Shown: in pieces, positions 1 through 64,000 of the stretch
How the letters are laid out: each line of letters starts with the position of its first letter
Position numbering within the stretch: position 1 is the stretch's first letter
Assembly: GCA_046290465.1 (NCBI GenBank)
Contig: JBKAGP010000001.1
Span: 3,904,001 to 3,968,000 of the forward strand
Reading direction: 5' to 3'
DNA from: Planctomycetota bacterium
GTDB taxonomy: Bacteria; Planctomycetota; UBA1135; UBA2386
Length of the DNA: 64,000 bases
The notes under the pieces: generated by a model
Database searches by the model: none
What the model was told of the DNA's origin: nothing
What the model saw: only the letters and a program-made list of their open reading frames with translations
Position numbers and translations under genes: made by a program

Positions 1-1127
1 TTCCAGACGATGCGCTGCAGACCGAACTTGGCCGGCCCGCGCGAGCCCCACCCCCGACCCGTCTGGCCGACCCACAGGCTGCCGTCCTTGGCGAACCGCG
101 AGCGCACGACGCCGCTCTGCAGGTGGTCGACGAAGTTGATCGCGCAGCCCTGGTAGCGACCGCCGACCCGCTCCAGCACGATGCGGAACACGTTGGAGCG
201 CGTCTGGTCGCCGCAGAACAACTGGCCGACGAACGGGCCGAAGCGGCCCTGCGTGGCGTCGAGCACCGGCTCGCCCGGTGAGTTGGCGAGGTCGCCGTGC
301 GGGAACCACACCGCCGGCGCGCGCCGCAGCTGGCCGTACTTCTCGATCGGGATCGCGTCGAGGTCCTTGCCCGCGTAGTCGGGATGGTCGGTCAGCGACG
401 ACGGGTGGCCGTGGAAGTCGCCGCGCTGCATCACGAACAGGCACGACGTCGCGACCCAGTCGCCCTGGTTGTCGGTGCACAGCAGTTCGCCGCGCGCGCC
501 GAGGCCGATGCCGGCGGGCGAACGCAGCCCGCTCGACCACGGTTCGAACGCGCCGTCGGGCGTGATCCGCCACGACCAGCCGCGGTACTTCGCGGCGCGG
601 CCCATCTTGCCGTCGTGCACGCGCGCGACGTCCCACTTGTCGCTGCCGGCCCAGCCGGGCCAGCTCAGCGTCGTGTTGAGCGAGCCGTAGAAGTTGCCGT
701 CGGCGTCGCGCACGAGGCCGTAGGCGTACTCGTGGTAGTTGTCGGTCAGGCCCCACGCGTCGCAGACGGTGCGGAAGCGATCGGCGCGGCCGTCGCCGTC
801 CTCGTCGATCAGCTCGGTCAGTTCGGGACGCTGCACGCAGAACACCTGCCTCGTCTTCGGGTCGACCAGCAGGCCGAGCGGCTCGTGCAGGCCGTCGGCG
901 AACAGCTGCCACTTGCCGGCGCGCCAGGTCCAGACCTGGCCCTCGCGTGTGCTGACGAACAGCGTGCCGTCCGACGCGAACGACATGCCACCGACGCCGA
1001 ACGCGCGGCCCTTTGGCGTCTCGATCGTCTCGACCGTGTAGCCGGCCGGGATCACGTCGGGCTGCTGGGCGCAGAGGCCGGCCGCGGCGACGGCGAACAC
1101 CGCCGACCTCGTCGTGCAGCGCATCAT
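1..1127 (-). CDS. Secreted beta-propeller protein, DUF7133/sorbosone-dehydrogenase-like (3' end outside window)
   Basis: Hand-translated, not in ORF track: MMRCTTRSAVFAVAAAGLCAQQ..., motifs FADGLHEPLG, DEDGDGRAD, NYHEYAYG, GLRSPAG, TDNQGDW; ATG overlaps the upstream gene's stop (ATGA). Confidence 0.75.
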   Translation of the reverse strand, partial: MMRCTTRSAVFAVAAAGLCAQQPDVIPAGYTVETIETPKGRAFGVGGMSFASDGTLFVSTREGQVWTWRAGKWQLFADGLHEPLGLLVDPKTRQVFCVQRPELTELIDEDGDGRADRFRTVCDAWGLTDNYHEYAYGLVRDADGNFYGSLNTTLSWPGWAGSDKWDVARVHDGKMGRAAKYRGWSWRITPDGAFEPWSSGLRSPAGIGLGARGELLCTDNQGDWVATSCLFVMQRGDFHGHPSSLTDHPDYAGKDLDAIPIEKYGQLRRAPAVWFPHGDLANSPGEPVLDATQGRFGPFVGQLFCGDQTRSNVFRIVLERVGGRYQGCAINFVDHLQSGVVRSRFAKDGSLWVGQTGRGWGSRGPAKFGLQRIVW

Positions 1128-2605
1128 CGCACGCCCTCCGGGTTGCCGACCGTGACCGAGAACGTCCTGGTGCCCGCCGGCACCGTCAGGAAGCCGTTCT
1201 GCAGCGCGCCGAGTCCGGACGCCACCTGCAGCCCCTTCGGGTCGATGCAGAACCGGACCGCGTCGGCGAGCGGTTCGGCGAACGTGAACGTGTAGGCCAG
1301 ACCGACGCCGACGGCCGCGGGCTCGACCGACCAGGTCATCGCCTTGCCGTCCCAGTCCAGGTCGAACGTCGGCATCGGCCTGGTGCGATAGCCACGGAAG
1401 CGCACCGGACGTGCGCTGCCGTCGGCGCGCCGCAGCGGGAAGCCGACGTCGCCGACGCCGAAGCGCGGCCCGAGCGTCTTGCACGGCCGGCCACCACGGC
1501 CGTCGCGATCCGGTCCGACGTCGAGGAACGCGCCCGCCCAGCCGAACTGCACCGCGCACCGTTCGGCGTCGAACGCGTAGTTCATGCCACCGGTCAGTCC
1601 GACCGCGATCGTGCGCGCGCTCGCGCCCTCGACGTGCACGCGCAGGACGACCGGATGGTGGTGCACCGCGACCGGCGTGACGCGCGCCGCCTTGGCCTGC
1701 CGGGTCCACAGCTTGCGACGCTTGCCGTCCGGGCCCGCCAACGCGAGCTTCAGCACCTGGCCACCGCCGCCCTGGAAGAACTCGACGCGCAGCTGGTGCG
1801 CGCCCGCCGTCAACGCGACCGAGCCGCGCTGCTCCGCGTTCGCCGGGTGCACACCGTCATGGGCGACGACCTCACGATCGTCGACCAGCACACGCGAACC
1901 GTCGTCGCTGTTGAGGAAGAACGTGTGCTGACCCGCGCGCGCCACCTCGATGCTGCCGGTGAACACGACCCCGTAGTCCTTGCGTTCGCCGAGCGGCGCC
2001 AGCTGCAGCAGGCCGTCGTCGAGGTCGCCCTCGCGGAACGGCGTCAGCGCGGTGAAGTCCGGCAGCTGCTGCCAACGGCCGCGGAACACGCGGTAGCGCA
2101 GGTTGGCGATCGGCACCGCGCCGCCCGGCTCCTTGCCGGCACCGACGTGCATCACGCCCTTCATCGTGAACGAGTGCCCCGGCAGCGTGCAGACGTAGGC
2201 GTAGTCGCCGGCCTGCTTCGGCGCGCGGAACCAGATCGTGTCGCTCTGGTCCAAGAAGATCGCCTTGGTGCTCGCCAGCACCTCGTCGAGGTCGGGCACG
2301 TAGTGCTTCTCGCTCGCCGATGCGCCGAGCTGCAGCGTCGCCGCCGCGACCTTCGCCGCGACCCCTTTGCCCTGCGCACACAGCACCAGGTTGTGCTGCA
2401 TCGCGTCGGTGTTGCGCAGGGTCAGCTTGACCTTGCTGCCGGGCGCCACGGTGAAGCGCTCCTTGTCGAAGCGCAGCTGGCCGGGCAGCACGCCGATCCG
2501 GATGTCGAAGTCGGTCTGCTCGAAGCCGGCGGGCGGCGACTGTCCGAGCAGCGACGCCGCGCACCACGCGAACGTCAGGAGACGCAGGGAGTTCGAGAGA
2601 GGCAC
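1124..2605 (-). CDS. Blue-copper (auracyanin/azurin-like) plus PA14 domain secreted protein
   Basis: Type-1 Cu motifs HNLV and YVCTLPGHSFTM; PA14 motifs FFLNSDDGSRV, HDGVH, LRVEFFQGGG; GTG start chosen to give a signal peptide. Confidence 0.85.
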   Translation of the reverse strand: MPLSNSLRLLTFAWCAASLLGQSPPAGFEQTDFDIRIGVLPGQLRFDKERFTVAPGSKVKLTLRNTDAMQHNLVLCAQGKGVAAKVAAATLQLGASASEKHYVPDLDEVLASTKAIFLDQSDTIWFRAPKQAGDYAYVCTLPGHSFTMKGVMHVGAGKEPGGAVPIANLRYRVFRGRWQQLPDFTALTPFREGDLDDGLLQLAPLGERKDYGVVFTGSIEVARAGQHTFFLNSDDGSRVLVDDREVVAHDGVHPANAEQRGSVALTAGAHQLRVEFFQGGGGQVLKLALAGPDGKRRKLWTRQAKAARVTPVAVHHHPVVLRVHVEGASARTIAVGLTGGMNYAFDAERCAVQFGWAGAFLDVGPDRDGRGGRPCKTLGPRFGVGDVGFPLRRADGSARPVRFRGYRTRPMPTFDLDWDGKAMTWSVEPAAVGVGLAYTFTFAEPLADAVRFCIDPKGLQVASGLGALQNGFLTVPAGTRTFSVTVGNPEGVR

Positions 2606-2735
2606 GGCCGAGAGCCTATCCGCAGGGCCGGCGACCCCGGTTGCCACGCAGCAGAAAGCGACTAACGTCCTGCGCGGGCATACGCCCCAGGGAAGCACGG
2701 CCGTGGATCCGGCCGGAAACGCTCAGGAGACCTCC

Positions 2736-3797
2736 ATGCAGATCGCACGCATCCTCACCGCAGCCGCGCTCGGCGCGCTGCTCAGCGCGTCGCTCGGCGC
2801 GCAGAACGTCGTCTACCACGGCAACACGTCGACGACCACCGGCGGCCCCAACGCCTACCCGCTCGGCAAGGAAGGCATCCGCTGCCAGCAGCTGATCCCG
2901 GGCAGCGTGTTCGGCGGGCTGCCGTCGGTCATCAACGACGTCTACTTCAACATGTCGAACTACGGCGGCCTCGCCGGGACGCAGATCTACTTCGACGACA
3001 TCGAGATCCAGATGAGCTCGACGCCGTCGCAGTCGCTGAGCAGCGACTACGCCGCAAACATGCCGTTCGCGCAGCTGGTCTACCGCGGGCCGCTGCTGGT
3101 CAACCTGACCGGTGACGCCTGGAGCCCGATCGGGCTGCCGCTGTCGTACGTGTTCGTGCCGTTCTCGCCGACCGACAACCTGGTCGTCGACTTCACGATC
3201 TGGAGCGTCGCCGACAGCGGCGCGATGACCCCCAACAGCCTCGGCCACTACGTCTACTTCCGAACGGACACCAACCTCGGCATCGAACGCGCGGTCACCA
3301 CCGACTGGACCACGCTGCAACCGACGACCGCGCAGGCGGTCGACGACTACGGCGCCAAGATGGGCTTCCTGCTGTTCGACGGCCAGTTCGTCGCGCACCT
3401 CGGCTCGTGCCCGGGCTCGTCCGGTGCCGTCCCGCGGATCGGCGCACAACCCGGCACCTGGCCGGTGGCGAACTCGACGTTCGACGTCGAGCTGACCGAC
3501 GGGCCGAGCAACTCGCTCGCGGCACTCGTGCTGAGCCTCGAGACGACCAACTACCTCGGCGTGCCGCTGCCGTTCGACATGGCTCCGATCGGCGCCGCGG
3601 GCTGCACGTTCTGGCACGGCAGCGAGGTCGCCTTCGCGCCGGTGCTCACCGACGTCAACGGCGCGGCGACGCAGCCGCTGGTGTTCCCGGCGGCGTTCCC
3701 GGGCGGCATCCGCTTCTACGGCAGCTGGCTGACGCTCGACGCCAACGCCAACGCGCTCGGCATCGTGCCGTCCGGGTTCGCGACGATGAGCCTGTAG
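2736..3797 (+). CDS. Secreted protein with shared C-terminal domain
   Basis: AGGAGA RBS, signal peptide ending SLGA|Q, C-terminal LPFDMAPIGAAGC...NALGIVPS. Confidence 0.85.
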   Translation: MQIARILTAAALGALLSASLGAQNVVYHGNTSTTTGGPNAYPLGKEGIRCQQLIPGSVFGGLPSVINDVYFNMSNYGGLAGTQIYFDDIEIQMSSTPSQSLSSDYAANMPFAQLVYRGPLLVNLTGDAWSPIGLPLSYVFVPFSPTDNLVVDFTIWSVADSGAMTPNSLGHYVYFRTDTNLGIERAVTTDWTTLQPTTAQAVDDYGAKMGFLLFDGQFVAHLGSCPGSSGAVPRIGAQPGTWPVANSTFDVELTDGPSNSLAALVLSLETTNYLGVPLPFDMAPIGAAGCTFWHGSEVAFAPVLTDVNGAATQPLVFPAAFPGGIRFYGSWLTLDANANALGIVPSGFATMSL

Positions 3798-4069
3798 CGC
3801 GCGCGTCGCGTCGTTCGGGAAGAAGCGGACGGTCCGCATCCGTAACGAAGCTGTTGCAGCCGCTCGGCGGCGGCCACGGACCGACCCGGCTTCGAGAAGC
3901 CCCGAACAGTCTGGAACGGCACCCATTGCGGCCTCCCGCGCACGAATCGCAGCAGCGATCCGATTTCTCGCGTGACGAACGGCGCGCCCGGGCACGTTCG
4001 CAAAGGACACAGCGTGCGCGATCGACGGTACGCTGCCGCCCCCCTCACCACCCAACGAAGGAGCTGCCC

Positions 4070-5167
4070 GTGAACCACCGTGCCCCGATCCTCGCCGCGA
4101 CCGCCCTCGCGCTGTGCGCCGCCGACCTGCTTGCGCAGGACAACGTCTTCGTCGTCTTCCCGCAGGATCCGCTGCGCCAGACGATCACCGCCGCGTCGTA
4201 CGTACGCCGCCCCGACTGGAACCTCGCAGCCGAGGGCTTCCAGGAGGTCTCGACCGACTGGTTCCGCGGCGTCGGCAACCTCGGTGGCGGCGCGCTCGCG
4301 TTCGGCTTCTACCACTGGGCCGGCGACCTCGACTCGGCGACGGCCGAGACCTACGACGTGATCCTGCGCACCGCCGACGCCGCCGGGCAGCCGGACCTGG
4401 CGCCGACCGGCGTGATCGTCGAGGTCACCGGGCTGACGACGCCGACCGGCGGCGGCGGCAACCAGGGCTGGATCATGACCGACAACTTCGCGACGCCGGC
4501 GATCCTGCCGACCGACGCGACGTGGTTCCAGGGTATGCGCCTGCCGGCGAGCCCCAACTGGCCGAACACCGACGGACACTCGATCTGGTCGGCCGACACG
4601 CTCGCGATCGGCACGCCGGCGACCGTCGGCGAGAACGCCCGCATGACCGCGCCGCCGGTGACCTGGGCCGTCACCGCGAGCAGTTCGTTCCTGCAGACGC
4701 AGTGGACCTACATCATGGGCACGATCGTCGACAACCCGACGTTCCACCTCGGCGGCATCGACCCGGGGAGCCTGCGCACCGGCAGCGGCGTCGCCGGCGA
4801 CCCGAGCTACGGCATGGCGGGCCTGTTCCCCGACGTGTCGGGATCGCCGCGCATGGACGGGCTCAACATGCGCCTCGAGGACGGCAACGGTGCCAACGGC
4901 ATCGCGGTGTTCTTCGGCGGCAACGCGTGGCAGACGATCCCGTCGCTGCAGATCCCGCCGTTCGTCGGCGACGTGCAGATCGACCTCGCCAGCCTCGTGC
5001 CGCTCGGCTTCGCGCTGCCCGTCGGCGGCGCTGCCGTCGCACCGCTCGCCGGCCCCGGCGCCATCTCGCCCGCGCTGATCGGCAGCGAGCTGATGTTCCA
5101 GGGCCTGATGTTCGATCCGGCGACCGGCGGCGGCCAGCTGTCCAACGCCCAGGTCGTCAACTTCTGA
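4070..5167 (+). CDS. Secreted hypothetical protein with variant shared C-terminal domain
   Basis: AAGGAG RBS, GTG start, signal DLLA|Q, ends SPALIGSELMFQGLMFDP...LSNAQVVNF. Confidence 0.85.
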   Translation: MNHRAPILAATALALCAADLLAQDNVFVVFPQDPLRQTITAASYVRRPDWNLAAEGFQEVSTDWFRGVGNLGGGALAFGFYHWAGDLDSATAETYDVILRTADAAGQPDLAPTGVIVEVTGLTTPTGGGGNQGWIMTDNFATPAILPTDATWFQGMRLPASPNWPNTDGHSIWSADTLAIGTPATVGENARMTAPPVTWAVTASSSFLQTQWTYIMGTIVDNPTFHLGGIDPGSLRTGSGVAGDPSYGMAGLFPDVSGSPRMDGLNMRLEDGNGANGIAVFFGGNAWQTIPSLQIPPFVGDVQIDLASLVPLGFALPVGGAAVAPLAGPGAISPALIGSELMFQGLMFDPATGGGQLSNAQVVNF

Positions 5168-5670
5168 TGATGCGCGGCGCCCTGTTGACCGCGCTCGCCG
5201 CGGCGCTGCTGGCCGGTGCCACCGCGTGGCGCTGCGGCTGCTTCGACGGCGAGGTCGAAGCGGCCACCGGCCCGTCCACGCCACCGCCGACGACCTCGCG
5301 CGATGCCGCAACCGGCACCGACGCGAGCACGGCGCAGGCCGCGTTCCCGGCCGAACCGGAGCCCGCCGCCCCCGCGCCGACCGACCCGCGCGCGACCATG
5401 CTGCTGCCCGACGGCAGCCGGGTCGCGACGCTCAACGGCGCGACCTCCGTGCGCCCGCTGCAGGAGGTCTGGCCCAAGAACCGACCGTGGAGCCCGATCG
5501 TCGGCGTCGAACGTTCGGACGTCGGCGTCGAGTGGTACGTGCACGCCGACGGCTGCCGCTCGACCACCGAGATGCGCTGGCGCGCCGACCTCGGCCGCGA
5601 CGACGCCGTCACCCGCGTCGCGCAGCCGATGCCCGCCGACGCCAAGCCGGTCACGACGCCGCCGAGGTAG
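5167..5670 (+). CDS. N-terminally anchored or secreted hypothetical protein
   Basis: TGATG overlap with upstream stop; hydrophobic N-terminus, Pro/Thr/Ala linker, globular C-terminus. Confidence 0.75.
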   Translation: MMRGALLTALAAALLAGATAWRCGCFDGEVEAATGPSTPPPTTSRDAATGTDASTAQAAFPAEPEPAAPAPTDPRATMLLPDGSRVATLNGATSVRPLQEVWPKNRPWSPIVGVERSDVGVEWYVHADGCRSTTEMRWRADLGRDDAVTRVAQPMPADAKPVTTPPR

Positions 5671-5753
5671 CGTCCGTCGGCGCCACCTTTGGCGTCGCAC
5701 GCGCGCACCATGGCCGGGGGTTCAGCTTTCTGTCGGTTCGGCTGAGCGCGCGC

Positions 5754-7424
5754 TCAGCGGTGCAGCTCGACCAGCGTCGGGCTCTTGGCCCCGGGCTCGA
5801 GCGTCAGCGTCACCGGCTGGTATCCCGGCGCTACGATCTCGATCCGGCACGCCGTCGCCGGCGCCCCCACCGCGAGCGTCGGGCGCGAGAAGTCGTACTG
5901 CGCGTGGTTGCCGAGCACGAACTTGTCGCCACTCCAGCGCCCTTCGACGCGTGACACGAGCCGTTCGCCGTCGAACGCCGACGCGACCACGGTGCCGTCG
6001 ATGTCCGCCGGAGCACCGTCGGGGCCGTGCAACCGGAAGAAGTGGTTGCGCGCGAACCGGGTCGTCGTCGACGGCATGCGGATCGTCACCAACTCCGGTG
6101 CCGCCGCCGTCAGGTCGACCTCGACGCTGCCGGCCGGCACGAAGTCGCCGCGCACCGCGGTCAGCGTCACCGGCGCCGCCGGCAGCCGACGCAGCTCGGC
6201 GATGCCGCGGGCGTCGACGGCGACCTCCTTGCCCATCATGCGCAGCCGCCCCGGCATCTCGACCGCGCGCCCGTCACCGTCCCGCGCGCGCACCTTGGCA
6301 CCCTTGGCCGGCGAGCCGTCTGGCAGCACGACCTGCACCCGCAGGCTACGCGCCGGTATCAGCGTCAGGTCGACGATGTGCGCCCCGGCCTGGTAGTCCC
6401 GTTCGGCTACCGAGTGGCGCGCGTAACCGTCGGGCGTCGCGCTGAACGAGAACCGGCCGACGTCGAGGCCCTGCACCTCGTAGCGCCCCTGCGCGTCGGT
6501 GATCGCATTGGCGACGCCCGTCGCCGAGTAGCCGCCGGCGGACCGCTTGACCCGCATCACTTGCAGCCGCGCCTTGGCGATCGGGTCCCCGGTCCGTCGA
6601 TCCGTCAGCTGCCCGGAGAACGTCACGCTGCCGCCGAGGTGTGTGCCCAGCCGCAGCACGACGCCCCGTTCGTCCGATCGCGCCCGGACCGATCCGGTGA
6701 CCCCTCGGTGGTTGGCGCGCAGCCGATGCGTGCCGGGCAACGCCGCCGGCAGCTCGAACCGGCCCGAAGCATCGGTCTCGACCTGGAACGTCGCCGGCGG
6801 CATCTCGCCCTCGATCACGCGCCACGGCCGCATGCCCATTGGCATGTACGGCTTGTCGGTGTGCACCTGCACGCCGGCGACCGGCCGGCCGTCGGCGTCG
6901 ACGACGGTGCCGGTGATGCGGTCGCTCGGCGGGACCCAGAGGATCATTCGCTGGTTGCCGGAGACCTTCCAGCCCTCGTGTCGCAGCCGCGGCAGGCCGT
7001 TGGGCGCGACCCGCGTCGTCAGCGACCTGGCGGCCGGCGCGACCTCGTCGAACGCAAACCGGCCCTTCTCCCCCGAGACCGTCGACAGCACCGTGTTGCC
7101 GTCGGCGTCGACCAGTTCGATCAGGATGCCGGCGACCCCGCTGCCCTGGGTCTGCTTGACCACACCGTGCAGCCCCGGCGCATCCGAACGGTCCCGACGC
7201 CCCGGTCCCGCCGGACCGGCCGCCGCCGGCCCCTGAGGCTTCGGCGCGGGCGCGGCGGTGCGTTCGAGCGCCTGTTCCGGCTCCGGTTCGGGCGCAGGCT
7301 GCTGCTGCCGCTGCTCGACCGGCGGCTGCTGGGGTGCGGGGTCCCGCCCATCGCGCAGCCAGAGCCAGAGGGCGAGGGCGGCGGTGGCCGCGACGAGGGC
7401 GAGGATCAGGCGGTAGCGCTGCAT
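5754..7424 (-). CDS. Membrane-anchored carboxypeptidase-regulatory-like (Cna-B-type) repeat protein
   Basis: N-terminal TM; repeated GxVVDxxGxPVxG and TDxxGRF/Y motifs. Confidence 0.85.
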   Translation of the reverse strand: MQRYRLILALVAATAALALWLWLRDGRDPAPQQPPVEQRQQQPAPEPEPEQALERTAAPAPKPQGPAAAGPAGPGRRDRSDAPGLHGVVKQTQGSGVAGILIELVDADGNTVLSTVSGEKGRFAFDEVAPAARSLTTRVAPNGLPRLRHEGWKVSGNQRMILWVPPSDRITGTVVDADGRPVAGVQVHTDKPYMPMGMRPWRVIEGEMPPATFQVETDASGRFELPAALPGTHRLRANHRGVTGSVRARSDERGVVLRLGTHLGGSVTFSGQLTDRRTGDPIAKARLQVMRVKRSAGGYSATGVANAITDAQGRYEVQGLDVGRFSFSATPDGYARHSVAERDYQAGAHIVDLTLIPARSLRVQVVLPDGSPAKGAKVRARDGDGRAVEMPGRLRMMGKEVAVDARGIAELRRLPAAPVTLTAVRGDFVPAGSVEVDLTAAAPELVTIRMPSTTTRFARNHFFRLHGPDGAPADIDGTVVASAFDGERLVSRVEGRWSGDKFVLGNHAQYDFSRPTLAVGAPATACRIEIVAPGYQPVTLTLEPGAKSPTLVELHR

Positions 7425-7535
7425 GGCGGTGCGGACCCCGGAGGGCTTGCCGGGGTGGCGAGCGGAACGACGCCCGTGCCGACATGGTTCCCTCGAATCC
7501 GCGCCAATCCTGACGAGCCGATCCCGACGCGCCGA

Positions 7536-8927
7536 TCAGAACGGCCCGAACGTCCACTCGACGCCGCTCGACGTCACCACCTGCGCCGGGTTGGCGCCGG
7601 GCGCCAGCGCGAACGCCTGCAAGAACACCTGCTGGCCGATCAGGTTGAGGTCGTTGGGGATGTTCTCGTCGCGACGCAGCAGCGGAATCGCCGGCGATAC
7701 GACCGAGAACGGCAGGCCCAGCACGTCGGCCGACGTCAGCAGCTGGCAGCCGGTCAGGCCGAACGAACCCAGGTCGATCGGCAGCGGCGCGCCCTGGAAG
7801 GTGGTGCCACTGGTGCCGATCATCAGGAACGCCACCGTGCTCGGCGCCTGCGTGATCAGGATGCTCGCGCTCGAACCGATCACCGGCAGCGACGACAGGA
7901 TCGTGTTGCCGGTCTGCGCGCAGTTGCTGCCGTAGACCGTCGCGGTCGCCTGCGGCAGCGACTGCCCCGACACCCAGGTGTCGCTCGGGTAGGAGGCCAG
8001 GAAGGTGTTCCGGCCGCCGAACATCATCAGTTCCTGGCGCGCCTCGTCGTAGACCATCGCGCCCTCGGCGCGCGGCCCCGGCACCGAGCCGACGAGCGTC
8101 TGCCAGGACGTTCCGTCGAAGTAGGCCTGGTCGCTGTAGACCGTCTGCGAGATGGCCGTGTTGCCGCCGTAGCGCACCGGCGCCTGCAGGTCCTGCGAGA
8201 AGGCCAGCATCGTGCCGCCGCGGCCGCGCGGCGCCGCGACGACGTCGTTGCTCCAGTTGCTGCCATCCCAGCTCCAGACATCGTCGTACGACGACAGGTT
8301 GTTGGGACTGACCGCACCGCCGTAGATGCGCACGTTGCCGGTCGCCGGGTCGAACCAGGCAAGCCCGTCGGCCCGCTGCGGCGGAATCTGGCTGGGGAAC
8401 CGTTCGGTCCAGTCGACGCCGTCGTACTCGTAGGTCCGCCCAGAGAAGAACGTGCCGTCCGAGCCCCCGAACATCACCACGACCTGGCGCAGCGGATCGT
8501 AGGCCATCAGCGCGCCCGCGCGCGGCGGCGGCATGTTGGGCGTCGTGACCTGCGTCCAGTCCGTTCCGTCCCAGGTCCACATGTCGCCGCGAACGGTCGA
8601 ACCGGCGCGACCGCCGAACATCATCACGACACCTCGCGCCTCGTCGTAGACCATCGACGCCCGCTGCCGGGTCGACGGCCGCTGCGTGGGTTGGACCTGC
8701 GTCCAGCCGAAGCCGCTCCAGATCCACGTGTCATCGAGCGCGTTGGCGTTGTAGCCGCCGAACATGACGATGTTCTGGTTGGCCTTGTCGAAGACCATCG
8801 CGGGATACCCCCGCCCCTGCGGGCTGACCGCGGCGCCGATCGGCACCTGCTGCCAGTCGAGGACCTGCGCCGGCGCAATGGCGGCCGAGGCGAGCAGCGG
8901 GAGGAGACGTAGCGACAGTCGGGGCAT
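7536..8927 (-). CDS. Secreted Kelch-like beta-propeller with shared C-terminal domain
   Basis: Repeats MVYDxxRxxxxMFGG...TWxWDGxxW; signal APA|Q; C-terminal IPNDLNLIGQQVFLQA...SSG. Confidence 0.9.
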   Translation of the reverse strand: MPRLSLRLLPLLASAAIAPAQVLDWQQVPIGAAVSPQGRGYPAMVFDKANQNIVMFGGYNANALDDTWIWSGFGWTQVQPTQRPSTRQRASMVYDEARGVVMMFGGRAGSTVRGDMWTWDGTDWTQVTTPNMPPPRAGALMAYDPLRQVVVMFGGSDGTFFSGRTYEYDGVDWTERFPSQIPPQRADGLAWFDPATGNVRIYGGAVSPNNLSSYDDVWSWDGSNWSNDVVAAPRGRGGTMLAFSQDLQAPVRYGGNTAISQTVYSDQAYFDGTSWQTLVGSVPGPRAEGAMVYDEARQELMMFGGRNTFLASYPSDTWVSGQSLPQATATVYGSNCAQTGNTILSSLPVIGSSASILITQAPSTVAFLMIGTSGTTFQGAPLPIDLGSFGLTGCQLLTSADVLGLPFSVVSPAIPLLRRDENIPNDLNLIGQQVFLQAFALAPGANPAQVVTSSGVEWTFGPF

Positions 8928-9147
8928 CGTTCCGTTGTCCGGGGTGCAGGGTCGTGGGCACGGCGGGGCGCGGCCCACGGGAGGTAGGCGCAGGTCGACC
9001 GTTGGTGTCACTCGGGTTTTCTGGTCGACGGCACGCCTTACCACCGACCAGAGCAGCGCGCCCCTGGGCGGCCGGCATGCGGTCTGTCGTCATCAGCGGC
9101 CTGCTGTGCATCGCTTACGGAGCACCTGGCTCACCGTCGGTGCAGCG

Positions 9148-10971
9148 CTATTCCGCGGACCCGGACCTCAACTCGTCCTGGTGCTCAATCGCGTAGAGGT
9201 GCATCGCGACCGTCTGCCGCCACTGGCAGGCGAAGAAGGCGCTGTTGAGTTCTTCGAGGCGCTGCTCGATCTGGTCGTAGCGACTGCCGATCGCCGCCTG
9301 CCGTGCGCTGCTGTCGACCGGCAGATCTTCATCGGGCGCGATTTCGTGCATCGCGGCCATCCAGATGTCGCGCACGGCAGTCGGCACGATCTCATCAAGC
9401 GCCGGCTTCAGCACCTGCATGTCCTCTTCGTCGAGACACATGAAGGCATGCTCCAATCCGCCATTGCACGCGAAACTGGTGGCCACCGAGAGGGTGGCCA
9501 ACATCCGCTGGCGGTGCGTCGTGCCGCGGCCGCCGAACGACCAGTCCTGGGGTGCGGTGAGCCGCTCACCGAGCATCCTGGCAGCCTCGTCACTGACCTC
9601 TTGCAACTCCATCGCGATCGCTTCGCGCAGCAGCTGTTCTGCGTCGACCACGCCACGCTGGCACAGCTTCGCCAGCGCCCGCACGAACGCCAGGCGCGAG
9701 TAGCGGGCCGCGCTCTCACGCGTCCATAGACGCATCGCTGCTTCGTCTCCGAAGTACGCCGGCGCGCGCGCAAGCAGGTCGCGGAGATCGTCCTCTGGCA
9801 CGTCCGCAAACTCCTGCAGCCGCCAGCACCAGTACCATGCGCCGCGGTCGCGCGCCGTTCGCCACAGCCCAAGCAGTTGTTCGCCAGGGACAGACTGCCC
9901 GGCCTCGGCGATCGCTACGAGGGCGCGCAGTGACGTCTCGTCGAGGTCGCGAGCCTGTTCGGCGAGCTGCCGCGGCAGATCCGGGCGTCGTGACAACAAC
10001 ACCAGCGACGCGGGGGCACACGCGTTCTCGGCCTCCAGGCACCTCCACAACGACGGCTCCAGCTCGGCGAACAGCTCGTCGCCGAGCCGGCCAGACTTGG
10101 CCGCGTCATCCAGCCCCCTGGCCACGTAGTCGCCATGCTCACCGAGCAGTTCGCCCGCCAACGTCGACCCGAGCTCCGGATCGCCGCTCGCGGCCATGAG
10201 CTGCAGCACGCGGCGTCGCTGGTCTGCTTCAACGTGCGGCAGACACGCGGACAGTCGCGGCCCCGAACGAGCCAGCAACGACTCGGGCAGCTGCCCGATC
10301 AACATGGCCAGCGCCTCCGGATTCCGTCGAAACGCAGGATCGCCGAGCGCCCGGAACACCGCCATGCCGAAGTGCTCCGGCTGCGCCAGCAACCTCTGCC
10401 GGATCATCTCGACGCCGTCCCCGTCCAGCAGTCCGGCGACCATCGAATCTGGATCGGGCGGCTGCTCACGATCCTGCTGCAGCAATCTGTCGCGCGCTGC
10501 GAAGAACCCGGCAACGCCCTGCGCTGCCTCCGGATTCGATATCCAGTCCCCGTAGCTACCGGGCTCTCGCCACGGTAGGCGCAGCCGGGCCCACGCGAGG
10601 TAGCCGCCCGTGGCCACGAGCCAGGCTGCTGCAAGGACAACCGGGATGTCGGGGGCGAGCGTGCCACGCAACACGAACCACACCAGGAAGACGAACTGCG
10701 CGACGACCGTGAACAGCAGCCAGCTGACTCCTTCGCGCAGCCCCTGCCGGACCCGAATCGCGCTCCAGACGTAGACGATGGGGAACCCGAGACTCGACAG
10801 CGGAGGGGGCTCTTCGGCGAACTGGCCGACCAGCACGAGAACGACCCGCAGACAGCCGTGGATCAGGAACAGCCAGTTCAACAGCCTCAGAACCAGAGGC
10901 AGCTTCTTGTAGGCGAGACGCACGCGCGCAGGATCCTCGCCCGAACGGGAAGACGCAAGAGCAGGCGGCAC
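9148..10971 (-). CDS. Membrane protein with helical repeats and C-terminal DMP19/DUF4375-like domain
   Basis: About 4 N-terminal TM segments; C-terminal NGGLEHAF...ALDEI...LEELNSAFF...YAIEH pattern. Confidence 0.65.
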   Translation of the reverse strand: MPPALASSRSGEDPARVRLAYKKLPLVLRLLNWLFLIHGCLRVVLVLVGQFAEEPPPLSSLGFPIVYVWSAIRVRQGLREGVSWLLFTVVAQFVFLVWFVLRGTLAPDIPVVLAAAWLVATGGYLAWARLRLPWREPGSYGDWISNPEAAQGVAGFFAARDRLLQQDREQPPDPDSMVAGLLDGDGVEMIRQRLLAQPEHFGMAVFRALGDPAFRRNPEALAMLIGQLPESLLARSGPRLSACLPHVEADQRRRVLQLMAASGDPELGSTLAGELLGEHGDYVARGLDDAAKSGRLGDELFAELEPSLWRCLEAENACAPASLVLLSRRPDLPRQLAEQARDLDETSLRALVAIAEAGQSVPGEQLLGLWRTARDRGAWYWCWRLQEFADVPEDDLRDLLARAPAYFGDEAAMRLWTRESAARYSRLAFVRALAKLCQRGVVDAEQLLREAIAMELQEVSDEAARMLGERLTAPQDWSFGGRGTTHRQRMLATLSVATSFACNGGLEHAFMCLDEEDMQVLKPALDEIVPTAVRDIWMAAMHEIAPDEDLPVDSSARQAAIGSRYDQIEQRLEELNSAFFACQWRQTVAMHLYAIEHQDELRSGSAE

Positions 10972-11132
10972 GCGACGGCGTTACGCCGCTTTCTGTATTG
11001 CCGCCCACGGTCACGCCGGATCCATACAAAAATCAGGTTCGTCACGTAACGGTGCACGGCCGACGGGCGCCCTTGCCATCGGTGTGTGAGTTGCACACCG
11101 CATCACTTCTAGAACCGCAAGGAACCCATCCC

Positions 11133-11786
11133 ATGAAGCTCATCGCTTCCATCCTCGCCGCCGCGACCGTCGCCGGTGGTCTCTCCGCCCAGAACCAGAT
11201 CGACGTCTCGCTGAGCGGCGGCTGGACGGCCACGCCGTGCTGCCTGCAGCAGATCAACAACTTCTCGTCGAACAACGGCGCCGGCGTCTTCCTGCAAGGC
11301 GGCGCGAGCGCCGAGGTCGGCACGACGCTGTGCACCAACGACACGATCGCCCGCGCGTCGATCCAGGGCCTGCACCAGGGCACCGGCTCGCACAGCGACG
11401 GTCGTCAAGCCGTCGTCGGCTGCAGCGAGTTCTACACGCGCCCGACGCCGGGCAACGTCTACTGCGTGCTCAACGCGCAGCCGATCAGCCCGTCGGCCAA
11501 CCTGCAGGGCACCGGCTACTCGGGCTCGGCGCTCGGCACGGTCATCGTGACCTGCCCGCTGTTCGGCAACCAGACGGCCAGCGCGGTCGCCGATGCGGTG
11601 CCGCCGCCGGCCTTCCCGACGATGCAGACCCTGCCGGTCTCGGCCACGGGCACCGCGTCCAACGTCACGTCGTTCCAGGTCGACATGGACGCCGGCTCGC
11701 GCTGCTGGGGCCAACTGACCGACCTCGGCAGCGGCATCCAGCTGTTCGCCGGCGCCGACGCCTCGGGCACCGTCACCCTGTTCTGA
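11133..11786 (+). CDS. Secreted Cys/Gly/Ser/Thr-rich protein
   Basis: AAGGA RBS, signal GLSA|Q, 7 Cys, terminal Phe. Confidence 0.85.
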   Translation: MKLIASILAAATVAGGLSAQNQIDVSLSGGWTATPCCLQQINNFSSNNGAGVFLQGGASAEVGTTLCTNDTIARASIQGLHQGTGSHSDGRQAVVGCSEFYTRPTPGNVYCVLNAQPISPSANLQGTGYSGSALGTVIVTCPLFGNQTASAVADAVPPPAFPTMQTLPVSATGTASNVTSFQVDMDAGSRCWGQLTDLGSGIQLFAGADASGTVTLF

Positions 11787-13966
11787 TGAACACCCGCCCC
11801 GAAGTCCGTCGGGTCGCGCTGTTCGTGGCCGTCGCGGTGAGCGCCCTCGCGCTCGCCGTGCTCGGCCTGCGCGACACCGGGTCCCCGCTGCCGGCCAACG
11901 CCGCCGCGCAGGAGCTCCCGCCGGAGCGCGCCGAACGACCGCACAGCGCCCCGATCGGCTCCGATCCGGGCACGAAGCCGGCATCGGCGCCGCTGCAGCG
12001 CGCCGACGGCAGCGGGACCACCCGGCGACTTCGGGTCGTCTCGGCAGCGGAACTCGCACCGCTGCCGGGATGTGATCTGACCTTGGTCGGTCCGCAGGGC
12101 GCCACGCGCACCCTGCGCACCGACGACGACGGCCACGCGCCGTGGCCCGACGCGCTGGCCGCCGGGCGCGCCGTCGTCACCGTCGAGCACGAAGGCTACG
12201 CGCCGCTGCGCGGCCACCTGACGGCGCCGAGCGCCGACGGTGAGGTCGTGCTCGCACTCGAGCTGGCCGGACGCGTCGAGATCGCCGTCGTCGACCGGGA
12301 CGGCCGGCCCGTCGCCGACATCGGGGTGGCGCTGCTGCCGCCTGCCTGCGACGGCGCGGCCGACTGGTCGCGGGAATGGCCGACCGTTCGCGCCAATGGC
12401 GTGCCGGCGATCGAAGGGGCGCTGCTGCCGCAGCTGCGCGCCGGGGTCGACGGGATCGTCCGGGCCGGTGCGGCGACCGTGCGGCCGCGCGAGCTGCCCG
12501 CGATCGAACTGCCGACGCGGGTCGCATGCGCGCACGGCTGGACCGCGACCAGCGACCGCGACGGGATCGCGCGCTTCGACGACGTCGCCACCGGCACCGG
12601 CTATCGCTTCGGCGTGCTCGGCGCGACGCACGTCCGCGTCGAGCCGGCCAACGAGCGCACGCGCCTGACCGTCACCCCGCGCGGCGTGCGCGTCGGGGCC
12701 CCCGCGCCGTTCAACCTGTCGGGGACGCTCGACGTCGTCGCGCAGGAGACCGCCCGCGGCCACGCGACCACGCTCGGCTCGTGCGCCGTGCACGGCAGGA
12801 TCACCGGCGTCGGCGCGCAGGGCGTGCTGGTCAAGCTGGCCCGCATCTCGCAGGCGGGTGGCGGTGACAGCGGCGTCGAGGCGGTCACCGCGATCGATGC
12901 AGAACGGACCAGCCAGTCGAGCGACGGCGCGTTCCGGTTCGAGAACGTGCGCCCCGGCATCTTCGCGCTGCGCGCCTGCTGGCTGCGCGGCCAGCAGGAC
13001 ATCCACTTCGTCAGCACGACCCTGCGCCTCGATGCGGAGGACGACGTCGACCTCGGCGCACTGGCGCCGATGGACGGTGCGCGGGCGACCGTGCGCGTCG
13101 ACCTGAGCGCGGGCGGCCAGCCGGTTGCGGCCACCGACGTGTTCGACGAGGCCGCGAGCTACGAGGCGGTGCTGACGATCGCGTTCCAGCCGGACAGCCA
13201 GACCGTCGCCGACGCCGTCACCGAGTTCGCGCGGGTCCCGTTCGGCAGCGAGTTTGTGCTGCACGGCGTGCCGAGCGGCAGCCTCAAGCTGCAGGCGCGG
13301 CCGGCGCCGGGGCTCGCGCCGCGGGCGTCGGTGCAGCGGGTCGACAGCAGCGGCGTGGTCGAGGACCGCGTCGAACGGCTCGGCGGCGGCACGGTCGTCG
13401 TCGCGGTGCCGGTCGTGCGTGGCGTGCCGCGCGTGTTCGACGTGCGCGGTCCCGACGGCGAAGAGGTGCCCGCGGTGCAGGTGCAGGTGCGCAACCGGAC
13501 CACCGGCCGCGTCGACGGGCTGCAGATCAGCGAGGCCGGTCGGGCCCCGATCGTCGAGCGGGTCGCCCGCTTCGAACCCGGTGTCTACGACGCGTGGCTC
13601 AGCCTGCAGCGCGGCGGCGTGTGGCTGGCGGCGGCGTTCGAGGTCGACGCGACCGACCCGGCTGCCGCCGTCGTGCACGTGACGCTCGAAGCTGCCGGCG
13701 AGGTGCGCGGCACGCTGGTCGATCCGCGCGGACGGCCGCTGCCCGACACGACGCTGCGCTGGACCCCGACGACCCTCGCCGGTTCGAGCATCTGGACGTT
13801 CCCGGTGCGCTCCGGCGCCGACGGCACGTTCGTGATCTCGGGCGTGCCGGCCGGCGTGCAGCTGGTCGCCGAGCATCGACCGGGCCTACCGCTGCCTGCG
13901 GCGGTCGCCGGGCAGGTGCTGCAGGCGGGCAACGTCGTGCTCGACCCGGCCGCGCAGCCGCGCTGA
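11786..13966 (+). CDS. Membrane-anchored carboxypeptidase-regulatory-like repeat protein
   Basis: TGATG coupling; N-terminal TM; VVDRDGRPV, GAFRFENVRPG, GTLVDPRGRPL motifs. Confidence 0.8.
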   Translation: MNTRPEVRRVALFVAVAVSALALAVLGLRDTGSPLPANAAAQELPPERAERPHSAPIGSDPGTKPASAPLQRADGSGTTRRLRVVSAAELAPLPGCDLTLVGPQGATRTLRTDDDGHAPWPDALAAGRAVVTVEHEGYAPLRGHLTAPSADGEVVLALELAGRVEIAVVDRDGRPVADIGVALLPPACDGAADWSREWPTVRANGVPAIEGALLPQLRAGVDGIVRAGAATVRPRELPAIELPTRVACAHGWTATSDRDGIARFDDVATGTGYRFGVLGATHVRVEPANERTRLTVTPRGVRVGAPAPFNLSGTLDVVAQETARGHATTLGSCAVHGRITGVGAQGVLVKLARISQAGGGDSGVEAVTAIDAERTSQSSDGAFRFENVRPGIFALRACWLRGQQDIHFVSTTLRLDAEDDVDLGALAPMDGARATVRVDLSAGGQPVAATDVFDEAASYEAVLTIAFQPDSQTVADAVTEFARVPFGSEFVLHGVPSGSLKLQARPAPGLAPRASVQRVDSSGVVEDRVERLGGGTVVVAVPVVRGVPRVFDVRGPDGEEVPAVQVQVRNRTTGRVDGLQISEAGRAPIVERVARFEPGVYDAWLSLQRGGVWLAAAFEVDATDPAAAVVHVTLEAAGEVRGTLVDPRGRPLPDTTLRWTPTTLAGSSIWTFPVRSGADGTFVISGVPAGVQLVAEHRPGLPLPAAVAGQVLQAGNVVLDPAAQPR

Positions 13967-14029
13967 CGACGAAGCGTCGCCACAACGGGTCGACAGGACC
14001 GGGGTGCAACGGCAACACTCGACGCCGAC

Positions 14030-14629
14030 ATGCCCACCCCCGAAGACGTGCTCTCGTTCTGGTTCGGTCCGATCGCCGAGGACGGCAGCTGCTCGCCCGC
14101 GTTCGTCAAGCGATGGTGGGCCAAGGACGAGGGCTTCGACCGCGAGGTGACGCAGCGGTTCGGCGCCGTCATCGCCGCCGCCGAGGCGGGCCGACTGGCG
14201 AGCTGGCGCGACACGCCGCGCGGGCTGCTGGCCCTGGTGATCCTGTGCGACCAGATGACGCGCAACAGCCGCCGCGGCAGCGGCGCGATGTACGACGCCG
14301 ACCCGCTGGCGCAGGACCTCCTGCGGCTGGCGATCCAACGCGGCGACCCCGAGCAGCTGCGCACGATGGAACGCTACTTCCTCTACATGCCGCTGATGCA
14401 CGCCGAGTCGCGCGAGCTGCAGCAGCAGGGGGTCGAGCGCTTCGACCAACTGGCGGCCACGGCCGAACCCGGCGCGCGCGACGCGGCGGCGGCCGCCGCC
14501 GACTACATGCGCCGGCACGAGGCGATCGTCGCGCGCTTCGGTCGCTTCCCCCACCGCAACGAGCTGCTCGGTCGCACCAGCACCGACGAAGAACGCGAGT
14601 TCCTGAAGCAGCCGGGGTCGAGCTTCTAG
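14030..14629 (+). CDS. DUF924 family protein
   Basis: VLSFWFG, LCDQMTRN, FLYMPLMHAES, RFGRFPHRN motifs. Confidence 0.95.
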   Translation: MPTPEDVLSFWFGPIAEDGSCSPAFVKRWWAKDEGFDREVTQRFGAVIAAAEAGRLASWRDTPRGLLALVILCDQMTRNSRRGSGAMYDADPLAQDLLRLAIQRGDPEQLRTMERYFLYMPLMHAESRELQQQGVERFDQLAATAEPGARDAAAAAADYMRRHEAIVARFGRFPHRNELLGRTSTDEEREFLKQPGSSF

Positions 14630-14738
14630 CGGCATCGCGGGGGGCATTGCGCGATCGGCCGGGATCGACCTACGATCGCGGCAGAAGGAGCCGGTCCCCT
14701 GGCAGCCACGTCGGCCGCAGCGGAACCCGACCAATCGC

Positions 14739-15719
14739 ATGGAGCCCATCAAGCAATCTCTGATCGCGCTGCTCGCCACTGCCCCTCTGTGCGCGCAGCT
14801 GCAGATCGACGAGATCCTGGTCAACCCGGTCGGCCCCAACGCCGGCAACCAGCTGATCGAGCTGCGCAACACCACCGGGTCGCTCAACCTAGACGGCTGG
14901 CAACTCGTCACCGGAGCCAACGTGCTCGCGTTGCCTTCTGTCTCGGTGCCGATCTATGGCGTCGTGCTGGTGCACCTCGGCGCCGCCGGCACCAACACCT
15001 CGAGCGACGTCTACTTCCCCAACGCGGCACCGCTGAGCACGTCGGACTCGATCGCGCTGTTCCGAGACGTGCCGATCACGGCGCCGACCAACCTGGTCGA
15101 CTTCGTGTCGTTCGGCGGCGGCACCACGACGCTGCAGCTCGCGCTGCAGATGGTGCTGTGGGCGGGACCGCAGGCGACGATCCCGGTACCGCAGGGGCAA
15201 GGGGTGACGATGGCGCGCCTGGACAACCCCGGCATCCCGTCGCGCAGCCCGAAGAGCTGGTACTGGGACCACACCCCGACGCTGGGCTCGCGCAACGACC
15301 ACGGCCTCGTCCAGACGATCGGCGGATCCGCTGCCTGCCTCGGCCTTGGCACACCGGTCCCGGCGGCGCGGCTGGTAACGCGTCGCCAGGCCAACTTGCC
15401 GTGGATCGGTGAGACCTGGGACCTCGAGCTCGAGGAGCTGCCGCCCAACCCGTCGACGATGGTGCTGGCACTCGGCACGACGACCTCGATCACTGCGTTC
15501 CTGCCGGCTCCGGGGATCACCTGCCTCACGTCGATGACGCCGTTTGCCATCGCGTCGTTTCCGCTGGCGGCCAACACCGACTCGGTGCTCGTGCCGGTGC
15601 CCGACCTGCCGGCGCTCGTTGGCCTCGAGCTGGCGGTGCAGGCGTTCGTCGACAGCTACGCGACGGCGTTCCCGATCGGCGCGACGCCGACGATGCGGGT
15701 CGTGCTCGGCTCTCGCTGA
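14739..15719 (+). CDS. Secreted lamin-tail-domain protein with shared C-terminal domain
   Basis: IDEILVNP...IELRN...LDGWQL and TPTLG motifs; C-terminal VPDLPALVGLELAVQA. Confidence 0.8.
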   Translation: MEPIKQSLIALLATAPLCAQLQIDEILVNPVGPNAGNQLIELRNTTGSLNLDGWQLVTGANVLALPSVSVPIYGVVLVHLGAAGTNTSSDVYFPNAAPLSTSDSIALFRDVPITAPTNLVDFVSFGGGTTTLQLALQMVLWAGPQATIPVPQGQGVTMARLDNPGIPSRSPKSWYWDHTPTLGSRNDHGLVQTIGGSAACLGLGTPVPAARLVTRRQANLPWIGETWDLELEELPPNPSTMVLALGTTTSITAFLPAPGITCLTSMTPFAIASFPLAANTDSVLVPVPDLPALVGLELAVQAFVDSYATAFPIGATPTMRVVLGSR

Positions 15720-15737
15720 CCGCGGTAAGGTGGCAGC

Positions 15738-16754
15738 GTGATCCCCAACGCGCAGATCGTGCTGCCCGCCCGCCCGTTCGCCGAGACGCTCGCGTTCTTC
15801 CGCGAACGGCTCGGCATGCGCCTGCTGACGATCCGCCCTGCAGAGCAACCGATCACCGCGCTGGTCGCGGGCGGCGGCGTCCGGCTGCTGCTGGACGCGA
15901 CCCACGACGGCGACCCCGGCACGCTGCGCCTCGAGGCCGAGCGCGACGAGGACCTGCTCGCGCCCAACGGCACCCGCATCCAGCGGCGCGCGATCGCCGC
16001 GACCTCGGTGCCCCGTCCCACCGGCGCGCCGACCGTCGTCGGCCGGGCACGTCGCGACGACTGGACCGTCGGCCGCGCCGGCATGCAGTATCGCGACCTG
16101 ATCCCGGGCCGACTCGGCGGCCACCTGATCGCCTCGCACATCCGCATCCAGCACGGCGGCCCGGTGCCGGACGACGTGCACTTCCACGACATCTCGTTCC
16201 AGCTGATCCACTGCCTGCGCGGCTGGGTTCGCGTCGACTACGAGAACCCCGGCGGCGAGGTCGAACTGCGTGCCGGCGAGACGCTGCTGCAGCCGCCCGG
16301 GATCCGGCACCGCGTGCGGATGTGCTCCGACATGCTCGAGGTCGTAGAGATCACCAGCCCGGCCGAGCACCTGACGACGCTCGACCACGAGCTCGCGCTG
16401 CCCGACGCGACACTGGTCACGCACCGCCAATGGGACGGGCAGCAGTTCTTGCTGCATCGGCCATCGCTGCCGGGCGCGCCGCAGCCCGAACCCGAGGTCG
16501 ACTTCGAGCAGGCGACCGCCGGCCGCGTCCGCGTGCACCAGCTCGTCGCCGGAACGTCGGGCCGCATCGTCGGAGACCCCGCGTGCGTCGACTTCTTGTT
16601 CGTGCGTCGCGGCAGCGGCCGAATCACCATCGCCGACACCAGCCACGACCTGCCGGAGCACGGCGCGGCGACGCTGCCGCCCGGCCACACGGCCGACCTG
16701 CACGCGGCCGACGGCACGCTCGAAGCGCTGCACGTGCAGGCCGTCGTCGACTGA
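15738..16754 (+). CDS. VOC-like plus cupin domain protein
   Basis: GRAGMQYRDL, HFHDISFQ, QPPGIRH, EITSPAEH motifs. Confidence 0.85.
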   Translation: MIPNAQIVLPARPFAETLAFFRERLGMRLLTIRPAEQPITALVAGGGVRLLLDATHDGDPGTLRLEAERDEDLLAPNGTRIQRRAIAATSVPRPTGAPTVVGRARRDDWTVGRAGMQYRDLIPGRLGGHLIASHIRIQHGGPVPDDVHFHDISFQLIHCLRGWVRVDYENPGGEVELRAGETLLQPPGIRHRVRMCSDMLEVVEITSPAEHLTTLDHELALPDATLVTHRQWDGQQFLLHRPSLPGAPQPEPEVDFEQATAGRVRVHQLVAGTSGRIVGDPACVDFLFVRRGSGRITIADTSHDLPEHGAATLPPGHTADLHAADGTLEALHVQAVVD

Positions 16755-16762
16755 CGCCCCGC

Positions 16763-18109
16763 TCAGCCCTGCCAGGGCTCGCGCATCGTCACGAACTCCT
16801 CGGCCGCCGTCGGGTGGATGCCGATGGTCGCGTCGAAGGTCGCCTTGGTCGCGCCCGCCTTCAGCGCGATCGCGATGCCCTGGATGATCTCGCCCGCATC
16901 GGGCCCCATCATGTGCACGCCGACGACGCGGTCGGTGGCATCGTCGACGATCAGCTTCATCAACGTCTTCTCGTCGCGCCCGCTGATCGTGTGCTTCATC
17001 GGACGGAACGTCGACTTGTAGAGCGTGATGCGGTCGAACTCCTCGCGCGCACGCTCTTCGGTGAACCCGACCGTGCCGATGTTGGGCTGGCAGAACACCG
17101 CCGACGGCACGAACTCGTACTCGACCGGCCGGTCGACGCCGCCGAACTGCTTGCGCGCGAACGCCATGCCTTCGGCCAGCGCGACCGGCGTCAGCTCCAT
17201 GCCGCCGGTGACGTCCCCGACTGCGAAGATCGACGGCACCGCAGTGCGGAAGTCGCCGTCGACCTGGACGTAGCCGTCGTCGTCCTGCTCGACGCCGACG
17301 TTCTCGAGCCCGAGCCCGTCGGTGTTGGGCACGCGGCCGATCGCATAGAGCACCTGGTCGACCTCGACGTCGCTGCCGTCCGACAACCGGCACCGCAGCC
17401 CGCCTTGGGTCTTTTCGATCGAATCGACGATGACCTCGACGCGCAGATCGATGCCGGACTTGGGCAGCTCCTGCGCCGCGAACTCGCGCACGTCCCGGTC
17501 GAAGCCGCGCAGGAACAGCGGGCCGCGATACAGCTGGGTCACCTCGGCTCCGAGCCCGTTGAAGATGCCAGCGAACTCGACGGCGATGTAGCCGCCGCCC
17601 GCGATCAGGATGCGCCGCGGGAACTCCGGCAGGTCGAACACCTCGTTGGACGTGATGCCAAGCTCGGTGCCCGGCCGCGTATCGCGCCGCGGCCAGCCGC
17701 CGGTCGCGATCAGGATCTTGTCGGCGGTGATCCGCCGACCGCCCACCTCGACCTCGTTGGGCCCGACGATGCTGGCACGTCCGTGGATCACTTCGGCGCC
17801 GGCGTTGCCGAGCATCTTGTCGTAGATGCCGTTGAGCCGCGCGATCTCGTCCTTCTTGTTGTCACGCAGCGTGTGCCAGTCGAACGACGGCGTCTGCGCC
17901 GACCACCCGAACCCGCGCGCGTCCTCGAACGCATGGCGGAACTCGGACGCGTAGACGTAGAGCTTCTTGGGCACGCAACCGACGTTGACGCACGTGCCGC
18001 CGAGGTAGCGATCCTCGGCGATCGCGACGTTGGCGCCGAAGCCAGCGGCCATGCGGGCCGCGCGCACCCCGCCCGAACCGGCGCCGATGACGAACAGGTC
18101 GTAGTCCAT
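16763..18109 (-). CDS. gor: Glutathione-disulfide reductase
   Basis: GAGSGG FAD motif, GGTCVNVGCVPKK redox disulfide, GGGYIAVEF, C-terminal HPTAAEEFVTMR. Confidence 0.93.
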   Translation of the reverse strand: MDYDLFVIGAGSGGVRAARMAAGFGANVAIAEDRYLGGTCVNVGCVPKKLYVYASEFRHAFEDARGFGWSAQTPSFDWHTLRDNKKDEIARLNGIYDKMLGNAGAEVIHGRASIVGPNEVEVGGRRITADKILIATGGWPRRDTRPGTELGITSNEVFDLPEFPRRILIAGGGYIAVEFAGIFNGLGAEVTQLYRGPLFLRGFDRDVREFAAQELPKSGIDLRVEVIVDSIEKTQGGLRCRLSDGSDVEVDQVLYAIGRVPNTDGLGLENVGVEQDDDGYVQVDGDFRTAVPSIFAVGDVTGGMELTPVALAEGMAFARKQFGGVDRPVEYEFVPSAVFCQPNIGTVGFTEERAREEFDRITLYKSTFRPMKHTISGRDEKTLMKLIVDDATDRVVGVHMMGPDAGEIIQGIAIALKAGATKATFDATIGIHPTAAEEFVTMREPWQG

Positions 18110-18233
18110 GGGGACGTCGTAGCGCGCCGGCCGCGCGTAGGAAAGCGGGGCATTGTGACACGCTGCCCAACGCGCCGCGGGGTTCCGCAATCCTCACGAA
18201 ATACGCGGCCCATCCCTTCATTGCACATCCGTC

Positions 18234-18461
18234 ATGCACGACCACGAAACCCGCCCCGCCGAACCGGACGCGGACCGCAAGGGCGGCGGGCGGTTCTCGA
18301 TCGCGGTCGCCGTCGTGCTGCTGATCATGACCACCGGCGGATTCGGCATTCCGATGGGTGCGATCTTCGACGACTTCCCGTTCGGCCTGATGATCGGCGC
18401 GGCGGTCGGCACGGTCATGGCGACCGGGGTCTACTGGTTCGCGCTTCGCAACCGCGGGTGA
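18234..18461 (+). CDS. Small two-TM membrane protein
   Basis: 75-aa ORF with two hydrophobic segments and GC3-rich codons. Confidence 0.6.
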   Translation: MHDHETRPAEPDADRKGGGRFSIAVAVVLLIMTTGGFGIPMGAIFDDFPFGLMIGAAVGTVMATGVYWFALRNRG

Positions 18462-18537
18462 TCGGGCGCGTCGGGGGCGCCACCGAGCAGGTCCCACTGC
18501 CCCCCCACGTGTCCTGCCGCACCCGAACGGCTACCGT

Positions 18538-21486
18538 GTGCGCGTGAGCGCGACCCTCGTCACGAAGCCCGCCAGGCTCACGCGCGCCGCGTTGGTCGTG
18601 GCCGCGATGGCCACCGCGATCGCCGCGCAGGCGGCGCCCGGCTACAGCCGCGACGTTCGGCCGATCCTGTCGGAGAAGTGCTTTGCGTGCCACGGTCCGG
18701 ACGAGGCGGGGCGCGAGGCCGATCTGCGGCTCGACGTGGCCGGCCACGGCCGGACGCGGGAGCTGATCCAGCGCATCACCGCGACCGAACGCAGTGAGGT
18801 GATGCCGCCGCCGCACAGCGGCAAGACGCTGTCGAAGGCGGAGATCGCGACGCTGACGGAGTGGGTCGAGGCGGGCACGCCATACGAGACGCACTGGGCG
18901 TTCGTGCGGCCGGAGCGGGTGGAGGTCGCGGATGGAGCCGATGCGGGCGCGAGTGCGATCGACCGGTTGGTGCGGGCGCGCCAGCGCGAGCACGGCCTGC
19001 AGCCGGCACCCGAGGCCGACCGCGTCACGCTGGCGCGCCGCCTGTATCTGGACCTGACCGGGCTGCCGCCGACGCCGGCGCAGGCCGATGCGTTCGTGCA
19101 GGACCGAGCGCCCGGCGCCTACGAACGTCTGGTCGACGAGCTGATCGCTTCGCCGCACTACGCCGAACGGCAGGCGCGGCGCTGGCTCGACCTCGCGCGC
19201 TATGCCGACAGCAACGGCTACGAGAAGGACCGGCCGCGCAGCATCTGGCCGTATCGCGACTGGGTGATCCGCGCGTTCGAGGCGCGCATGCCGTTCGACG
19301 AGTTCGTGGTGCGGCAGCTGGCCGGCGACATGCTGCCGGATGCGACGGCCGAGGATCGGATCGCGACCGGCTTCCATCGCAACACGATGCTCAACGAGGA
19401 GGGCGGTATCGATCCGCTCGAGTTCCGCTTCCACGCGCTGACCGATCGGGTCGCGACCACCGGATCGGTGTTCCTCGGGCTGACCATCGGCTGCGCGCAG
19501 TGCCACACGCACAAGTACGACCCGATCACGCATCGGGAGTACTTCGGCCTGATGGCCTACTTCGACGACGCCGACGAACCCGACCTGCTCGTGCCCGACG
19601 CCGCCGCCGACCGTCGCCTCGCTGCCAACCGCGATCAGGCGCGACGACAGCTCGACGCGCTGTGGCGGTCCTGGCCCGAGGATGCCGAGCCGCGCGATCG
19701 TCGCTTCGCGCAGTGGCTGGGCGAACGCCGCGCGCAGGCGGCGGCGTGGACGCCGGCGCCGGTCGCCCGCGCTTCATCCAACCTGCCGACGCTGACCACC
19801 GATCGCGACCATCCGGGCGTCGTGGTCGCAACGGGAGACACCAGCAAGCACGACACCTACGACCTCGCGCTGGCGCCGCTCGCGACTACGGTCACCGCGA
19901 TCCGGATCGAGGCGCTGCCGGACGACGCGCTGCCGGCCGGCGGACCGGGCCTGACCTACTACGAGGGTCGCAAGGGCGACTTCTTCCTGTCGGAGTTCGT
20001 CGCGCACGTCGACGAAGGCGACGGACGGCGGCGCGCGAAGGTCGCGCGTGCGAGCGAGAGCTTCGCCAAGAACCAGTACGGTTCGCACCCCGCCAACGCC
20101 GCCGCGGCGATCGACGGGGACCTGCAGACCGGCTGGTCGACGCACACGCGCAACGGCGAACGGCACGTCGCGGTGTTCGTGCTCGCGGCGCCGATTCCGG
20201 CCGGCGCCGGGGTCACGCTCGAACTGCACTTCGGCCGACACTTCGCCAGTTCGCTCGGTCGCCTGCGGATCTCGGTGACGGACCGGGACGGCGGCGCCGA
20301 CGCGATGGCGCTCGCGTTCGACGACGACGGCGCCGTCGAGGCGCTGCTGCACGTGCCGGACGGCGAGCTCGACGAGGCGCAACGGCGCCAGCTGCGCGAT
20401 GCGTTCCTGCTCGAGGCGGCCGAGGTCGCCGAGGGTGCCGGCAAGGTCCGTCGGCTGCGCCGACGCGTCGAGCACGCCAGCACGCTGGTGATGCAGGAGC
20501 GTCCCGCCGCACGCGGCCGCGTCACGCGACGCCACCATCGCGGCGAGTTCCTGCAGCCCAAGGAACCGGTCGAACCGATGCTGCCGGCGGCGCTCGGCGC
20601 GACGCAGCGGCCCCGCAATCGGCTCGAACTGGCGCGGTGGCTGGTCTCGCGCGACAACCCGCTCGCCGGGCGCGTCGTCGTCAACCGCGAGTGGGCGGCC
20701 TTCTTCGGTCGCGGACTGGTCGCGACGCCCGGCGACTTCGGCGCGCAGGGCGCGGCCCCCAGCCATCCGGTGCTGCTCGACTGGCTCGCGGTCGACCTGA
20801 TCGAGGGTGGGTGGAACCTGCAGCGGTTGCACCGCCAGATCGTGACCAGCGCGACCTACCGACAGAGCGCGCGCGCCGCCGCCGGCCAGCTCGCGTGCGA
20901 TCCGGACAATCGCTGGCTCGCGCGCGCTCCGCGCCTGCGGCTCGACGCCGAGGTCGTGCGCGATGCGGCGCTGGTCGCGAGCGGCAAGCTCAGCGAAACG
21001 CGGTTCGGTCGGCCGGTGCGACCGCCGCAACCGAAGGACGTCACCGAGATCGCGTTCGGCCGGCCCGGGTGGCGCGCCGACCGCGGCGAGGCGCGCTTCC
21101 GACGCAGCATCTACACGTTCCAGAAGCGCACCGCGCCGTTTGCGTTCTATGCGACGTTCGACGCGCCGAGCGGCGAGTCGTGCCTGGTGCAGCGGCAGCG
21201 ATCCCGGACGCCGCTGCAGGTGCTGTCGCTGCTCAACGACCCGATGATGGTCGAACTGCACGAGGCCTTCGGGCAGGCGCTCGCGGCGCGCGCCCAACGG
21301 GACGGCGTCGGGGCGGCGCTGGTGCACGCGTTCCGCCGCGTCTGCACGCGCGCGCCGGAGGACGCGGAGCTCGACCGCCTGCGCGCGTTCTTCGACCGGC
21401 AGCTCGAACGGACCGACCAGAAGACCGCCTGGGCCGCCGTCGCGCGCGCGCTGCTGTGCCTGGAGGAGGCGGTGACCCGGAGCTGA
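18538..21486 (+). CDS. Planctomycete cytochrome c / DUF1549 / DUF1553 (PSD1) protein
   Basis: CFACHG and CAQCHTHKYDP heme motifs, RWLDLARYADS, PSHPVLLDWLA; start approximate. Confidence 0.95.
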   Translation: MRVSATLVTKPARLTRAALVVAAMATAIAAQAAPGYSRDVRPILSEKCFACHGPDEAGREADLRLDVAGHGRTRELIQRITATERSEVMPPPHSGKTLSKAEIATLTEWVEAGTPYETHWAFVRPERVEVADGADAGASAIDRLVRARQREHGLQPAPEADRVTLARRLYLDLTGLPPTPAQADAFVQDRAPGAYERLVDELIASPHYAERQARRWLDLARYADSNGYEKDRPRSIWPYRDWVIRAFEARMPFDEFVVRQLAGDMLPDATAEDRIATGFHRNTMLNEEGGIDPLEFRFHALTDRVATTGSVFLGLTIGCAQCHTHKYDPITHREYFGLMAYFDDADEPDLLVPDAAADRRLAANRDQARRQLDALWRSWPEDAEPRDRRFAQWLGERRAQAAAWTPAPVARASSNLPTLTTDRDHPGVVVATGDTSKHDTYDLALAPLATTVTAIRIEALPDDALPAGGPGLTYYEGRKGDFFLSEFVAHVDEGDGRRRAKVARASESFAKNQYGSHPANAAAAIDGDLQTGWSTHTRNGERHVAVFVLAAPIPAGAGVTLELHFGRHFASSLGRLRISVTDRDGGADAMALAFDDDGAVEALLHVPDGELDEAQRRQLRDAFLLEAAEVAEGAGKVRRLRRRVEHASTLVMQERPAARGRVTRRHHRGEFLQPKEPVEPMLPAALGATQRPRNRLELARWLVSRDNPLAGRVVVNREWAAFFGRGLVATPGDFGAQGAAPSHPVLLDWLAVDLIEGGWNLQRLHRQIVTSATYRQSARAAAGQLACDPDNRWLARAPRLRLDAEVVRDAALVASGKLSETRFGRPVRPPQPKDVTEIAFGRPGWRADRGEARFRRSIYTFQKRTAPFAFYATFDAPSGESCLVQRQRSRTPLQVLSLLNDPMMVELHEAFGQALAARAQRDGVGAALVHAFRRVCTRAPEDAELDRLRAFFDRQLERTDQKTAWAAVARALLCLEEAVTRS

Positions 21487-22934
21487 TGACGATGCGAGCA
21501 CGACTCGACTCCGACCCGTTGCGCGCCGGCCGCCGCCAGTTCTTGTCCGACTGCGGCGTCGGCCTCGGCAAGATCGCGGCGGCGTCCCTGCTGGCCGGCC
21601 CCGCGTTCGGCGCGGGCCGCGGCAGCGACCCGCGGCCGACCGACCCGCGGCCGCCGCACTTCGCCCCGCGCGCCAAGGCCGTCATCCACCTGTTCATGGG
21701 CGGCGCGCCGAGCCAGCTCGACCTGTTCGACCCGAAGCCGCAGCTGACGCGCTTCGAGGGCAAGCCGCTGCCGGCGTCGGTGATCGGCGACCAGCGCTAC
21801 GCGTTCATCCGGCCGGACGCGGCGGTGCTGGGGCCGCGGTTTGCGTTTGCGCGGCACGGCGAGTCGGGCGCGGTGCTCGGCAGCCCGCTGCGTCATCTGG
21901 CGTCGGTCGCCGATGAGCTGTGCATCGTGCGTTCGATGCACACCGACCAGTTCAACCACGCGCCGGCGCAGCTGCTGATGAACTCCGGGTTCTCGCAGCC
22001 CGGCCGGCCGAGCATGGGTTCCTGGGCGATCTACGGGCTCGGCGCAGCCAGCCGCGAACTGCCGGCGTTCGTCGCGATGAGCACGGGCTCCGGCCTGAGC
22101 GCCGGTTCGGCGCTGTGGTCGAGCGGCTTCCTGCCGAAGAGCTTCGACGGCGTGCGGCTGCGCAACGGCAGGGATCCGATCCTCAACCTGAGCACGCCCG
22201 AGCGCTTCGCCGCGCACGGGCTGCAGGAAGAGACGTTTGCGCTGGTCGCCGACCTCGACCGGCGTCGCGCCGAAGCGCTCGCCGATCCGTCGATCACGGC
22301 CCGCATCCAGTCGCTGGAGATGGCCGCACAGCTGCAGACCTCGGCGCCCGAACTGCTCGACCTGCAGAGCGAAGGCGCCGACACGCTGGCGCTCTACGGC
22401 TGCGATCCGGACGAGCCGTCGTTCGCGCGGGCGTGCCTGCTGGCCCGCCGTCTGGTCGAGCGCGGCGTTCGCTTCGTCAACATCTTCCACGAGGGTTGGG
22501 ACGCGCACAGCGACGTCAAGGGCAGCACGCTGCGCAACTGCCGCGCGACCGACCGCGCCTGCGCGGCGCTGGTGCACGACCTGAAGTGCCGCGGCATGCT
22601 CGACGACACGCTGGTCGTCTGGGGCGGCGAGTTCGGTCGCACGCCGATGGTCGAGACCAACCCGGCGCTCGGCCGCAGCCTCGGCCGGGATCACCACCCG
22701 CAGGCGTTTACGATCTGGATGGCGGGCGGCGGCGTGCGCGCCGGCCATACGCACGGCGCGACCGACGAGTTCGGTTTCCACATCGTCGACGGCCCGGTGC
22801 ACGTGCACGACCTGCAGGCGACGATCCTGCACCTGCTGGGCCTCGACCACGAACGGCTGACGTTCCGGCACGCCGGGCGCGACTTCCGCCTGACGGACGT
22901 GCACGGCCGGGTCGTGCGGGAGCTGCTGGCCTGA
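21486..22934 (+). CDS. DUF1501 family protein, Tat-like signal
   Basis: RRQFL, LFMGGAPSQLDLFDPKP, GEFGRTP, GRDHHP; TGATG coupling to the DUF1553 gene. Confidence 0.95.
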   Translation: MTMRARLDSDPLRAGRRQFLSDCGVGLGKIAAASLLAGPAFGAGRGSDPRPTDPRPPHFAPRAKAVIHLFMGGAPSQLDLFDPKPQLTRFEGKPLPASVIGDQRYAFIRPDAAVLGPRFAFARHGESGAVLGSPLRHLASVADELCIVRSMHTDQFNHAPAQLLMNSGFSQPGRPSMGSWAIYGLGAASRELPAFVAMSTGSGLSAGSALWSSGFLPKSFDGVRLRNGRDPILNLSTPERFAAHGLQEETFALVADLDRRRAEALADPSITARIQSLEMAAQLQTSAPELLDLQSEGADTLALYGCDPDEPSFARACLLARRLVERGVRFVNIFHEGWDAHSDVKGSTLRNCRATDRACAALVHDLKCRGMLDDTLVVWGGEFGRTPMVETNPALGRSLGRDHHPQAFTIWMAGGGVRAGHTHGATDEFGFHIVDGPVHVHDLQATILHLLGLDHERLTFRHAGRDFRLTDVHGRVVRELLA

Positions 22935-22995
22935 GCAGGGCCGTCAGCGCAGGACCGGCAGCGCAGGGCCGGCAACGCAGGGCCGGCAGCGCAGG
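22935..22995. repeat. 14-bp tandem repeat (GCAGGGCCGGCAGC, 4 copies plus partial)
   Basis: Read directly; lies between convergent genes. Confidence 0.85.
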
Positions 22996-23000
22996 TGCTG

Positions 23001-23813
23001 CTACCTGCGCCGCAGCAGCAGCCGCGCCTGGTCGACCCGGTAGCCGCGGGCCCGGGCCAGCCGAACCCAGATCTCGGCTTCGGTGTCCGCGCCGGTGCGC
23101 TTCGGCCTGGCCTCTACCGCACGCAGGGCGGCGTGCCGCTCCTCGCTGTCGAGACCGTTGAAGCGGTATGCCGCGTCCTCGGCGGTGAACTGCTCGATCC
23201 CGCGGCGGAATCGGATGGAGTCCACCATCCCGGCGTGGTCGGCGACGCGCACGGGAAACACCAGATCGGCCAGCAGACCGTCGTCGAGCACGACGGTCTC
23301 GTAGGTCACGATGCGCCAGCCGGGCGGCGACGCCGGCCAGGCCTTGCCGACCTCGCCCGGCTTGACCAGCAGGTAGTCGCCGGATTCGAGCATGCGGATC
23401 TGCGCCGAACGAAGCTCGATCAGCTCCGACAGGTTGGCCTCGTCCATCAGCCCGCCGCCTTCGGCGCGCAGCCGGGCCAGGGCCAGCTCCTTCCTGCGCA
23501 CGTTCTCCTGCAGGTCCGTGGCGACGCGCGTGCGGAGGTCCGACGGCAGGTCCCCGAGCGGAGCCAGGGTCACCTTGGCCACGGCCAACGCAGCTGCGCT
23601 GGCGGTGGTCGGCGCTTCGTGCTCCGCGCAGCATTGCGGCTCTCGCTGCGGTGCGGCGAGGTCCGCCGGATCGAGTTGCGACGAGAACTGCTGCGCAGAG
23701 GTCTGCGCCAGTTCGGGCGCCGGCCTGGCGGCAGGGACCGCCGTGGTGCTGCGGCCGAACCACAGCCAGGAACCGACGACGAGCGCGATCGCGACGATCA
23801 ACGTGTAGCGCAT
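23001..23813 (-). CDS. N-terminally anchored hypothetical protein
   Basis: Hydrophobic N-terminus; starts 4 bp after the upstream gene's stop. Confidence 0.7.
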   Translation of the reverse strand: MRYTLIVAIALVVGSWLWFGRSTTAVPAARPAPELAQTSAQQFSSQLDPADLAAPQREPQCCAEHEAPTTASAAALAVAKVTLAPLGDLPSDLRTRVATDLQENVRRKELALARLRAEGGGLMDEANLSELIELRSAQIRMLESGDYLLVKPGEVGKAWPASPPGWRIVTYETVVLDDGLLADLVFPVRVADHAGMVDSIRFRRGIEQFTAEDAAYRFNGLDSEERHAALRAVEARPKRTGADTEAEIWVRLARARGYRVDQARLLLRRR

Positions 23814-23817
23814 GGCC

Positions 23818-24360
23818 CTAGCCTCCGCACTTGGCGCATTGCAGCGGGATCTTGGCGAAGGCGATCTTCTGCCCGCACTTGATCGTGATCTCGACGTCCT
23901 GGCTCTTGTCCTCGTCCGCGCAGGCGACGCTGCCGCTCACGACGTACGATTCCGAGCCGATGTTGTAGGGGATCGTGTCGTTGGTCGGACCCCACACGCC
24001 ATTGTCGTACGTGACCTGAAGGTCGCCGCCGTTGCAGCAGCAGTCGTCCACGTAGACGACATCACAGCTGAACTTGAGGCTGCATTCCGCCTCGAGGTCT
24101 TCGCAGTCGACGCCGTCGACTTCCTTGCAGTAGCCGTCCCCGAGGGTCGGCTGCGCGAGGTTCTGGATCTTGAAGCAGGTCGTCGCGCCGTCACCGCAGA
24201 GCACGACGGCGCTGTTGTTGGCGGGGCCGGCGGTTGCCGAACAGCTGCAGGGAACAGGATCGTCGACCGGCGCAGCGGCACGGATCTCGGTGGGAGGCGT
24301 CCAGGATGCGGTAGCGCCAACTACCAGGGCCAAGGCCGTCGCGAATCGAAGCACCGTCAT
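23818..24360 (-). CDS. Secreted Cys-rich protein (15 Cys)
   Basis: GAGGAG RBS, signal peptide, CSC...CCC...CAKC. Confidence 0.8.
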   Translation of the reverse strand: MTVLRFATALALVVGATASWTPPTEIRAAAPVDDPVPCSCSATAGPANNSAVVLCGDGATTCFKIQNLAQPTLGDGYCKEVDGVDCEDLEAECSLKFSCDVVYVDDCCCNGGDLQVTYDNGVWGPTNDTIPYNIGSESYVVSGSVACADEDKSQDVEITIKCGQKIAFAKIPLQCAKCGG

Positions 24361-24457
24361 GTGAACTCTCCTCTCTTGAAGCAACCCGGGACCCTTCGAC
24401 CCGCGGACGTGAGACTCCCTATCCAGCCCGAGAAGCTATTGGCGCGCTCATACGATA

Positions 24458-25672
24458 TCAACGTTTCCGTCGATTCATCGCGCCACCCGTGCCTGGATCC
24501 GCTATCGCGGCGGCGGCGACCACGAGGCCCGTCTCGAGATCGCGCACGATGGCGACGAACGGACGGTCGGCGTGGAACACCTTCCGGCGGCGAGATGTCG
24601 AAGGCGCCGAGCTGACCATGGTCACCGAGCCGACCCCGACACCTTCTTCGTTCATGCCGAACGCGGCGATCTGCGTGCCGGCGAGGAAGCGGCCGCCGCC
24701 GTTCTGACCGGCGCGCTCCATCAGGTTCCAGCGCGCCTGCGCGTCGACCTTGGGGAGGATCATGGTCACCCGGGACGGCTCGAGCTTCGGCAGCATCGAG
24801 TCGCCCGAGGCGATCGCCTGCGCCAGCAAGCCGCGCAGCGCCTCGAAGTCGAGGTAGCCGTCGGGCAGCAGGAAGTCGACCGCGAACCCCTTCTCGCGCA
24901 ACGGCAATCGCAGCACCCGGAAGTCCGCCGACTCACCGATGAGGCAGTTGCCCTTGCGCTTCATGAACGTCGCAAAGATGCGCTGGTCCTTGGCCGGGCG
25001 GAACGCGCCCAACTGGCTGTTCGACTTCTCGAACGGGTCCTGCCACGCCAGCTTCGCGCCGAACCAGGACACGGCGATCCGGTCCACACCCTCGGGGAGG
25101 TCCGCGACCATGCCGCGATCGCCCCGCCCATCGGAGGCGCGCAGACTCTTCGACAGGTCCTGCCCCTTTGCATGCGTCAGGCCGGGCACACCGGGGACGT
25201 CGCAGGCCATGCTCAGCAGTTCTTTGCGTGTCCGGCCTCGCTGCAGTTGCCACCCGAGATCCGTCACGAGTCGCGTCACCGAACTGTGCAACTCCAGGTC
25301 GGGGGACACGACCAACCGCCCTCCGATGCGAAGCTCCTCGCCGCCACGCTTGCGCAGTTCGCGTATCAATCGCTGCAGCCTCGGAATCGCCGTGGCCACG
25401 GTATGGCCGCCGCCAGTGTACGGAGACAACAACGCGGCCTCGAGTTCGGTCCCGACGACCTGCGACATCGTGATCGCGGCCGTCGAGATTCCGAGCGGAA
25501 CGACGATGACGTTGCCGGACTCGCCGCCATCTCGGAGCTGCGCGACCCGGCGCGCCGCGTCGAGGTGTATGTACGGCACGAGATCCTGCCCGTGCAGCGA
25601 CGCTTTGGCCTGCGGCTGCTGGGGGCCGCCCACGCAGCAGATGGACAGCAGGCAAGGAATGGCTGTCAGCAT
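24458..25672 (-). CDS. Serpin-family protein (divergent, signal peptide)
   Basis: NVIVVPLGISTA, WQDPF, VLRLPL..FLLP, MILPKV, hinge NEEG, C-terminal signature VFHADRPFVAIVRD. Confidence 0.85.
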   Translation of the reverse strand: MLTAIPCLLSICCVGGPQQPQAKASLHGQDLVPYIHLDAARRVAQLRDGGESGNVIVVPLGISTAAITMSQVVGTELEAALLSPYTGGGHTVATAIPRLQRLIRELRKRGGEELRIGGRLVVSPDLELHSSVTRLVTDLGWQLQRGRTRKELLSMACDVPGVPGLTHAKGQDLSKSLRASDGRGDRGMVADLPEGVDRIAVSWFGAKLAWQDPFEKSNSQLGAFRPAKDQRIFATFMKRKGNCLIGESADFRVLRLPLREKGFAVDFLLPDGYLDFEALRGLLAQAIASGDSMLPKLEPSRVTMILPKVDAQARWNLMERAGQNGGGRFLAGTQIAAFGMNEEGVGVGSVTMVSSAPSTSRRRKVFHADRPFVAIVRDLETGLVVAAAAIADPGTGGAMNRRKR

Positions 25673-25677
25673 GGGCG

Positions 25678-28600
25678 TTACTTGAGCTCGAGCAGGTCGG
25701 ACCACTTGATGTCCGTGTTGATGTCAAAAGAGCGCTCGCCCGGTCGAGACTCGAGGGTCGGCGACTTCTTGTCCGCCTTGAGAGACTGGAACGGGAAGCC
25801 CGCCAGCATCGTCATCACGAGGTTGCTCGCCGACTTGGGACCGTTCGGGATGTTGCCCGCAAAGCACGAGAAGATGCTCACGTCGGGATCGAGGCCGTGC
25901 CAGTTCTTGGCGAGCGACGTCCACGCGCGCGCCTCCTTGAGGCCCGCTTCGGCCGCCTCCATGTCGGGGAACGTGCCGTCGCGATTGCCGTGTCCGCAGA
26001 CGTGCATCTTCAGGCCTCCCTGCAGGCCCGGCTTGACGATGCCCTTTCGGTCCTTGATCCACGCACCCTCGTCATCCTTGAACCACGCGCCATATTCACT
26101 CGGCGGCTTGAACCGCGTCGTGACGACCACCTCGCCGTCCTCGTCCCGGCGCGCATGGATGATCACGACGCCGTCGACGTCCTCCGTGCCGTCTATCGAC
26201 TGCTCGAAGGTCATGACCGCGATATTTCCGGCGGCGGCGTTGCCATCGTCTCCGATGATGACCACGACGGTGATCAGTCCGAGCGGGTCCGAGTGGGACA
26301 ATGGTCCGGAACCGACGAAGGCATGGGCGTTGCCCAGGTTGCAGGAATCGGCGAAGGCACCGAGCGGATCGCGGGTCAGGAAGCGTCCGATCGCGGGCGC
26401 ATAGTACCGATTGCGCATGTATGCGAGCCCGGTCGCCGAGTCCCATCGCGTGCCGTTCCACAAGAACGGCTGGCCGATCGACGACTGCGAGGCTGCACCG
26501 GACCCGGCCACGAAGACCGTCGGTGTGCCATACGGATCGTATTCGTAGGTCTCGACGACGGCGCCGGTGTCGTCCACGAGCACCGCCGTCGAATCGCGCA
26601 GCCCCTGCAGCGCATGGTAGTCGTGCCACGCGCCGGCAGCGTCACGCCGGCGGTACGCCACCAGCTCGTTGGAGGTCGCCCCCCATACGAATTGCTTCCG
26701 CGGCACCGCGGTGTTGGGCGCGCCACCGTCGAGGCCGCACTCGGCGATCTCGTTCCAGCCGTCGTAGACGTGGAAGCAGGTCTCGACGCCGACCCAGACC
26801 GATACCGATCGGCGGTCGTAGACGTCGTAGACGAACACGGCCTTCAGCTGCAGCTGACCCGGACTCGGCAGGAAGCCGGGCTTGCCGCCGCCACCGGTCG
26901 CGTTCAGCGTGATCACGCCGCCCGCGATGGATGCCCGTAGCTGGCTGCGGAACGCGGGATCCATGTGCTCCTTGAGCAGACGCCCGTAGAGGTTGGTGAC
27001 CCCCATCCGCACGTCGTCCTGCGCGTCGTCGAAGCCGTCCTGCTGGGCCTCGGCGTACTTCTCCTCGTCGTTCGCCGGCGCGTCCGGAAGGATCTCCCAG
27101 ATCTCCGACAGACGGTTGCGGTAGTCGTACTTGTAGACGAAGACTCCGTCGCAGATCAGGTTGCCGCGGCCGTCGTATTCGTATGGAATCGCCGCGCCGC
27201 CACCACCGACCGCCGGCGTCGAGACCGACGCATAGCGATTGCTCGCGCCCTGCGGGTGGCTCGCACCCTGGGTCGCGTAGTCCTGCTCGAGCAGGCCGCC
27301 GGTCGTCGCATCCTCGCGATCGAGCGAGATGCGGTTGTGCACACCGTCCATCGAGAACTGCTGGAACTGCCCGACCTGACCCGCCACGTAGCCAGCGGGG
27401 GGCGAGCCGGCCATCGTGGCGACGCCGCTCCAGGCCTTCTCGAGTCGGTGGAAGCCGTCGTAGGCGAAGCGGTCGCCGGCCGACCCGTCCACCTTGGTGT
27501 GCACCTCCTTCTCGAGGTTGCCAGCGGCGTCGTAGAGGTAGGCGAAGTCCGAGATGGTCGTCGGCGTGGGGTTGGACGCATCGGAGAACTCGTGCTCGAT
27601 GCCACCCAGGCGACCGAAGCCGTCCCAACTGAACGTCGTGTCGACCTCCGGCAGGTTGGTCCCGCCCGGCGTCAACCGCCGCGTGCGCCGACGCATGCCG
27701 GTCCAGCCATAGTCGGCCAACGGAACGTTCGGGCCGCTGAGGTCGCCGGACGTGTCCCAGTCCAGCTCGTCGAGACGGCCGCGACCGTCGCGCGTCATCG
27801 TCACGCCGAGTGGTTGTGCGAACGCGCTGCCCGCTCCGAGACCGTCGACGAAGTCCCACCCACTGCGGAACGGGTCATTGCCGACATACTCGGAGTGCAC
27901 CTCGAGCACGTTGGCGCTGGCCGCGGCGAAGTTGTAGCGCTCGTCGTGGATGCGACCGATCGAGTCCTCGCGACGATGCACGGTGCCGATCGGCACCTGG
28001 TTGGCCGGGTCCGCGAGGTAGTCGTTGATCTCGACCCGACCCAGCGCATCGCGACGGATCCAGTCGGTCACGTTCCAGCCGGAGATCTTGTTCGGCGCAC
28101 CCTCCAACCAGCGCTTGATGACGCGTCCGGCGCCATCGCGCGCAAAGCGCGTGCGCCCCTGGTCTCCGTCGTAAACGTCCGTCATCCTCGACGCGGCATC
28201 GTATACCGCGAACAGACACATATCTGCATTCGGCGCCGCGGCCGACGGCAACGCCGATGCGCCGGGCCGTTGCAGGATGAACGCTCGGCCTGCAAAATCG
28301 AAGTGTGTAGCGGTCGAATTCCCACTGTCATCGACATCCTGACGGATCGTGCGACCGTCTCCCTGGGTGGCACCCGAGTCGGTGAATATGGTCGACGTAA
28401 CGATGGAAATCGCTGCGCCATCGACCCGCGCGTGTTCGACGACGCGCCCGACGCCGTCACGGAGGTATTTGTGCACCAGGCCCTTGGGGTCGATGTGGCG
28501 ATCCAGGACACCCAGGCTGTCGTAGGCATAGGCGTGCACGAGCGGGCTGGCTTCGGTCGCACCGCGACGGGCCAGCACGACGCGACCGAACGCATCGACG

Positions 28601-31600
28601 TCGAACTCGGTCTCGAAGATCCGCAGTCCACCGAGACCTGCGTCGACCTCCCGGCGCACGACGCTCGCCACGTAGGGCGTGCCCGCGTGGTAGTCGTATT
28701 CGAGCACGTCGCCGGACTGGGACGCGCTCTGCAGCCGCCCGTGCTCGCCACATACAGGTAGGTCGTCTCGTCGAGACCGCTGCGCAACAGCCTGGCGAGC
28801 TGGGTCTGCTTCGCCGGCACGAACTGCCACGCCGTCTGCTGCACGGCCATCGGAGTGGCTCCCCCGAGGTCGCGACGGAAGGCGTCGTCCTGGGTCCAGA
28901 TCACGCGCGACAGCTGGTCGTAACGAACGGCTCGCCGCGCCAACACCTGCGTCGCGTCGCCCGTCTCGGTCTCGGTGACGCGGCCCATGCAATCGACCTC
29001 GAATGCATGCACCGCGCCGCCGGTCGAATGGGTGTAGCCGACGGGGGCGGTCGTCGACGGCTCGGTGACCGAGGTGATCGCGCCGGCAGCGTTGCGTTCG
29101 ACCACCGTCCACAGCTCGTCCGTGCCCGAACCGTCGTGGTTGGCGGCGACCTGCCGCGTGGCGGTGACCTCGAGGAACTCGTTGACGAAGCTCGCCGGAG
29201 ATCGCACCTCGTCGACGTTCTGCGGGTCGCGCGTCACCGTCTCGAACACGGTGCCGTAGCCGTCCTGCACGATCGTCGTCACCCCGCCGCCGGGCCGCGT
29301 CATCGTCGCCAGGCGCCCGTCCGCGCCGTAGGACAGCTTGGTGACCAGGTGTTCGACCCCGCCGCCCGGCTCGTCCAACGGCTTGCGGTCGACGTAGACC
29401 TCCATCAGTTGCGTGTGGTGATAATGGTACTGCGTCTCGATCCAATCGCGGGCGGCCGGACCGCCTGCCCCGTGCCGCGTCGGCTTGCTGCCGTTCGAAG
29501 CCAGGTTGTTCCGCTGCACCACGGTGCGGTGGCCGAAGCGGTCGTAGTAGGCGCGCGCATCGCGCAGGAACCCGCCGCTGGTGCTGGTCACCTTGCGCAC
29601 GGCCGGACCCGACGCGCACAGCTCGTAGACGACGACCGCCGGCTGCCCCGCGAGGGCATGGTGGGTCAGCTGTTCGACGTCCCCGATCGCGCTGAGCGCG
29701 TAGTCGGTCTGGTCGGTCGAACGCTGCAGAACCCGCGTCAGGCGCCCGTTGGCGTCGTACGAGTAGACGGTCCGCAACCCGTCGCCGTCCTCGCTCCGGC
29801 GCACCTGCCCGTTGACGACGCCCTGCTTGGCGAGGCCACCGGGTGCATTCGAGAGGTTGCGCCACCAGGTCTCGGACACCGCCGAGCCCGGCACGCTCGT
29901 GTTGGGCGCGTTGGTGAGCGAGTCCTGGATCCGCACATCGCTGATGGTCTTGACCGTCGTGCCCGGGATCTGGCCGTGCTGGACCGCATCGACCCGATCC
30001 AGCATGTCGGTGTGCGTATAGGTGTAGGTGCCATCGGGCGTCGCTTCGGTGTGCGGCAACCAGGCGCCCATACCTGGCCGGCTCCCGCAGCCTGCGTGTA
30101 GGTACCGTCCACTCGACGGTGACGGATACGGGCCGGCGTCCCCGTGCTCGGGATTGGGGGCGCGGTAGGTCTTCAGCAGCTTGCTGCCCGCATAGTACTC
30201 GTACTCGTGAGAACGGGTGACGGTCGCGCCGTCCCGCGTCGATCGCACGTCCATCCGGATCGGCTGGCGACACGCGCACGTCGCGTCGGCGTAGACGTAG
30301 TACCGTTCGATCTGCTCGGGCTCGACACCGGCGGCCGGGTTGCCCGCTCCGCTCGGATACGCGGTGGCACGCGGACGCCCGTCGGCGTCGTCGCTCGCCG
30401 TCACGAACTCCGAGTAGAGCCGGCCCGACCACTTGTCGTAGTCGAAGCGGTACGTCGAGCCGCCCACCTTCTGGACCTCGATCGACTGCATGGTCGTGCC
30501 GGTCAGCACCTCGGTGGACCGCGTCGCGACCGGATAGCTCGCGACCAGCTTCTCGCCGGTCATCGGCCGCTCCTGGGACCCGAATCGACCATCGGCGAGG
30601 TAGGTCGTCTCGAGGATCTTGCGATCCGGGTGCGACGTCGTGACCAGCGCCTGCGCGAACGGGGCGCCGCTGTGCACCTTGTGCCACTCGCAGAGCGACG
30701 GCGGCACGTTGGCGGCGCCGACGTCGTAGACGAACTCGTGCACGATCTGCGCCGTCACTTCGGCGGCGGCATCGATGACGATCGCATCCTGGCCCGTGCT
30801 GTCGTTCAGCACCTTGCGAGACGAGGAGTAGACGCGATGCAGGCGTCGGCCGAAGTAGCGACCGCCGGTGACGCTGGTCGCACCCTGGAACACGATGCCC
30901 CACGTGCGCGCGACCGCCTCCGGCGGGCTCGCGCCGTTCTGTTGGTAGCGGATCTCCAGGCAGTCCTGCCCGGACCACGCCCACGAGGGGCTCCAGTCGA
31001 ACACCTGGGTCAGCCCCGAGGCGAACTGGACCTCCGCTAGCTGATCCTGCGTGTTCCAGACGAACGACGACGTGTTGTCGTACGGGTCGCGAACGCTCGT
31101 CAGCCGCCACAGCGTGCGCGGCGGACTGGGCTGGTAGGACGACGAGTACGGGTTGAAGGTCTCGTACTGCGCCACGGTGCCGTCGACGTGCCGGACCTCG
31201 GCCCGCCCCGCGGTCGCGTCGTGCCACAGCTGCGCCCCCGACAGGTTGCTCGTGAACCGGTAGACCATCGTCGGCAGCGGCGCCGCGGCATCGGCCGCCG
31301 CACGCTTGCGTCGCTTCGAGCCCTTCGACGAGCCACCCTGCGTCTGCCCGATGCCCGCGTTGCTGAACACCGCGGTCGTCTGCGGGTTGGCGCCGGTCTC
31401 GAGAGGTCCGCCGTATTGGTAGAAGGCCGTGCCGGCCGCGTGCTCGACCTGCATCAGGTAGAGGCCCGGCATGCTGCCGGGTCGTGGCTGCACGGCGGAG
31501 TCCAGGTCGAGCAGCGCCGCCGACATGTCCGGCACCGGCACCGACGGCTTGAGCGGGGTGCCCGAGCCCTGCCACGTCGGGTAGCTGACGTCGAACAGGA

Positions 31601-31976
31601 GCCACCGGCCGTAGAGGCGGGCGACGCCCATCGAGCCGTCGTGCATCTCGGGCATCGGCAGCCGCCGCACCACGGAGCCATAGGTGGAGACGTCGGTGCT
31701 GCCCATGCCGACGTCGCGCAGCACGACCGAGTGGTCGCCGGTCGTGCTGGCGCGCTGCGGGTTGCGAGCGACCAGCGGATCCTGCGCGAAGACGACGCCC
31801 CCGAGCTGCACCAGGTCCGACGGCGCGGCCGGGGTGAACTGCGTGCGGACCTCTTCGCCGCCCAGCATCAACGAGAGCGCGTAGAGGTCGTTGACGGACA
31901 CGGGTTGGCAGCACTCGGTGGTCGGCTGCTGCGCGATCGCGGCGGTGCCGAGCAGGGCGAATGCCAGACTGCGCAT
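25678..31976 (-). CDS. Signal-peptide RHS/YD-repeat protein with C-terminal caspase-fold-like domain; 1-nt frameshift near 28740
   Basis: N-half in frame of ORF 28182..32141, C-half in frame of ORF 25678..32259; YD repeats, core YMRNRYY..GRFLTRDP, PLSHSDPLGL; alternative start 32024. Confidence 0.88.
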
Positions 31977-32337
31977 CGATGCCGACGCACGGCCCCGACG
32001 ATTCCTGGGCGGGTTTCCTCTCATTCCCTTGCTTCGTGGTGCTCTTCCTGCACCACATATCTCCTTCACCATGTGCATACCGATTGCACGGTCGGCAAGC
32101 AAGCCTGAGAACGGCTGGATCGACCCGCGGCGTGCATGCATTTGCAGCCGGGCTGCGCGGCCTTCGGCATCCGTACATACCGATTCCCGGCAGCCTCCGA
32201 AAATCGGGTACCCACGTCAGTCTCGATCGATACACCGAGCCAGGACCCGTCAGGTCCACCGGTCGCCCGCGATCGTCGAAGTCCCATCGCGTGACCTCGA
32301 AGCCGCGCGGGTCCCTGGAGGCTGGCCCCCCCCCAGT

Positions 32338-32389
32338 CCTAAACCGCTGTCCTAACCCGCTGGCCTAACCCGCTGGCCTCGCCCGCTGG
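32338..32389. repeat. Four 13-bp direct repeats (CCTAACCCGCTGG consensus) preceded by a C9 tract
   Basis: Read directly in the RHS/S8 divergent intergenic region. Confidence 0.75.
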
Positions 32390-32469
32390 CCGCCACAGGC
32401 GCGAACTCCCCCCTTCCCCTCTCGCAAGGCGAGCCGTCGCCTTAGTCTCTGTCGACCCGGAAGGAGCCC

Positions 32470-34260
32470 ATGAACGACAACCGTCCCACCCTCTCTCGCC
32501 TCGCGGCCGCCGCGGCCTGCTCGGCGATCCTGTGGTCCACTGCCGCCGTCGGCCAGCAGGCGCAGCGCGCCCGGCGCGCCGTGATGCCCAAGACCCTGGC
32601 CAACGCGCTGCCGGTCGCCGCCGAGCAGACCCGCGTGGTCGTCAAGCTGGCCGAGGGCCGACCCGAGCTGGTCCGCCGCGGCGCGATCGACGCAGCGGAG
32701 ATCCTCGCGGTGATCGATGGCCGGTCGACGCGCTCGTTCTTCGCCGGGCTCGAGGACGAGCTGGCTTCGATCCGCGCGCGCCAGCTCGCGGCGGCGCCGG
32801 AAGGCACCCGGCCGGCGGTCGACCTGTCGCTCTACTACGAGGTGCACGCCAACAGCGCCGCGGACGCGCGACGGCTGGTGCAGCAGCTCAACGCGCTGCC
32901 GAGCGTCGAGCTCGCCTACCCGCGCGAACTGCCGACGCCGCCGCCCGGTGACGACCCGCCGTTCACGCCCGACTTCAGCAACCAGCAGGGCTACCGCGCG
33001 CCGGCGCCCGACGGCATCGACGCCAACGCGGTGCAGGCGTTGACCGGCGCCTCGGGCGCGGGCATCACGGTGCTCGACATCGAGTGGGGCTGGGACTTCG
33101 GCCACGAGGACATCGCGCCGCTGACGGCCGCGTCGCTGATCGGCCCGCCGATCTTCAACTCGACCTACAACAACCACGGCGTCGCCGCATGCGGCGAGAT
33201 CGCGGCCGATGTCGACGGCCACGGCGTTTCGGGCCTCAACCCCGACATCACGCTGCGCGTCGCCACCGACTACCCGGCCAGCGGCTACAGCGTCGCCAAC
33301 GCGATCGCAGCGGGCTTGCCGGCGCTCGGCAGCGGCGACGTGATGCTGCTCGAGGCGCAGACGTCGACGCCGCTCGGCCTCGGCCCGACCGAGTGGAACC
33401 AGGCCGACTTCGACGCGATCCTGATCGCGACCAACCTCGGCATCCTCACCGTCGAGGCCGCCGGCAACGGCGGCGTCAACCTCGACTCGCCGGTGCTCAA
33501 CGGCCTGTTCGATCTCAGCGTGCGCGATTCGGGCGCGATCATCGTCGGCGCCAGCGACGGCGTATCGCTCGCCCGCGCCGGGTTCAGCTCGTACGGCTCG
33601 CGCGTCACCGCCAACGGCTGGGGCCGCGATGTCGCGACGACCGGCTACGGCTCGCTGTTCTCGGCGCCCGGCACGTCGCTGCAGGACTACACCGCGTCGT
33701 TCAACGGCACGTCGTCGGCCTCGCCGATCGTGACGGCCGCGGTCGTCGCCGTGCGCGGCGCCGCCGACGCGCAGCTCGACCCCACCGCGGCCGCGGCGCT
33801 CGATGCGTTCGCGCTGCGCTCCTTGATCGAGGCCACCGGCACGCCGATCCCCAACATCGGCAGCCGCCCCGATGCGGCCGCACTGCTGGCCGCCGCCGAC
33901 ATCCTGCGCGGCCTGACGGTCAGCGCCGACCCGCGGCTCGGCACCAACGTCGTGCTCGAGATCGAGCGCTCGTTTGCCGGCACCACCGGCGACCTCTACG
34001 GCCTGTTCGGCGCGACGTCGACGATGAACGCGCCGCTGCCGGCGCCGTTCGTCGCCGACAGCCGCCGCCTGCTCGACCCGGCCACGACCGCGCCGGCCTC
34101 GTTCGGCACGTTCAACGGCGCGACCGCCGACTACACGATCTCCGTTCCCAACAACGCCGCACTGGTCGGCCAGAGCTTCTACTTCCAGGCGATCACGCTG
34201 GACCAGAACAACGGCTCGCTGGCCGCGACCAACAGCGCCCGGGTCTACGTGCGCAAGTAG
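32470..34260 (+). CDS. S8 subtilase with shared C-terminal domain
   Basis: Triad VLDIE / NHGVAACG / FNGTSSASP, oxyanion AAGNG; AAGGAG RBS; C-terminal VPNNAALVGQSFYFQA..TN. Confidence 0.93.
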   Translation: MNDNRPTLSRLAAAAACSAILWSTAAVGQQAQRARRAVMPKTLANALPVAAEQTRVVVKLAEGRPELVRRGAIDAAEILAVIDGRSTRSFFAGLEDELASIRARQLAAAPEGTRPAVDLSLYYEVHANSAADARRLVQQLNALPSVELAYPRELPTPPPGDDPPFTPDFSNQQGYRAPAPDGIDANAVQALTGASGAGITVLDIEWGWDFGHEDIAPLTAASLIGPPIFNSTYNNHGVAACGEIAADVDGHGVSGLNPDITLRVATDYPASGYSVANAIAAGLPALGSGDVMLLEAQTSTPLGLGPTEWNQADFDAILIATNLGILTVEAAGNGGVNLDSPVLNGLFDLSVRDSGAIIVGASDGVSLARAGFSSYGSRVTANGWGRDVATTGYGSLFSAPGTSLQDYTASFNGTSSASPIVTAAVVAVRGAADAQLDPTAAAALDAFALRSLIEATGTPIPNIGSRPDAAALLAAADILRGLTVSADPRLGTNVVLEIERSFAGTTGDLYGLFGATSTMNAPLPAPFVADSRRLLDPATTAPASFGTFNGATADYTISVPNNAALVGQSFYFQAITLDQNNGSLAATNSARVYVRK

Positions 34261-34423
34261 TCGCCCCCGCCGCCGTGGCGCCGCGGCAAGCAGGCGGGCG
34301 GGCGGCAGGCGGGCCGGGCGGCGCCCCTGGACGGCCCCGACGACCCCGGGGAGAATCCGTCGGCGCGGCGACCGGGGAAGAGCCGCTCGACATCCGCAAC
34401 CTCGCCCGGGACAGGAGACCATC

Positions 34424-37120
34424 ATGAACGTTCGCACATCCGCTCGACCATCGGGCTCTCGCGCGCCGCACGGCGCCCTGCTGGCCGCGATCGTCGCGTC
34501 GGTGGTCGCCGACCACGCGCAGGCACAGGCGCCGCGGTTCGCATCGCTCGCGCCGGCCGCGACGTTTCCGACCCGGTCGGACGCGAGCTACGGCATGGTC
34601 ACGGGCGACTTCGACGGCGACGGCGACGACGACGTCGTGTTCGCCAACACCGGCCAGAACACGTTCTATCGCAACCGCGGCGACGGCACCTTCGAGGACG
34701 TCACCGCGACCCACATGCCGGTCGACACGGCGAGCAGCCGCCACGTCAGCGCCGGGGACGTCGACGGCGACGGCGACCTCGACCTCGTCATCGGCAACCG
34801 ATACGCCACCAACCGCCTGCTGCTCAACGACGGCTCCGGCGTGTTCTCGGACGGCACGCCGGCAGCGATGGCCGCGCACCAGGAACCGACGAGCACGGCG
34901 ATCCTCGGCGACCTCGACGGCGACGGCGACCTCGACATCGCGATCGGCAACCGCGGGACGTCGAGCTACTACTCGGCTCCCTACGACGGCCAGAACCGGG
35001 TCTTCCGCAACGACGGCACCGGCCAGTTCACGGAGGCGACGGCGAGCGTCCTGCCGAGCGCCCAGACGATCACCGAGTCGCTGATCGCGTGCGACGTCGA
35101 CGGCGACGGCGACCTCGACCTGATCGAACTCGGCGGCGAGGACGAGGTGTTCGGCCCGTACGGATCGTGGACGGTTTCGAGCGACACCAAGGTGCTGCGC
35201 AACGACGGCACCGGCGTGTTCGTCAGCGCGGTGGGCGCGATCCCAACGACGCCGGCCGGCACCGCGCATCCGTTCGACCAGGACCTCGACGGCGACCTCG
35301 ACCTGATAGTCATCGACTGCAGCGACCAGCCGCGCTTCTACCGCAACAACGGTGCGGGCGCGTTCGTCGACGTGACCGTGGGCACGATGCCGTACGCCGG
35401 CGGCGTCGCCTGTGCGACCTGCGTCGTGACGCCCGACCTCGACGGCGACGGCGATCCCGACGTGCTGATCGGCAACCGCTTCGGCGTCGAGATGGCGCTG
35501 GTCAACCAGGGCGACGGCACCTTCTGGTGGTGGTCCGGCGAGATCACCGGCAGCCTGTCCACCGCCGCGCGCCGGATGGCCGCAGTGGACGTCGACGGCG
35601 ACGGCGACCGGGACCTCGTGATGGCGAGTTCGGACGGGCCCAACCTGCTGCTGCATTGGAACGGCATCGATCGCTTCGTCGACCCCGACGCCGTCGGGGG
35701 TGCCCAGTGGTTTGCCCGAGCGCAGTCCTACCCCGAGGGCGGTGCGATGGTCGACCTCGACGGGGACGGCCGTCGCGACCTCGTGCAGATCGATGTGGCG
35801 CAGGGCGTGTCGGTGCTCGCCCACACCGGCAACGGCTTCGAGCGGCGGACCGGTTGGGAGCCGCAGATCACGCAGGTGTCGTATCCGGCGCGCATGGCCG
35901 CGGGCGACCTCGACGGCGACGGCGACCCCGACGTGCTCGCGGCGACGTTTGGCGCGCTGGTGGTCTGCCGCAACGACGGCACCGGCCGCCTGGTCGCGTC
36001 GTCCAGCGCCTACGCGGGCTTCAGCCAGGTGCAGAGCATCGCCATCGGTGACGTCGACGGCGACGGCAATGCCGACGTCGTGGTCGGCGTTGCCGCCGGC
36101 GCGGCGGTCTCGGTGCTGCGCGGTGACGGCGCGGGCGGGCTCGCGGCGGGGGTCGGCATCCCGAACTCGTCGTACGGCGGCAGGGACCTGGCCCTGTTCG
36201 ACCTCGACGGCGACGGAGACCTCGACATCGTCTCGTGCCAGTCGCTCGGCGCCTTCCTCTACGAGAACGACGGCAGCGGCAACTTCACAGTGCTCGCCTC
36301 GCCAACGCTGACCCAGGTCCTGTCGTCGCCACAGTCCGTCGACGTCGCGGACGTCGACGGCGACGGGGACCTCGATCTGGTGTTCGTCGACGGCAGCTCG
36401 TGGTCGACGCAGACCCAGCGGCTGTTCCTCAACACCGGCACCGGCGTGTTCGGCAGCGCCCCGAACGGCAACCTGCCCCCGCACGGCCTCCCGGCAGGCC
36501 GCCACCTCAACCACATCCGGTTCGTCGACTTCGACGGCGACGGCGACGCGGACGTCGCGTCGCTCTACGCGGTGAGCTCGTCCGGCCTGCAGCTCGGCGG
36601 CGCGCGCCTGTTCGAGAACCAGGGCAACGGCAGCTTCCAGGACGTCTCGACCGACGTCGCCGAGTGGAGCACGACGCCGAGGGAGCTGTTCGTCGACGAC
36701 GTCGACCTCGACGGCGACCCCGACCTGCTGGCGCTCGGGAACCCGGGCCCCTCGGTCTACTTCAACCTGCGTCGCCACGTGCACATCGCGGCCCGGCTGC
36801 AGCCCGGCGGCACGCTCGAGCTCGAGGCCTATGCGCGCGGCGTGCAGGTCGCACCGACCGCGATCGTCATCCCGTGGGTTTCGCAGGTCGCCGTGTCGGT
36901 CCCGCTGCCGCCGTTCGGCCACCTCGGCATCGACCCGCTCGCCGCGATCAGCCTGCCGCCGATCGCGATCGACCCGGCCACCGGCGACGGCACGGCGTCG
37001 CTGCCGTTGCCCAACCTGCCGGGGCTGGTCGGCCAGCCGCTGCTGGTGCAGGGGCTGCTGCTCAACCCGCCCGGGGAGCTGGAGCTGACCAACACGTCGA
37101 CGCGGGTGTTCGTGCCGTAG
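34424..37120 (+). CDS. FG-GAP/VCBS repeat secreted protein with shared C-terminal domain
   Basis: More than a dozen D(V/L/F)DGDGDxD repeats; C-terminal LPNLPGLVGQPLLVQG..TN. Confidence 0.93.
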   Translation: MNVRTSARPSGSRAPHGALLAAIVASVVADHAQAQAPRFASLAPAATFPTRSDASYGMVTGDFDGDGDDDVVFANTGQNTFYRNRGDGTFEDVTATHMPVDTASSRHVSAGDVDGDGDLDLVIGNRYATNRLLLNDGSGVFSDGTPAAMAAHQEPTSTAILGDLDGDGDLDIAIGNRGTSSYYSAPYDGQNRVFRNDGTGQFTEATASVLPSAQTITESLIACDVDGDGDLDLIELGGEDEVFGPYGSWTVSSDTKVLRNDGTGVFVSAVGAIPTTPAGTAHPFDQDLDGDLDLIVIDCSDQPRFYRNNGAGAFVDVTVGTMPYAGGVACATCVVTPDLDGDGDPDVLIGNRFGVEMALVNQGDGTFWWWSGEITGSLSTAARRMAAVDVDGDGDRDLVMASSDGPNLLLHWNGIDRFVDPDAVGGAQWFARAQSYPEGGAMVDLDGDGRRDLVQIDVAQGVSVLAHTGNGFERRTGWEPQITQVSYPARMAAGDLDGDGDPDVLAATFGALVVCRNDGTGRLVASSSAYAGFSQVQSIAIGDVDGDGNADVVVGVAAGAAVSVLRGDGAGGLAAGVGIPNSSYGGRDLALFDLDGDGDLDIVSCQSLGAFLYENDGSGNFTVLASPTLTQVLSSPQSVDVADVDGDGDLDLVFVDGSSWSTQTQRLFLNTGTGVFGSAPNGNLPPHGLPAGRHLNHIRFVDFDGDGDADVASLYAVSSSGLQLGGARLFENQGNGSFQDVSTDVAEWSTTPRELFVDDVDLDGDPDLLALGNPGPSVYFNLRRHVHIAARLQPGGTLELEAYARGVQVAPTAIVIPWVSQVAVSVPLPPFGHLGIDPLAAISLPPIAIDPATGDGTASLPLPNLPGLVGQPLLVQGLLLNPPGELELTNTSTRVFVP

Positions 37121-37125
37121 ACCCC

Positions 37126-38076
37126 CTACCGGCTGCGGCGCAACCGCGCGCGCAGCATGTCTGCGGCGAGCACCAGCACCGCGAGCCAGATCAACGCGTA
37201 GCCCAACCACAGGCGCGGGTCGGCGGGACGTTCGCCGTAGACCAGCACGCCGAGCAGCACCTGGCCGGTCGGCGCGGTGAACTGCAGGAAGCCGATCGTC
37301 GACAGCGGCAGGCGCGCGGCGGCGGCGGCGAAGCACAGCAGCGGCACCGCCGTGCTGATGCCGGTCAACGCCAACAGCGATGCGGTCGCACCGCCGCCCA
37401 CGACGAACGCCGGCGGCACCGCCAGCAGGCCGGGCCCGAGCAGGATCCAGGCCAGCGCGAACGGCGTCAGCATGCCGGTCTCGATGGTCAGTCCGACCAC
37501 CGGTCCCGCCGCGACGCCCTTGCGGACCAGCCCGTAGAAGCCGAACGACAGCGCCAGCGCGGCCTCGATCCACGGCAGCTCACCGCCGAGCAGGATCGCG
37601 ATGCCGAGCAGCGTCGCCATCCCAGCCGCCGCGAACCCGACCGCCCACCACTGCGTGCGGCGCAGCCGTTCGCCGAGCAGCATCGTGCCGAGTGCGATCT
37701 GCACGATCGGCGTGACGAAGTAGCCGATCCCGGCGCGATACAGCTCGCCGCGCGCCATCGCGACGATGAACACGCTCCAGTTGATCGTCACCAGCACGGC
37801 CGCCAGCGACAGCCGGCCGAGTGCCCGCCGATCGCGAACGGTCTCGCCGAGCCGCCCGAAGCTGCGCCGCTGCCAGCACAGCACCAGACAGAACAGCAGC
37901 GACCACACGATCCGGTGCGCGAGGATCTCCAGCGACCACGCAACCGGCTCGGCGGTCACCTCGTCGGGCGCGACGGCGCCGAGCGCCTTGACGTGCAGCG
38001 GAAAGACGAACGCCCACCAGCCGTACGCCGCGAGTCCGAACCAGAGGCCGGCGCGTGCGGATCGGGTAGGGCTCAT
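37126..38076 (-). CDS. rarD: RarD/EamA family transporter
   Basis: EILAHRIVWS, INWSVFI, GYFVTP, SFGFYGLVRK, LSTIGFLQF motifs. Confidence 0.9.
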   Translation of the reverse strand: MSPTRSARAGLWFGLAAYGWWAFVFPLHVKALGAVAPDEVTAEPVAWSLEILAHRIVWSLLFCLVLCWQRRSFGRLGETVRDRRALGRLSLAAVLVTINWSVFIVAMARGELYRAGIGYFVTPIVQIALGTMLLGERLRRTQWWAVGFAAAGMATLLGIAILLGGELPWIEAALALSFGFYGLVRKGVAAGPVVGLTIETGMLTPFALAWILLGPGLLAVPPAFVVGGGATASLLALTGISTAVPLLCFAAAAARLPLSTIGFLQFTAPTGQVLLGVLVYGERPADPRLWLGYALIWLAVLVLAADMLRARLRRSR

Positions 38077-38172
38077 CGAGGGTCGTCGCGTCGGCGCGCC
38101 GGGCAGGACATCGGGGCGGGGATGCTATCGCGGCGACGACCGCATGCACGCCGCGACCTGCGAGCCGACGAC

Positions 38173-39537
38173 CTACAGGTCGCCGACGAACCACTCGATG
38201 CCGTTGCTCGCGACGACCTGGCGCGCGTTGGCTCCGGGCGCGAGCGCGTAGGCCTGCAAGAACACCGTCTGGCCGACGATCGACAGGTCGTTCGGCAGCT
38301 GCTGGTCGAACCTCAGGGTCGCCGGCCCGGTCACGGTCGTGGCCAACCCGAGCACGTCCGAGGACTGCAGCAGCTCGCAGCCGGGCATCCCGATCGCCGC
38401 CAGCGTCACCGGCAACGCGAACGGTCCGTAGTTGGTGTTGCTCCAACCGATGGCGACCGCGGCCAGGTTGGCAGGCGCCTGGTCGATCGTTGCGCTCGCG
38501 ACCTGCCCGATGATCGGGCGCGCCGCGGTCGACGGCGCAAACGTCAGCGCCGGGGCTCCACAGCCCATGCCGTAGGTCGCGGCGACCGCCGTCGTTCCGA
38601 ACTGCCCGCGCGTCCACGTCTGGCTCTGGGAGCCATTCCTCAGGAACAGCACCATGCGCTGCCGGGTGCGATCGAACGCCATCGCGTGGGTGTCGCTCGA
38701 TGGCGGATTGGTCGCGGGGGACTGCGCCTGCCACGACACGCCGTTCCATTCCACGGTGTCCGCACCGCCGCCGTCACCGCCGTACAGGACCACCGTCTGG
38801 CGAACCGTGTCATAGGCCATCTTGTGATCCTTGCGGCCGTTGGGCATCGCGGACGTCATGGCACTGCGCAGACTCCAGTCGACGCCATCCCATTCCCAGG
38901 TGTCGCGCTCTTGGTTGGAGTTGATGCGGCCACCGAACAGCACGGTCCGCTGGCGCAGTTCGTCGTAGGCCATGCCGTGCGACATCCGCGGCGCCGGCGC
39001 GTTGGCCGGTGTGCGAAGCAACCAGGTCACGCCGTCCCACTCCCAGGTCTGGTTGGAGAAGAAGCTCCCGTTGAGCAGGCCGCCGAACAGCACGACGCGC
39101 TGGCGCGCCACGTCGTACGACATCGTGTGGCTGTGACGCGGCGACGGCGAGGTCGCCGGAGTGACCTCGACCCAATCGACGCCGTCCCACTCCCAGGTGT
39201 CGTTCAGCAAGCCGTTGCCAGCTCCCCCGAACAGCACGATCCGGCCACGAGCACGGTCGAACACCATCGCCGCGTTCGAGCGTGGCGGCGGATAGTGCTG
39301 GGAGAACCGCGCGGCCCAACTGGTGCCGTCCCACTCCCAGACGTCCCCGAGCAGGGGCCCCGTCGTCGGAAATCCTCCGAACAGCATGGTGCGGCCCCGC
39401 ACGTCGTCGTGAGCCATGCATGCCCAGATGCGCGGCGAAGGGGCGTTGCTGGGACTTTCGAGTCGCCAGGTGAACGCCTGGGACGACAGGTATCCGGCCG
39501 AGAGGAGAACGGCTGCGAAGGCAGGTAGCTTGGACAT
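38173..39537 (-). CDS. Secreted Kelch-like beta-propeller with shared C-terminal domain (paralog of 7536..8927)
   Basis: DTWEWDGxxW repeats; C-terminal LPNDLSIVGQTVFLQAYALAPGANARQVVASNG. Confidence 0.9.
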   Translation of the reverse strand: MSKLPAFAAVLLSAGYLSSQAFTWRLESPSNAPSPRIWACMAHDDVRGRTMLFGGFPTTGPLLGDVWEWDGTSWAARFSQHYPPPRSNAAMVFDRARGRIVLFGGAGNGLLNDTWEWDGVDWVEVTPATSPSPRHSHTMSYDVARQRVVLFGGLLNGSFFSNQTWEWDGVTWLLRTPANAPAPRMSHGMAYDELRQRTVLFGGRINSNQERDTWEWDGVDWSLRSAMTSAMPNGRKDHKMAYDTVRQTVVLYGGDGGGADTVEWNGVSWQAQSPATNPPSSDTHAMAFDRTRQRMVLFLRNGSQSQTWTRGQFGTTAVAATYGMGCGAPALTFAPSTAARPIIGQVASATIDQAPANLAAVAIGWSNTNYGPFALPVTLAAIGMPGCELLQSSDVLGLATTVTGPATLRFDQQLPNDLSIVGQTVFLQAYALAPGANARQVVASNGIEWFVGDL

Positions 39538-39666
39538 GGGGTCGGATCGGGTCGCGAGGATTCGCTCCGATCGTAGCTCCGGGACGACCAGGTCGTGCAC
39601 CAGCGGTGTCCCGCCAACGGTCGCGCCGACCGGCGGCAGCGCCCGAGGCCGCGCCGCCCGCGGGCG

Positions 39667-41187
39667 TCAGTTCTCGGCGGTGATCGTGACCTCGGGCAAC
39701 TGCTCGCGCAGCCAGCTCAGCGAACCGACGCTCGACCAGCGCAGGTGTAGTTCGCGCAGTGAACGGGCCGCCTGCAGCGGCGCGACCCCGAAGCGACCGC
39801 ACGAGACCAGCTGCAGCCGGACCAGGTCGGGCGCGGCGGCGGCTGCCGCGACGTCGGCCGCCACCGGGTAGGTCAGCTCGACGCGCTGCACGCCGTGCGC
39901 CTCCGCCAGCGCCTCGCGCACCTCGTCGGCCATCGGATACTCGTAGCGCCATTCGACGAACGCGCCGCTCCGCAGCAGCGACGCCACCTCGCGCTGCACC
40001 TGCGCCTGCTGTGGCATGCCCGCCTCGCGCGCCTCCTCCTCGGTCGGCACCGCCTGGGTCGGATGCGAGAACGCGCGCAACCGGATCGCGCGGCCGAGGT
40101 GCAGTCGGCGCAGCGACGGCATCTCACCGATGGCACGGTAGACGTCGGCGCCGGCGTCGGGCGCCATCGTCAACTTCAGCCCGGTCAGCTGCCTGGGCAG
40201 CGCGCGGATCGCCGCCGCCGAGACCGCGACGCTCTCGAGGCGCAGCTCGTCGAGCAGCGGCAGGTCCGCCAAGGCCCGCGCGACCGGCTCGGTCAGCCCG
40301 ACCGAGTCGTCGGCGAACCCGATGCCCAGCTCGGCGGCAGCCGGCTGGCGGCCCAGCCCGGCGAGCCGCAACCGCCGCAGCTGGTGGCAACCGCGCAGCT
40401 CCCGCAACACCGCCTCGGTGCAGCCGCATAGCTGGGCGAGCCCGAGCGACTGCAGCGACGGCATCGACGCCACCATGCGCAGCGTGGCCACGTCGAGCGT
40501 GACCGTTGGTTCGATCGCGACCAGCTCGAGCCCGACCAGCCCGCGCAGCCGACGCAGCACGTCGAGGTCGGCCGCGACGAGGTCGCGCCGCAGCGTCAGC
40601 GTCAGGAAGCGCAACCGCGGCAGCCTGGTCAGCGTGCGCAGCCGCTCCGCGTCGAGCGCAGCAGGAACCTGCAGGTGCAGGTTCTCGAGCGCCGGCAGTT
40701 CGGCCAGCGGCTCGAGGCAGTCGCGAGCCAGGTCGTCGTGGGTCGCACGCACCGTGCTCGGGATCTGCAGCCACAGGTAGCGCAGGCGCTCGCACGCCAG
40801 CAGCCGTTCGAGCCCGCTGCTGGCCGGGTGCCAGCTGAAGATCATGCTCGAAGCCGTGGCCGGCACGCGGCTGTCGGGCCCCATCACCGCGACGATCGGC
40901 AGCGGCTGCGGTGGATCGAGGCGCACCGGTTCCTGCGGACCGGCCTCGCGGTCGGCAGCGCGCATCTGCACGACCGCGACCGTCACGAACAGGCCGAGCA
41001 GCACCACCGCGGCCTCGACCCAGCGCCGCCGCGGGCGCGGTGCCGGCGACGAGGCGGCCGCCGTTTCGCCCTCCGCGTCGTCGACCGCAAACCGGTCGAT
41101 CGGCACATCCATCGCCTGCGCCAGTTCGGCATCGAACAGCCGCCGCCTGGCCGGCCCGCTGGGATCCGTGTGCTCCGCTTCGTTCAT
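39667..41187 (-). CDS. Putative anti-sigma factor, single TM with extracytoplasmic leucine-rich repeats
   Basis: Overlaps ECF stop (ATGA); one TM; LxxLxxLxL repeats. Confidence 0.75.
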   Translation of the reverse strand: MNEAEHTDPSGPARRRLFDAELAQAMDVPIDRFAVDDAEGETAAASSPAPRPRRRWVEAAVVLLGLFVTVAVVQMRAADREAGPQEPVRLDPPQPLPIVAVMGPDSRVPATASSMIFSWHPASSGLERLLACERLRYLWLQIPSTVRATHDDLARDCLEPLAELPALENLHLQVPAALDAERLRTLTRLPRLRFLTLTLRRDLVAADLDVLRRLRGLVGLELVAIEPTVTLDVATLRMVASMPSLQSLGLAQLCGCTEAVLRELRGCHQLRRLRLAGLGRQPAAAELGIGFADDSVGLTEPVARALADLPLLDELRLESVAVSAAAIRALPRQLTGLKLTMAPDAGADVYRAIGEMPSLRRLHLGRAIRLRAFSHPTQAVPTEEEAREAGMPQQAQVQREVASLLRSGAFVEWRYEYPMADEVREALAEAHGVQRVELTYPVAADVAAAAAAPDLVRLQLVSCGRFGVAPLQAARSLRELHLRWSSVGSLSWLREQLPEVTITAEN

Positions 41188-41711
41188 CGTTCCGTCCTCC
41201 TGACGCCGAGCCGCACCTCGACGCATCGCTTGAGTCCTTCGCGCAGCCGGCGCAGCGCCGACTTGACGCCTTCGGCCCGCAGGCCGAGTTCGCGCGCGAG
41301 CGTCGCCCGGTCGGCGCCGTCCCGATAGCGCCGATCGAGCAGCCGCCGGCTCGCCGCCGGCAGCGCCCGCACGCAGTCGCGCAGCGCCACCACCCGTGCC
41401 TCGGTCTCGGCCCCGACCTGCTCGTGCCAGACGCGGTCGCCGAGTTCGATCTCACGCCGGCCGGCTGCGTCGCTGCGGGCGCGCAAGGCCAGGTTGCGCG
41501 CGATGCCGCGCAAGAACGCGCCGCACCGGTCGGGCGTCACCGAGCCCTCGAACTGCTGCAGCGCGACGACCATGGCGTCCTGCACCAGGTCCTCGACCCG
41601 GTCTGCGCGCACCCCGAGCACGTAGACGTAGCGCCGCAGCATCGCAGTGTGCTGCGCCAGCGCCGCGCCGGCGTCGGGGATGCCACGGCCATGGGGGCTC
41701 ACGACATCCAT
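41184..41711 (-). CDS. ECF sigma-70 factor
   Basis: EDLVQD, FLRGIARN region 2; region 4 LARELGLRAEGVKSALRRLR. Confidence 0.92.
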   Translation of the reverse strand: MDVVSPHGRGIPDAGAALAQHTAMLRRYVYVLGVRADRVEDLVQDAMVVALQQFEGSVTPDRCGAFLRGIARNLALRARSDAAGRREIELGDRVWHEQVGAETEARVVALRDCVRALPAASRRLLDRRYRDGADRATLARELGLRAEGVKSALRRLREGLKRCVEVRLGVRRTER

Positions 41712-41804
41712 CGTCCCGAGGTTCTGCCGGGCGCGCCGTTCGGGGTCGCAAAATCTCGCGTTCGCGCCGCGCGCGCTGCCGGACGCCTCGGTCCGTCGTC
41801 GTCG

Positions 41805-42743
41805 CTACGCTGCGCCGCCCTCGAACGACGCCCCGTGCTGTGCCGCGACCAGGCTGAACGTGCTGCGACCCGTTCCGAGCTGCAGCACGGCGAGGCCGCC
41901 GCCGGCGACCTTGACCCCGCGCACCAGACAGAACGCCCAGCCGGCGCGGATCGCCGACCCGAACCAGTCGGCCCAGACCTCGGCCCTGGCGACGACGACG
42001 GCCTGCCGCACGGTCCCGTTGGCGAAGAGCCGTTCGAGCTGCGGCACCACCTTGGCCGGATCGTGGCAGGCGCCGAGGAACACGTCGCCCTCGAGGTCGG
42101 CCGGCTGCAGCGAGCGATGGCCGGCGACGTGGCGGCGACCGGGCAGGCGCGGCTCCCCAACCACGACGTCCGGCACCAGGATCCTGCCGATCGCGGCCAG
42201 CAGCGGATCGGGCAGCGCGAGGTCGTTGGCGCGGCCGTTCGGCTGCTGAGGGTACGAACGGACCGCGCGCTCGTGGCTGGCCGCAAACCGCCGCGCACCG
42301 TTGCTCGACGGCACCTTCTTCTGCGAACGGGTGTATTCGACGTAGCTGCGGAACACGTCGTCGGGCACGCCAGCCAGGTCGCGATACCGTTTCGCATTTT
42401 GCTTGGTCACCCCGTGGGGCAGACCGTTGGACGCGCCGCCGCGCTTCGAAGTCACCGTGGGAGACTTCGATCCCCGCCCGCCGCGGGAGACCGTGCGCGC
42501 CAGCTCATCGCCGAGCGCCCGCTCGACCTCCAGACGGTGCACGGCAAGCCGAACGGCCTCGTCGAACGCGACATCGCACTGCCGGGCGACGGATTGCCAT
42601 GCAGAGACGAGGCGGCGAAGGTCCTCGAGACCGTCCGCGCCCTTGGCGCTGGCCAGCATGGCGCGGAAATCCTGCTCGGCCGGAAACCGGTGCACGGTCC
42701 CGCCGGGCTGGTGAACCTCGATCCTTCTCTGCTGCGTTACCAC
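41805..42743 (-). CDS. Phage Dam-like N6-adenine methyltransferase homolog, apparently inactive
   Basis: N-terminal ERALGDEL..GG..GVTK..RYRDLA.VP module; C-terminal G.VFL..AVVV....WF..FC..RG layout without NPPY. Confidence 0.55.
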   Translation of the reverse strand: MVTQQRRIEVHQPGGTVHRFPAEQDFRAMLASAKGADGLEDLRRLVSAWQSVARQCDVAFDEAVRLAVHRLEVERALGDELARTVSRGGRGSKSPTVTSKRGGASNGLPHGVTKQNAKRYRDLAGVPDDVFRSYVEYTRSQKKVPSSNGARRFAASHERAVRSYPQQPNGRANDLALPDPLLAAIGRILVPDVVVGEPRLPGRRHVAGHRSLQPADLEGDVFLGACHDPAKVVPQLERLFANGTVRQAVVVARAEVWADWFGSAIRAGWAFCLVRGVKVAGGGLAVLQLGTGRSTFSLVAAQHGASFEGGAA

Positions 42744-42864
42744 GTGGCGACCTCGAGGCGCCTCGAGGGTGAGGCGCCACCGGTACCAACCACAGCAACG
42801 GCACCTTCCTTATCCGCGATACATGTACGAGACATGTGCCGCGGCGAGGATCGGGGATCGCCGG

Positions 42865-43191
42865 CTACGCGAGCGCTTCGCTCAGGATCTTCTGGATGCG
42901 CTCCAGGGCCGTTCGCATGCGAGCGCGCTCGACCTCTGCGTTCTTGACGGCGGCGACGATCGCCTCGAGGCCGTCACCCTGGACCGCTGCCTTGCTCACG
43001 CGAACGGCCGCGGGCTTCTTGCTCGCCACGCCGCTCATCTTCGAACGGACGTTGTAGACGAGCCCGGGCGTGCACTTGAGCTGCTTGGCGATGTCCATCG
43101 GCTTCTTGCCGGCCTTGATCATCTCCCGGATCTTGCCGGACTTCGAGTCCGCGCTGGGCTTGCGTCCTCGCTTCGATTTCGTGGTTGCCAT
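42865..43191 (-). CDS. Small Lys-rich HTH DNA-binding protein with C-terminal coiled coil
   Basis: SKSGKIREMI..PMDIAKQLKCTPGLVYNVRSK. Confidence 0.8.
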   Translation of the reverse strand: MATTKSKRGRKPSADSKSGKIREMIKAGKKPMDIAKQLKCTPGLVYNVRSKMSGVASKKPAAVRVSKAAVQGDGLEAIVAAVKNAEVERARMRTALERIQKILSEALA

Positions 43192-43708
43192 GCCGCAATA
43201 GTCTCCGGTTTTCGGCTATGAACCAACCCCGGTGTACGGGAATCGGAGAGTTTGAGGGTGTTGGGCAGCCGAGTGTGTTGGCGGTCCGGCGGACGGACCT
43301 GACACGTCTCGGGGCGGCCAACCGGTCCCGCGGCCTGCCGTGGGGCCGCCTCGAGCACGCCCCGTCCAGGACCCGCCCGGGCGATCTGCGACTTCCTACG
43401 TAGATGCGGTGCCCTGGGCGGTCGACCGGAGTTCTGCCATGCCCTGGCAGGACGATGAGGTCCCGATTTCGAAGTCGCTCGCTGCGACTTCGATCGCCGG
43501 ACACGGTGGCGACCCGCCGAGCGACACCGGCACCGGGTCATAGGCAAGCATGCGCCGTCACCATTTCTCTGGCACACCCATCTGGACGAGCCAGAGGCAA
43601 ACAGCCGCGCGCATACCGAACTGGGTCGGAAGTGCGTCGCTTCCGCGAGGCACGCCCAGAAGACGCTCGTTCCCCGACCCGGCGCGCTCGGGACCGCTGA
43701 CTCAAGGC

Positions 43709-44107
43709 CTAGTCGAGCGCATCCCCAACCGTCTCGACCAGGTCCCTCGCCGACGACACGATCGCGCCCGGATTCTGCGACGCGATCGCGCCGCCGAGGA
43801 CCACCAGCGCCGTCGCGACCTTGACCACGTCCCGGACCGCCTCGATGCGCCGGATCGCGCGGCGGGCGCGCTTGGTCGCGCGCACGATCGCTGCAAAGTC
43901 CCGTTCGGTGTCGTCGAGGGTGATGCCGACGGCCGTGTCGATGAAGTCGCTCGAGTAGTTGAGCAGCGTCCACTCGACGCTCTCGATCTGGCGGCGCCGC
44001 GCGGCCGTCATGTCGCCCCAGTTGTCGAACCGGTAGTTGCCCAGTTGGACCGACAGTTCGCGGAATTGCTGGGCGAGCTCCCTCGCCTGTTCGCTGGTGA
44101 TGCTCAT
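43709..44107 (-). CDS. Small helical hypothetical protein with hydrophobic C-terminal hairpin
   Basis: GAGGAG RBS; 11 bp downstream of the lipoprotein gene. Confidence 0.8.
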   Translation of the reverse strand: MSITSEQARELAQQFRELSVQLGNYRFDNWGDMTAARRRQIESVEWTLLNYSSDFIDTAVGITLDDTERDFAAIVRATKRARRAIRRIEAVRDVVKVATALVVLGGAIASQNPGAIVSSARDLVETVGDALD

Positions 44108-44118
44108 CGTCTATCTCC

Positions 44119-45006
44119 TCAGTTGGCCAGGATGCGGATCTGCTTGTAGAGCGTCTGCAGGTCCTTGGAATGCGCGCGGATCACCGCGATCGCCTTGTCC
44201 GTCGTCAGCGCCTCGCGGTGCTCCACCAGGCCACGGTGGCCCGAAGCGATCTTGCGCAGAACGTCGAGGTAGCGGTCCAGCTGCTCCTGCATGCGCGTGA
44301 TCGCAAGCACGCGCTCGGCCATCAGCACACGACTGATCGGCGGCGCGCCGTCCGGATCGCCGTTGGCTTTGGCGCTCGCGGCCCAGGCCCCGAAGCGCTT
44401 CTCGATCGCCACCCGTTCGTTCTGCAGCGAACCGCGCAGGTCCTTGTCGAGGACCTCGAGCATGCCGGTGAGCGCGACCTGCAGGTGCGGGTCGACCTCG
44501 CGCACGATCTTGCAGACCTGACCCTGGCGCCAGCCGTTGAGCGCGGCACGCGCCAGCACCTTGGCGATCGCCGCCGCGGCCGACGCGGTCTCCTTGGAGA
44601 TCCGGCTGTCCGCCTCACCGATGACCTTCGCGTCCTCGAGGGCCTTGGTCAGGCCGTCGATCTCGCTGTCGACGCTGGTCAGCTCGTCCGCCGCCAGATC
44701 CCCGAGCGCGCTCATGTAGTCGACGACGACCTTCTGGCAGTCGAGCAGCCGCTTCGCCCGTTCCTTGCGGGTCTCGGCGATCGCGCGCAGGTGTTCGGTG
44801 GCCTCGTCGAGCTGGTAGACCAGCTGCCGCTGCGGGGACAGCTGGTAGTCGGTGACGATCTGCGCGAAGTCCGCGGTCGCCGCCGACGTCTTGGCGAACT
44901 CGCGCACCGCCGCGAGGTTGGAGCACGCCGCGAAGGCGAGCAGCAGGACGACGCCGGCCAGGTGCCGACAGCGGAGGGAGAACGGGTTGGCGGGCGGGGA
45001 GTTCAT
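44119..45006 (-). CDS. Alpha-helical lipoprotein
   Basis: Lipobox FAA-C after a hydrophobic stretch. Confidence 0.8.
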   Translation of the reverse strand: MNSPPANPFSLRCRHLAGVVLLLAFAACSNLAAVREFAKTSAATADFAQIVTDYQLSPQRQLVYQLDEATEHLRAIAETRKERAKRLLDCQKVVVDYMSALGDLAADELTSVDSEIDGLTKALEDAKVIGEADSRISKETASAAAAIAKVLARAALNGWRQGQVCKIVREVDPHLQVALTGMLEVLDKDLRGSLQNERVAIEKRFGAWAASAKANGDPDGAPPISRVLMAERVLAITRMQEQLDRYLDVLRKIASGHRGLVEHREALTTDKAIAVIRAHSKDLQTLYKQIRILAN

Positions 45007-45125
45007 CGTGGTGGCTGCTTCGGGTGGGACAAGCCGACCGGGAGGCCGGCAAACGGAGAACGGGATCCGGGCGCGCGTCACGTCATGTATGTCAGGGAAA
45101 TTGCGCACAGGTCGAGCGGGATTCC

Positions 45126-46241
45126 GTGTCCGACCCGAGGCCGAACATACGTTTGCTGCAGCTGACGCCGCGGCCCTGCACGACATCTCTCGCCGCCGGA
45201 CCGGCGCGGCGACCGGGACCCCACGTGCCAGACACACCGAAGAGAAGTTCGTTCGCCGAATGGTTGCAGCGCATCCGCGAGCGGGCCTCGCGCGGCTCCA
45301 CCTCGACCTACGGCGGGCTCGGCATCTCGATGCTGATCGCCTCGCTGTGCATCGTGCCGACGCTGACGGCCTACGAGGTGCTGGACCACTGGCTCGCAGC
45401 CACCCTGGTCGTGCTGTTCCTGCTGGTCAGCGCGCCGCTGCTGCACGCTGCGTTCAAGCGACTGGCGCTGCAGCCTCCGGCGCGGCAGTACGAGGTCTGC
45501 GCCGCCGGTCTCGGCATGTGGTGTGCGATGCTCGCGATCGCCGCCGGTCTGATCGTGATCGCGGAGATCCGCGGCGGCGACCTGCCGCACGTCGCCAGCG
45601 AGGCGCCGACGCCGCACGAACAGGTGCTCGACTTCGTGGCCAGGTGGACCGGGGTCGTGCCCGATCGCGCCGCCAAGACGGCCACACTGGTGCAGGTATC
45701 GGGCATCGTCGCGGCGCTCGGGGCGTGCCTGTTCTGCCTGCGTCGCATCCAGAGGTTCCGGCCGCCGACGCAGGGGGAGCCGGCGTCGCCCGCGAGTCGG
45801 ACCCGGCAGGTATCGGGCGAGACCTTCAACGTACGGATCTTCTGGAACGGCCTGTTGTTCCGCGTCGCGCAGGCCCTGATCTACACGCTGGTCGCCTTCC
45901 TGTGGATCTGGGGCAGCGCCCAGAAGCTCGAGAACGGCGACGTCACCCGCCATCCGCCGTACGATCACTATTGGTACGTGCCGATCCTCGCGCTGATGAT
46001 CGGCCTGTTCGTCACGACGTTCGAATCGATCGTCGCAGGGGCTGCAGAGCGCATGGCCGGCGCGGCGCGCGCCCTGGTCGGACCGACCGGCGGTGGCGAC
46101 GGTCGCGGCCAGAGCGGTCGGCAGAGGTCGACGATGCCGCCGAACCGGCCGTCAGCCGGGGGACATACGCGTCGCCCGCCGCGGCCGCGGCGGCCGCCGA
46201 CGAGGCGGCCACCTCCGACGGACGACGGTTCGGACGTCTGA
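45126..46241 (+). CDS. Multi-TM membrane protein
   Basis: About 6 hydrophobic segments; GTG start is a guess. Confidence 0.65.
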   Translation: MSDPRPNIRLLQLTPRPCTTSLAAGPARRPGPHVPDTPKRSSFAEWLQRIRERASRGSTSTYGGLGISMLIASLCIVPTLTAYEVLDHWLAATLVVLFLLVSAPLLHAAFKRLALQPPARQYEVCAAGLGMWCAMLAIAAGLIVIAEIRGGDLPHVASEAPTPHEQVLDFVARWTGVVPDRAAKTATLVQVSGIVAALGACLFCLRRIQRFRPPTQGEPASPASRTRQVSGETFNVRIFWNGLLFRVAQALIYTLVAFLWIWGSAQKLENGDVTRHPPYDHYWYVPILALMIGLFVTTFESIVAGAAERMAGAARALVGPTGGGDGRGQSGRQRSTMPPNRPSAGGHTRRPPRPRRPPTRRPPPTDDGSDV

Positions 46242-46378
46242 CGCAAAGCCCGGGCGCGGCTGCGTCGCGCGGATTCTGCGGCATCGACTTCCGGTCGAGG
46301 CGCCGGGGAACGCCAGGAACGGGCGGGCCGTCCCGTCGGGGCGGCCGTCCCCCTTGCTTCCACGACCGGAGCTCCCTG

Positions 46379-49003
46379 ATGACGACCACCGACAGACCGC
46401 GACACGCACGATGCGTTCGCTCCTCGCTACGATTCCACAGCGCGACCCTCGCGACGTTGCTCAGCGCCACCACCTTGTGCAGCGTCGCCGCTGCGCAGGC
46501 CCCGGCCGCGACGGCCCTCACCAGCACGCGCACGGTGAACTTCTCCAACCGCACGGCGCTGACCCGCAGCGGTGAGTACGGCGTCGTGACGATCCCGTTC
46601 AACGAAGGCGAGTACTTCGGTGCGCAGGACCTCGTCGCCAACGGCGCCATCCTGACGACGCGGCCCTTCGGTCGCCATTACAGCGACGGTAGCTATCGGT
46701 TCGCCGAGGCGATCGTGCCGGTGGACGTGCCGGCCGCGGTCGGTGCCGCACCGGGCACCGTCAGCTACACGCTGTCCACGACGACCGACTTCGGCCCGGC
46801 GCCCAACTTCAACTTCGGGCCCAACACGACCAAGCTCGGGACGCTGTCGGCGCCGCTCAGTTCGCTGCAGATGCACCTCGACATCAACGGCACGCAATTC
46901 ACCTGCGACCTGCAGCAACCGGCAGGCAGCGCCAACGGCCCCGAGTCGATCACCGAGCACGGCCCGCGGCACACGCGTCGCTACATCGGCCGCGCCGGCG
47001 ACTACGTCTACACGCTCTACGTCTATCAGTTCGACGACGAGGACTACATGAACTGGGAGCTGCGTGTGACCAACAGCGGCTACTGGGACGGCGCGCCCGG
47101 CACCAGCGGCGCGACCGGCACGCAGGACTACACCTCGACCGACCACGACATCCTGCTCAGCACGTGGATGAACTGCGACATCGGCATCTACGGTGAGCGC
47201 GGCCACGAAGCGCTCGGCGTCGGCGGCTTCCCCGGCACGGCCTACGCGTCGCAGCAGCGCATGGGGCGCCGTGCATCGCTGAGCAGCACCCAGAGCTCGT
47301 TCGTCTTCGACACCAACTCGATGACGCAGGGCTACGTCCTGTCGACGTCCGGCGACGACTGGGGCGACGGGCAGTCGCAGGTCTGGCGCGGCCAGCTGGT
47401 CGTGCCGGACTGGAACTTCAGCACGTTCTCGGCGACCTACGACGCGGACGAGGCCGGCCACATGGCGCACCCGCTGATCGGCATGTGCCAGGAGTGGCAG
47501 AACACGACCGCGTTCGGGCCGCAGGGCTACATCGCGCCCGGCACGGTCTCGTCGGCGACCGTCGACGCCAAGTTCGCCGGCTTCGCCAGCTGGCTGGACC
47601 TGTCCGCGACCGGCGCGACGGTCGACCTCTGGGACCGCTTCGTGCAGGGCCCGAACCAGAACGACTACATCGGCCTGCTGAAGTTCAACGGCAGCACCGG
47701 CGCGCAACCCGACTTCGGCATCCTCGAGGGCTGGGACGCGTTCGCCTCGGGTGACCCGCGGCTGGCCGAGCAATACGGCTACCTCGGCTACCACTCGACG
47801 CGGCGCAGCGTGCACCGCTACTACGGCCCCGAGACCGCGACCAGCGGTGCGATCGTGCACGCGACCGAGGCCGCGCACCCCGATCCGAACCAGATCGCCC
47901 TCTACGGCTCGGACACGTTCAGCTCGGTCTCGCAGACGTTCTTCTTCAAGAACAAGACGACCACGAGCACGCACGGACGGCTGCCCGACGCCGGCAACCC
48001 GCACGACACCAATGGTTGGAACGGCTGGAAGATCTCGCACATGTCGATCAACCACCTCTACACCGCCTACGTGCTCAACCCGTGGTCGGAGACGCTGGCG
48101 GAGGAACTCGACTTCCACAAGGAGGCGTGGGTGTTCCAGAACCCCGACCCCGACAACAACTACCAGACCTGGCTCAACCACTACGGCGAGGCTCGCTCCG
48201 TCGGTCGCAGCTACTTCGCGATGGCGCAGATCGCCAACGCGCGCGGCCTGCACGACTACTCGCCCAACAGCCTGCTCGAACGACTGAACGCGCGCACCGA
48301 CAATGCGATCCTGCGTCGGTCGACGCCGGGCACGACCAAGTCGGGTGGCCAGTGGCCGGTCAAGCCGCGCATGTGGGGTCCGTTCTTCGGCTCCCAATAC
48401 GTCGCCTCGATCGTCGACGCGAGCACCGGCTCCTACACGCTCTACGAAGAGGACCCGGCCAACCCCGGCCAGACGATCGCGATGCAGAGCCCGGCGACCA
48501 TCGCTCCCTGGGAAGAACAGATGGCGCCGTACGGGCTCTACGCGTGCTACAAGATGACGCTCGAGGACGGCCAGAGCACCAACTACGGCGACAACCACAT
48601 GATCGCGGCAATGGCGCTGGCCGGACCGATGCTGCGCCACTGCACCGTGTGGTCGGCCTCGTCCAATCCGCTGTCGAGCTATGCATACCCTGGCACGACC
48701 GTAAGCGGCCCGCTGCAGAACACGCCGCCCGGAACGCCTGCATACCTGCAGATCGCGTTCCGATACGCCTGGCGCCCCGATGCCAATGGCTACGGCATCG
48801 CGGCGACCGCGAGCGAGGTGCAGAACTACTGGTACATGGCGATGCCCACGTCCAACTTCCCGCTCTGGGTCTCGCCGTCGGTCTACCTGCTCCAGTCGGG
48901 CGCCATCCCGATCTACGGCGGCGCGACGGTCGGCGAGGCGAGCGCCTTCGTCAACTTCGTCTCGGGGACGCAGTACGACCAACGCTGGCGCTGGGGCCAG
49001 TAG
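46379..49003 (+). CDS. Large secreted protein; N-terminus resembles the PcRGLX/YetA-type barrel
   Basis: GGAG RBS, signal AAA|Q, VTIPFNEG...HYSDGSYRFA; aromatic-rich. Confidence 0.75.
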   Translation: MTTTDRPRHARCVRSSLRFHSATLATLLSATTLCSVAAAQAPAATALTSTRTVNFSNRTALTRSGEYGVVTIPFNEGEYFGAQDLVANGAILTTRPFGRHYSDGSYRFAEAIVPVDVPAAVGAAPGTVSYTLSTTTDFGPAPNFNFGPNTTKLGTLSAPLSSLQMHLDINGTQFTCDLQQPAGSANGPESITEHGPRHTRRYIGRAGDYVYTLYVYQFDDEDYMNWELRVTNSGYWDGAPGTSGATGTQDYTSTDHDILLSTWMNCDIGIYGERGHEALGVGGFPGTAYASQQRMGRRASLSSTQSSFVFDTNSMTQGYVLSTSGDDWGDGQSQVWRGQLVVPDWNFSTFSATYDADEAGHMAHPLIGMCQEWQNTTAFGPQGYIAPGTVSSATVDAKFAGFASWLDLSATGATVDLWDRFVQGPNQNDYIGLLKFNGSTGAQPDFGILEGWDAFASGDPRLAEQYGYLGYHSTRRSVHRYYGPETATSGAIVHATEAAHPDPNQIALYGSDTFSSVSQTFFFKNKTTTSTHGRLPDAGNPHDTNGWNGWKISHMSINHLYTAYVLNPWSETLAEELDFHKEAWVFQNPDPDNNYQTWLNHYGEARSVGRSYFAMAQIANARGLHDYSPNSLLERLNARTDNAILRRSTPGTTKSGGQWPVKPRMWGPFFGSQYVASIVDASTGSYTLYEEDPANPGQTIAMQSPATIAPWEEQMAPYGLYACYKMTLEDGQSTNYGDNHMIAAMALAGPMLRHCTVWSASSNPLSSYAYPGTTVSGPLQNTPPGTPAYLQIAFRYAWRPDANGYGIAATASEVQNYWYMAMPTSNFPLWVSPSVYLLQSGAIPIYGGATVGEASAFVNFVSGTQYDQRWRWGQ

Positions 49004-49092
49004 CAGCCGCAGCCCGGCGCGATCGGCGCGCCGGGCACTTCTGCTCGGCTTGTCGGGGCACGGCCCCGAACCTATGCTGCCGCGCGAGAGTC

Positions 49093-50556
49093 ATGCAGCC
49101 GAGCTCCCCCACCGTCCGCCTTCTCCTCCCGTTGTTGCTCACCGCGCCCGCCCTGGCGCAGGAGGACTACGACGAGCGTCGCGCCGAGGTCGACGGGAAC
49201 GTCGTCAAGAAGCTGGTCGCGTTCGGTCGGCGGGCCACCGGCCTCAAGCAGGCCGAGATGGCGCGCGTCGCCTTCCAGATGGTCCTCGACCACTACGACT
49301 CCGACCAGCCGACGGCGCGCCGGGGGCTGGGCTTCCGCAAGGTAGGCGACGAGTGGCGCGAGGGCGCGGTCCGGCTCGGCGAGACCGTTGCCGACGCGAA
49401 GAAGGCGGCGCGGGCGCGTCGTGAGTGGGAGAAAACCCGCAAGCTGGTCAGCACGTTCCACGGCGAGTTCGGCATGGAGCTGATCGAGGCGGGACAGGTC
49501 GCGCGCGCGCACTACCAGCTCGAGCGCGCGCTGGAGTTCCAGCCCGGCGTCGAGGAGTGGCACCTAGCACTCGGCCACGAGCAGATCGACGGGTTCTTCG
49601 GGACCGCGGAGCAGGTGGCGTTCATCCGCAGGTTTCGCGAGATCCAGGCCAAGGCGCACGAGTTCTCCGAACGCGAGTACGAGGTCGAAGCGGTGCCGCA
49701 ATCGAAGATGCCCAAGGCGCTGCAGGTCTCGGGCCTCGAGTTCTTCGGCGCGCGTTCCGAGCACTTCACGCACTGGGTGGTCGAGTCGCAGGAGCATGCC
49801 TTCGAAAGCCTGCAATGGGCCGAACGGGCCTACGCATTCCGCCGCGAGGTCGCCGGGCACGCCACGCCACGACGGCCCCACCGGCACCAGCGGTACCTCG
49901 CGATCGTCCGCACCCGGGAACAGCGAGAGACGGTCCTGGCCAAGTCCCCGACCACGCGCGGCAGATACACGTTCGACCAGGCCAAGCTGTTCGGCAGCAC
50001 GCCCTACAAGGACGGCAGCGGCTGGGCCTACCTCGCCAGGTATCCACATTCGACCTCCGCCGACAACGTCGTCGGCCACGTCACCAAGCGCCACCTCGTC
50101 TCCCGCTGCAACGACGGCTTCGGTGAAGGGTGCGTGCACGCGATGACCTGGCTGCTGGTCGGCACCGTCGAGAGCTCCTACACCGATCTGCAGCACACCG
50201 TCACCAAGGACCTCGAGCCGCTGGGGCGGCATCCCGACGATTGGCGGAAGCGTCTGCAGACCGAGATCGACGCCGACAAGGACTGGCCGCTGGCACAGAT
50301 CCCGCGCGAACGCATCGAGAACTTCCGCGACTCGGCGAGGATCAAGTCGTGGAGCTTCGTGCTGTTTCTGATGGCCCGCTATCCGGACCGCTGGTTCGAG
50401 CTGGTGGCGGGCATTCCGGAGGTCCAGGGACTGACCGTCGAGAAGGTGAAGGAGTGCTTCGACGAGAAGCTCGGCGTCCGCGCGGGCGAGGTCGACGCCG
50501 AGTGGCGGGACTGGGCGCGACGCGGGTCGCGCATCGGCCGCGCGACCGACTGGTAG
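49093..50556 (+). CDS. Secreted hypothetical protein with TPR-like helices
   Basis: Signal PALA|Q; TPR-like ARAHYQLERALEFQP. Confidence 0.75.
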   Translation: MQPSSPTVRLLLPLLLTAPALAQEDYDERRAEVDGNVVKKLVAFGRRATGLKQAEMARVAFQMVLDHYDSDQPTARRGLGFRKVGDEWREGAVRLGETVADAKKAARARREWEKTRKLVSTFHGEFGMELIEAGQVARAHYQLERALEFQPGVEEWHLALGHEQIDGFFGTAEQVAFIRRFREIQAKAHEFSEREYEVEAVPQSKMPKALQVSGLEFFGARSEHFTHWVVESQEHAFESLQWAERAYAFRREVAGHATPRRPHRHQRYLAIVRTREQRETVLAKSPTTRGRYTFDQAKLFGSTPYKDGSGWAYLARYPHSTSADNVVGHVTKRHLVSRCNDGFGEGCVHAMTWLLVGTVESSYTDLQHTVTKDLEPLGRHPDDWRKRLQTEIDADKDWPLAQIPRERIENFRDSARIKSWSFVLFLMARYPDRWFELVAGIPEVQGLTVEKVKECFDEKLGVRAGEVDAEWRDWARRGSRIGRATDW

Positions 50557-50668
50557 GCGACGCGCGCCTCGGGGCAGCAAGCCCGACCGCCGCGGCTGCG
50601 CGACGCCCCGCGTGCGCAGTTCCGAAGAAACTTGCACCCCCTGGCCTGCGATGCGGATTGTGGGGGCA

Positions 50669-51184
50669 GTGAACGAAGTCCGCACGATCCGCCGCGAAGA
50701 CGTGACCCGTCTCGTGAGGCGTCACCAGACCGAGGTCTGGCGATACCTGCGCTTCCTCGGCGCGTCGGCCGAACTCGCCGACGACCTCTGCCAGGAGACG
50801 TTCTTGCAGCTGCTGCGCGCGCCCTACGAGGATCGCGGCGACGTAGCCCGCGCCTCGTGGCTACGCACGGTCGCGCGCAACCTGTTCGTCAAGTCGTTCC
50901 GTCGGCCGCCGTTCGCGCTGACCGAACTCGACCGCATCGAGGCCACCTGGTGCGAGCACGCGGGCGACGACGGCGGCGACGAATCGCTGCAGCGGCTGCG
51001 CGAATGCCTCGACCAGCTCGAAGGGCGCGCGCGCCAGGCGGTGCAGCTGCACTACGAAGAACGGCGCTCGCGCCGCGAGATCGGCGAGCGACTCGGCATC
51101 GGCGAGCAGGGCGTCAAATCGCTGCTGCGTCGCTCGCGCGACCTGCTCCGCCAGTGCGTCGAACGGGCAAGGAGGCAGTCATGA
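50669..51184 (+). CDS. ECF sigma-70 factor
   Basis: ADDLCQETFL, WLRTVARN, EIGERLGIGEQGVKSLLRR; start 50651 also possible. Confidence 0.92.
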   Translation: MNEVRTIRREDVTRLVRRHQTEVWRYLRFLGASAELADDLCQETFLQLLRAPYEDRGDVARASWLRTVARNLFVKSFRRPPFALTELDRIEATWCEHAGDDGGDESLQRLRECLDQLEGRARQAVQLHYEERRSRREIGERLGIGEQGVKSLLRRSRDLLRQCVERARRQS

Positions 51185-52836
51185 CCGATTGGGACGACCG
51201 CGTCGTCGACAGCGCGCTGCACGAACTCGCGGGCCGACGGCCCCCGGACCTGTCGGCGCGCATCCTGATCACGCTCGACGAGCAGGCGCCGGGGCCGCTG
51301 CCGCGGCTGCAGCAGCCGACCCGTTCGCCGCTGCGCTCGGTGCTGCTGGCGGCGGCGTTGATGCTGCTCGGCATGGCCGTCGCCGCGCTCGGCAGCAGCC
51401 TGTTCGTGGACGAGCCGATCACGCGCTTTCGCAAGGTCGAGGCCAAGGTGCTGGCCGGCGCGATCGAGCTGTCGGCGCCGGCGACGGGCTCGGCCCGGCA
51501 GCGCGTGCTGGTCCGCGCGGGAGAAGTCACCACCATTGCAACCGATGTCGGTGCGCGCGTGCGCACGCCGGTTGCGACGACGGTGCGGCTCGGCGTCTTT
51601 CCGACGCTGCTGACCGCGGCCGACACGGAGTTGGAGGTTCGTTCGATGGAGTTCTCGATGAAGAATGGAGTGGTTGCCGCAGCGTCGCTGACGCTCGGCG
51701 TGGTTGCCGGCATCGTTACCTGGAATGCACTCGACGGGTCGGGCACGGCGGTCGCCGGCGAGACCGTGCACCTCGAGGCCGAGGGGGTCGCCGACACGGA
51801 CCTGGCCGCGGACAACGCCCGCCTGCTGGCCCGCATCCAGCAGCTGGAACGCGAGAACCGCAGCCTGCTGACGCTGCGCGAGGAGGTCGCCAGCAAGCCG
51901 GTCGAAGCGCCATCCGAGCCGGTCGAACCGGCCACGGCCGAGCCCGTCGCCGAGCTCGCGTTCAGCGACGATCGCTATCGGGACGTGCTGAAGGACATCG
52001 ACTGGAAGCTGATGGGCGAGACCACGCTCGAGATGCAGCCGCTGATGAACGAACTGGTGCGTGCGCTCGAGGAGGACGGCGAGATCCCGCCGGAGCTGGC
52101 CGTCAAGATCGAGCAGCTCAACGCCAACCTGATCGGTCAGGTCCCGGCCCTGCTCAAGGCCGGCCTGCCCGGCAGGGGCCCCAACGGCGCCTACACGCAC
52201 CCGCTGGTCGTCTCCAACATCCTGGCCAAGACGCTGCAGGCGGCCGGCAAGCCGCTGGACCAGGCGCAGAGCGCCGCGCTGTCCGGCCTCGTCAAGTCGT
52301 TCGGCTCCGAGCTCGACAGCATCTCGGCGGGACAGTTCACGTTCGAGGCCGAGCAGCTCCAGCAGGAGATCGAGGCCAAGAACCGCTTCTACAAGGAGAT
52401 GTCGGAGCGACTGACCCCGGAGCAGTTCGCGTCGATCTACCCGAAGGGCAGCACCGAGTTCGATGGCCTGAGCCTGTTCGGTTCGGGCCTGCTGTCGCGC
52501 ACCCTGGTCCGCCCCGTTCGCGCCAACAACGCCAGCGAGTTCGCCCGCCGCGCCGGCGCGCGACTCGGCGAAGTGCTCAAGCTCAACGACGCCGACACCA
52601 CCAGGCTGCGGTCGATCATCGAGTCGGTGTCGTCGACGACCCCGGGGCTCTGGGACCATCCGGCCAGCGCCGCCGAGAGCAAGCTGAAGATGATGCGTCG
52701 CGGCCGCACGACCGCCGCGATGCGCAACCAGGTCGCGATGCTGCGCGAGATCTCGCGGCAGATGTCGCTGACGGCGGCACAGCAGCAGGAGCTGGCGACG
52801 CTGTCGGGGATCCTGGTGCCGCTGCCGGTGCCGTAG
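51181..52836 (+). CDS. Putative anti-sigma factor (TM, FecR-like segment, helical C-domain)
   Basis: ATGA overlap with ECF gene; short N-terminal domain then TM. Confidence 0.8.
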   Translation: MTDWDDRVVDSALHELAGRRPPDLSARILITLDEQAPGPLPRLQQPTRSPLRSVLLAAALMLLGMAVAALGSSLFVDEPITRFRKVEAKVLAGAIELSAPATGSARQRVLVRAGEVTTIATDVGARVRTPVATTVRLGVFPTLLTAADTELEVRSMEFSMKNGVVAAASLTLGVVAGIVTWNALDGSGTAVAGETVHLEAEGVADTDLAADNARLLARIQQLERENRSLLTLREEVASKPVEAPSEPVEPATAEPVAELAFSDDRYRDVLKDIDWKLMGETTLEMQPLMNELVRALEEDGEIPPELAVKIEQLNANLIGQVPALLKAGLPGRGPNGAYTHPLVVSNILAKTLQAAGKPLDQAQSAALSGLVKSFGSELDSISAGQFTFEAEQLQQEIEAKNRFYKEMSERLTPEQFASIYPKGSTEFDGLSLFGSGLLSRTLVRPVRANNASEFARRAGARLGEVLKLNDADTTRLRSIIESVSSTTPGLWDHPASAAESKLKMMRRGRTTAAMRNQVAMLREISRQMSLTAAQQQELATLSGILVPLPVP

Positions 52837-52861
52837 CGGGTGCGGCTCGCGCCGCTACCAG

Positions 52862-52889
52862 CGGGCTGCCGCCATCCGACGGCAGCCCG
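52862..52889. terminator. GC-rich hairpin between convergent genes
   Basis: CGGGCTGCCG-N8-CGGCAGCCCG perfect 10-bp stem; no U-tract. Confidence 0.45.
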
Positions 52890-52892
52890 GCC

Positions 52893-52941
52893 GTTCGTCG
52901 CGCCCTGTTCGTCGCGCCCTGTTCGTCGCGCCCTGTTCGTC
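52893..52941. repeat. 14-bp tandem repeat (GTTCGTCGCGCCCT x3.5)
   Basis: Read directly. Confidence 0.9.
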
Positions 52942-52964
52942 ACGCGACTGGCGCCGGCGCTAGA

Positions 52965-53051
52965 CTAGGAGCGCGTCCATGAAGCGGACGCGCTGCCAAC
53001 CGTGATTTCGGAAGAGGCGTGCACGCGTGCGGACGGGGCTTTGCCCGCTAG
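52965..53051 (-). repeat. Solo copy of the 83-bp CTAG-bounded palindromic element
   Basis: Reverse complement matches the 56325 unit with internal substitutions; CTAG at both ends. Confidence 0.9.
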
Positions 53052-55537
53052 AGCGCGCCGACCGTCAGCACGAGGGCGTTGGACGAGCTGGCCAGCACCC
53101 CACCGGGGCCGAAGACGATCGGCAGGGACTGCAGGTGCATGTCGTTGCCGACCAGCGCCGGCACCACCGGGATCGCCAGCGATGTCGCCACCGAACCGCT
53201 GCCTCCTGCGACCGCCGGAGCGAGCAGCATCTCGGCGTTGACCAGCAGGGAGCACGCGGGGTCGCTCGCGGGCACGACGGCCGCCAGCGGCAGCGACGCG
53301 GACGTCGAACCGAGCACCTGCAGCACGATCGAGCCAACCGATACGCCGTCGGTCTGGCTGCGGAAGGTGGTGCCGATCCACGGCCGATCGTCGGAACCGA
53401 GCGTGACCACACCGGCCGTCGACGCGCAGCCCTGACCGGAAACGACCACCGTCGCGGGACAGGCCGGTTGCAGGCGGAAGAAGTGCGCGCTCGGGATCGA
53501 ATCGGTCGGGCCGGCACCCGCAACCGCGAACTCGCCGACGACCGCGACCGAACCGTCGGCCGCAACCGCGAGGTCGCGGACCGGGCCCGATACCCACGCA
53601 GGCGACGTCCACGTGCTGCCGTTCCAGCGCTGCAGCGTCCGGCCACCGACGAGCAGGTCGCCTCCGGGCAGTTCGGCGAGCGCGCGCACCGGGCCCGACG
53701 GTGCCGGAGCCTGGATGGTGGTCACGTTGGTGCCGTCGAAGATGTGCAGGCGATTGGCGAGATCGCCGCCCAGCACGAGTTCGCCGCTGCTGCGCCGCAA
53801 CATCGTCCGGATCGTGTTGGGAACCCCCTGCACCTGCAGGCCCTGCAGTTCGCCGACCCAGCTCGCGCCGTTCCACCGCACGACCTGCCAGCTGGTCGCG
53901 CCGGCTGCGAACGTGCCGCCGAGCAACACATCGCCGTTGGCTTCGACCACGATCGTGCGAACCTCGCCGACGAGCCCGGTCAGTCCGGTGCCGGAGACGG
54001 TCACACCGTCCCAGGTCGCCAGCACGACCTCCTGGGTCAGGCGATCCCGACACCCGAGCACGGCATCGCCATTGATGGCGGTCGCCAGCGCCAGCGGCTC
54101 GTTGGCCACCCAGAAGGCGGGATCGAGCGGTTGCGCCGCGTTGCCGACCACGCGCACGACCGGCACCGGCGTTGCCAGACCCGCGAACGAGAACGCGCCG
54201 ATCGCGAGCACCTCCCCGTTGGGCCCGTTGGCGACGTCGGTGACCGGGATCTCCGACGCCGGCGTCACGTCCGCCCAGCCGGCGCCGTCCAACCGCGCGA
54301 TCCGCGTCGCAGCCTGGCCGCCACGGCTCGTGAATGCACCGCCGACGACCAGGGTGCCGTCAGCCGCCGCAGCGACGGCGAGCATCGGCGCTTCGGTCCC
54401 GCGCCCGAGGGCCGCCCAGCCCTGCGCGAACCTCGCAACGCGCACGGCCCGCGTGCCACCGACCTCGGTGAAGTCACCTGCCGCGAACAGCGAACCGCTG
54501 GCCAGGCGCGCGATCTGGTAGCTCGTGCCGTTGGCAGTCCAAGGCTGCAGCTGCCAACCAGCCGGGCCGAGCACGCCGAAGAACGACGCGCCGCGACACG
54601 CCAGTTGGCCGGCGGGTGTTTCGCCGAGGGTGATCCCACCGGGCGGCTGCGACGGGTGCGGTGTCCATCCCGAACCGCTCCAGAACGCGAACGGAGACGT
54701 GCCCAGCGGGCCGGCAATGTGGAGCACGCCGCCGACTTCGACCGCGCTGCTGACCCAAGCCGACAGCTGGCCGCCGGTCGTGAACGCGTTCCACTGCGTG
54801 CCGTCCCAGCGGGCGACGTGGTCGGTGACGACGCCGTCGATCGACGTGAACACTCCCGCCGCGACGACATCGCCGTTGGCCAGCAGTTCGAGGTCGAACA
54901 CGGCGCCCTCGCCGTTGACCGGGAACGACGGGAACCCCACCGGGAGGAACGTCTGCGAGACCCACGTGTCGCCAAACGGGCTCCACGCGCTGCCGTTCCA
55001 GCGAGCGAGACCGGCGGCCGCGACGCCGTCGACCTGCGTGAAGCTGCCCGCGACGATCACGTCGCCGCTCGGCAGGAACAAGATGTCGGACACGCCTGTG
55101 TCGAACGAGCCGATGTCGTCCCAGTTGGTGCCGTTCCAGCTCGACAGGCTGTAGCCCGCCGGAAACACGGAGACGCGCTGCGCAATCAGCTGGCCCTGGT
55201 CCCCTGCGTGCACCGACTGCACGAAGCCGGGCAGCGGCGACGGAAACCGCTCGAAGCGAGACGCCACGGGATCGTAGATCGCGACCCCGGGTGAGTAGAC
55301 GTCGCCCGCCACGACGAAGTCGCCGCCGAGCACGAGTCGCTCGGCCTCCGGCCCGGGACCGTCGGGATCCCAAGGCACGATGCTGCACCAATCGCCGTAG
55401 GGGAAGCCAGCCCCATCGACGCCGGGAAAGCCGAGCCCCGCGACGGCGACGGGAGCGCATGGCGACTGGCTAGGGAGGGTAGACGCAAGCAACGCCGCGA
55501 TCGTCACGCTGGCGCTGCGCCGGAGGGAGGTCTGCAT
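53048..55537 (-). CDS. Large secreted beta-propeller repeat protein with shared C-terminal domain
   Basis: G.F...G...ARW(N/D)G..W repeats; C-terminal IPVVPALVGNDMHLQS..SSN. Confidence 0.88.
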   Translation of the reverse strand: MQTSLRRSASVTIAALLASTLPSQSPCAPVAVAGLGFPGVDGAGFPYGDWCSIVPWDPDGPGPEAERLVLGGDFVVAGDVYSPGVAIYDPVASRFERFPSPLPGFVQSVHAGDQGQLIAQRVSVFPAGYSLSSWNGTNWDDIGSFDTGVSDILFLPSGDVIVAGSFTQVDGVAAAGLARWNGSAWSPFGDTWVSQTFLPVGFPSFPVNGEGAVFDLELLANGDVVAAGVFTSIDGVVTDHVARWDGTQWNAFTTGGQLSAWVSSAVEVGGVLHIAGPLGTSPFAFWSGSGWTPHPSQPPGGITLGETPAGQLACRGASFFGVLGPAGWQLQPWTANGTSYQIARLASGSLFAAGDFTEVGGTRAVRVARFAQGWAALGRGTEAPMLAVAAAADGTLVVGGAFTSRGGQAATRIARLDGAGWADVTPASEIPVTDVANGPNGEVLAIGAFSFAGLATPVPVVRVVGNAAQPLDPAFWVANEPLALATAINGDAVLGCRDRLTQEVVLATWDGVTVSGTGLTGLVGEVRTIVVEANGDVLLGGTFAAGATSWQVVRWNGASWVGELQGLQVQGVPNTIRTMLRRSSGELVLGGDLANRLHIFDGTNVTTIQAPAPSGPVRALAELPGGDLLVGGRTLQRWNGSTWTSPAWVSGPVRDLAVAADGSVAVVGEFAVAGAGPTDSIPSAHFFRLQPACPATVVVSGQGCASTAGVVTLGSDDRPWIGTTFRSQTDGVSVGSIVLQVLGSTSASLPLAAVVPASDPACSLLVNAEMLLAPAVAGGSGSVATSLAIPVVPALVGNDMHLQSLPIVFGPGGVLASSSNALVLTVGAL

Positions 55538-55663
55538 CAGACAGCCTTGGTCTGGAGCAGGCGGGGCACGGAACGGCGGGGGGCAGGAGCCGACCTTCCC
55601 GTCTGCAGGGGTCCTTCGAGATGGTAGCTGGATCATCGCCGGGCGGCCACCGGCGGATGCGCG

Positions 55664-56083
55664 CTACCAGTGTCCCGTGTTCGCCATCGACGCCCACGGC
55701 TCCGCCGGGGCCAGCGCCTCGCCGCGCTGCAGCAGTTCGATCGAGATGTTGTCCGGCGATCGCACGAAGGCCATGCGGCCATCGCGCGGCGGACGGTTGA
55801 TCGTCACCCCCCCATCCATCAGCCGCTGGCACATCCCGTAGATGTCGTCGACCTCGTAGGCCAGATGACCGAAGTTGCGGCCCTCGCCGTAGTCCTCGGG
55901 GTCCCAGTTGTAGGTCAGCTCGACCTGCGCCTCCTCGTCGCCGGGCGCCGCGAGGAAGACGAGCGTGAAGCGGCCCTTCTCACTCTCCTTGCGCCGGATC
56001 TCCACGAGACCGAGGTGCTTGCAATAGAACTCGAGCGACTGGTCGATGTCGGTGACGCGCACCATCGTGTGCAGGTACTTCAT
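55664..56083 (-). CDS. gloA: Lactoylglutathione lyase (glyoxalase I, VOC family)
   Basis: [33 protein letters not shown]. Confidence 0.88.
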
Positions 56084-56324
56084 GGGCTGGCGGGGTGTTG
56101 CGGGTGTCGACGGTTCGGGGTGCGGATCGGAGCACCTGCGGATCGTGGCGCCTGACCATCCGCGCGACGGGCGCACCCGTCAAGGCGCCGTCGAGACCGG
56201 CCGATCCGGCGGATCGTTCGAGATGGCGACCGGGATACGGGCCGACGGTGGCAACGCCGACGAGGTCATCGACGAACGAGAAGCGCGCCTCCTGCGTCGC
56301 GCCCGCATCCGCCTGACGCGCGCC

Positions 56325-56743
56325 CCTAGCGGGCAAAGCCCCGTCCGCACGCGTACTCGCCACTTCCGCGATCACGGTTGGCAGCGCGTCCACTACATGG
56401 ACGCGCTCCTAGCGGGCAAAGCCCCGTCCGCACGCGTACTCGCCGCTTCCGCGATCACGGTTGGCAGCGCGTCCACTACATGGACGCGCCGAGCGGGCAA
56501 AGCCCCGTCCGCACGCGTACTCGCCGCTTCCGCGATCACGGTTGGCAGCGCGTCCACTACATGGACGCGCTCCTAGCGGGCAAAGCCCCGTCCGCACGCG
56601 TACTCGCCGCTTCCGCGATCACGGTTGGCAGCGCGTCCACTACATGGACGCGCTCCTAGCGGGCAAAGCCCCGTCCGCACGCGTACTCGCCGCTTCCGCG
56701 ATCACGGTTGGCAGCGCGTCCACTACATGGACGCGCTCCTAGC
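56325..56743 (+). repeat. Five tandem copies of the 81-83 bp CTAG-bounded element (REP/MITE-like)
   Basis: Units start at 56325, 56408, 56489, 56572, 56655; each has hairpin AGCGCGTCCA-N5-TGGACGCGCT. Confidence 0.95.
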
Positions 56744-57755
56744 AGAGAATGCGCGTGACCTCTTCGCGCACGATCGGGATCAGCAGATCGGCGAGCTGGC
56801 GGTTGGCGTAGAACGCGAACGACATGTTGGTCGTGATGTCGAGCGGCGCGTCCAGTGGCTGGCCGAACGGATCGCAAACGACGCAACCGGCCTGCTGCCC
56901 GACGAGCCACGTCGACAGGTCGTACGGCCGGCACGCCAGCGCCGACTCGATGCCGAGCTTGCGGTAGACGAGCGGTCGCAGGTCGAGCACGAAGCGGTCG
57001 CGTCCGAGCATGACCTCGGCGAGTTGGCCGCCGGTCGAGATGTATTGGTCCGTGTAGACCTCGGCCTTCTCCGGATTCCATCCCCCAAGCGCCCGTGTGA
57101 GGATCGCCTCGTCGAGCTCGGCGATCAGCGTCTTGCCGCCGGGGAAGAAGTTGGCGACCGACGCGAAGCCGTGCTTCACGTGGTCTTTCGTGCTCGGCAG
57201 GATGCGCAGCGGGGCGGTCGTGTCGCGCACCACGTCGTGCCGTTCTGCCTGCGCCGGCTGGCCCGCCACCGCCCAGACGACATCACTGATGTGCTGCCGG
57301 GTCGTCGGCAGTTCGGTCATCACCGCGACCTCGACGTCCTGCAGCCGCGTCTCGGAACCGTTGTCCGGCGCCGCCCCCATCAGGCACCAGCCGCTGCGCT
57401 TGTCGAACATCAGCCCACGCGTCCCGTCGATCGGATCGACGAGCAACCGAAACGGCGGCCCCCCGACCCCCGGCCGCCCGAACTCGACCCCGTCCGTCGG
57501 CAACCCTTCGCCCACCAGCCGGAAGTGCTGCTCCTCGCCCCACCGCTCGCAGTAGCGCAGCAGTATCTCCTCGACCTCGACATCGATCCCGAAGATCGTG
57601 TCGCCTTCGTCGTCGCGCGCGGCCCGCGCCATGTGCTCGATCGTCTGCGTCTCCATGTGCTGACGAAGCGCGCTGCGGATCTCGACCTGGAGGTCGCGCA
57701 GCCGCGGAACGAGGGTGCGATGGTCGAGTTTGGTCATGGTCGAAGGCGCCGGCAT
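56739..57755 (-). CDS. Inositol monophosphatase/FIG family protein
   Basis: GDTIFGID, VGEG, LVDPIDGTRGL, PYD motifs. Confidence 0.85.
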   Translation of the reverse strand: MPAPSTMTKLDHRTLVPRLRDLQVEIRSALRQHMETQTIEHMARAARDDEGDTIFGIDVEVEEILLRYCERWGEEQHFRLVGEGLPTDGVEFGRPGVGGPPFRLLVDPIDGTRGLMFDKRSGWCLMGAAPDNGSETRLQDVEVAVMTELPTTRQHISDVVWAVAGQPAQAERHDVVRDTTAPLRILPSTKDHVKHGFASVANFFPGGKTLIAELDEAILTRALGGWNPEKAEVYTDQYISTGGQLAEVMLGRDRFVLDLRPLVYRKLGIESALACRPYDLSTWLVGQQAGCVVCDPFGQPLDAPLDITTNMSFAFYANRQLADLLIPIVREEVTRILC

Positions 57756-57776
57756 GGTATACCGATCGACCCCCGA

Positions 57777-57853
57777 GGGCCCTTAGCTCAATTGGTCAGA
57801 GCCGGCGGCTCATACCCGCTAGGTTGCAGGTTCGAGTCCTGCAGGGCCTACCA
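57777..57853 (+). tRNA. tRNA with CAT anticodon, most like tRNA-Ile2
   Basis: Cloverleaf: GGGCCCT/AGGGCCT acceptor, TAGCTCAATTGG D-arm, GGCGG-CTCATAC-CCGCT, GGTTCGAGTCC, ACCA end. Confidence 0.93.
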
Positions 57854-57917
57854 CTCGGATCGTGCGCGGATGGCGCGTAGTTGCCGATTCGCGGGGGGTG
57901 CGCTCTTCGGGAAGGGC

Positions 57918-57982
57918 GAGTGTGCAACAGAGTGTGCAATGGCCTCGGTCACAAGCTGGCACGGCGTGGCACAACGTGGCAC
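57918..57982 (+). repeat. Putative integrase arm-type / excisionase binding repeats
   Basis: GAGTGTGCAA at 57918 and 57930; TGGCAC at 57957, 57967, 57977. Confidence 0.55.
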
Positions 57983-58774
57983 GGTCGGGCGGGTGGTTCC
58001 CGGGGACGGGAAGTAGCACCTGCAGGGCAAGACCTGCAGGTGGCGGGCGGATTCCGGCGGCGTGCCCGCGATGCAGGACTGGGGCCGGCCCGTCGGGCTT
58101 GAGCCGTCGTAGAGCCCAACGGGCAGCACAAGGGCCGCGCCCCGGTCAGACCGCGGCTTGAACACGAAGGGCCAGAGGCGGCGCCAGGGGGCGAGCCGGA
58201 GCTACACGAAGGGCAGGACCGCGGCTATCGCGACCGGAGTCGCTGCCAAGGCCGCCCGCACGCCAGATTCGACTCGGATGCCCGCGCGCGTCAGCGCCAC
58301 AGGCTGAGCTTCGCCCTACCCGCTGCTGGCTGCGCTTCCATGAGAAGGTCACGAACCATGCGGATCAGCTCGCGGAGATCGCGAGAGTCGCGACGTTCGA
58401 AGTCGACCGAGGCCTGCCGCGGGGGCAAGTTGGCACTCATGGCATGTGGAGGCGCGCGGCTGAGCTGAGACGATCGGCCGAGCCCTGGCCGCCTGTTCAC
58501 GGTTTCGGCAGGTCCTGAGCAGACGTCGAACCGGCTGCCCTTCCACACCCACAAGCTGTGGGCGCCGAGACTTGAAGCGAGCCACGAACTGTCCACCGCA
58601 AGCAAATCACGGTCCGGCTCGCACCAGGAACGGAACTACACGGGCCAGCCGAATTCCTCCCAGGCAGGCGTCGGCCTCTCTTCGGGAGCGGTTTAGGCTG
58701 GCGGCAGAAGTCGGCGAGCTGTTCTTGTCGAGTTCCGTCTAAACGACGTTAGCCAGAGGAGTGACACCAAACGC

Positions 58775-59491
58775 GTGGACCTAGCACCGCTGTTCTTCCG
58801 GCTCTGCGCTGAATCCAGTGATGGCGCCACAACCTACCTTGGGACGGCGTTTCCTGTAGCTCCGGGCGGTGGGCTTCTGACGTGCCGCCACGTCGTTAAG
58901 TCGCTTCCTCGTGATTCCATCCTGGCCGTGCACGACTACCGTGGTGTTCGGCTTGCACAAGTCAGTGCCGAGCCTGTCTACCCGAGTGACCCTCTGGTCG
59001 ACTTGGCGTTTCTGCCCGATACGCTCTCGTCGACCAAGCCGGAGTTCTTTCCGATCCTGGTTCCAAGTGATCTCAAGGTGGGAGAGGACGTCTATTCGTT
59101 CGGCTTCTTCGCCTTAGGTGGAGGCGACTCAGAGATCGAGCACGGCTTCTTCGCCGGCAAGATCGTTAGCTTCTTCGGCCATCAGAATGTTGTTGGCCGA
59201 ACCTCGATGCTGTTGCCCTATGCCGTTCTCGAGGGCATGTCCGGCAGCCCGGTGTTGACCTACCACAATGGCCCCAAGCTCGTGGGTCTTGCCATCGGCA
59301 ACCGCGCCTCTCGCATCCTTGCTCATGAGGTTTCATCCTTCGAGGACGATCAAGAGCGCTTCACCGAGACCATCCATCGGGTAGTCGAGTTCGGCGTGGC
59401 TCTCCACGCCGCAGCGATCATAGGGTTCCTCAGCGAGGCTGGTGTTCCTTGCGTTGTTTCGAGTAAGCGAGTGCAAGTGCCGGGGCTATGA
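58775..59491 (+). CDS. Trypsin-like serine protease without signal peptide (cassette 1)
   Basis: Triad TCRHV / VDLAFL / EGMSGSP. Confidence 0.88.
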   Translation: MDLAPLFFRLCAESSDGATTYLGTAFPVAPGGGLLTCRHVVKSLPRDSILAVHDYRGVRLAQVSAEPVYPSDPLVDLAFLPDTLSSTKPEFFPILVPSDLKVGEDVYSFGFFALGGGDSEIEHGFFAGKIVSFFGHQNVVGRTSMLLPYAVLEGMSGSPVLTYHNGPKLVGLAIGNRASRILAHEVSSFEDDQERFTETIHRVVEFGVALHAAAIIGFLSEAGVPCVVSSKRVQVPGL

Positions 59492-59496
59492 TCCCT

Positions 59497-59560
59497 GGCT
59501 AACTAGTCTCAGCAGCTGACGGGGCTACGCCCCGCAGCTGAGAGACCAAAGACGTTGGGC
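59497..59560 (+). other. Integron attC-like site 1
   Basis: GGCTAAC...GTTGGGC with internal palindrome, 5 bp after the stop codon. Confidence 0.85.
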
Positions 59561-59583
59561 CGACGTCCCGGTCTGCAAGCACA

Positions 59584-60135
59584 ATGGAAACTGGTTCTTG
59601 GATCGGAGTGGTGGCGTTGACGTCGATTGCCTTTGGCATGGTCGGATTCGTTGCCGGTAAGTCGCTCGCTGACGAGCGGATCGTCGAGAAGCGGGTCGAG
59701 GTTCCCGTGCCAGTCGAGACGCCCGCGGAGCCTCCGCCGGTAGATGCTAGCGCCGTCGCATTCGACATGAAGAGCCGCGAGTTGGCGGTTGCGTTGGCAG
59801 ACACGCTTGACGGTGTGGCAGACAATCTCAGCGAGACCCAGATCGCGGACTACGACGCACTGCTGAGCCGCCCACCGGCACCGCTAAAGACGGAGGCTGC
59901 GATCAAGATCCGTGAGGCGTTAGATGGCCTGCGGCGCTTGCGCGACGATCTGCGGTTTGGCTCGCGGAAAGCCCTGCATCGCTTGGCTGAGCAGATGGAT
60001 GGGATCGAGCAGGACCTTGCACGAATCGCGGAGCAAGCGGCCCGAGACCTTGATCGGGCCGGTGTTGCGGCGGCAGGGACAATTCTCCGGAAGCTAGCAC
60101 AGGACTTTCGAGCACGTGGAAAGGAGCGCAAGTAG
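59584..60135 (+). CDS. N-terminal TM helical hypothetical protein (cassette 2)
   Basis: Fills the space between two attC sites; hydrophobic N-terminus. Confidence 0.75.
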   Translation: METGSWIGVVALTSIAFGMVGFVAGKSLADERIVEKRVEVPVPVETPAEPPPVDASAVAFDMKSRELAVALADTLDGVADNLSETQIADYDALLSRPPAPLKTEAAIKIREALDGLRRLRDDLRFGSRKALHRLAEQMDGIEQDLARIAEQAARDLDRAGVAAAGTILRKLAQDFRARGKERK

Positions 60136-60143
60136 CATGCGCG

Positions 60144-60206
60144 GCCCAACTACACGCAGGAGCTGACGGCGCTACGCGCCGCAGCTCAGCGTGACGGACG
60201 TTGGGA
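60144..60206 (+). other. Integron attC-like site 2
   Basis: GCCCAAC...GTTGGGA, homologous to attC 1 with compensatory stem changes. Confidence 0.85.
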
Positions 60207-60218
60207 CGACAGGTCAAC

Positions 60219-60464
60219 ATGCGCCGCATTCAGGTTCAGCTGGGACATCCGCGCGAGGTGATTGTCAGCCGCATACGCCGAGGAGAGCGACGATCGACGA
60301 TCGAGGCGCCGCAGTCTTCGCTAGCACCACGCCTCGCCAAGACCGACCGGGGGCAACGTCACATTCTGCAGGGAATGCGACAACCGCAGCTCCGAAGGAT
60401 AGATGCGTCCTCATGCGTTGGCCAGCGGGCTGCGAGCACGGCGCGGCTGTGCTTCATCATCTAA
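60219..60464 (+). CDS. Possible short or degenerate third cassette ORF
   Basis: ATG 12 bp after attC 2; no recognisable motif and no closing attC seen. Confidence 0.25.
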   Translation: MRRIQVQLGHPREVIVSRIRRGERRSTIEAPQSSLAPRLAKTDRGQRHILQGMRQPQLRRIDASSCVGQRAASTARLCFII

Positions 60465-60506
60465 GCATGATGGACAGCGCTGTGTGCCCGGAGTCCGTCA
60501 TTGGGA

Positions 60507-61508
60507 TCAATTGAGAGGATCTCCAGTGTCGGGGTTGAGTTGGCGGAGAGGGGCAATCTGCATCGGCACACCCATGATCCCACGAGTCTCGTCGAAAGCC
60601 GCCTCGACCGTCCACTCCAGCCGCACCGAACGCCGGTCTGTAGTCCACGGCCGATGCTCGGCGTAGTGCGACACGGGCCGTTCACGAGGTGCAACTCGCG
60701 AGGCGAGGACAACAGCGCAATCGAAGGTCGCTCGAAACACCATCTGAACTGCTCCGCTGTCAGGGCCTCTCAAGAGGTCCGCCTCCTTGTCTCTGACACC
60801 CAAGACCATCAGCTCGATCCCCAAAGGGCCGGAAACCCCCATTGCTCGGAGGATCTCAGCGTCCTCAGCGATGGAGATCCACCCATCGAGGGCAGCGTCG
60901 AGGTGCTGCTGCTCGACCGGCTGCGCCGCCGGGACGGGTGCAAGGTGGTCCTTCAGAAAGTCGCGAGTGCAACGCGTCTCAAGATCTGCACTGCACCCGC
61001 GAGCCTTTGCGACAGCATCGAGCGAGGATGGCAGCGATCCCCCTCCACCGAAGTCCCTGTGATTGTCGGTAAGGAACGAACCGGCACCCGCTCTGGTGGT
61101 CTTGACATGATCTACGAACGTCACCCAGTTGATGAAGTCGCGATAGCCGGCTCCTTCCTTTTTGAAGGGCTGTCCGCTTTTCAGATCTGCCTGAATGACG
61201 TCGCGAACATCTACCGTGATCGGCAGAGTGATGACGCCAGCGCCGGCTAAGTGCTCTGCGAACTGCTCCTTCAGGGCCGGCGGATCTGGCAAGACGTCTG
61301 CCGGAAAGTAGTGGCCGTACTTCTTGCCAACCTCGCGACGGTGCTTCACGTAGTTGGCTTCAAGCTCGTCCAGGACAAGCGTGGAGGTCACCACGTTGTG
61401 GCCGCTCTGCTTGAGTCGGCTCAAGTCACCGGCAAATATGGGGGACCGGCCCTTCGACATCAATTCCGTGGTGTCGATGAACACAACCCGCTTTGGCGTG
61501 GCAGCCAT
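60507..61508 (-). CDS. PIN-domain ribonuclease (DUF4935-like)
   Basis: VFIDT, VLDELE, GYRDFINW, FLTDNHRDF acidic PIN motifs. Confidence 0.85.
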   Translation of the reverse strand: MAATPKRVVFIDTTELMSKGRSPIFAGDLSRLKQSGHNVVTSTLVLDELEANYVKHRREVGKKYGHYFPADVLPDPPALKEQFAEHLAGAGVITLPITVDVRDVIQADLKSGQPFKKEGAGYRDFINWVTFVDHVKTTRAGAGSFLTDNHRDFGGGGSLPSSLDAVAKARGCSADLETRCTRDFLKDHLAPVPAAQPVEQQHLDAALDGWISIAEDAEILRAMGVSGPLGIELMVLGVRDKEADLLRGPDSGAVQMVFRATFDCAVVLASRVAPRERPVSHYAEHRPWTTDRRSVRLEWTVEAAFDETRGIMGVPMQIAPLRQLNPDTGDPLN

Positions 61509-61673
61509 GACCGACGACTCTACCCCGCCGAGCCGCGAAGCGCCGGTGACAACCTCGGAATCAGTAGCATCAAAACAAATCGCCGGACGGCGAACGGCGA
61601 GCAAGCACGGAGTATCCGGGAACTGTGCCGTGCAGGTTAGACCAGAGCATCCGAGTAGTGGGCGGCGCTCCGC

Positions 61674-62891
61674 CTATACCGCCTCACCGAACATCCTCGG
61701 CACCGGGAACGTCCCCGGCAGCTCCCGGAACAGGTCGTCCTCCCCGAGTTCCCCGTAGAGGTCCATGGTCAGCCGGATGTCGCTGTGCCGCAGCACCTGC
61801 TGGATGACCTTCGGATGGACCTGCATTTCGATGAGGATGCGGGCGCAGCTCTTGCGGAGCGCGTGGAAGTCGACGCGCTTGCTCGTCGGGCTCTTCTGCG
61901 GGATCAGCCCGGCGAAGGCCGCGTCCTTGCGCACCAACTCTGCCGGCTTGTCAGGCATCTGGAAGACGTGGTCCGTCTCCTGCACCGGCCCGAGGTAGCG
62001 GCGCACCTGCGACTCGCTGCGCCGCGTCCGCATCGCCCGCAGCGCCTCTGCGACGAACCCCTGCAGCGGGATGCGCGCGTCGTCGCCGTTCTTCGTGAAG
62101 TCGCCGGCCAGACGGACGCAGGGCTTGTCGCCGTCGAGCGACACGTCCTCCCACCGGATCGAGGCGCACTCGCTCGCTCGGAAGCCGGTGGTCAGGACGA
62201 ACCAGTAGAGCACCTGCCGGTCTCGGACCTTCTCGTCGTAGCCCTTCTGCGCCTGCACGCCGCCGTAGACGCGCTCGGCTTCGAACCGCGCCCAGGCGGC
62301 CTCGACGAGTTGCTCGGCCTCGCTGAACGTGAACCCTACCCTCTTGAACACGCGGTGCCGGTCCCGCTTCGGGGTCCGGACGCGGATCGACTGGAACGGG
62401 TTCCGGTCCCAGCGGCCGGTCCGCTCGAGCCAGCGCCCGAAGCCTCTGAGGGCTGAGGCGTGGTGGTCTCGCGTCTTGGCGGCGCGCTTCTTTCGAATCG
62501 ACTCCAGCCATCGCTCGGCGCCCGGGGCCGTGATCGAGGGGATCGTGCCCACCTTGGCGAAGCTGACGAAGGCGCGAAGCTGGCGCACGGTCTCGCGAAC
62601 GTAGCGCGGCGCCCGCTGCTCCACCGACATGTGCTCGCGGTATTCGGCGATCAGGCGCGAGAGCGGCACCTCGCGCCACTCGGCGAACGGATCCACGTGG
62701 CCGAGCTTGCGGCGCCCGATCTCGCGCAGGGTCTCGGCGAGGAAGTCCTGCGCGACGCGCTTGTCCTTCGTGCGCGTCGACTTGCGGCGCGTCACCCCAG
62801 CCTCGTCGTCGTAGACGATGTGCCAGAAGGGGCTGTTCGGCCGCTTGTAGGGGTTGCCGACCCAAGCGTTCTCGGCGCTCTTCTTCGCCAC
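61674..62891 (-). CDS. Phage-type tyrosine recombinase/integrase
   Basis: TGFRASE, TKNG, FHALRKS, LRHSD, MDLY catalytic set; N-terminal arm-binding-like region. Confidence 0.95.
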   Translation of the reverse strand: MAKKSAENAWVGNPYKRPNSPFWHIVYDDEAGVTRRKSTRTKDKRVAQDFLAETLREIGRRKLGHVDPFAEWREVPLSRLIAEYREHMSVEQRAPRYVRETVRQLRAFVSFAKVGTIPSITAPGAERWLESIRKKRAAKTRDHHASALRGFGRWLERTGRWDRNPFQSIRVRTPKRDRHRVFKRVGFTFSEAEQLVEAAWARFEAERVYGGVQAQKGYDEKVRDRQVLYWFVLTTGFRASECASIRWEDVSLDGDKPCVRLAGDFTKNGDDARIPLQGFVAEALRAMRTRRSESQVRRYLGPVQETDHVFQMPDKPAELVRKDAAFAGLIPQKSPTSKRVDFHALRKSCARILIEMQVHPKVIQQVLRHSDIRLTMDLYGELGEDDLFRELPGTFPVPRMFGEAV

Positions 62892-62893
62892 AG

Positions 62894-63148
62894 CTACGCG
62901 CTCGCCTCCATGAACCTCAGCACGGCCGCGGCGGCGAGCAGCGTGCGCCCGCGCACGCGGCGCGGCTCGGGGAATCCTGATCGTGGGTCGGCCATCAACC
63001 GCCACACAGTGCGCGTGCTAAGGCGGCACATGAAGGCGGCTTCCGGCACAGACCAGAACATCTTCTCGCGCAGCGACTTCTCGTCGAAGAGTGCGGTTTC
63101 GGGACTGGCTGCCGGGGGCGCCGCATGGATGTCGGTGCGTTCGGTCAC
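62894..63148 (-). CDS. AlpA/excisionase-like HTH protein
   Basis: SVPEAAFMCRLSTRTVWRL...FPEPRRVRGR; directly upstream of integrase. Confidence 0.85.
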   Translation of the reverse strand: MTERTDIHAAPPAASPETALFDEKSLREKMFWSVPEAAFMCRLSTRTVWRLMADPRSGFPEPRRVRGRTLLAAAAVLRFMEASA

Positions 63149-63447
63149 AGGCCCACCTCCGGGTCGATCTCGAGCGCCTCGAAGATCGCGGCTTCGATGG
63201 CACGTCTGGCGTCGTCATCGACGGGGCGGATGTAGGCGTGCTTGCGACCTTGCCGGTCGGTGCGCGCGGGGAAGCTCAGGGCCGGGCGCCGCGCGGCGGT
63301 CATGCGGAGAGTGATGCCGTCGAGCAGCAGCACGCCGCCGATCACGGCCGTCACGTAGCCGACCAGGCCGGTGCGGATCTCGCGGTCGCTTGCGCGGGTG
63401 AAGCCGATCGATGTGACGAGTCGGTCGAGTCCGATGCGATCAGACAT
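63145..63447 (-). CDS. SpoVG-like nucleic-acid-binding protein
   Basis: LLLDGITLR...LSFPAR...YIRPV...RRAIEAAIFEAL; GGGAGG RBS. Confidence 0.7.
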   Translation of the reverse strand: MSDRIGLDRLVTSIGFTRASDREIRTGLVGYVTAVIGGVLLLDGITLRMTAARRPALSFPARTDRQGRKHAYIRPVDDDARRAIEAAIFEALEIDPEVGL

Positions 63448-63508
63448 CTTGGCCTCCCGCCTGCGAGCGGCGAAGCAGCGGGCTGAGGGCCGTGAGTCCG
63501 CAGGCTTC

Positions 63509-63665
63509 GTGGGTTTCGGGGGTTGCTGAGCGCGCTCTACAGAAGAGGGACCTGCACTCTCCATGCAGGGCCACAGAACCCTCCAAACCCACAAAGTCCT
63601 CAGGGGCGCAGCCGCTGCAAGACTTTACGTTCCGTGGGTTGCGAAACCGAACCCACGAAACCCAC
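63509..63665. repeat. Iteron-like AACCCAC/GTGGGTT repeats, possible element origin
   Basis: Five copies in both orientations near 63509, 63585, 63634, 63650, 63658. Confidence 0.5.
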
Positions 63666-63675
63666 GCGTGACGAC

Positions 63676-64000
63676 TCATCGGGCGGCCTCCTCAAGGTGG
63701 TAGAGGCTCGTTCCGCCTGAGCCACGACGCCGCACGACGAATCGCCCAACAGGGCGGTCCCTCAGCGGCCCAAGGACTCGGCGGGAGAAGCGAGCCGCGT
63801 GCCCGCTGTCCGGGCCGGCAAAGGCAGATTCAAAGATGCCAAGCGAACGAGCCGTCTCCATTGCTTCGGTGGACTTGACCTCGGCCTTGCCGTGCTCGTT
63901 CCACCATTTGTCGACCAGGGCCTCGGCGTCGGCGTTGAAGTCGTCCCCCTGACGAACCCACGACGAGTAGTTCATCATCCATGCGGTCGCCCCAGCGTGA
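63676..64000 (-). CDS. C-terminal part of a probable replication (primase/helicase-type) protein; start outside window
   Basis: Frame is open to the window edge; function guessed only from position. Confidence 0.45.
   Translation of the reverse strand, partial: HAGATAWMMNYSSWVRQGDDFNADAEALVDKWWNEHGKAEVKSTEAMETARSLGIFESAFAGPDSGHAARFSRRVLGPLRDRPVGRFVVRRRGSGGTSLYHLEEAAR

What the first reader, a model, noticed from the sequence alone, without database searches (positions are those of the whole stretch)
24458..26274. RHS toxin with caspase-fold protease payload and a serpin in the immunity-gene position
Seen: after the RHS cleavage motif DPLGL comes a 198-aa domain with LKMHVCGHG (His codon ~25991) and PDVSIFSCFAG (Cys codon ~25865), 42 residues apart, each following a hydrophobic strand. 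A serpin gene with a signal peptide starts 5 bp after the RHS stop. Known: this His-Gly/Cys layout typifies clan CD proteases (C80 CPD of MARTX/TcdB, caspases); the gene directly after an RHS tip is usually its immunity protein; serpins such as CrmA inhibit caspases cross-class. Inference: a protease toxin neutralised by a cognate serpin, a pairing I do not know to be described. Both partners appear exported, so they could meet in the periplasm.
Basis: partly seen in the sequence, partly recalled or inferred. Interest (0 to 1): 0.9.

Follow-up and report, generated by a model that had tools for sequence, protein, structure and literature searches.

The report
Remodelled serpin guards protease toxin
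In this planctomycete-type bacterium an RHS toxin gene ends in a predicted caspase-fold protease and is followed directly by a heavily remodelled serpin that likely serves as its antidote, a pairing that recurs in distant relatives and would give bacterial serpins a role in warfare between microbes.

Summary
In detail: a 198-aa tip follows DPLGL, with His95 and Cys137 42 residues apart, and a serpin gene (PF00079) starts 5 bp after the stop. The tip's model matches C80 cysteine-protease domains best, though only weakly (Foldseek E 8.5e-4, Z about 7). Cys is kept in 22 of 22 aligned tips and His in 21 of 22. The pairing recurs: in another family of the order, three more such tips are each directly followed by a serpin (4 of 19 family tips, against 0 of 39 unrelated tips; only two independent lineages). 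It is not obligatory: other family tips are followed by DUF3160 (5) or other, mostly secreted, proteins. All ten RHS-linked or orphan serpins lack the helix-F-loop and shutter motifs and the consensus hinge that nearly all of 48 stand-alone serpins keep, so a classic CrmA-like suicide trap is doubtful. Orphan copies sit in arrays without any toxin gene. Best reading: a Sec-exported RHS protease toxin acting outside the cytoplasm, neutralised by a serpin-derived immunity protein that probably binds without the classic trap. Binding and activity are untested. I found no such pairing in the papers searched.

The parts
25678..31976 (-). RHS/YD-repeat polymorphic toxin gene (about 2,100 aa; start inferred at MRSLAF, 31976); frame broken in the window near 28,740 and within about 30,060-30,120, most likely by long-read errors
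31932..31976 (-). Signal-peptide-like N-terminus of the RHS protein (predicted Sec export)
   Evidence: hydropathy only
26275..26541 (-). RHS-associated core (TIGR03696) ending in the PxxxxDPxGL autocleavage motif
   Evidence: motif defined in PMC8636562
25678..26274 (-). C-terminal tip, 198 aa, predicted clan CD (C80-like) cysteine protease
25990..25992 (-). His95, predicted catalytic
   Evidence: His in 21 of 22 aligned tips
25864..25866 (-). Cys137, predicted catalytic
   Evidence: Cys in 22 of 22 aligned tips
24458..25672 (-). Remodelled serpin (404 aa) with signal-peptide-like N-terminus, in the immunity-gene position
24593..24649 (-). Serpin hinge and reactive loop, P17 to about P2' (EEGVGVGSVTMVSSAPSTS); non-consensus hinge, P1 about Ser358 by the standard count
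   Evidence: P-numbering by the recalled serpin convention

Best explanation
The locus encodes an RHS polymorphic toxin whose C-terminal tip is predicted to be a caspase-fold cysteine protease, and the remodelled serpin encoded 5 bp downstream likely neutralises it as its immunity protein, probably by stable binding rather than the classic serpin trap. Steps: (1) the RHS protein is likely exported by Sec (inferred from hydropathy); (2) the tip would be cut off at DPLGL by the RHS aspartyl autoprotease (motif shown, cleavage inferred from PMC8636562); (3) the His95/Cys137 protease would cleave periplasmic or envelope proteins of a competing cell (inferred from the secreted nature of the partner genes; substrate unknown); (4) the exported serpin would bind and block the tip in the producer and its kin (inferred from position and recurrence). 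The reactive loop may act as a pseudo-substrate on a scaffold that no longer needs the stressed-to-relaxed switch (inferred from the lost motifs). My odds: tip is a clan CD protease about 0.85; serpin is its cognate immunity protein about 0.65; of that, non-classical binding about two in three.
For: Tip fold: Foldseek ranks 1-3 are MARTX CPD (E 8.5e-4 to 1.6e-3); VIA-align ranks 1-5 are C80 CPDs (best Z 7.1, rmsd 4.4, 146 aligned); one relative's tip hits PF11713 weakly (E 0.12). Dyad kept. Purifying selection among strains: tip 15 synonymous to 6 non-synonymous changes, pN/pS 0.12, dyad untouched; serpin 15 to 9, 0.21, from a partial list. Recurrence: G047 (twice in tandem) and G054 have family tips directly followed by serpins; 4 of 19 family tips against 0 of 39 unrelated tips. 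In 133 further serpin loci, RHS cores or tips occurred only in records of those same G047/G054 loci. Compartment: 15 of 19 genes after family tips have a signal-like N-terminus against 14 of 39 after other tips. Orphan serpins of the same type lie in toxin-free arrays in G047 (with DUF3160 and FG-GAP genes) and G038 (with an FG-GAP gene), like the polyimmunity loci of PMC3482391. Remodelling: helix-F-loop motif 0 of 10 against 44 of 48 stand-alone serpins, shutter SPxS 0 of 10 against 47 of 48; Glu at P13 in 1 of 10 against 44 of 46 parsed; end branches up to 5.4 against a median 0.55.
Against: The fold match is middling: model pLDDT 61, Z under 8, within 1 Z of vWA and flavodoxin folds, and the window tip hits no Pfam family. 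The link between the window tip and the G047 tips is only transitive through an iterated HMM (E 2e-8 and 3e-3); direct profile comparison finds nothing (probability 0.4%) and only a weak in-register Cys match to the G054 tip (E 0.0033). The four pairs come from two lineages, so the Fisher p of 0.009 overstates. Serpin-linked tips are not one clade (3 changes, weak support), and tip and serpin identities do not track each other (G047 pair: tips 52%, serpins 32%). The inward-facing hinge positions P14, P12, P10 and P8 stay uncharged (0 of 40, against 9 of 30 at outward positions; counted by hand), so loop insertion is not excluded. No shared P1 residue is evident among the four cognate serpins.
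Confidence: 0.45

Rival explanations
1. The serpin is the cognate immunity protein and works as a classical suicide trap: the tip cuts the reactive loop, which inserts into sheet A and inactivates the protease.
For: Same position and recurrence evidence as the best explanation. Loop length, P15 Gly, P8 Thr and the C-terminal HADRPF motif are kept. Inward hinge positions are uncharged (hand count). Cross-class cysteine-protease inhibition by serpins is documented (PMC8233489 passage; CrmA itself recalled).
Against: The consensus hinge ExGTEAAAA (PMC8233489) is absent; helix-F-loop and shutter motifs are lost in 10 of 10. The three cognate serpins of G047/G054 are 25-30 residues shorter across helix F (120-126 against a median 152 in 24 parsed stand-alone serpins), and the window serpin is about 16 residues shorter before the hinge (134 against 147-183).
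Confidence: 0.2
2. The serpin is not the tip's partner. It guards the periplasm against other proteases, for example the S8 protease encoded divergently at 32470-34260, and sits behind the RHS gene by accident.
For: An S8 gene lies about 500 bp upstream of the RHS start and the genome holds no other serpin. Stand-alone serpins are common in this order (95 of 339 genomes).
Against: No S8 homolog in any locus held except the window genome's own partial copy, so none in the G047/G054 tip-serpin loci. Serpins follow only tips of this family. Stand-alone serpins keep the inhibitory motifs while the RHS-linked ones do not.
Confidence: 0.12
3. The RHS protein is not an antibacterial weapon. The tip processes surface proteins or acts on eukaryotic partners such as algae or coral, and the serpin-like protein is a chaperone, co-secreted partner or substrate.
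For: The closest solved folds are autoprocessing domains of host-directed toxins. Runs that hold the locus are labelled algae, coral, aquaculture and marine metagenomes (X1-X4, X6 and X10 laid).
Against: The domain is C-terminal-most, with nothing behind it to release, and occupies the slot filled by nuclease-like, HExxH-metalloprotease-like and other tips on the same RHS core in relatives (tip types read by eye). No invariant Lys or Arg follows the Cys in the close homologs, so an InsP6 pocket for host activation is not evident. A tightly coupled, variable downstream gene is the antibacterial pattern (PMC3482391).
Confidence: 0.15
4. The tip is not a protease but another His/Cys enzyme or a non-catalytic alpha/beta domain (vWA- or flavodoxin-like).
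For: vWA and flavodoxin folds score within 1 Z of the C80 domains; the sequence-level C80 signal is marginal.
Against: His and Cys sit at strand ends in His-then-Cys order as in clan CD (PMC4357240) and are the only near-invariant catalytic-type residues across 22 tips; C80 domains rank first in all three structure searches.
Confidence: 0.08

Closest known systems
Tox-Caspase polymorphic toxins (Zhang et al. 2012, PMC3482391)
   Same: Caspase-like peptidase as the C-terminal-most toxin domain of a polymorphic toxin with a downstream immunity gene; T2SS (Sec) export is among the listed routes (passages).
   Different: The immunity families I saw listed there for Tox-Caspase are Imm36 and Imm57; the word serpin has 0 occurrences in the text. 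The lineages named are bacteroidetes, gammaproteobacteria and actinobacteria. Its supplementary file was not read.
MARTX / TcdA / TcdB cysteine protease domain (family C80, PF11713)
   Same: Best structural match over the whole tip; His then Cys at strand ends; spacing 41-69 in this family against 49 in MARTX CPD.
   Different: C80 domains are internal, InsP6-activated autoprocessing domains with Leu P1 specificity. Here the domain is a terminal payload, scores below the Pfam cut-off, and shows no invariant basic residues for an InsP6 pocket.
Antibacterial cysteine-protease toxins Cpe1/Cpi1 (PMC12136450) and StbD-CT/StbI (bioRxiv 10.64898/2026.05.07.723447)
   Same: Interbacterial cysteine-protease toxin with an adjacent cognate immunity protein.
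   Different: Those are papain-like or C39 enzymes that cut cytoplasmic type II topoisomerases, with non-serpin immunity proteins (abstract; passages). Here the fold is clan CD, the partner is serpin-derived and the site is predicted to be extracytoplasmic.
Prokaryotic inhibitory serpins and cross-class serpins such as CrmA
   Same: Serpin fold (PF00079), breach Trp, reactive loop of normal length, signal-like N-terminus.
   Different: They keep the ExGTEAAAA hinge (PMC8233489), as do nearly all stand-alone serpins of this order. The RHS-linked ones do not, and three cognate plus two orphan copies carry a C-terminal extension. CrmA details are recalled, not read.

Membership tests
RHS polymorphic toxin | YD/RHS repeats and RHS-associated core | tested here: met
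   PF05593, TIGR01643, TIGR03696 E 3e-15
RHS polymorphic toxin | PxxxxDPxGL motif separating core from a variable tip | tested here: met
   PLSHSDPLGL at 26304-26275; relatives carry many different tips on the same core end
RHS polymorphic toxin | Adjacent gene gives immunity to the tip | not testable with these tools
   Position and recurrence fit; rescue needs a bench test
Clan CD cysteine peptidase | His then Cys dyad at the C-terminal ends of two core strands | tested here: met
   His95 after E89-94, Cys137 after E131-136; His 21 of 22, Cys 22 of 22; definition from PMC4357240
Clan CD cysteine peptidase | Caspase/haemoglobinase alpha-beta-alpha fold | tested here: inconclusive
   C80 CPDs rank first, but Z 6.5-7.1 on a pLDDT-61 model, tied with vWA folds; no residue-level superposition was returned
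Clan CD cysteine peptidase | Proteolytic activity with strict P1 specificity | not testable with these tools
   Needs an assay
Family C80 (PF11713) | Profile score above the curated cut-off of 23.8 bits | tested here: not met
   Window tip no hit; best of the 16 relatives' tips scanned is 13.1 bits, E 0.12
Family C80 (PF11713) | Basic InsP6-binding pocket and beta-flap | tested here: inconclusive
   No invariant Lys/Arg after the Cys in the 4 closest tips; model too weak there (pLDDT under 50 at 171-183)
Serpin superfamily (PF00079) | Profile match above cut-off | tested here: met
   61.2 bits against a cut-off of 27; aligned to solved serpins
Canonical inhibitory serpin | Hinge consensus P17-P9 ExGTEAAAA | tested here: not met
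   EEGVGVGSV; Glu at P13 in 1 of 10 RHS-linked or orphan serpins against 44 of 46 parsed stand-alone
Canonical inhibitory serpin | Conserved shutter and helix-F region | tested here: not met
   SPxS 0 of 10 against 47 of 48; helix-F-loop motif 0 of 10 against 44 of 48 (element names recalled)
Canonical inhibitory serpin | Metastable native state and loop insertion on cleavage | not testable with these tools
   The serpin model failed (pLDDT 33); needs thermal-shift and cleavage assays

The most novel reading that the evidence does not exclude
Serpins have been recruited in planctomycetes as a dedicated immunity family against secreted caspase-fold RHS toxins, shedding the hinge, shutter and helix-F machinery of the suicide trap to become stable binders, and are stockpiled as orphans in polyimmunity arrays, in one case beside DUF3160, which would be a second unrecognised immunity family for the same toxins.
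Probability: 0.4. Interest if true: 0.85.

Novelty: new variant of a known kind. Interest (0 to 1): 0.7.

Why it matters
Most bacterial serpins have no known physiological target. This locus would name one by gene order: a co-encoded protease toxin. It would add the serpin fold, and DUF3160, to the immunity families of polymorphic toxins; provide a natural series of serpins that appear to have lost the conformational trap, which bears on how the serpin mechanism evolves; and define a family of about 20 clan CD RHS tips that likely act outside the cytoplasm, whereas the two antibacterial cysteine-protease toxins I read about act inside it. The four cognate pairs and the orphans allow a direct cross-protection test.

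Tried and rejected
Complex prediction of tip with serpin gave no verdict (score 0.00 in two runs, controls not folded); it counts neither way. The serpin model failed (pLDDT 33, 4-row alignment) and was not searched. Word-index protein searches found no tip relatives and only a 98% identical serpin. Pattern scans for the window-type tip found nothing in genome or metagenome contigs, so the genes behind the three closest tips P0003-P0005 (contigs of 2.4 kb or less) are unknown; this is the main gap. Tip-only profile searches over 339 order and 401 phylum genomes gave only one borderline hit each besides the window genome (8-9 candidates scored per genome); adding the RHS core end found the family. 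The tip profile found no solved structure by sequence (one hit, E 0.41), and a C80 profile search in 5 genomes did not ring the tips. The Atlas gave no result. No RNA holder was listed among the sequencing runs. No promoter- or terminator-like site in 22800-26400. Earlier scan findings: none. One false member (L068, a metalloprotease-like tip pulled in through leftover core sequence) was moved from the family to the unrelated group; L073, which has His and Cys by eye but was not recovered by the HMM, was left in the unrelated group; 12 unrelated tips with under 900 nt downstream were dropped from the counts; L173, a likely member without a detectable core end, was not counted. A single origin of the remodelled serpins is neither shown nor rejected (9 rows on one side, support 90, long branches meeting). 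T6SS delivery was considered: the genome has one VipB gene 1.8 Mb away, but the RHS begins with a signal-like segment and Pfam/NCBIfam showed no PAAR.
Full report
Observation. On the minus strand an RHS gene ends in PLSHSDPLGL followed by a 198-aa tip (26274-25678). His95 (25992-25990) and Cys137 (25866-25864) are 42 residues apart. A 404-aa gene starts 5 bases after the stop and is a serpin (PF00079, E 1.3e-16; 7 solved serpins). The RHS core is TIGR03696. The RHS frame is broken in the window near 28,740 and within about 30,060-30,120, but short-read contigs of all 4 runs laid differ from the window by single-base indels there, so the gene is most likely intact. One contig of run X4 spans 22961-32600 and one of X2 spans 24384-31319 at about 98% identity, so the RHS-tip-serpin order is not an assembly artefact (X1 may be the source sample and is not counted as independent). 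Neighbouring genes carry planctomycete-type domains (DUF1549, DUF1553, DUF1501), and the records holding the related serpins are titled Planctomycetota or Planctomycetia.

The tip. It matches no Pfam or NCBIfam family. The 1.84-billion-protein search gave 3 true homologs among 5 hits, all three RHS tips, with C-G-H-G and S-C invariant. An AlphaFold model (pLDDT 61) puts His and Cys at strand ends. Foldseek ranks MARTX cysteine protease domains 1-3 (E 8.5e-4 to 1.6e-3); the wide VIA search ranks one first (Z 6.5, rmsd 4.3, 149 aligned); the second look ranks them 1-5 (best Z 7.1, rmsd 4.4, 146 aligned). These Z values are middling and tied with vWA and flavodoxin folds, so the fold call rests on rank plus the dyad, which follows the clan CD rule given in PMC4357240 (passages). 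Searching relatives with the RHS core end uncovered a wider family. An HMM started from the window tip and its three homologs gathered 20 of 70 distinct tips, of which I removed one false member. Across 22 aligned tips (18 of those 19, one added by eye, and the three metagenome homologs) Cys is invariant and His present in 21. The family link is transitive: the window tip and the G047 tips do not match directly, and the G054 tip only weakly. Strain differences show purifying selection (15 synonymous, 6 non-synonymous, dyad untouched). It is C80-like but not a C80 member by score.

The pairing. In genus g25, a different family of the same order, contig G047:C501 carries tip-serpin twice in tandem, and G054:C20 carries tip-serpin followed by another tip with DUF3160. 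Of tips with at least 900 nt downstream, 4 of 19 family tips and 0 of 39 unrelated tips are followed by a serpin. DUF3160 follows 5 of the 19 (4 by my HMM, and one more by Pfam) and none of the 39. These pairs come from only two lineages, so the p-value of 0.009 overstates. No RHS core or tip lies in the 48 stand-alone serpin loci held (1.5 kb flanks), nor in 133 further serpin loci other than records of the same G047/G054 loci. The gene after a family tip has a signal-like N-terminus in 15 of 19 cases against 14 of 39 for other tips, which points to action outside the cytoplasm. Orphan serpins 51-54% identical to a cognate one lie in toxin-free arrays: FG-GAP, DUF3160, FG-GAP, serpin, serpin in G047:C822, and FG-GAP, serpin, serpin at a contig end in G038:C66. 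This resembles the polyimmunity loci described in PMC3482391 (passages). Against a tight partnership: serpin-linked tips do not form one clade (weak tree), identities do not co-vary, and most family tips use other partners.

The serpin. Stand-alone serpins occur in most of the 95 of 339 order genomes with a serpin match and keep the inhibitory hinge described in PMC8233489 (passages): Glu at P13 in 44 of 46 parsed. The ten RHS-linked or orphan serpins do not (1 of 10). They also lack the helix-F-loop motif (0 of 10 against 44 of 48) and the shutter SPxS (0 of 10 against 47 of 48). The three cognate g25 copies are 25-30 residues shorter across helix F, and the window copy is about 16 shorter before the hinge (24 of 48 stand-alone serpins could be measured). 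Names of serpin elements are recalled. Their branches are very long, yet the window serpin is under purifying selection among strains (15 synonymous, 9 non-synonymous among the 24 differences shown; the list was cut). One nuance: the inward-facing hinge positions remain uncharged (0 of 40, hand count), so loop insertion is not excluded. The S8 rival is weak because no S8 gene lies in the relatives' tip-serpin loci.

Mechanism. Shown: gene order, RHS motifs, conserved dyad, serpin family membership, recurrence and loss of the trap motifs. Predicted: clan CD fold and signal peptides. Inferred: Sec export, autocleavage at DPLGL (PMC8636562, passages), proteolysis of envelope or periplasmic proteins in competitors, and neutralisation by the serpin, more likely as a stable binder (0.45) than as a classical trap (0.2).

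What is known. Caspase-like tips on polymorphic toxins are described in PMC3482391 (passages) with Imm36 and Imm57 as partners; serpin occurs 0 times in its text and its supplementary file was not read, so an unlabelled listing there cannot be excluded. Antibacterial cysteine-protease toxins that have been characterised are papain-like or C39 with non-serpin immunity proteins (PMC12136450, abstract and outline; bioRxiv 10.64898/2026.05.07.723447, passages). Searches combining serpin with Rhs, toxin, immunity, interbacterial or planctomycete terms listed no paper on such a pairing (listings only; some searches were background searches). DUF3160 appears in one paper, as an uncharacterised secreted protein (one passage). 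The library lacks most subscription journals.

Verdict. A real and apparently intact locus. The system is a known kind (RHS toxin with immunity gene, caspase-like tip) in a new variant: a serpin-derived immunity candidate that recurs, has shed its canonical trap motifs and is kept as orphans. Interest 0.7; no binding or activity has been shown.

Noticed in passing
L001:10306-15632 (G000:C1:3974306-3979632, about 6 kb beyond the window's end): A rearranged, 93-99.7% identical partial copy of this locus: the Cys-containing half of the tip without His95 joined to the RHS N-terminal 3.8 kb, plus a fragment of the S8 gene, next to a Prim-Pol primase and a tyrosine integrase. Doubled depth in run X1 but not in X2-X4 suggests a real, strain-specific duplication.
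   Followed up: partly
L044:3259-5532, L075:824-3184, L051:1670-3607, L167:984-2645, L171:550-2586, L116:2554-4629: DUF3160 (PF11369) genes directly follow 5 of 19 caspase-like tips and none of 39 other tips, and one sits in an orphan array with serpins: a second candidate immunity family.
   Followed up: partly
L116 (G047:C822) and L117 (G038:C66): Toxin-free arrays of FG-GAP propeller and two remodelled serpin genes, with DUF3160 in G047; they look like polyimmunity loci, and FG-GAP proteins may be a further immunity type.
   Followed up: partly
window 23818-24360 (-) and 23001-23813 (-): Two secreted-looking orphan genes after the serpin: a 180-aa protein rich in Cys and Asp, and a 270-aa protein; no Pfam family and no paralog in the genome. 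They could be further immunity genes.
   Followed up: no
window 56319-56743: Five tandem copies of an 83-bp unit at 97% identity, with many dispersed and tandem copies across the genome; looks like a REP-type repeat family.
   Followed up: no
L051:3688-4545 (G038:C284): One family tip has Asp in place of the catalytic His yet keeps the Cys and its DUF3160 neighbour; it may be inactive or use another base.
   Followed up: no
L047 (G032:C53): Two tandem RHS tips of another type with an H-x-W-V-E-L motif and a late N-C motif, each followed by paralogous secreted proteins; possibly a papain-like or NlpC/P60-like toxin pair (by eye).
   Followed up: no
window 32470-34260 (+) and 34424-37120 (+): A secreted S8 protease and an FG-GAP repeat protein lie divergently upstream of the RHS gene.
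   Followed up: partly

Follow-up and report, generated by a model that had tools for sequence, protein, structure and literature searches.

The window, the whole stretch of 64,000 nucleotides analysed here, corresponds to C1:3904001-3968000 of a 6.59-Mb single-contig genome. It contains a tRNA gene with a CAT anticodon (57777..57853, plus strand; Met according to ARAGORN) that is the integration target of a mobile element. This gene is one of the three CAT-anticodon tRNAs of the genome, and elongator Met and lysidine-modified Ile are both possible identities. The 23 bp at 57831..57853 (C1:3961831, plus strand), a copy of the tRNA 3' end, form the att core that constitutes attL of the element, E1, and an exact copy at C1:4011787 closes E1 at 49,979 bp. 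E1 thus encodes an integrase and is bordered on each side by the direct repeat of the tRNA 3' end, as expected of a tRNA-integrated element. Other copies of the core are found at C1:4033493 and 4045538, with a degenerate one at 4053017, and these three junctions beyond E1 define a tRNA-headed tandem cluster of around 91 kb. GC content goes from 70% upstream of the tRNA to 59-64% past it. Relatives of E1 are inserted at tRNA-Met, -Val and -Arg genes. Elsewhere in the window, a palindromic, REP-like intergenic repeat is present in about seven 83-bp tandem copies (56236-56819), with an inverted single copy 3.3 kb off (52965-53051). Besides, a 3.8-kb segment with an RHS-repeat gene occurs as inverted copies, 99.7% identical, at window positions 28153-31952 and at C1:3974520-3978323, one of them within E1.

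The left end of E1 (57854..57990, plus strand) contains short direct repeats, likely integrase arm sites, and such left-end repeats are present in 35 of the 91 genomes of the host's family. All the element genes discussed next lie on the minus strand: a PIN_12-domain gene that represents non-cassette cargo (60507..61508), the 405-aa tyrosine integrase of E1, which is not an IntI (61674..62891), a small HTH_17-like protein (62894..63148; E 0.007, below the cut-off) that is a probable excisionase, and the 3' end of an 847-aa Prim-Pol/PriCT_2 replication protein starting outside the window (63676..64000). Matches to the integrase at E <= 1e-30 occur in 12 of 61 genomes. In total, the gene content of E1 comprises the integrase, the small HTH protein, Prim-Pol/PriCT_2, a XerC-like second recombinase of 290 aa (REC2, at C1:3972356-3973228), DUF5681 and a ParB-methyltransferase, together with an IS21-type transposase pair and varied cargo. 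The set of integrase, regulator or excisionase and primase-replicase module that is typical of PICI-like elements is there, with the HTH match below the cut-off. No capsid, terminase or relaxase families, and no packaging or conjugation genes, were found when 63 island ORFs were compared with Pfam and the first 22 E1 ORFs with PHROG (leaving aside three border-spanning ORFs). An Atlas search returned no function for DUF5681, which may be a small terminase.

Between the left end and the PIN_12 gene lies a short array of two cassettes on the plus strand, and all seven motifs that the initial annotation had listed there are where it placed them. Cassette 1 (58749..59554) carries an ORF of 238 aa (58775-59491) and ends in attC1 (59497..59560); cassette 2 (59555..60200) carries an ORF of 183 aa (59584-60135), followed by attC2 (60144..60206). 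The cassette ends are fully complementary, as previously noticed: GTTAGCC at 58748 with GGCTAAC at 59497, and GTTGGGC at 59554 with GCCCAAC at 60144. The cassette 1 protein has a trypsin-like peptidase domain (PF13365) and 241 homologues, the best of them 58% identical, while PADLOC gave partial protease-domain matches only. The ORF of cassette 2 had no Pfam, NCBIfam, PHROG, PADLOC or usable Atlas match. This cargo, a trypsin-like gene and a gene of no assigned family, is unremarkable. A candidate start of a third cassette, without attC, runs from 60201 to 60357 (plus strand; GTTGGGA, with an ATG at 60219) and stops at a palindrome that we call PAL. A third attC near 60330-60424 was considered and rejected, the PAL hairpin being the sole fold there.

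Both attC sites fold as expected on the bottom strand, with z-scores of -4.44 for attC1 and -5.82 for attC2, and none of 200 shuffles was as good. An iterated search from both sites placed them in a family of around 21 attC sites in the host. The compensatory changes between the two sites, seen from the start, extend to this family: in an alignment of 19 of its members, both-sided changes occur at nine of 16 pairs, and the covariation score of 0.388 exceeds that of shuffles (0.134) and of slid pairs (no more than 0.054), with the structure behind the score derived from the same 19 sequences. An Rfam scan matched the tRNA alone and left the attC sites unmatched; our own attC model, R1, was built from these very sites, so that its scores for them are circular. 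As parsed, 17 of the 19 host sites have a spacer of 10-11 nt ahead of the right-hand GTT (the two others were mis-parsed), and the corresponding spacer in the attC of class 1 cassettes is shorter, about 7 nt.

Regarding their distribution, host attC loci besides the window are found at 2.14 Mb (five sites), 4.87 Mb (nine), 4.35 Mb (two to three) and 5.70 Mb (two to three). A comparison with a chromosomal integron, suggested in the initial annotation, shows that the attC family of the window is the one found at the only intI of the genome, 1.82 Mb away. The family also lies behind true intI genes at 11 other loci and is present in 69 of the 91 genomes of the host's family. attC1 has three differences from a host attC at 4.87 Mb, and the nearest of 99 foreign sites has seven; for attC2, the nearest host site has nine differences and the nearest foreign site two. 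That the site in first position is nearest to the host and the second nearest to foreign sites would be a hint of loading within the host lineage, and a weak one, as it comes from one pair and host attC sites in general are often closer to foreign sites. Joints near attC1 and attC2 in sequencing-run contigs were considered as products of cassette excision, and other attC copies explain them best. Runs X3 and X4, whose shares were small, were left out of the evidence. No sign of cassette or element excision was seen in the contigs of the probable source sequencing run, contigs being a form of data that drops rare forms.

No intI is adjacent to the array, and the E1 integrase is indeed not an IntI, with 25 bits against an IntI cut-off of 265. 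An intI in the part of E1 that had not been seen at first, which would have changed the reading of the locus, was not found: REC2, encoded there, reaches 77.5 bits and is devoid of the IntI insertion. Matches to the intI model in E1 are limited to these two non-IntI recombinases and one weak match in the primase frame. Likewise, protein and DNA HMMs detected no intI remnant from the tRNA to the array head (57831-58750). The single IntI of the host (C1:2142588-2143613), 1.82 Mb from the window array, scores 421 bits against the same cut-off and has the R-K-H-R-H-Y residues and the IntI insertion; judging from its sequence, it is full-length and looks intact. IntI is above the cut-off in 42 of the 91 genomes of the family.

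The 2.14-Mb array sits after this IntI. Across 29 foreign intI loci and that of the host, attC hits occur only downstream of intI and on the same strand. The nine-attC array at 4.87 Mb (C1:4869800-4876400), which also carries a PADLOC PDC-S21 match, has no intI; its head is a copy of the host attI with around 50 nt of a decayed intI 3' end. Duplicated cassettes are found in both arrays, one of 373 bp in the intI-less array and one of 451 bp in the intI-linked array. Cassette duplication is a footprint expected of IntI, and the duplicated cassette of the 4.87-Mb array fits an IntI acting at a distance. As a separate observation, the cassette arrays of three genomes include, between attC sites, genes for tyrosine recombinases with 30-35% identity to IntI (L219:8211, L256:5440, L257:14687 and 17745), which are thus cassette-borne. 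In addition, one conserved sequence immediately follows the attI GTT in five intI loci (L080, L089, L094, L096 and L100) and recurs behind an attC in L083; it is likely to be either the right flank native to the empty site or a first cassette common to these loci.

At the head of the array, a predicted attI module without intI occupies 58636..58750 (plus strand). Its parts are a degenerate upstream palindrome recognised by eye (58636-58653), a TAGGCTG motif within 58692-58700 and a simple site (58737-58750), with the crossover G|TT placed at 58748/58749. The profiles behind this prediction were built from 19 intI-linked attI of other genomes, with no host sequence; these are the 19 of 29 fetched intI loci that fit a core pattern of our own choice. 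In those training loci that were checked by eye, the attI GTT heptamer complemented the first attC. Using a GTT-anchored matrix with a seeded upstream motif, the window site ranked first among the 133,285 GTT sites of the genome. With an unseeded upstream motif it ranked second, and four other candidate host attI ranked 1, 17, 20 and 45, while the core motif alone gave rank 38. Its score of 20.0 falls within the leave-one-out range of the training sites (12.7 to 36.8), and 15 attC junctions used as controls scored from -7 to -20. In a whole-genome search with an unanchored HMM, the site came third and in register (E about 1), after the host integron's attI and the site heading the 4.87-Mb array. 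The likeness to an attI core that the initial annotation had guessed at is confirmed, and it is stronger than first supposed.

Two other origins of this site have to be weighed. Experiments have demonstrated insertion by IntI at a secondary attG site, which has been put forward as the source of small CALINs (Loot et al., bioRxiv 10.1101/2022.09.11.507474), and two cassettes are present in 1362 of 2961 CALINs according to that preprint. One could argue that cassettes were likewise inserted here at a chance GWT consensus in the island. A random GWT target, however, would not reach rank 1 or 2 among 133,285 sites on an attI profile trained on foreign genomes, and with an attI-like target we deem such an insertion highly improbable. 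Even more improbable to us is that a lost first cassette left its attC here in degenerate or collapsed form: GTCTAAAC does resemble the left core of some host attC, and GAC-GTT comes next, as at attC right ends, but the 'longer degenerate attC-like fold' claimed for 58630-58738 did not hold (z -1.46, 13 of 200 shuffles as good), the attC model gives no match, and the attI profile gives this site 20.0 but true attC junctions -7 to -20. We read the stretch at 58630-58738 as the upstream part of the predicted attI module.

The window attI has no BLAST match to the host attI, and its best similarity to a foreign attI is weak (z 3.3). Among 301 genomes of the order, no close homologue of the region was found, with chance-level matches only. 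The window attI is of a different type from that of the host, and the host IntI may recognise it poorly. A scan for Pc-like promoters upstream of the array, covering the sigma-70 type, gave no sites. Taken together, the array contains two or more attC sites, according to their folding, covariation and complementary cassette ends, no intI or intI pseudogene nearby, and an attI at its head by profile. By definition it is a CALIN, resembling an integron without its enzyme; with no adjacent intI, it is not a complete integron.

PAL, the palindrome at which the array stops (60358..60381, minus strand), is 24 bp long with a 9-6-9 layout, which suggests a site of a tyrosine recombinase, probably of the XerC-like REC2. 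It recurs throughout the element family. A matrix derived from foreign copies gave six strong matches in the host: the window copy and those at C1:3973560, 4005725, 4049222, 4051262 and 1618899, five of which belong to the tRNA cluster, the sixth being next to a REC2 remnant. In eight of the ten informative foreign cases (13 hits, less two without upstream room and one duplicate) and in both host cases, PAL is found 81-411 nt upstream of REC2. In E1 and in the element of genome G013, two inverted copies enclose the integrase-to-REC2 core. In five of six element-borne arrays, PAL is within about 50-400 nt of the array end; the chance of this is around 7% for each array, given the density of 18 per 263 kb in the genus, and the cases are related. 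None was found in 20 loci fetched with wider context elsewhere in the clade. PAL may be dif-like. A role as the dif of the host chromosome is unlikely: the host copies are in the island cluster or by a recombinase remnant, with the maximum of the skew found at 0.75 Mb.

Arrays with attI are also present in other elements. In the same cluster, the sister element E3 (C1:4033493-4045560) has no integrase, and its left end is 97% identical to that of E1 over 142 bp. E3 carries its own, different attI around 415 bp from the att core, with the crossover at C1:4033909; it is the top match of the genome (E 0.002) to an HMM from five foreign sites. Directly after it, an ORF, the first cassette, is cut by a DDE_Tnp_1_4 transposase gene. 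Between E1 and E3, the element E2 (C1:4011787-4033515) carries many defence-type genes: PifA (E 1e-108), a SIR2-like STAND NTPase, AlbA_2 and DUF4062.

To look beyond the host, we scanned 1.2 Mb around element ends, covering 82 att-junction clusters in 20 genomes (clusters are not equivalent to elements, and many contigs are short), and found four arrays near junctions. In G013, an attI and a cassette lie between the integrase and att, with the left attC core alone surviving; in G002 they are located between junctions; in G001 they are 4 kb beyond the last junction, at a contig end, so that they are only presumably part of an element. G076 has three attC inside a full element, in which attI was not detected.

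The initial annotation had described a satellite-like element with a cassette landing pad. Part of this stands, as the attI without intI is real by profile and a similar cargo of attI plus cassettes recurs in the element family: attI is in two elements here and three elsewhere, a sixth has an attC array, and PAL adjoins five of the six. A dedicated, conserved landing pad is nevertheless largely refuted, and we consider it very unlikely. An attI was found near three of 31 junction clusters of the same genus and none of 51 from other genera (the latter including one array without detected attI), so that most relatives have neither attI nor attC. Moreover, the attI differ in sequence, position and orientation among elements, six relatives have the integrase abutting the att site or separated from it by small genes alone, and a close strain (run X2) with a 96% identical integrase carries different cargo, without attI or cassettes. 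The attI is no core part of the element and seems to have been picked up by some of these elements.

Most orphan attI for which wider context was available also adjoin ordinary chromosomal genes, outside such elements, which again speaks against a dedicated pad; the loci were picked by similarity, and no prevalence can be derived from them. One attI type is present in seven copies in G011, two in G002 and a single one each in G001 and in G009, never with intI in the fetched flanks, and the one IntI of G011 is linked to another attI type. Among 16 further array loci, a head attI was detectable in seven (one of them an attC-attI hybrid) and not in nine, some of which end at contig edges. The hybrid site (L215:700-780, G009:C109), within an array, joins an attC left half to an attI right half. 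For 21 orphan attI, we compared the GTT heptamer with the first attC: 11 match at 7/7 and three at 6/7, three are unreadable and four have no attC recognised by the model. The whole first cassette is common to only one pair among these 21. Two orphan attI keep around 50 nt of the intI 3' end, so that intI loss gave rise to at least some of these sites. A spread of attI as a cassette excised at the GTT of its upstream palindrome was not supported: the homology borders of the orphan copies vary from 63 to 285 nt, with two extending into the intI 3' end and several past the palindrome.

According to these results, the window array is best explained as an attI-headed CALIN that is cargo of a 50-kb tRNA-integrated element and was loaded in trans by IntI, a reading that we regard as reasonably probable. 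An IntI in trans, of the present or an earlier host, would recombine circular cassettes into the window attI; the E1 integrase would excise the whole unit at the 23-bp core, and the cassettes would hitchhike if E1 moves. The window attI could be one of many scattered orphan copies of the clade, acquired by some elements and not fixed in them. The step of which we are least sure is how the attI segment joined the element, possibly through the XerC-like REC2 acting at PAL. In these bacteria, a distant single enzyme probably serves several orphan docking sites.

The main competitor is that the array is a dead remnant, a piece of a foreign integron with its attI and two cassettes that the island took up once as ordinary cargo and whose loading and unloading have ended. 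The attI type unlike that of the host points in this direction, as do the short array with its apparently truncated third unit and the IS-broken cassette of E3. The two orphan attI with intI 3' ends show that intI loss does occur, and the standard model explains CALINs by intI loss or translocation (PMC11389934). On the other hand, every attI motif and both attC of the window are intact, attC1 is closest to host sites, and orphan attI of one type carry differing first cassettes across places and genomes. All in all, we find a dead remnant unlikely, if a serious contender, and retain loading in trans. A bolder extension of the latter is a two-tier capture, in which the XerC-like recombinase of the islands gathers modules at PAL, orphan attI included, and the IntI of each new host reloads them, the island then being a mobile integron without integrase that exchanges cassettes among species; this we put forward as speculative and rather doubtful.

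E1 resembles PICI-like satellites and integrative mobilisable elements, which combine a tRNA-targeting tyrosine integrase, a small HTH protein, a primase-polymerase and variable cargo and accumulate in tandem at one tRNA. It differs from both in its 50 kb, the XerC-like REC2, the DUF5681 and ParB-methyltransferase genes and the lack of any capsid, terminase, portal or relaxase match. PAL resembles pdif and Xer-site modules, in which cargo junctions are marked by a palindrome whose spacer has 6 nt; unlike pdif, it adjoins a XerC-like gene encoded by the element and would not rely on host XerCD.

The closest known integrons are the chromosomal 'inverted integrase' group, with attI downstream of a co-oriented intI (PMC3575428), and an attI downstream of intI is also mentioned for Archaea in PMC9668308. 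The host integron and the examined relatives have this layout, and the window attI and attC belong here, with the difference that the window attI is without intI. With SALIN/attG, as described by Loot et al., our array shares its small size, its location away from intI and the proposed use of IntI in trans, but its target is a true attI by profile and not a secondary GWT site.

CALINs have been reported, as have their use in trans and their occurrence on mobile elements (PMC4889954, PMC11389934, PMC9668308 and bioRxiv 10.1101/2025.06.18.660453), and their mobilisation in trans is described in PMC4889954 and PMC11389934, the latter with a 'hitcher' view of the Ares-Arroyo type. We found no report of attI-headed CALINs in tRNA islands, or of several attI per intI, in a full-text literature that mostly covers papers outside subscription and without supplements. 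The definition of CALIN is silent on attI because the detection tool knows attI for classes 1-3 only, and the attI profile built here makes the question testable in a clade where standard tools miss these sites. CALINs are usually seen as decayed integrons or accidental insertions; an intact attI at the head would turn some of them into possible extra capture sites for one distant integrase and, on a mobile island, into a route for chromosomal cassettes between genomes without intI. The window array is like a CALIN, as defined in these sources, in its two attC, the absence of intI nearby and the IntI elsewhere in the replicon; it differs in keeping a complete attI, in being one of several attI-headed arrays per genomic intI and in that some of these arrays are carried by a tRNA-integrated element.
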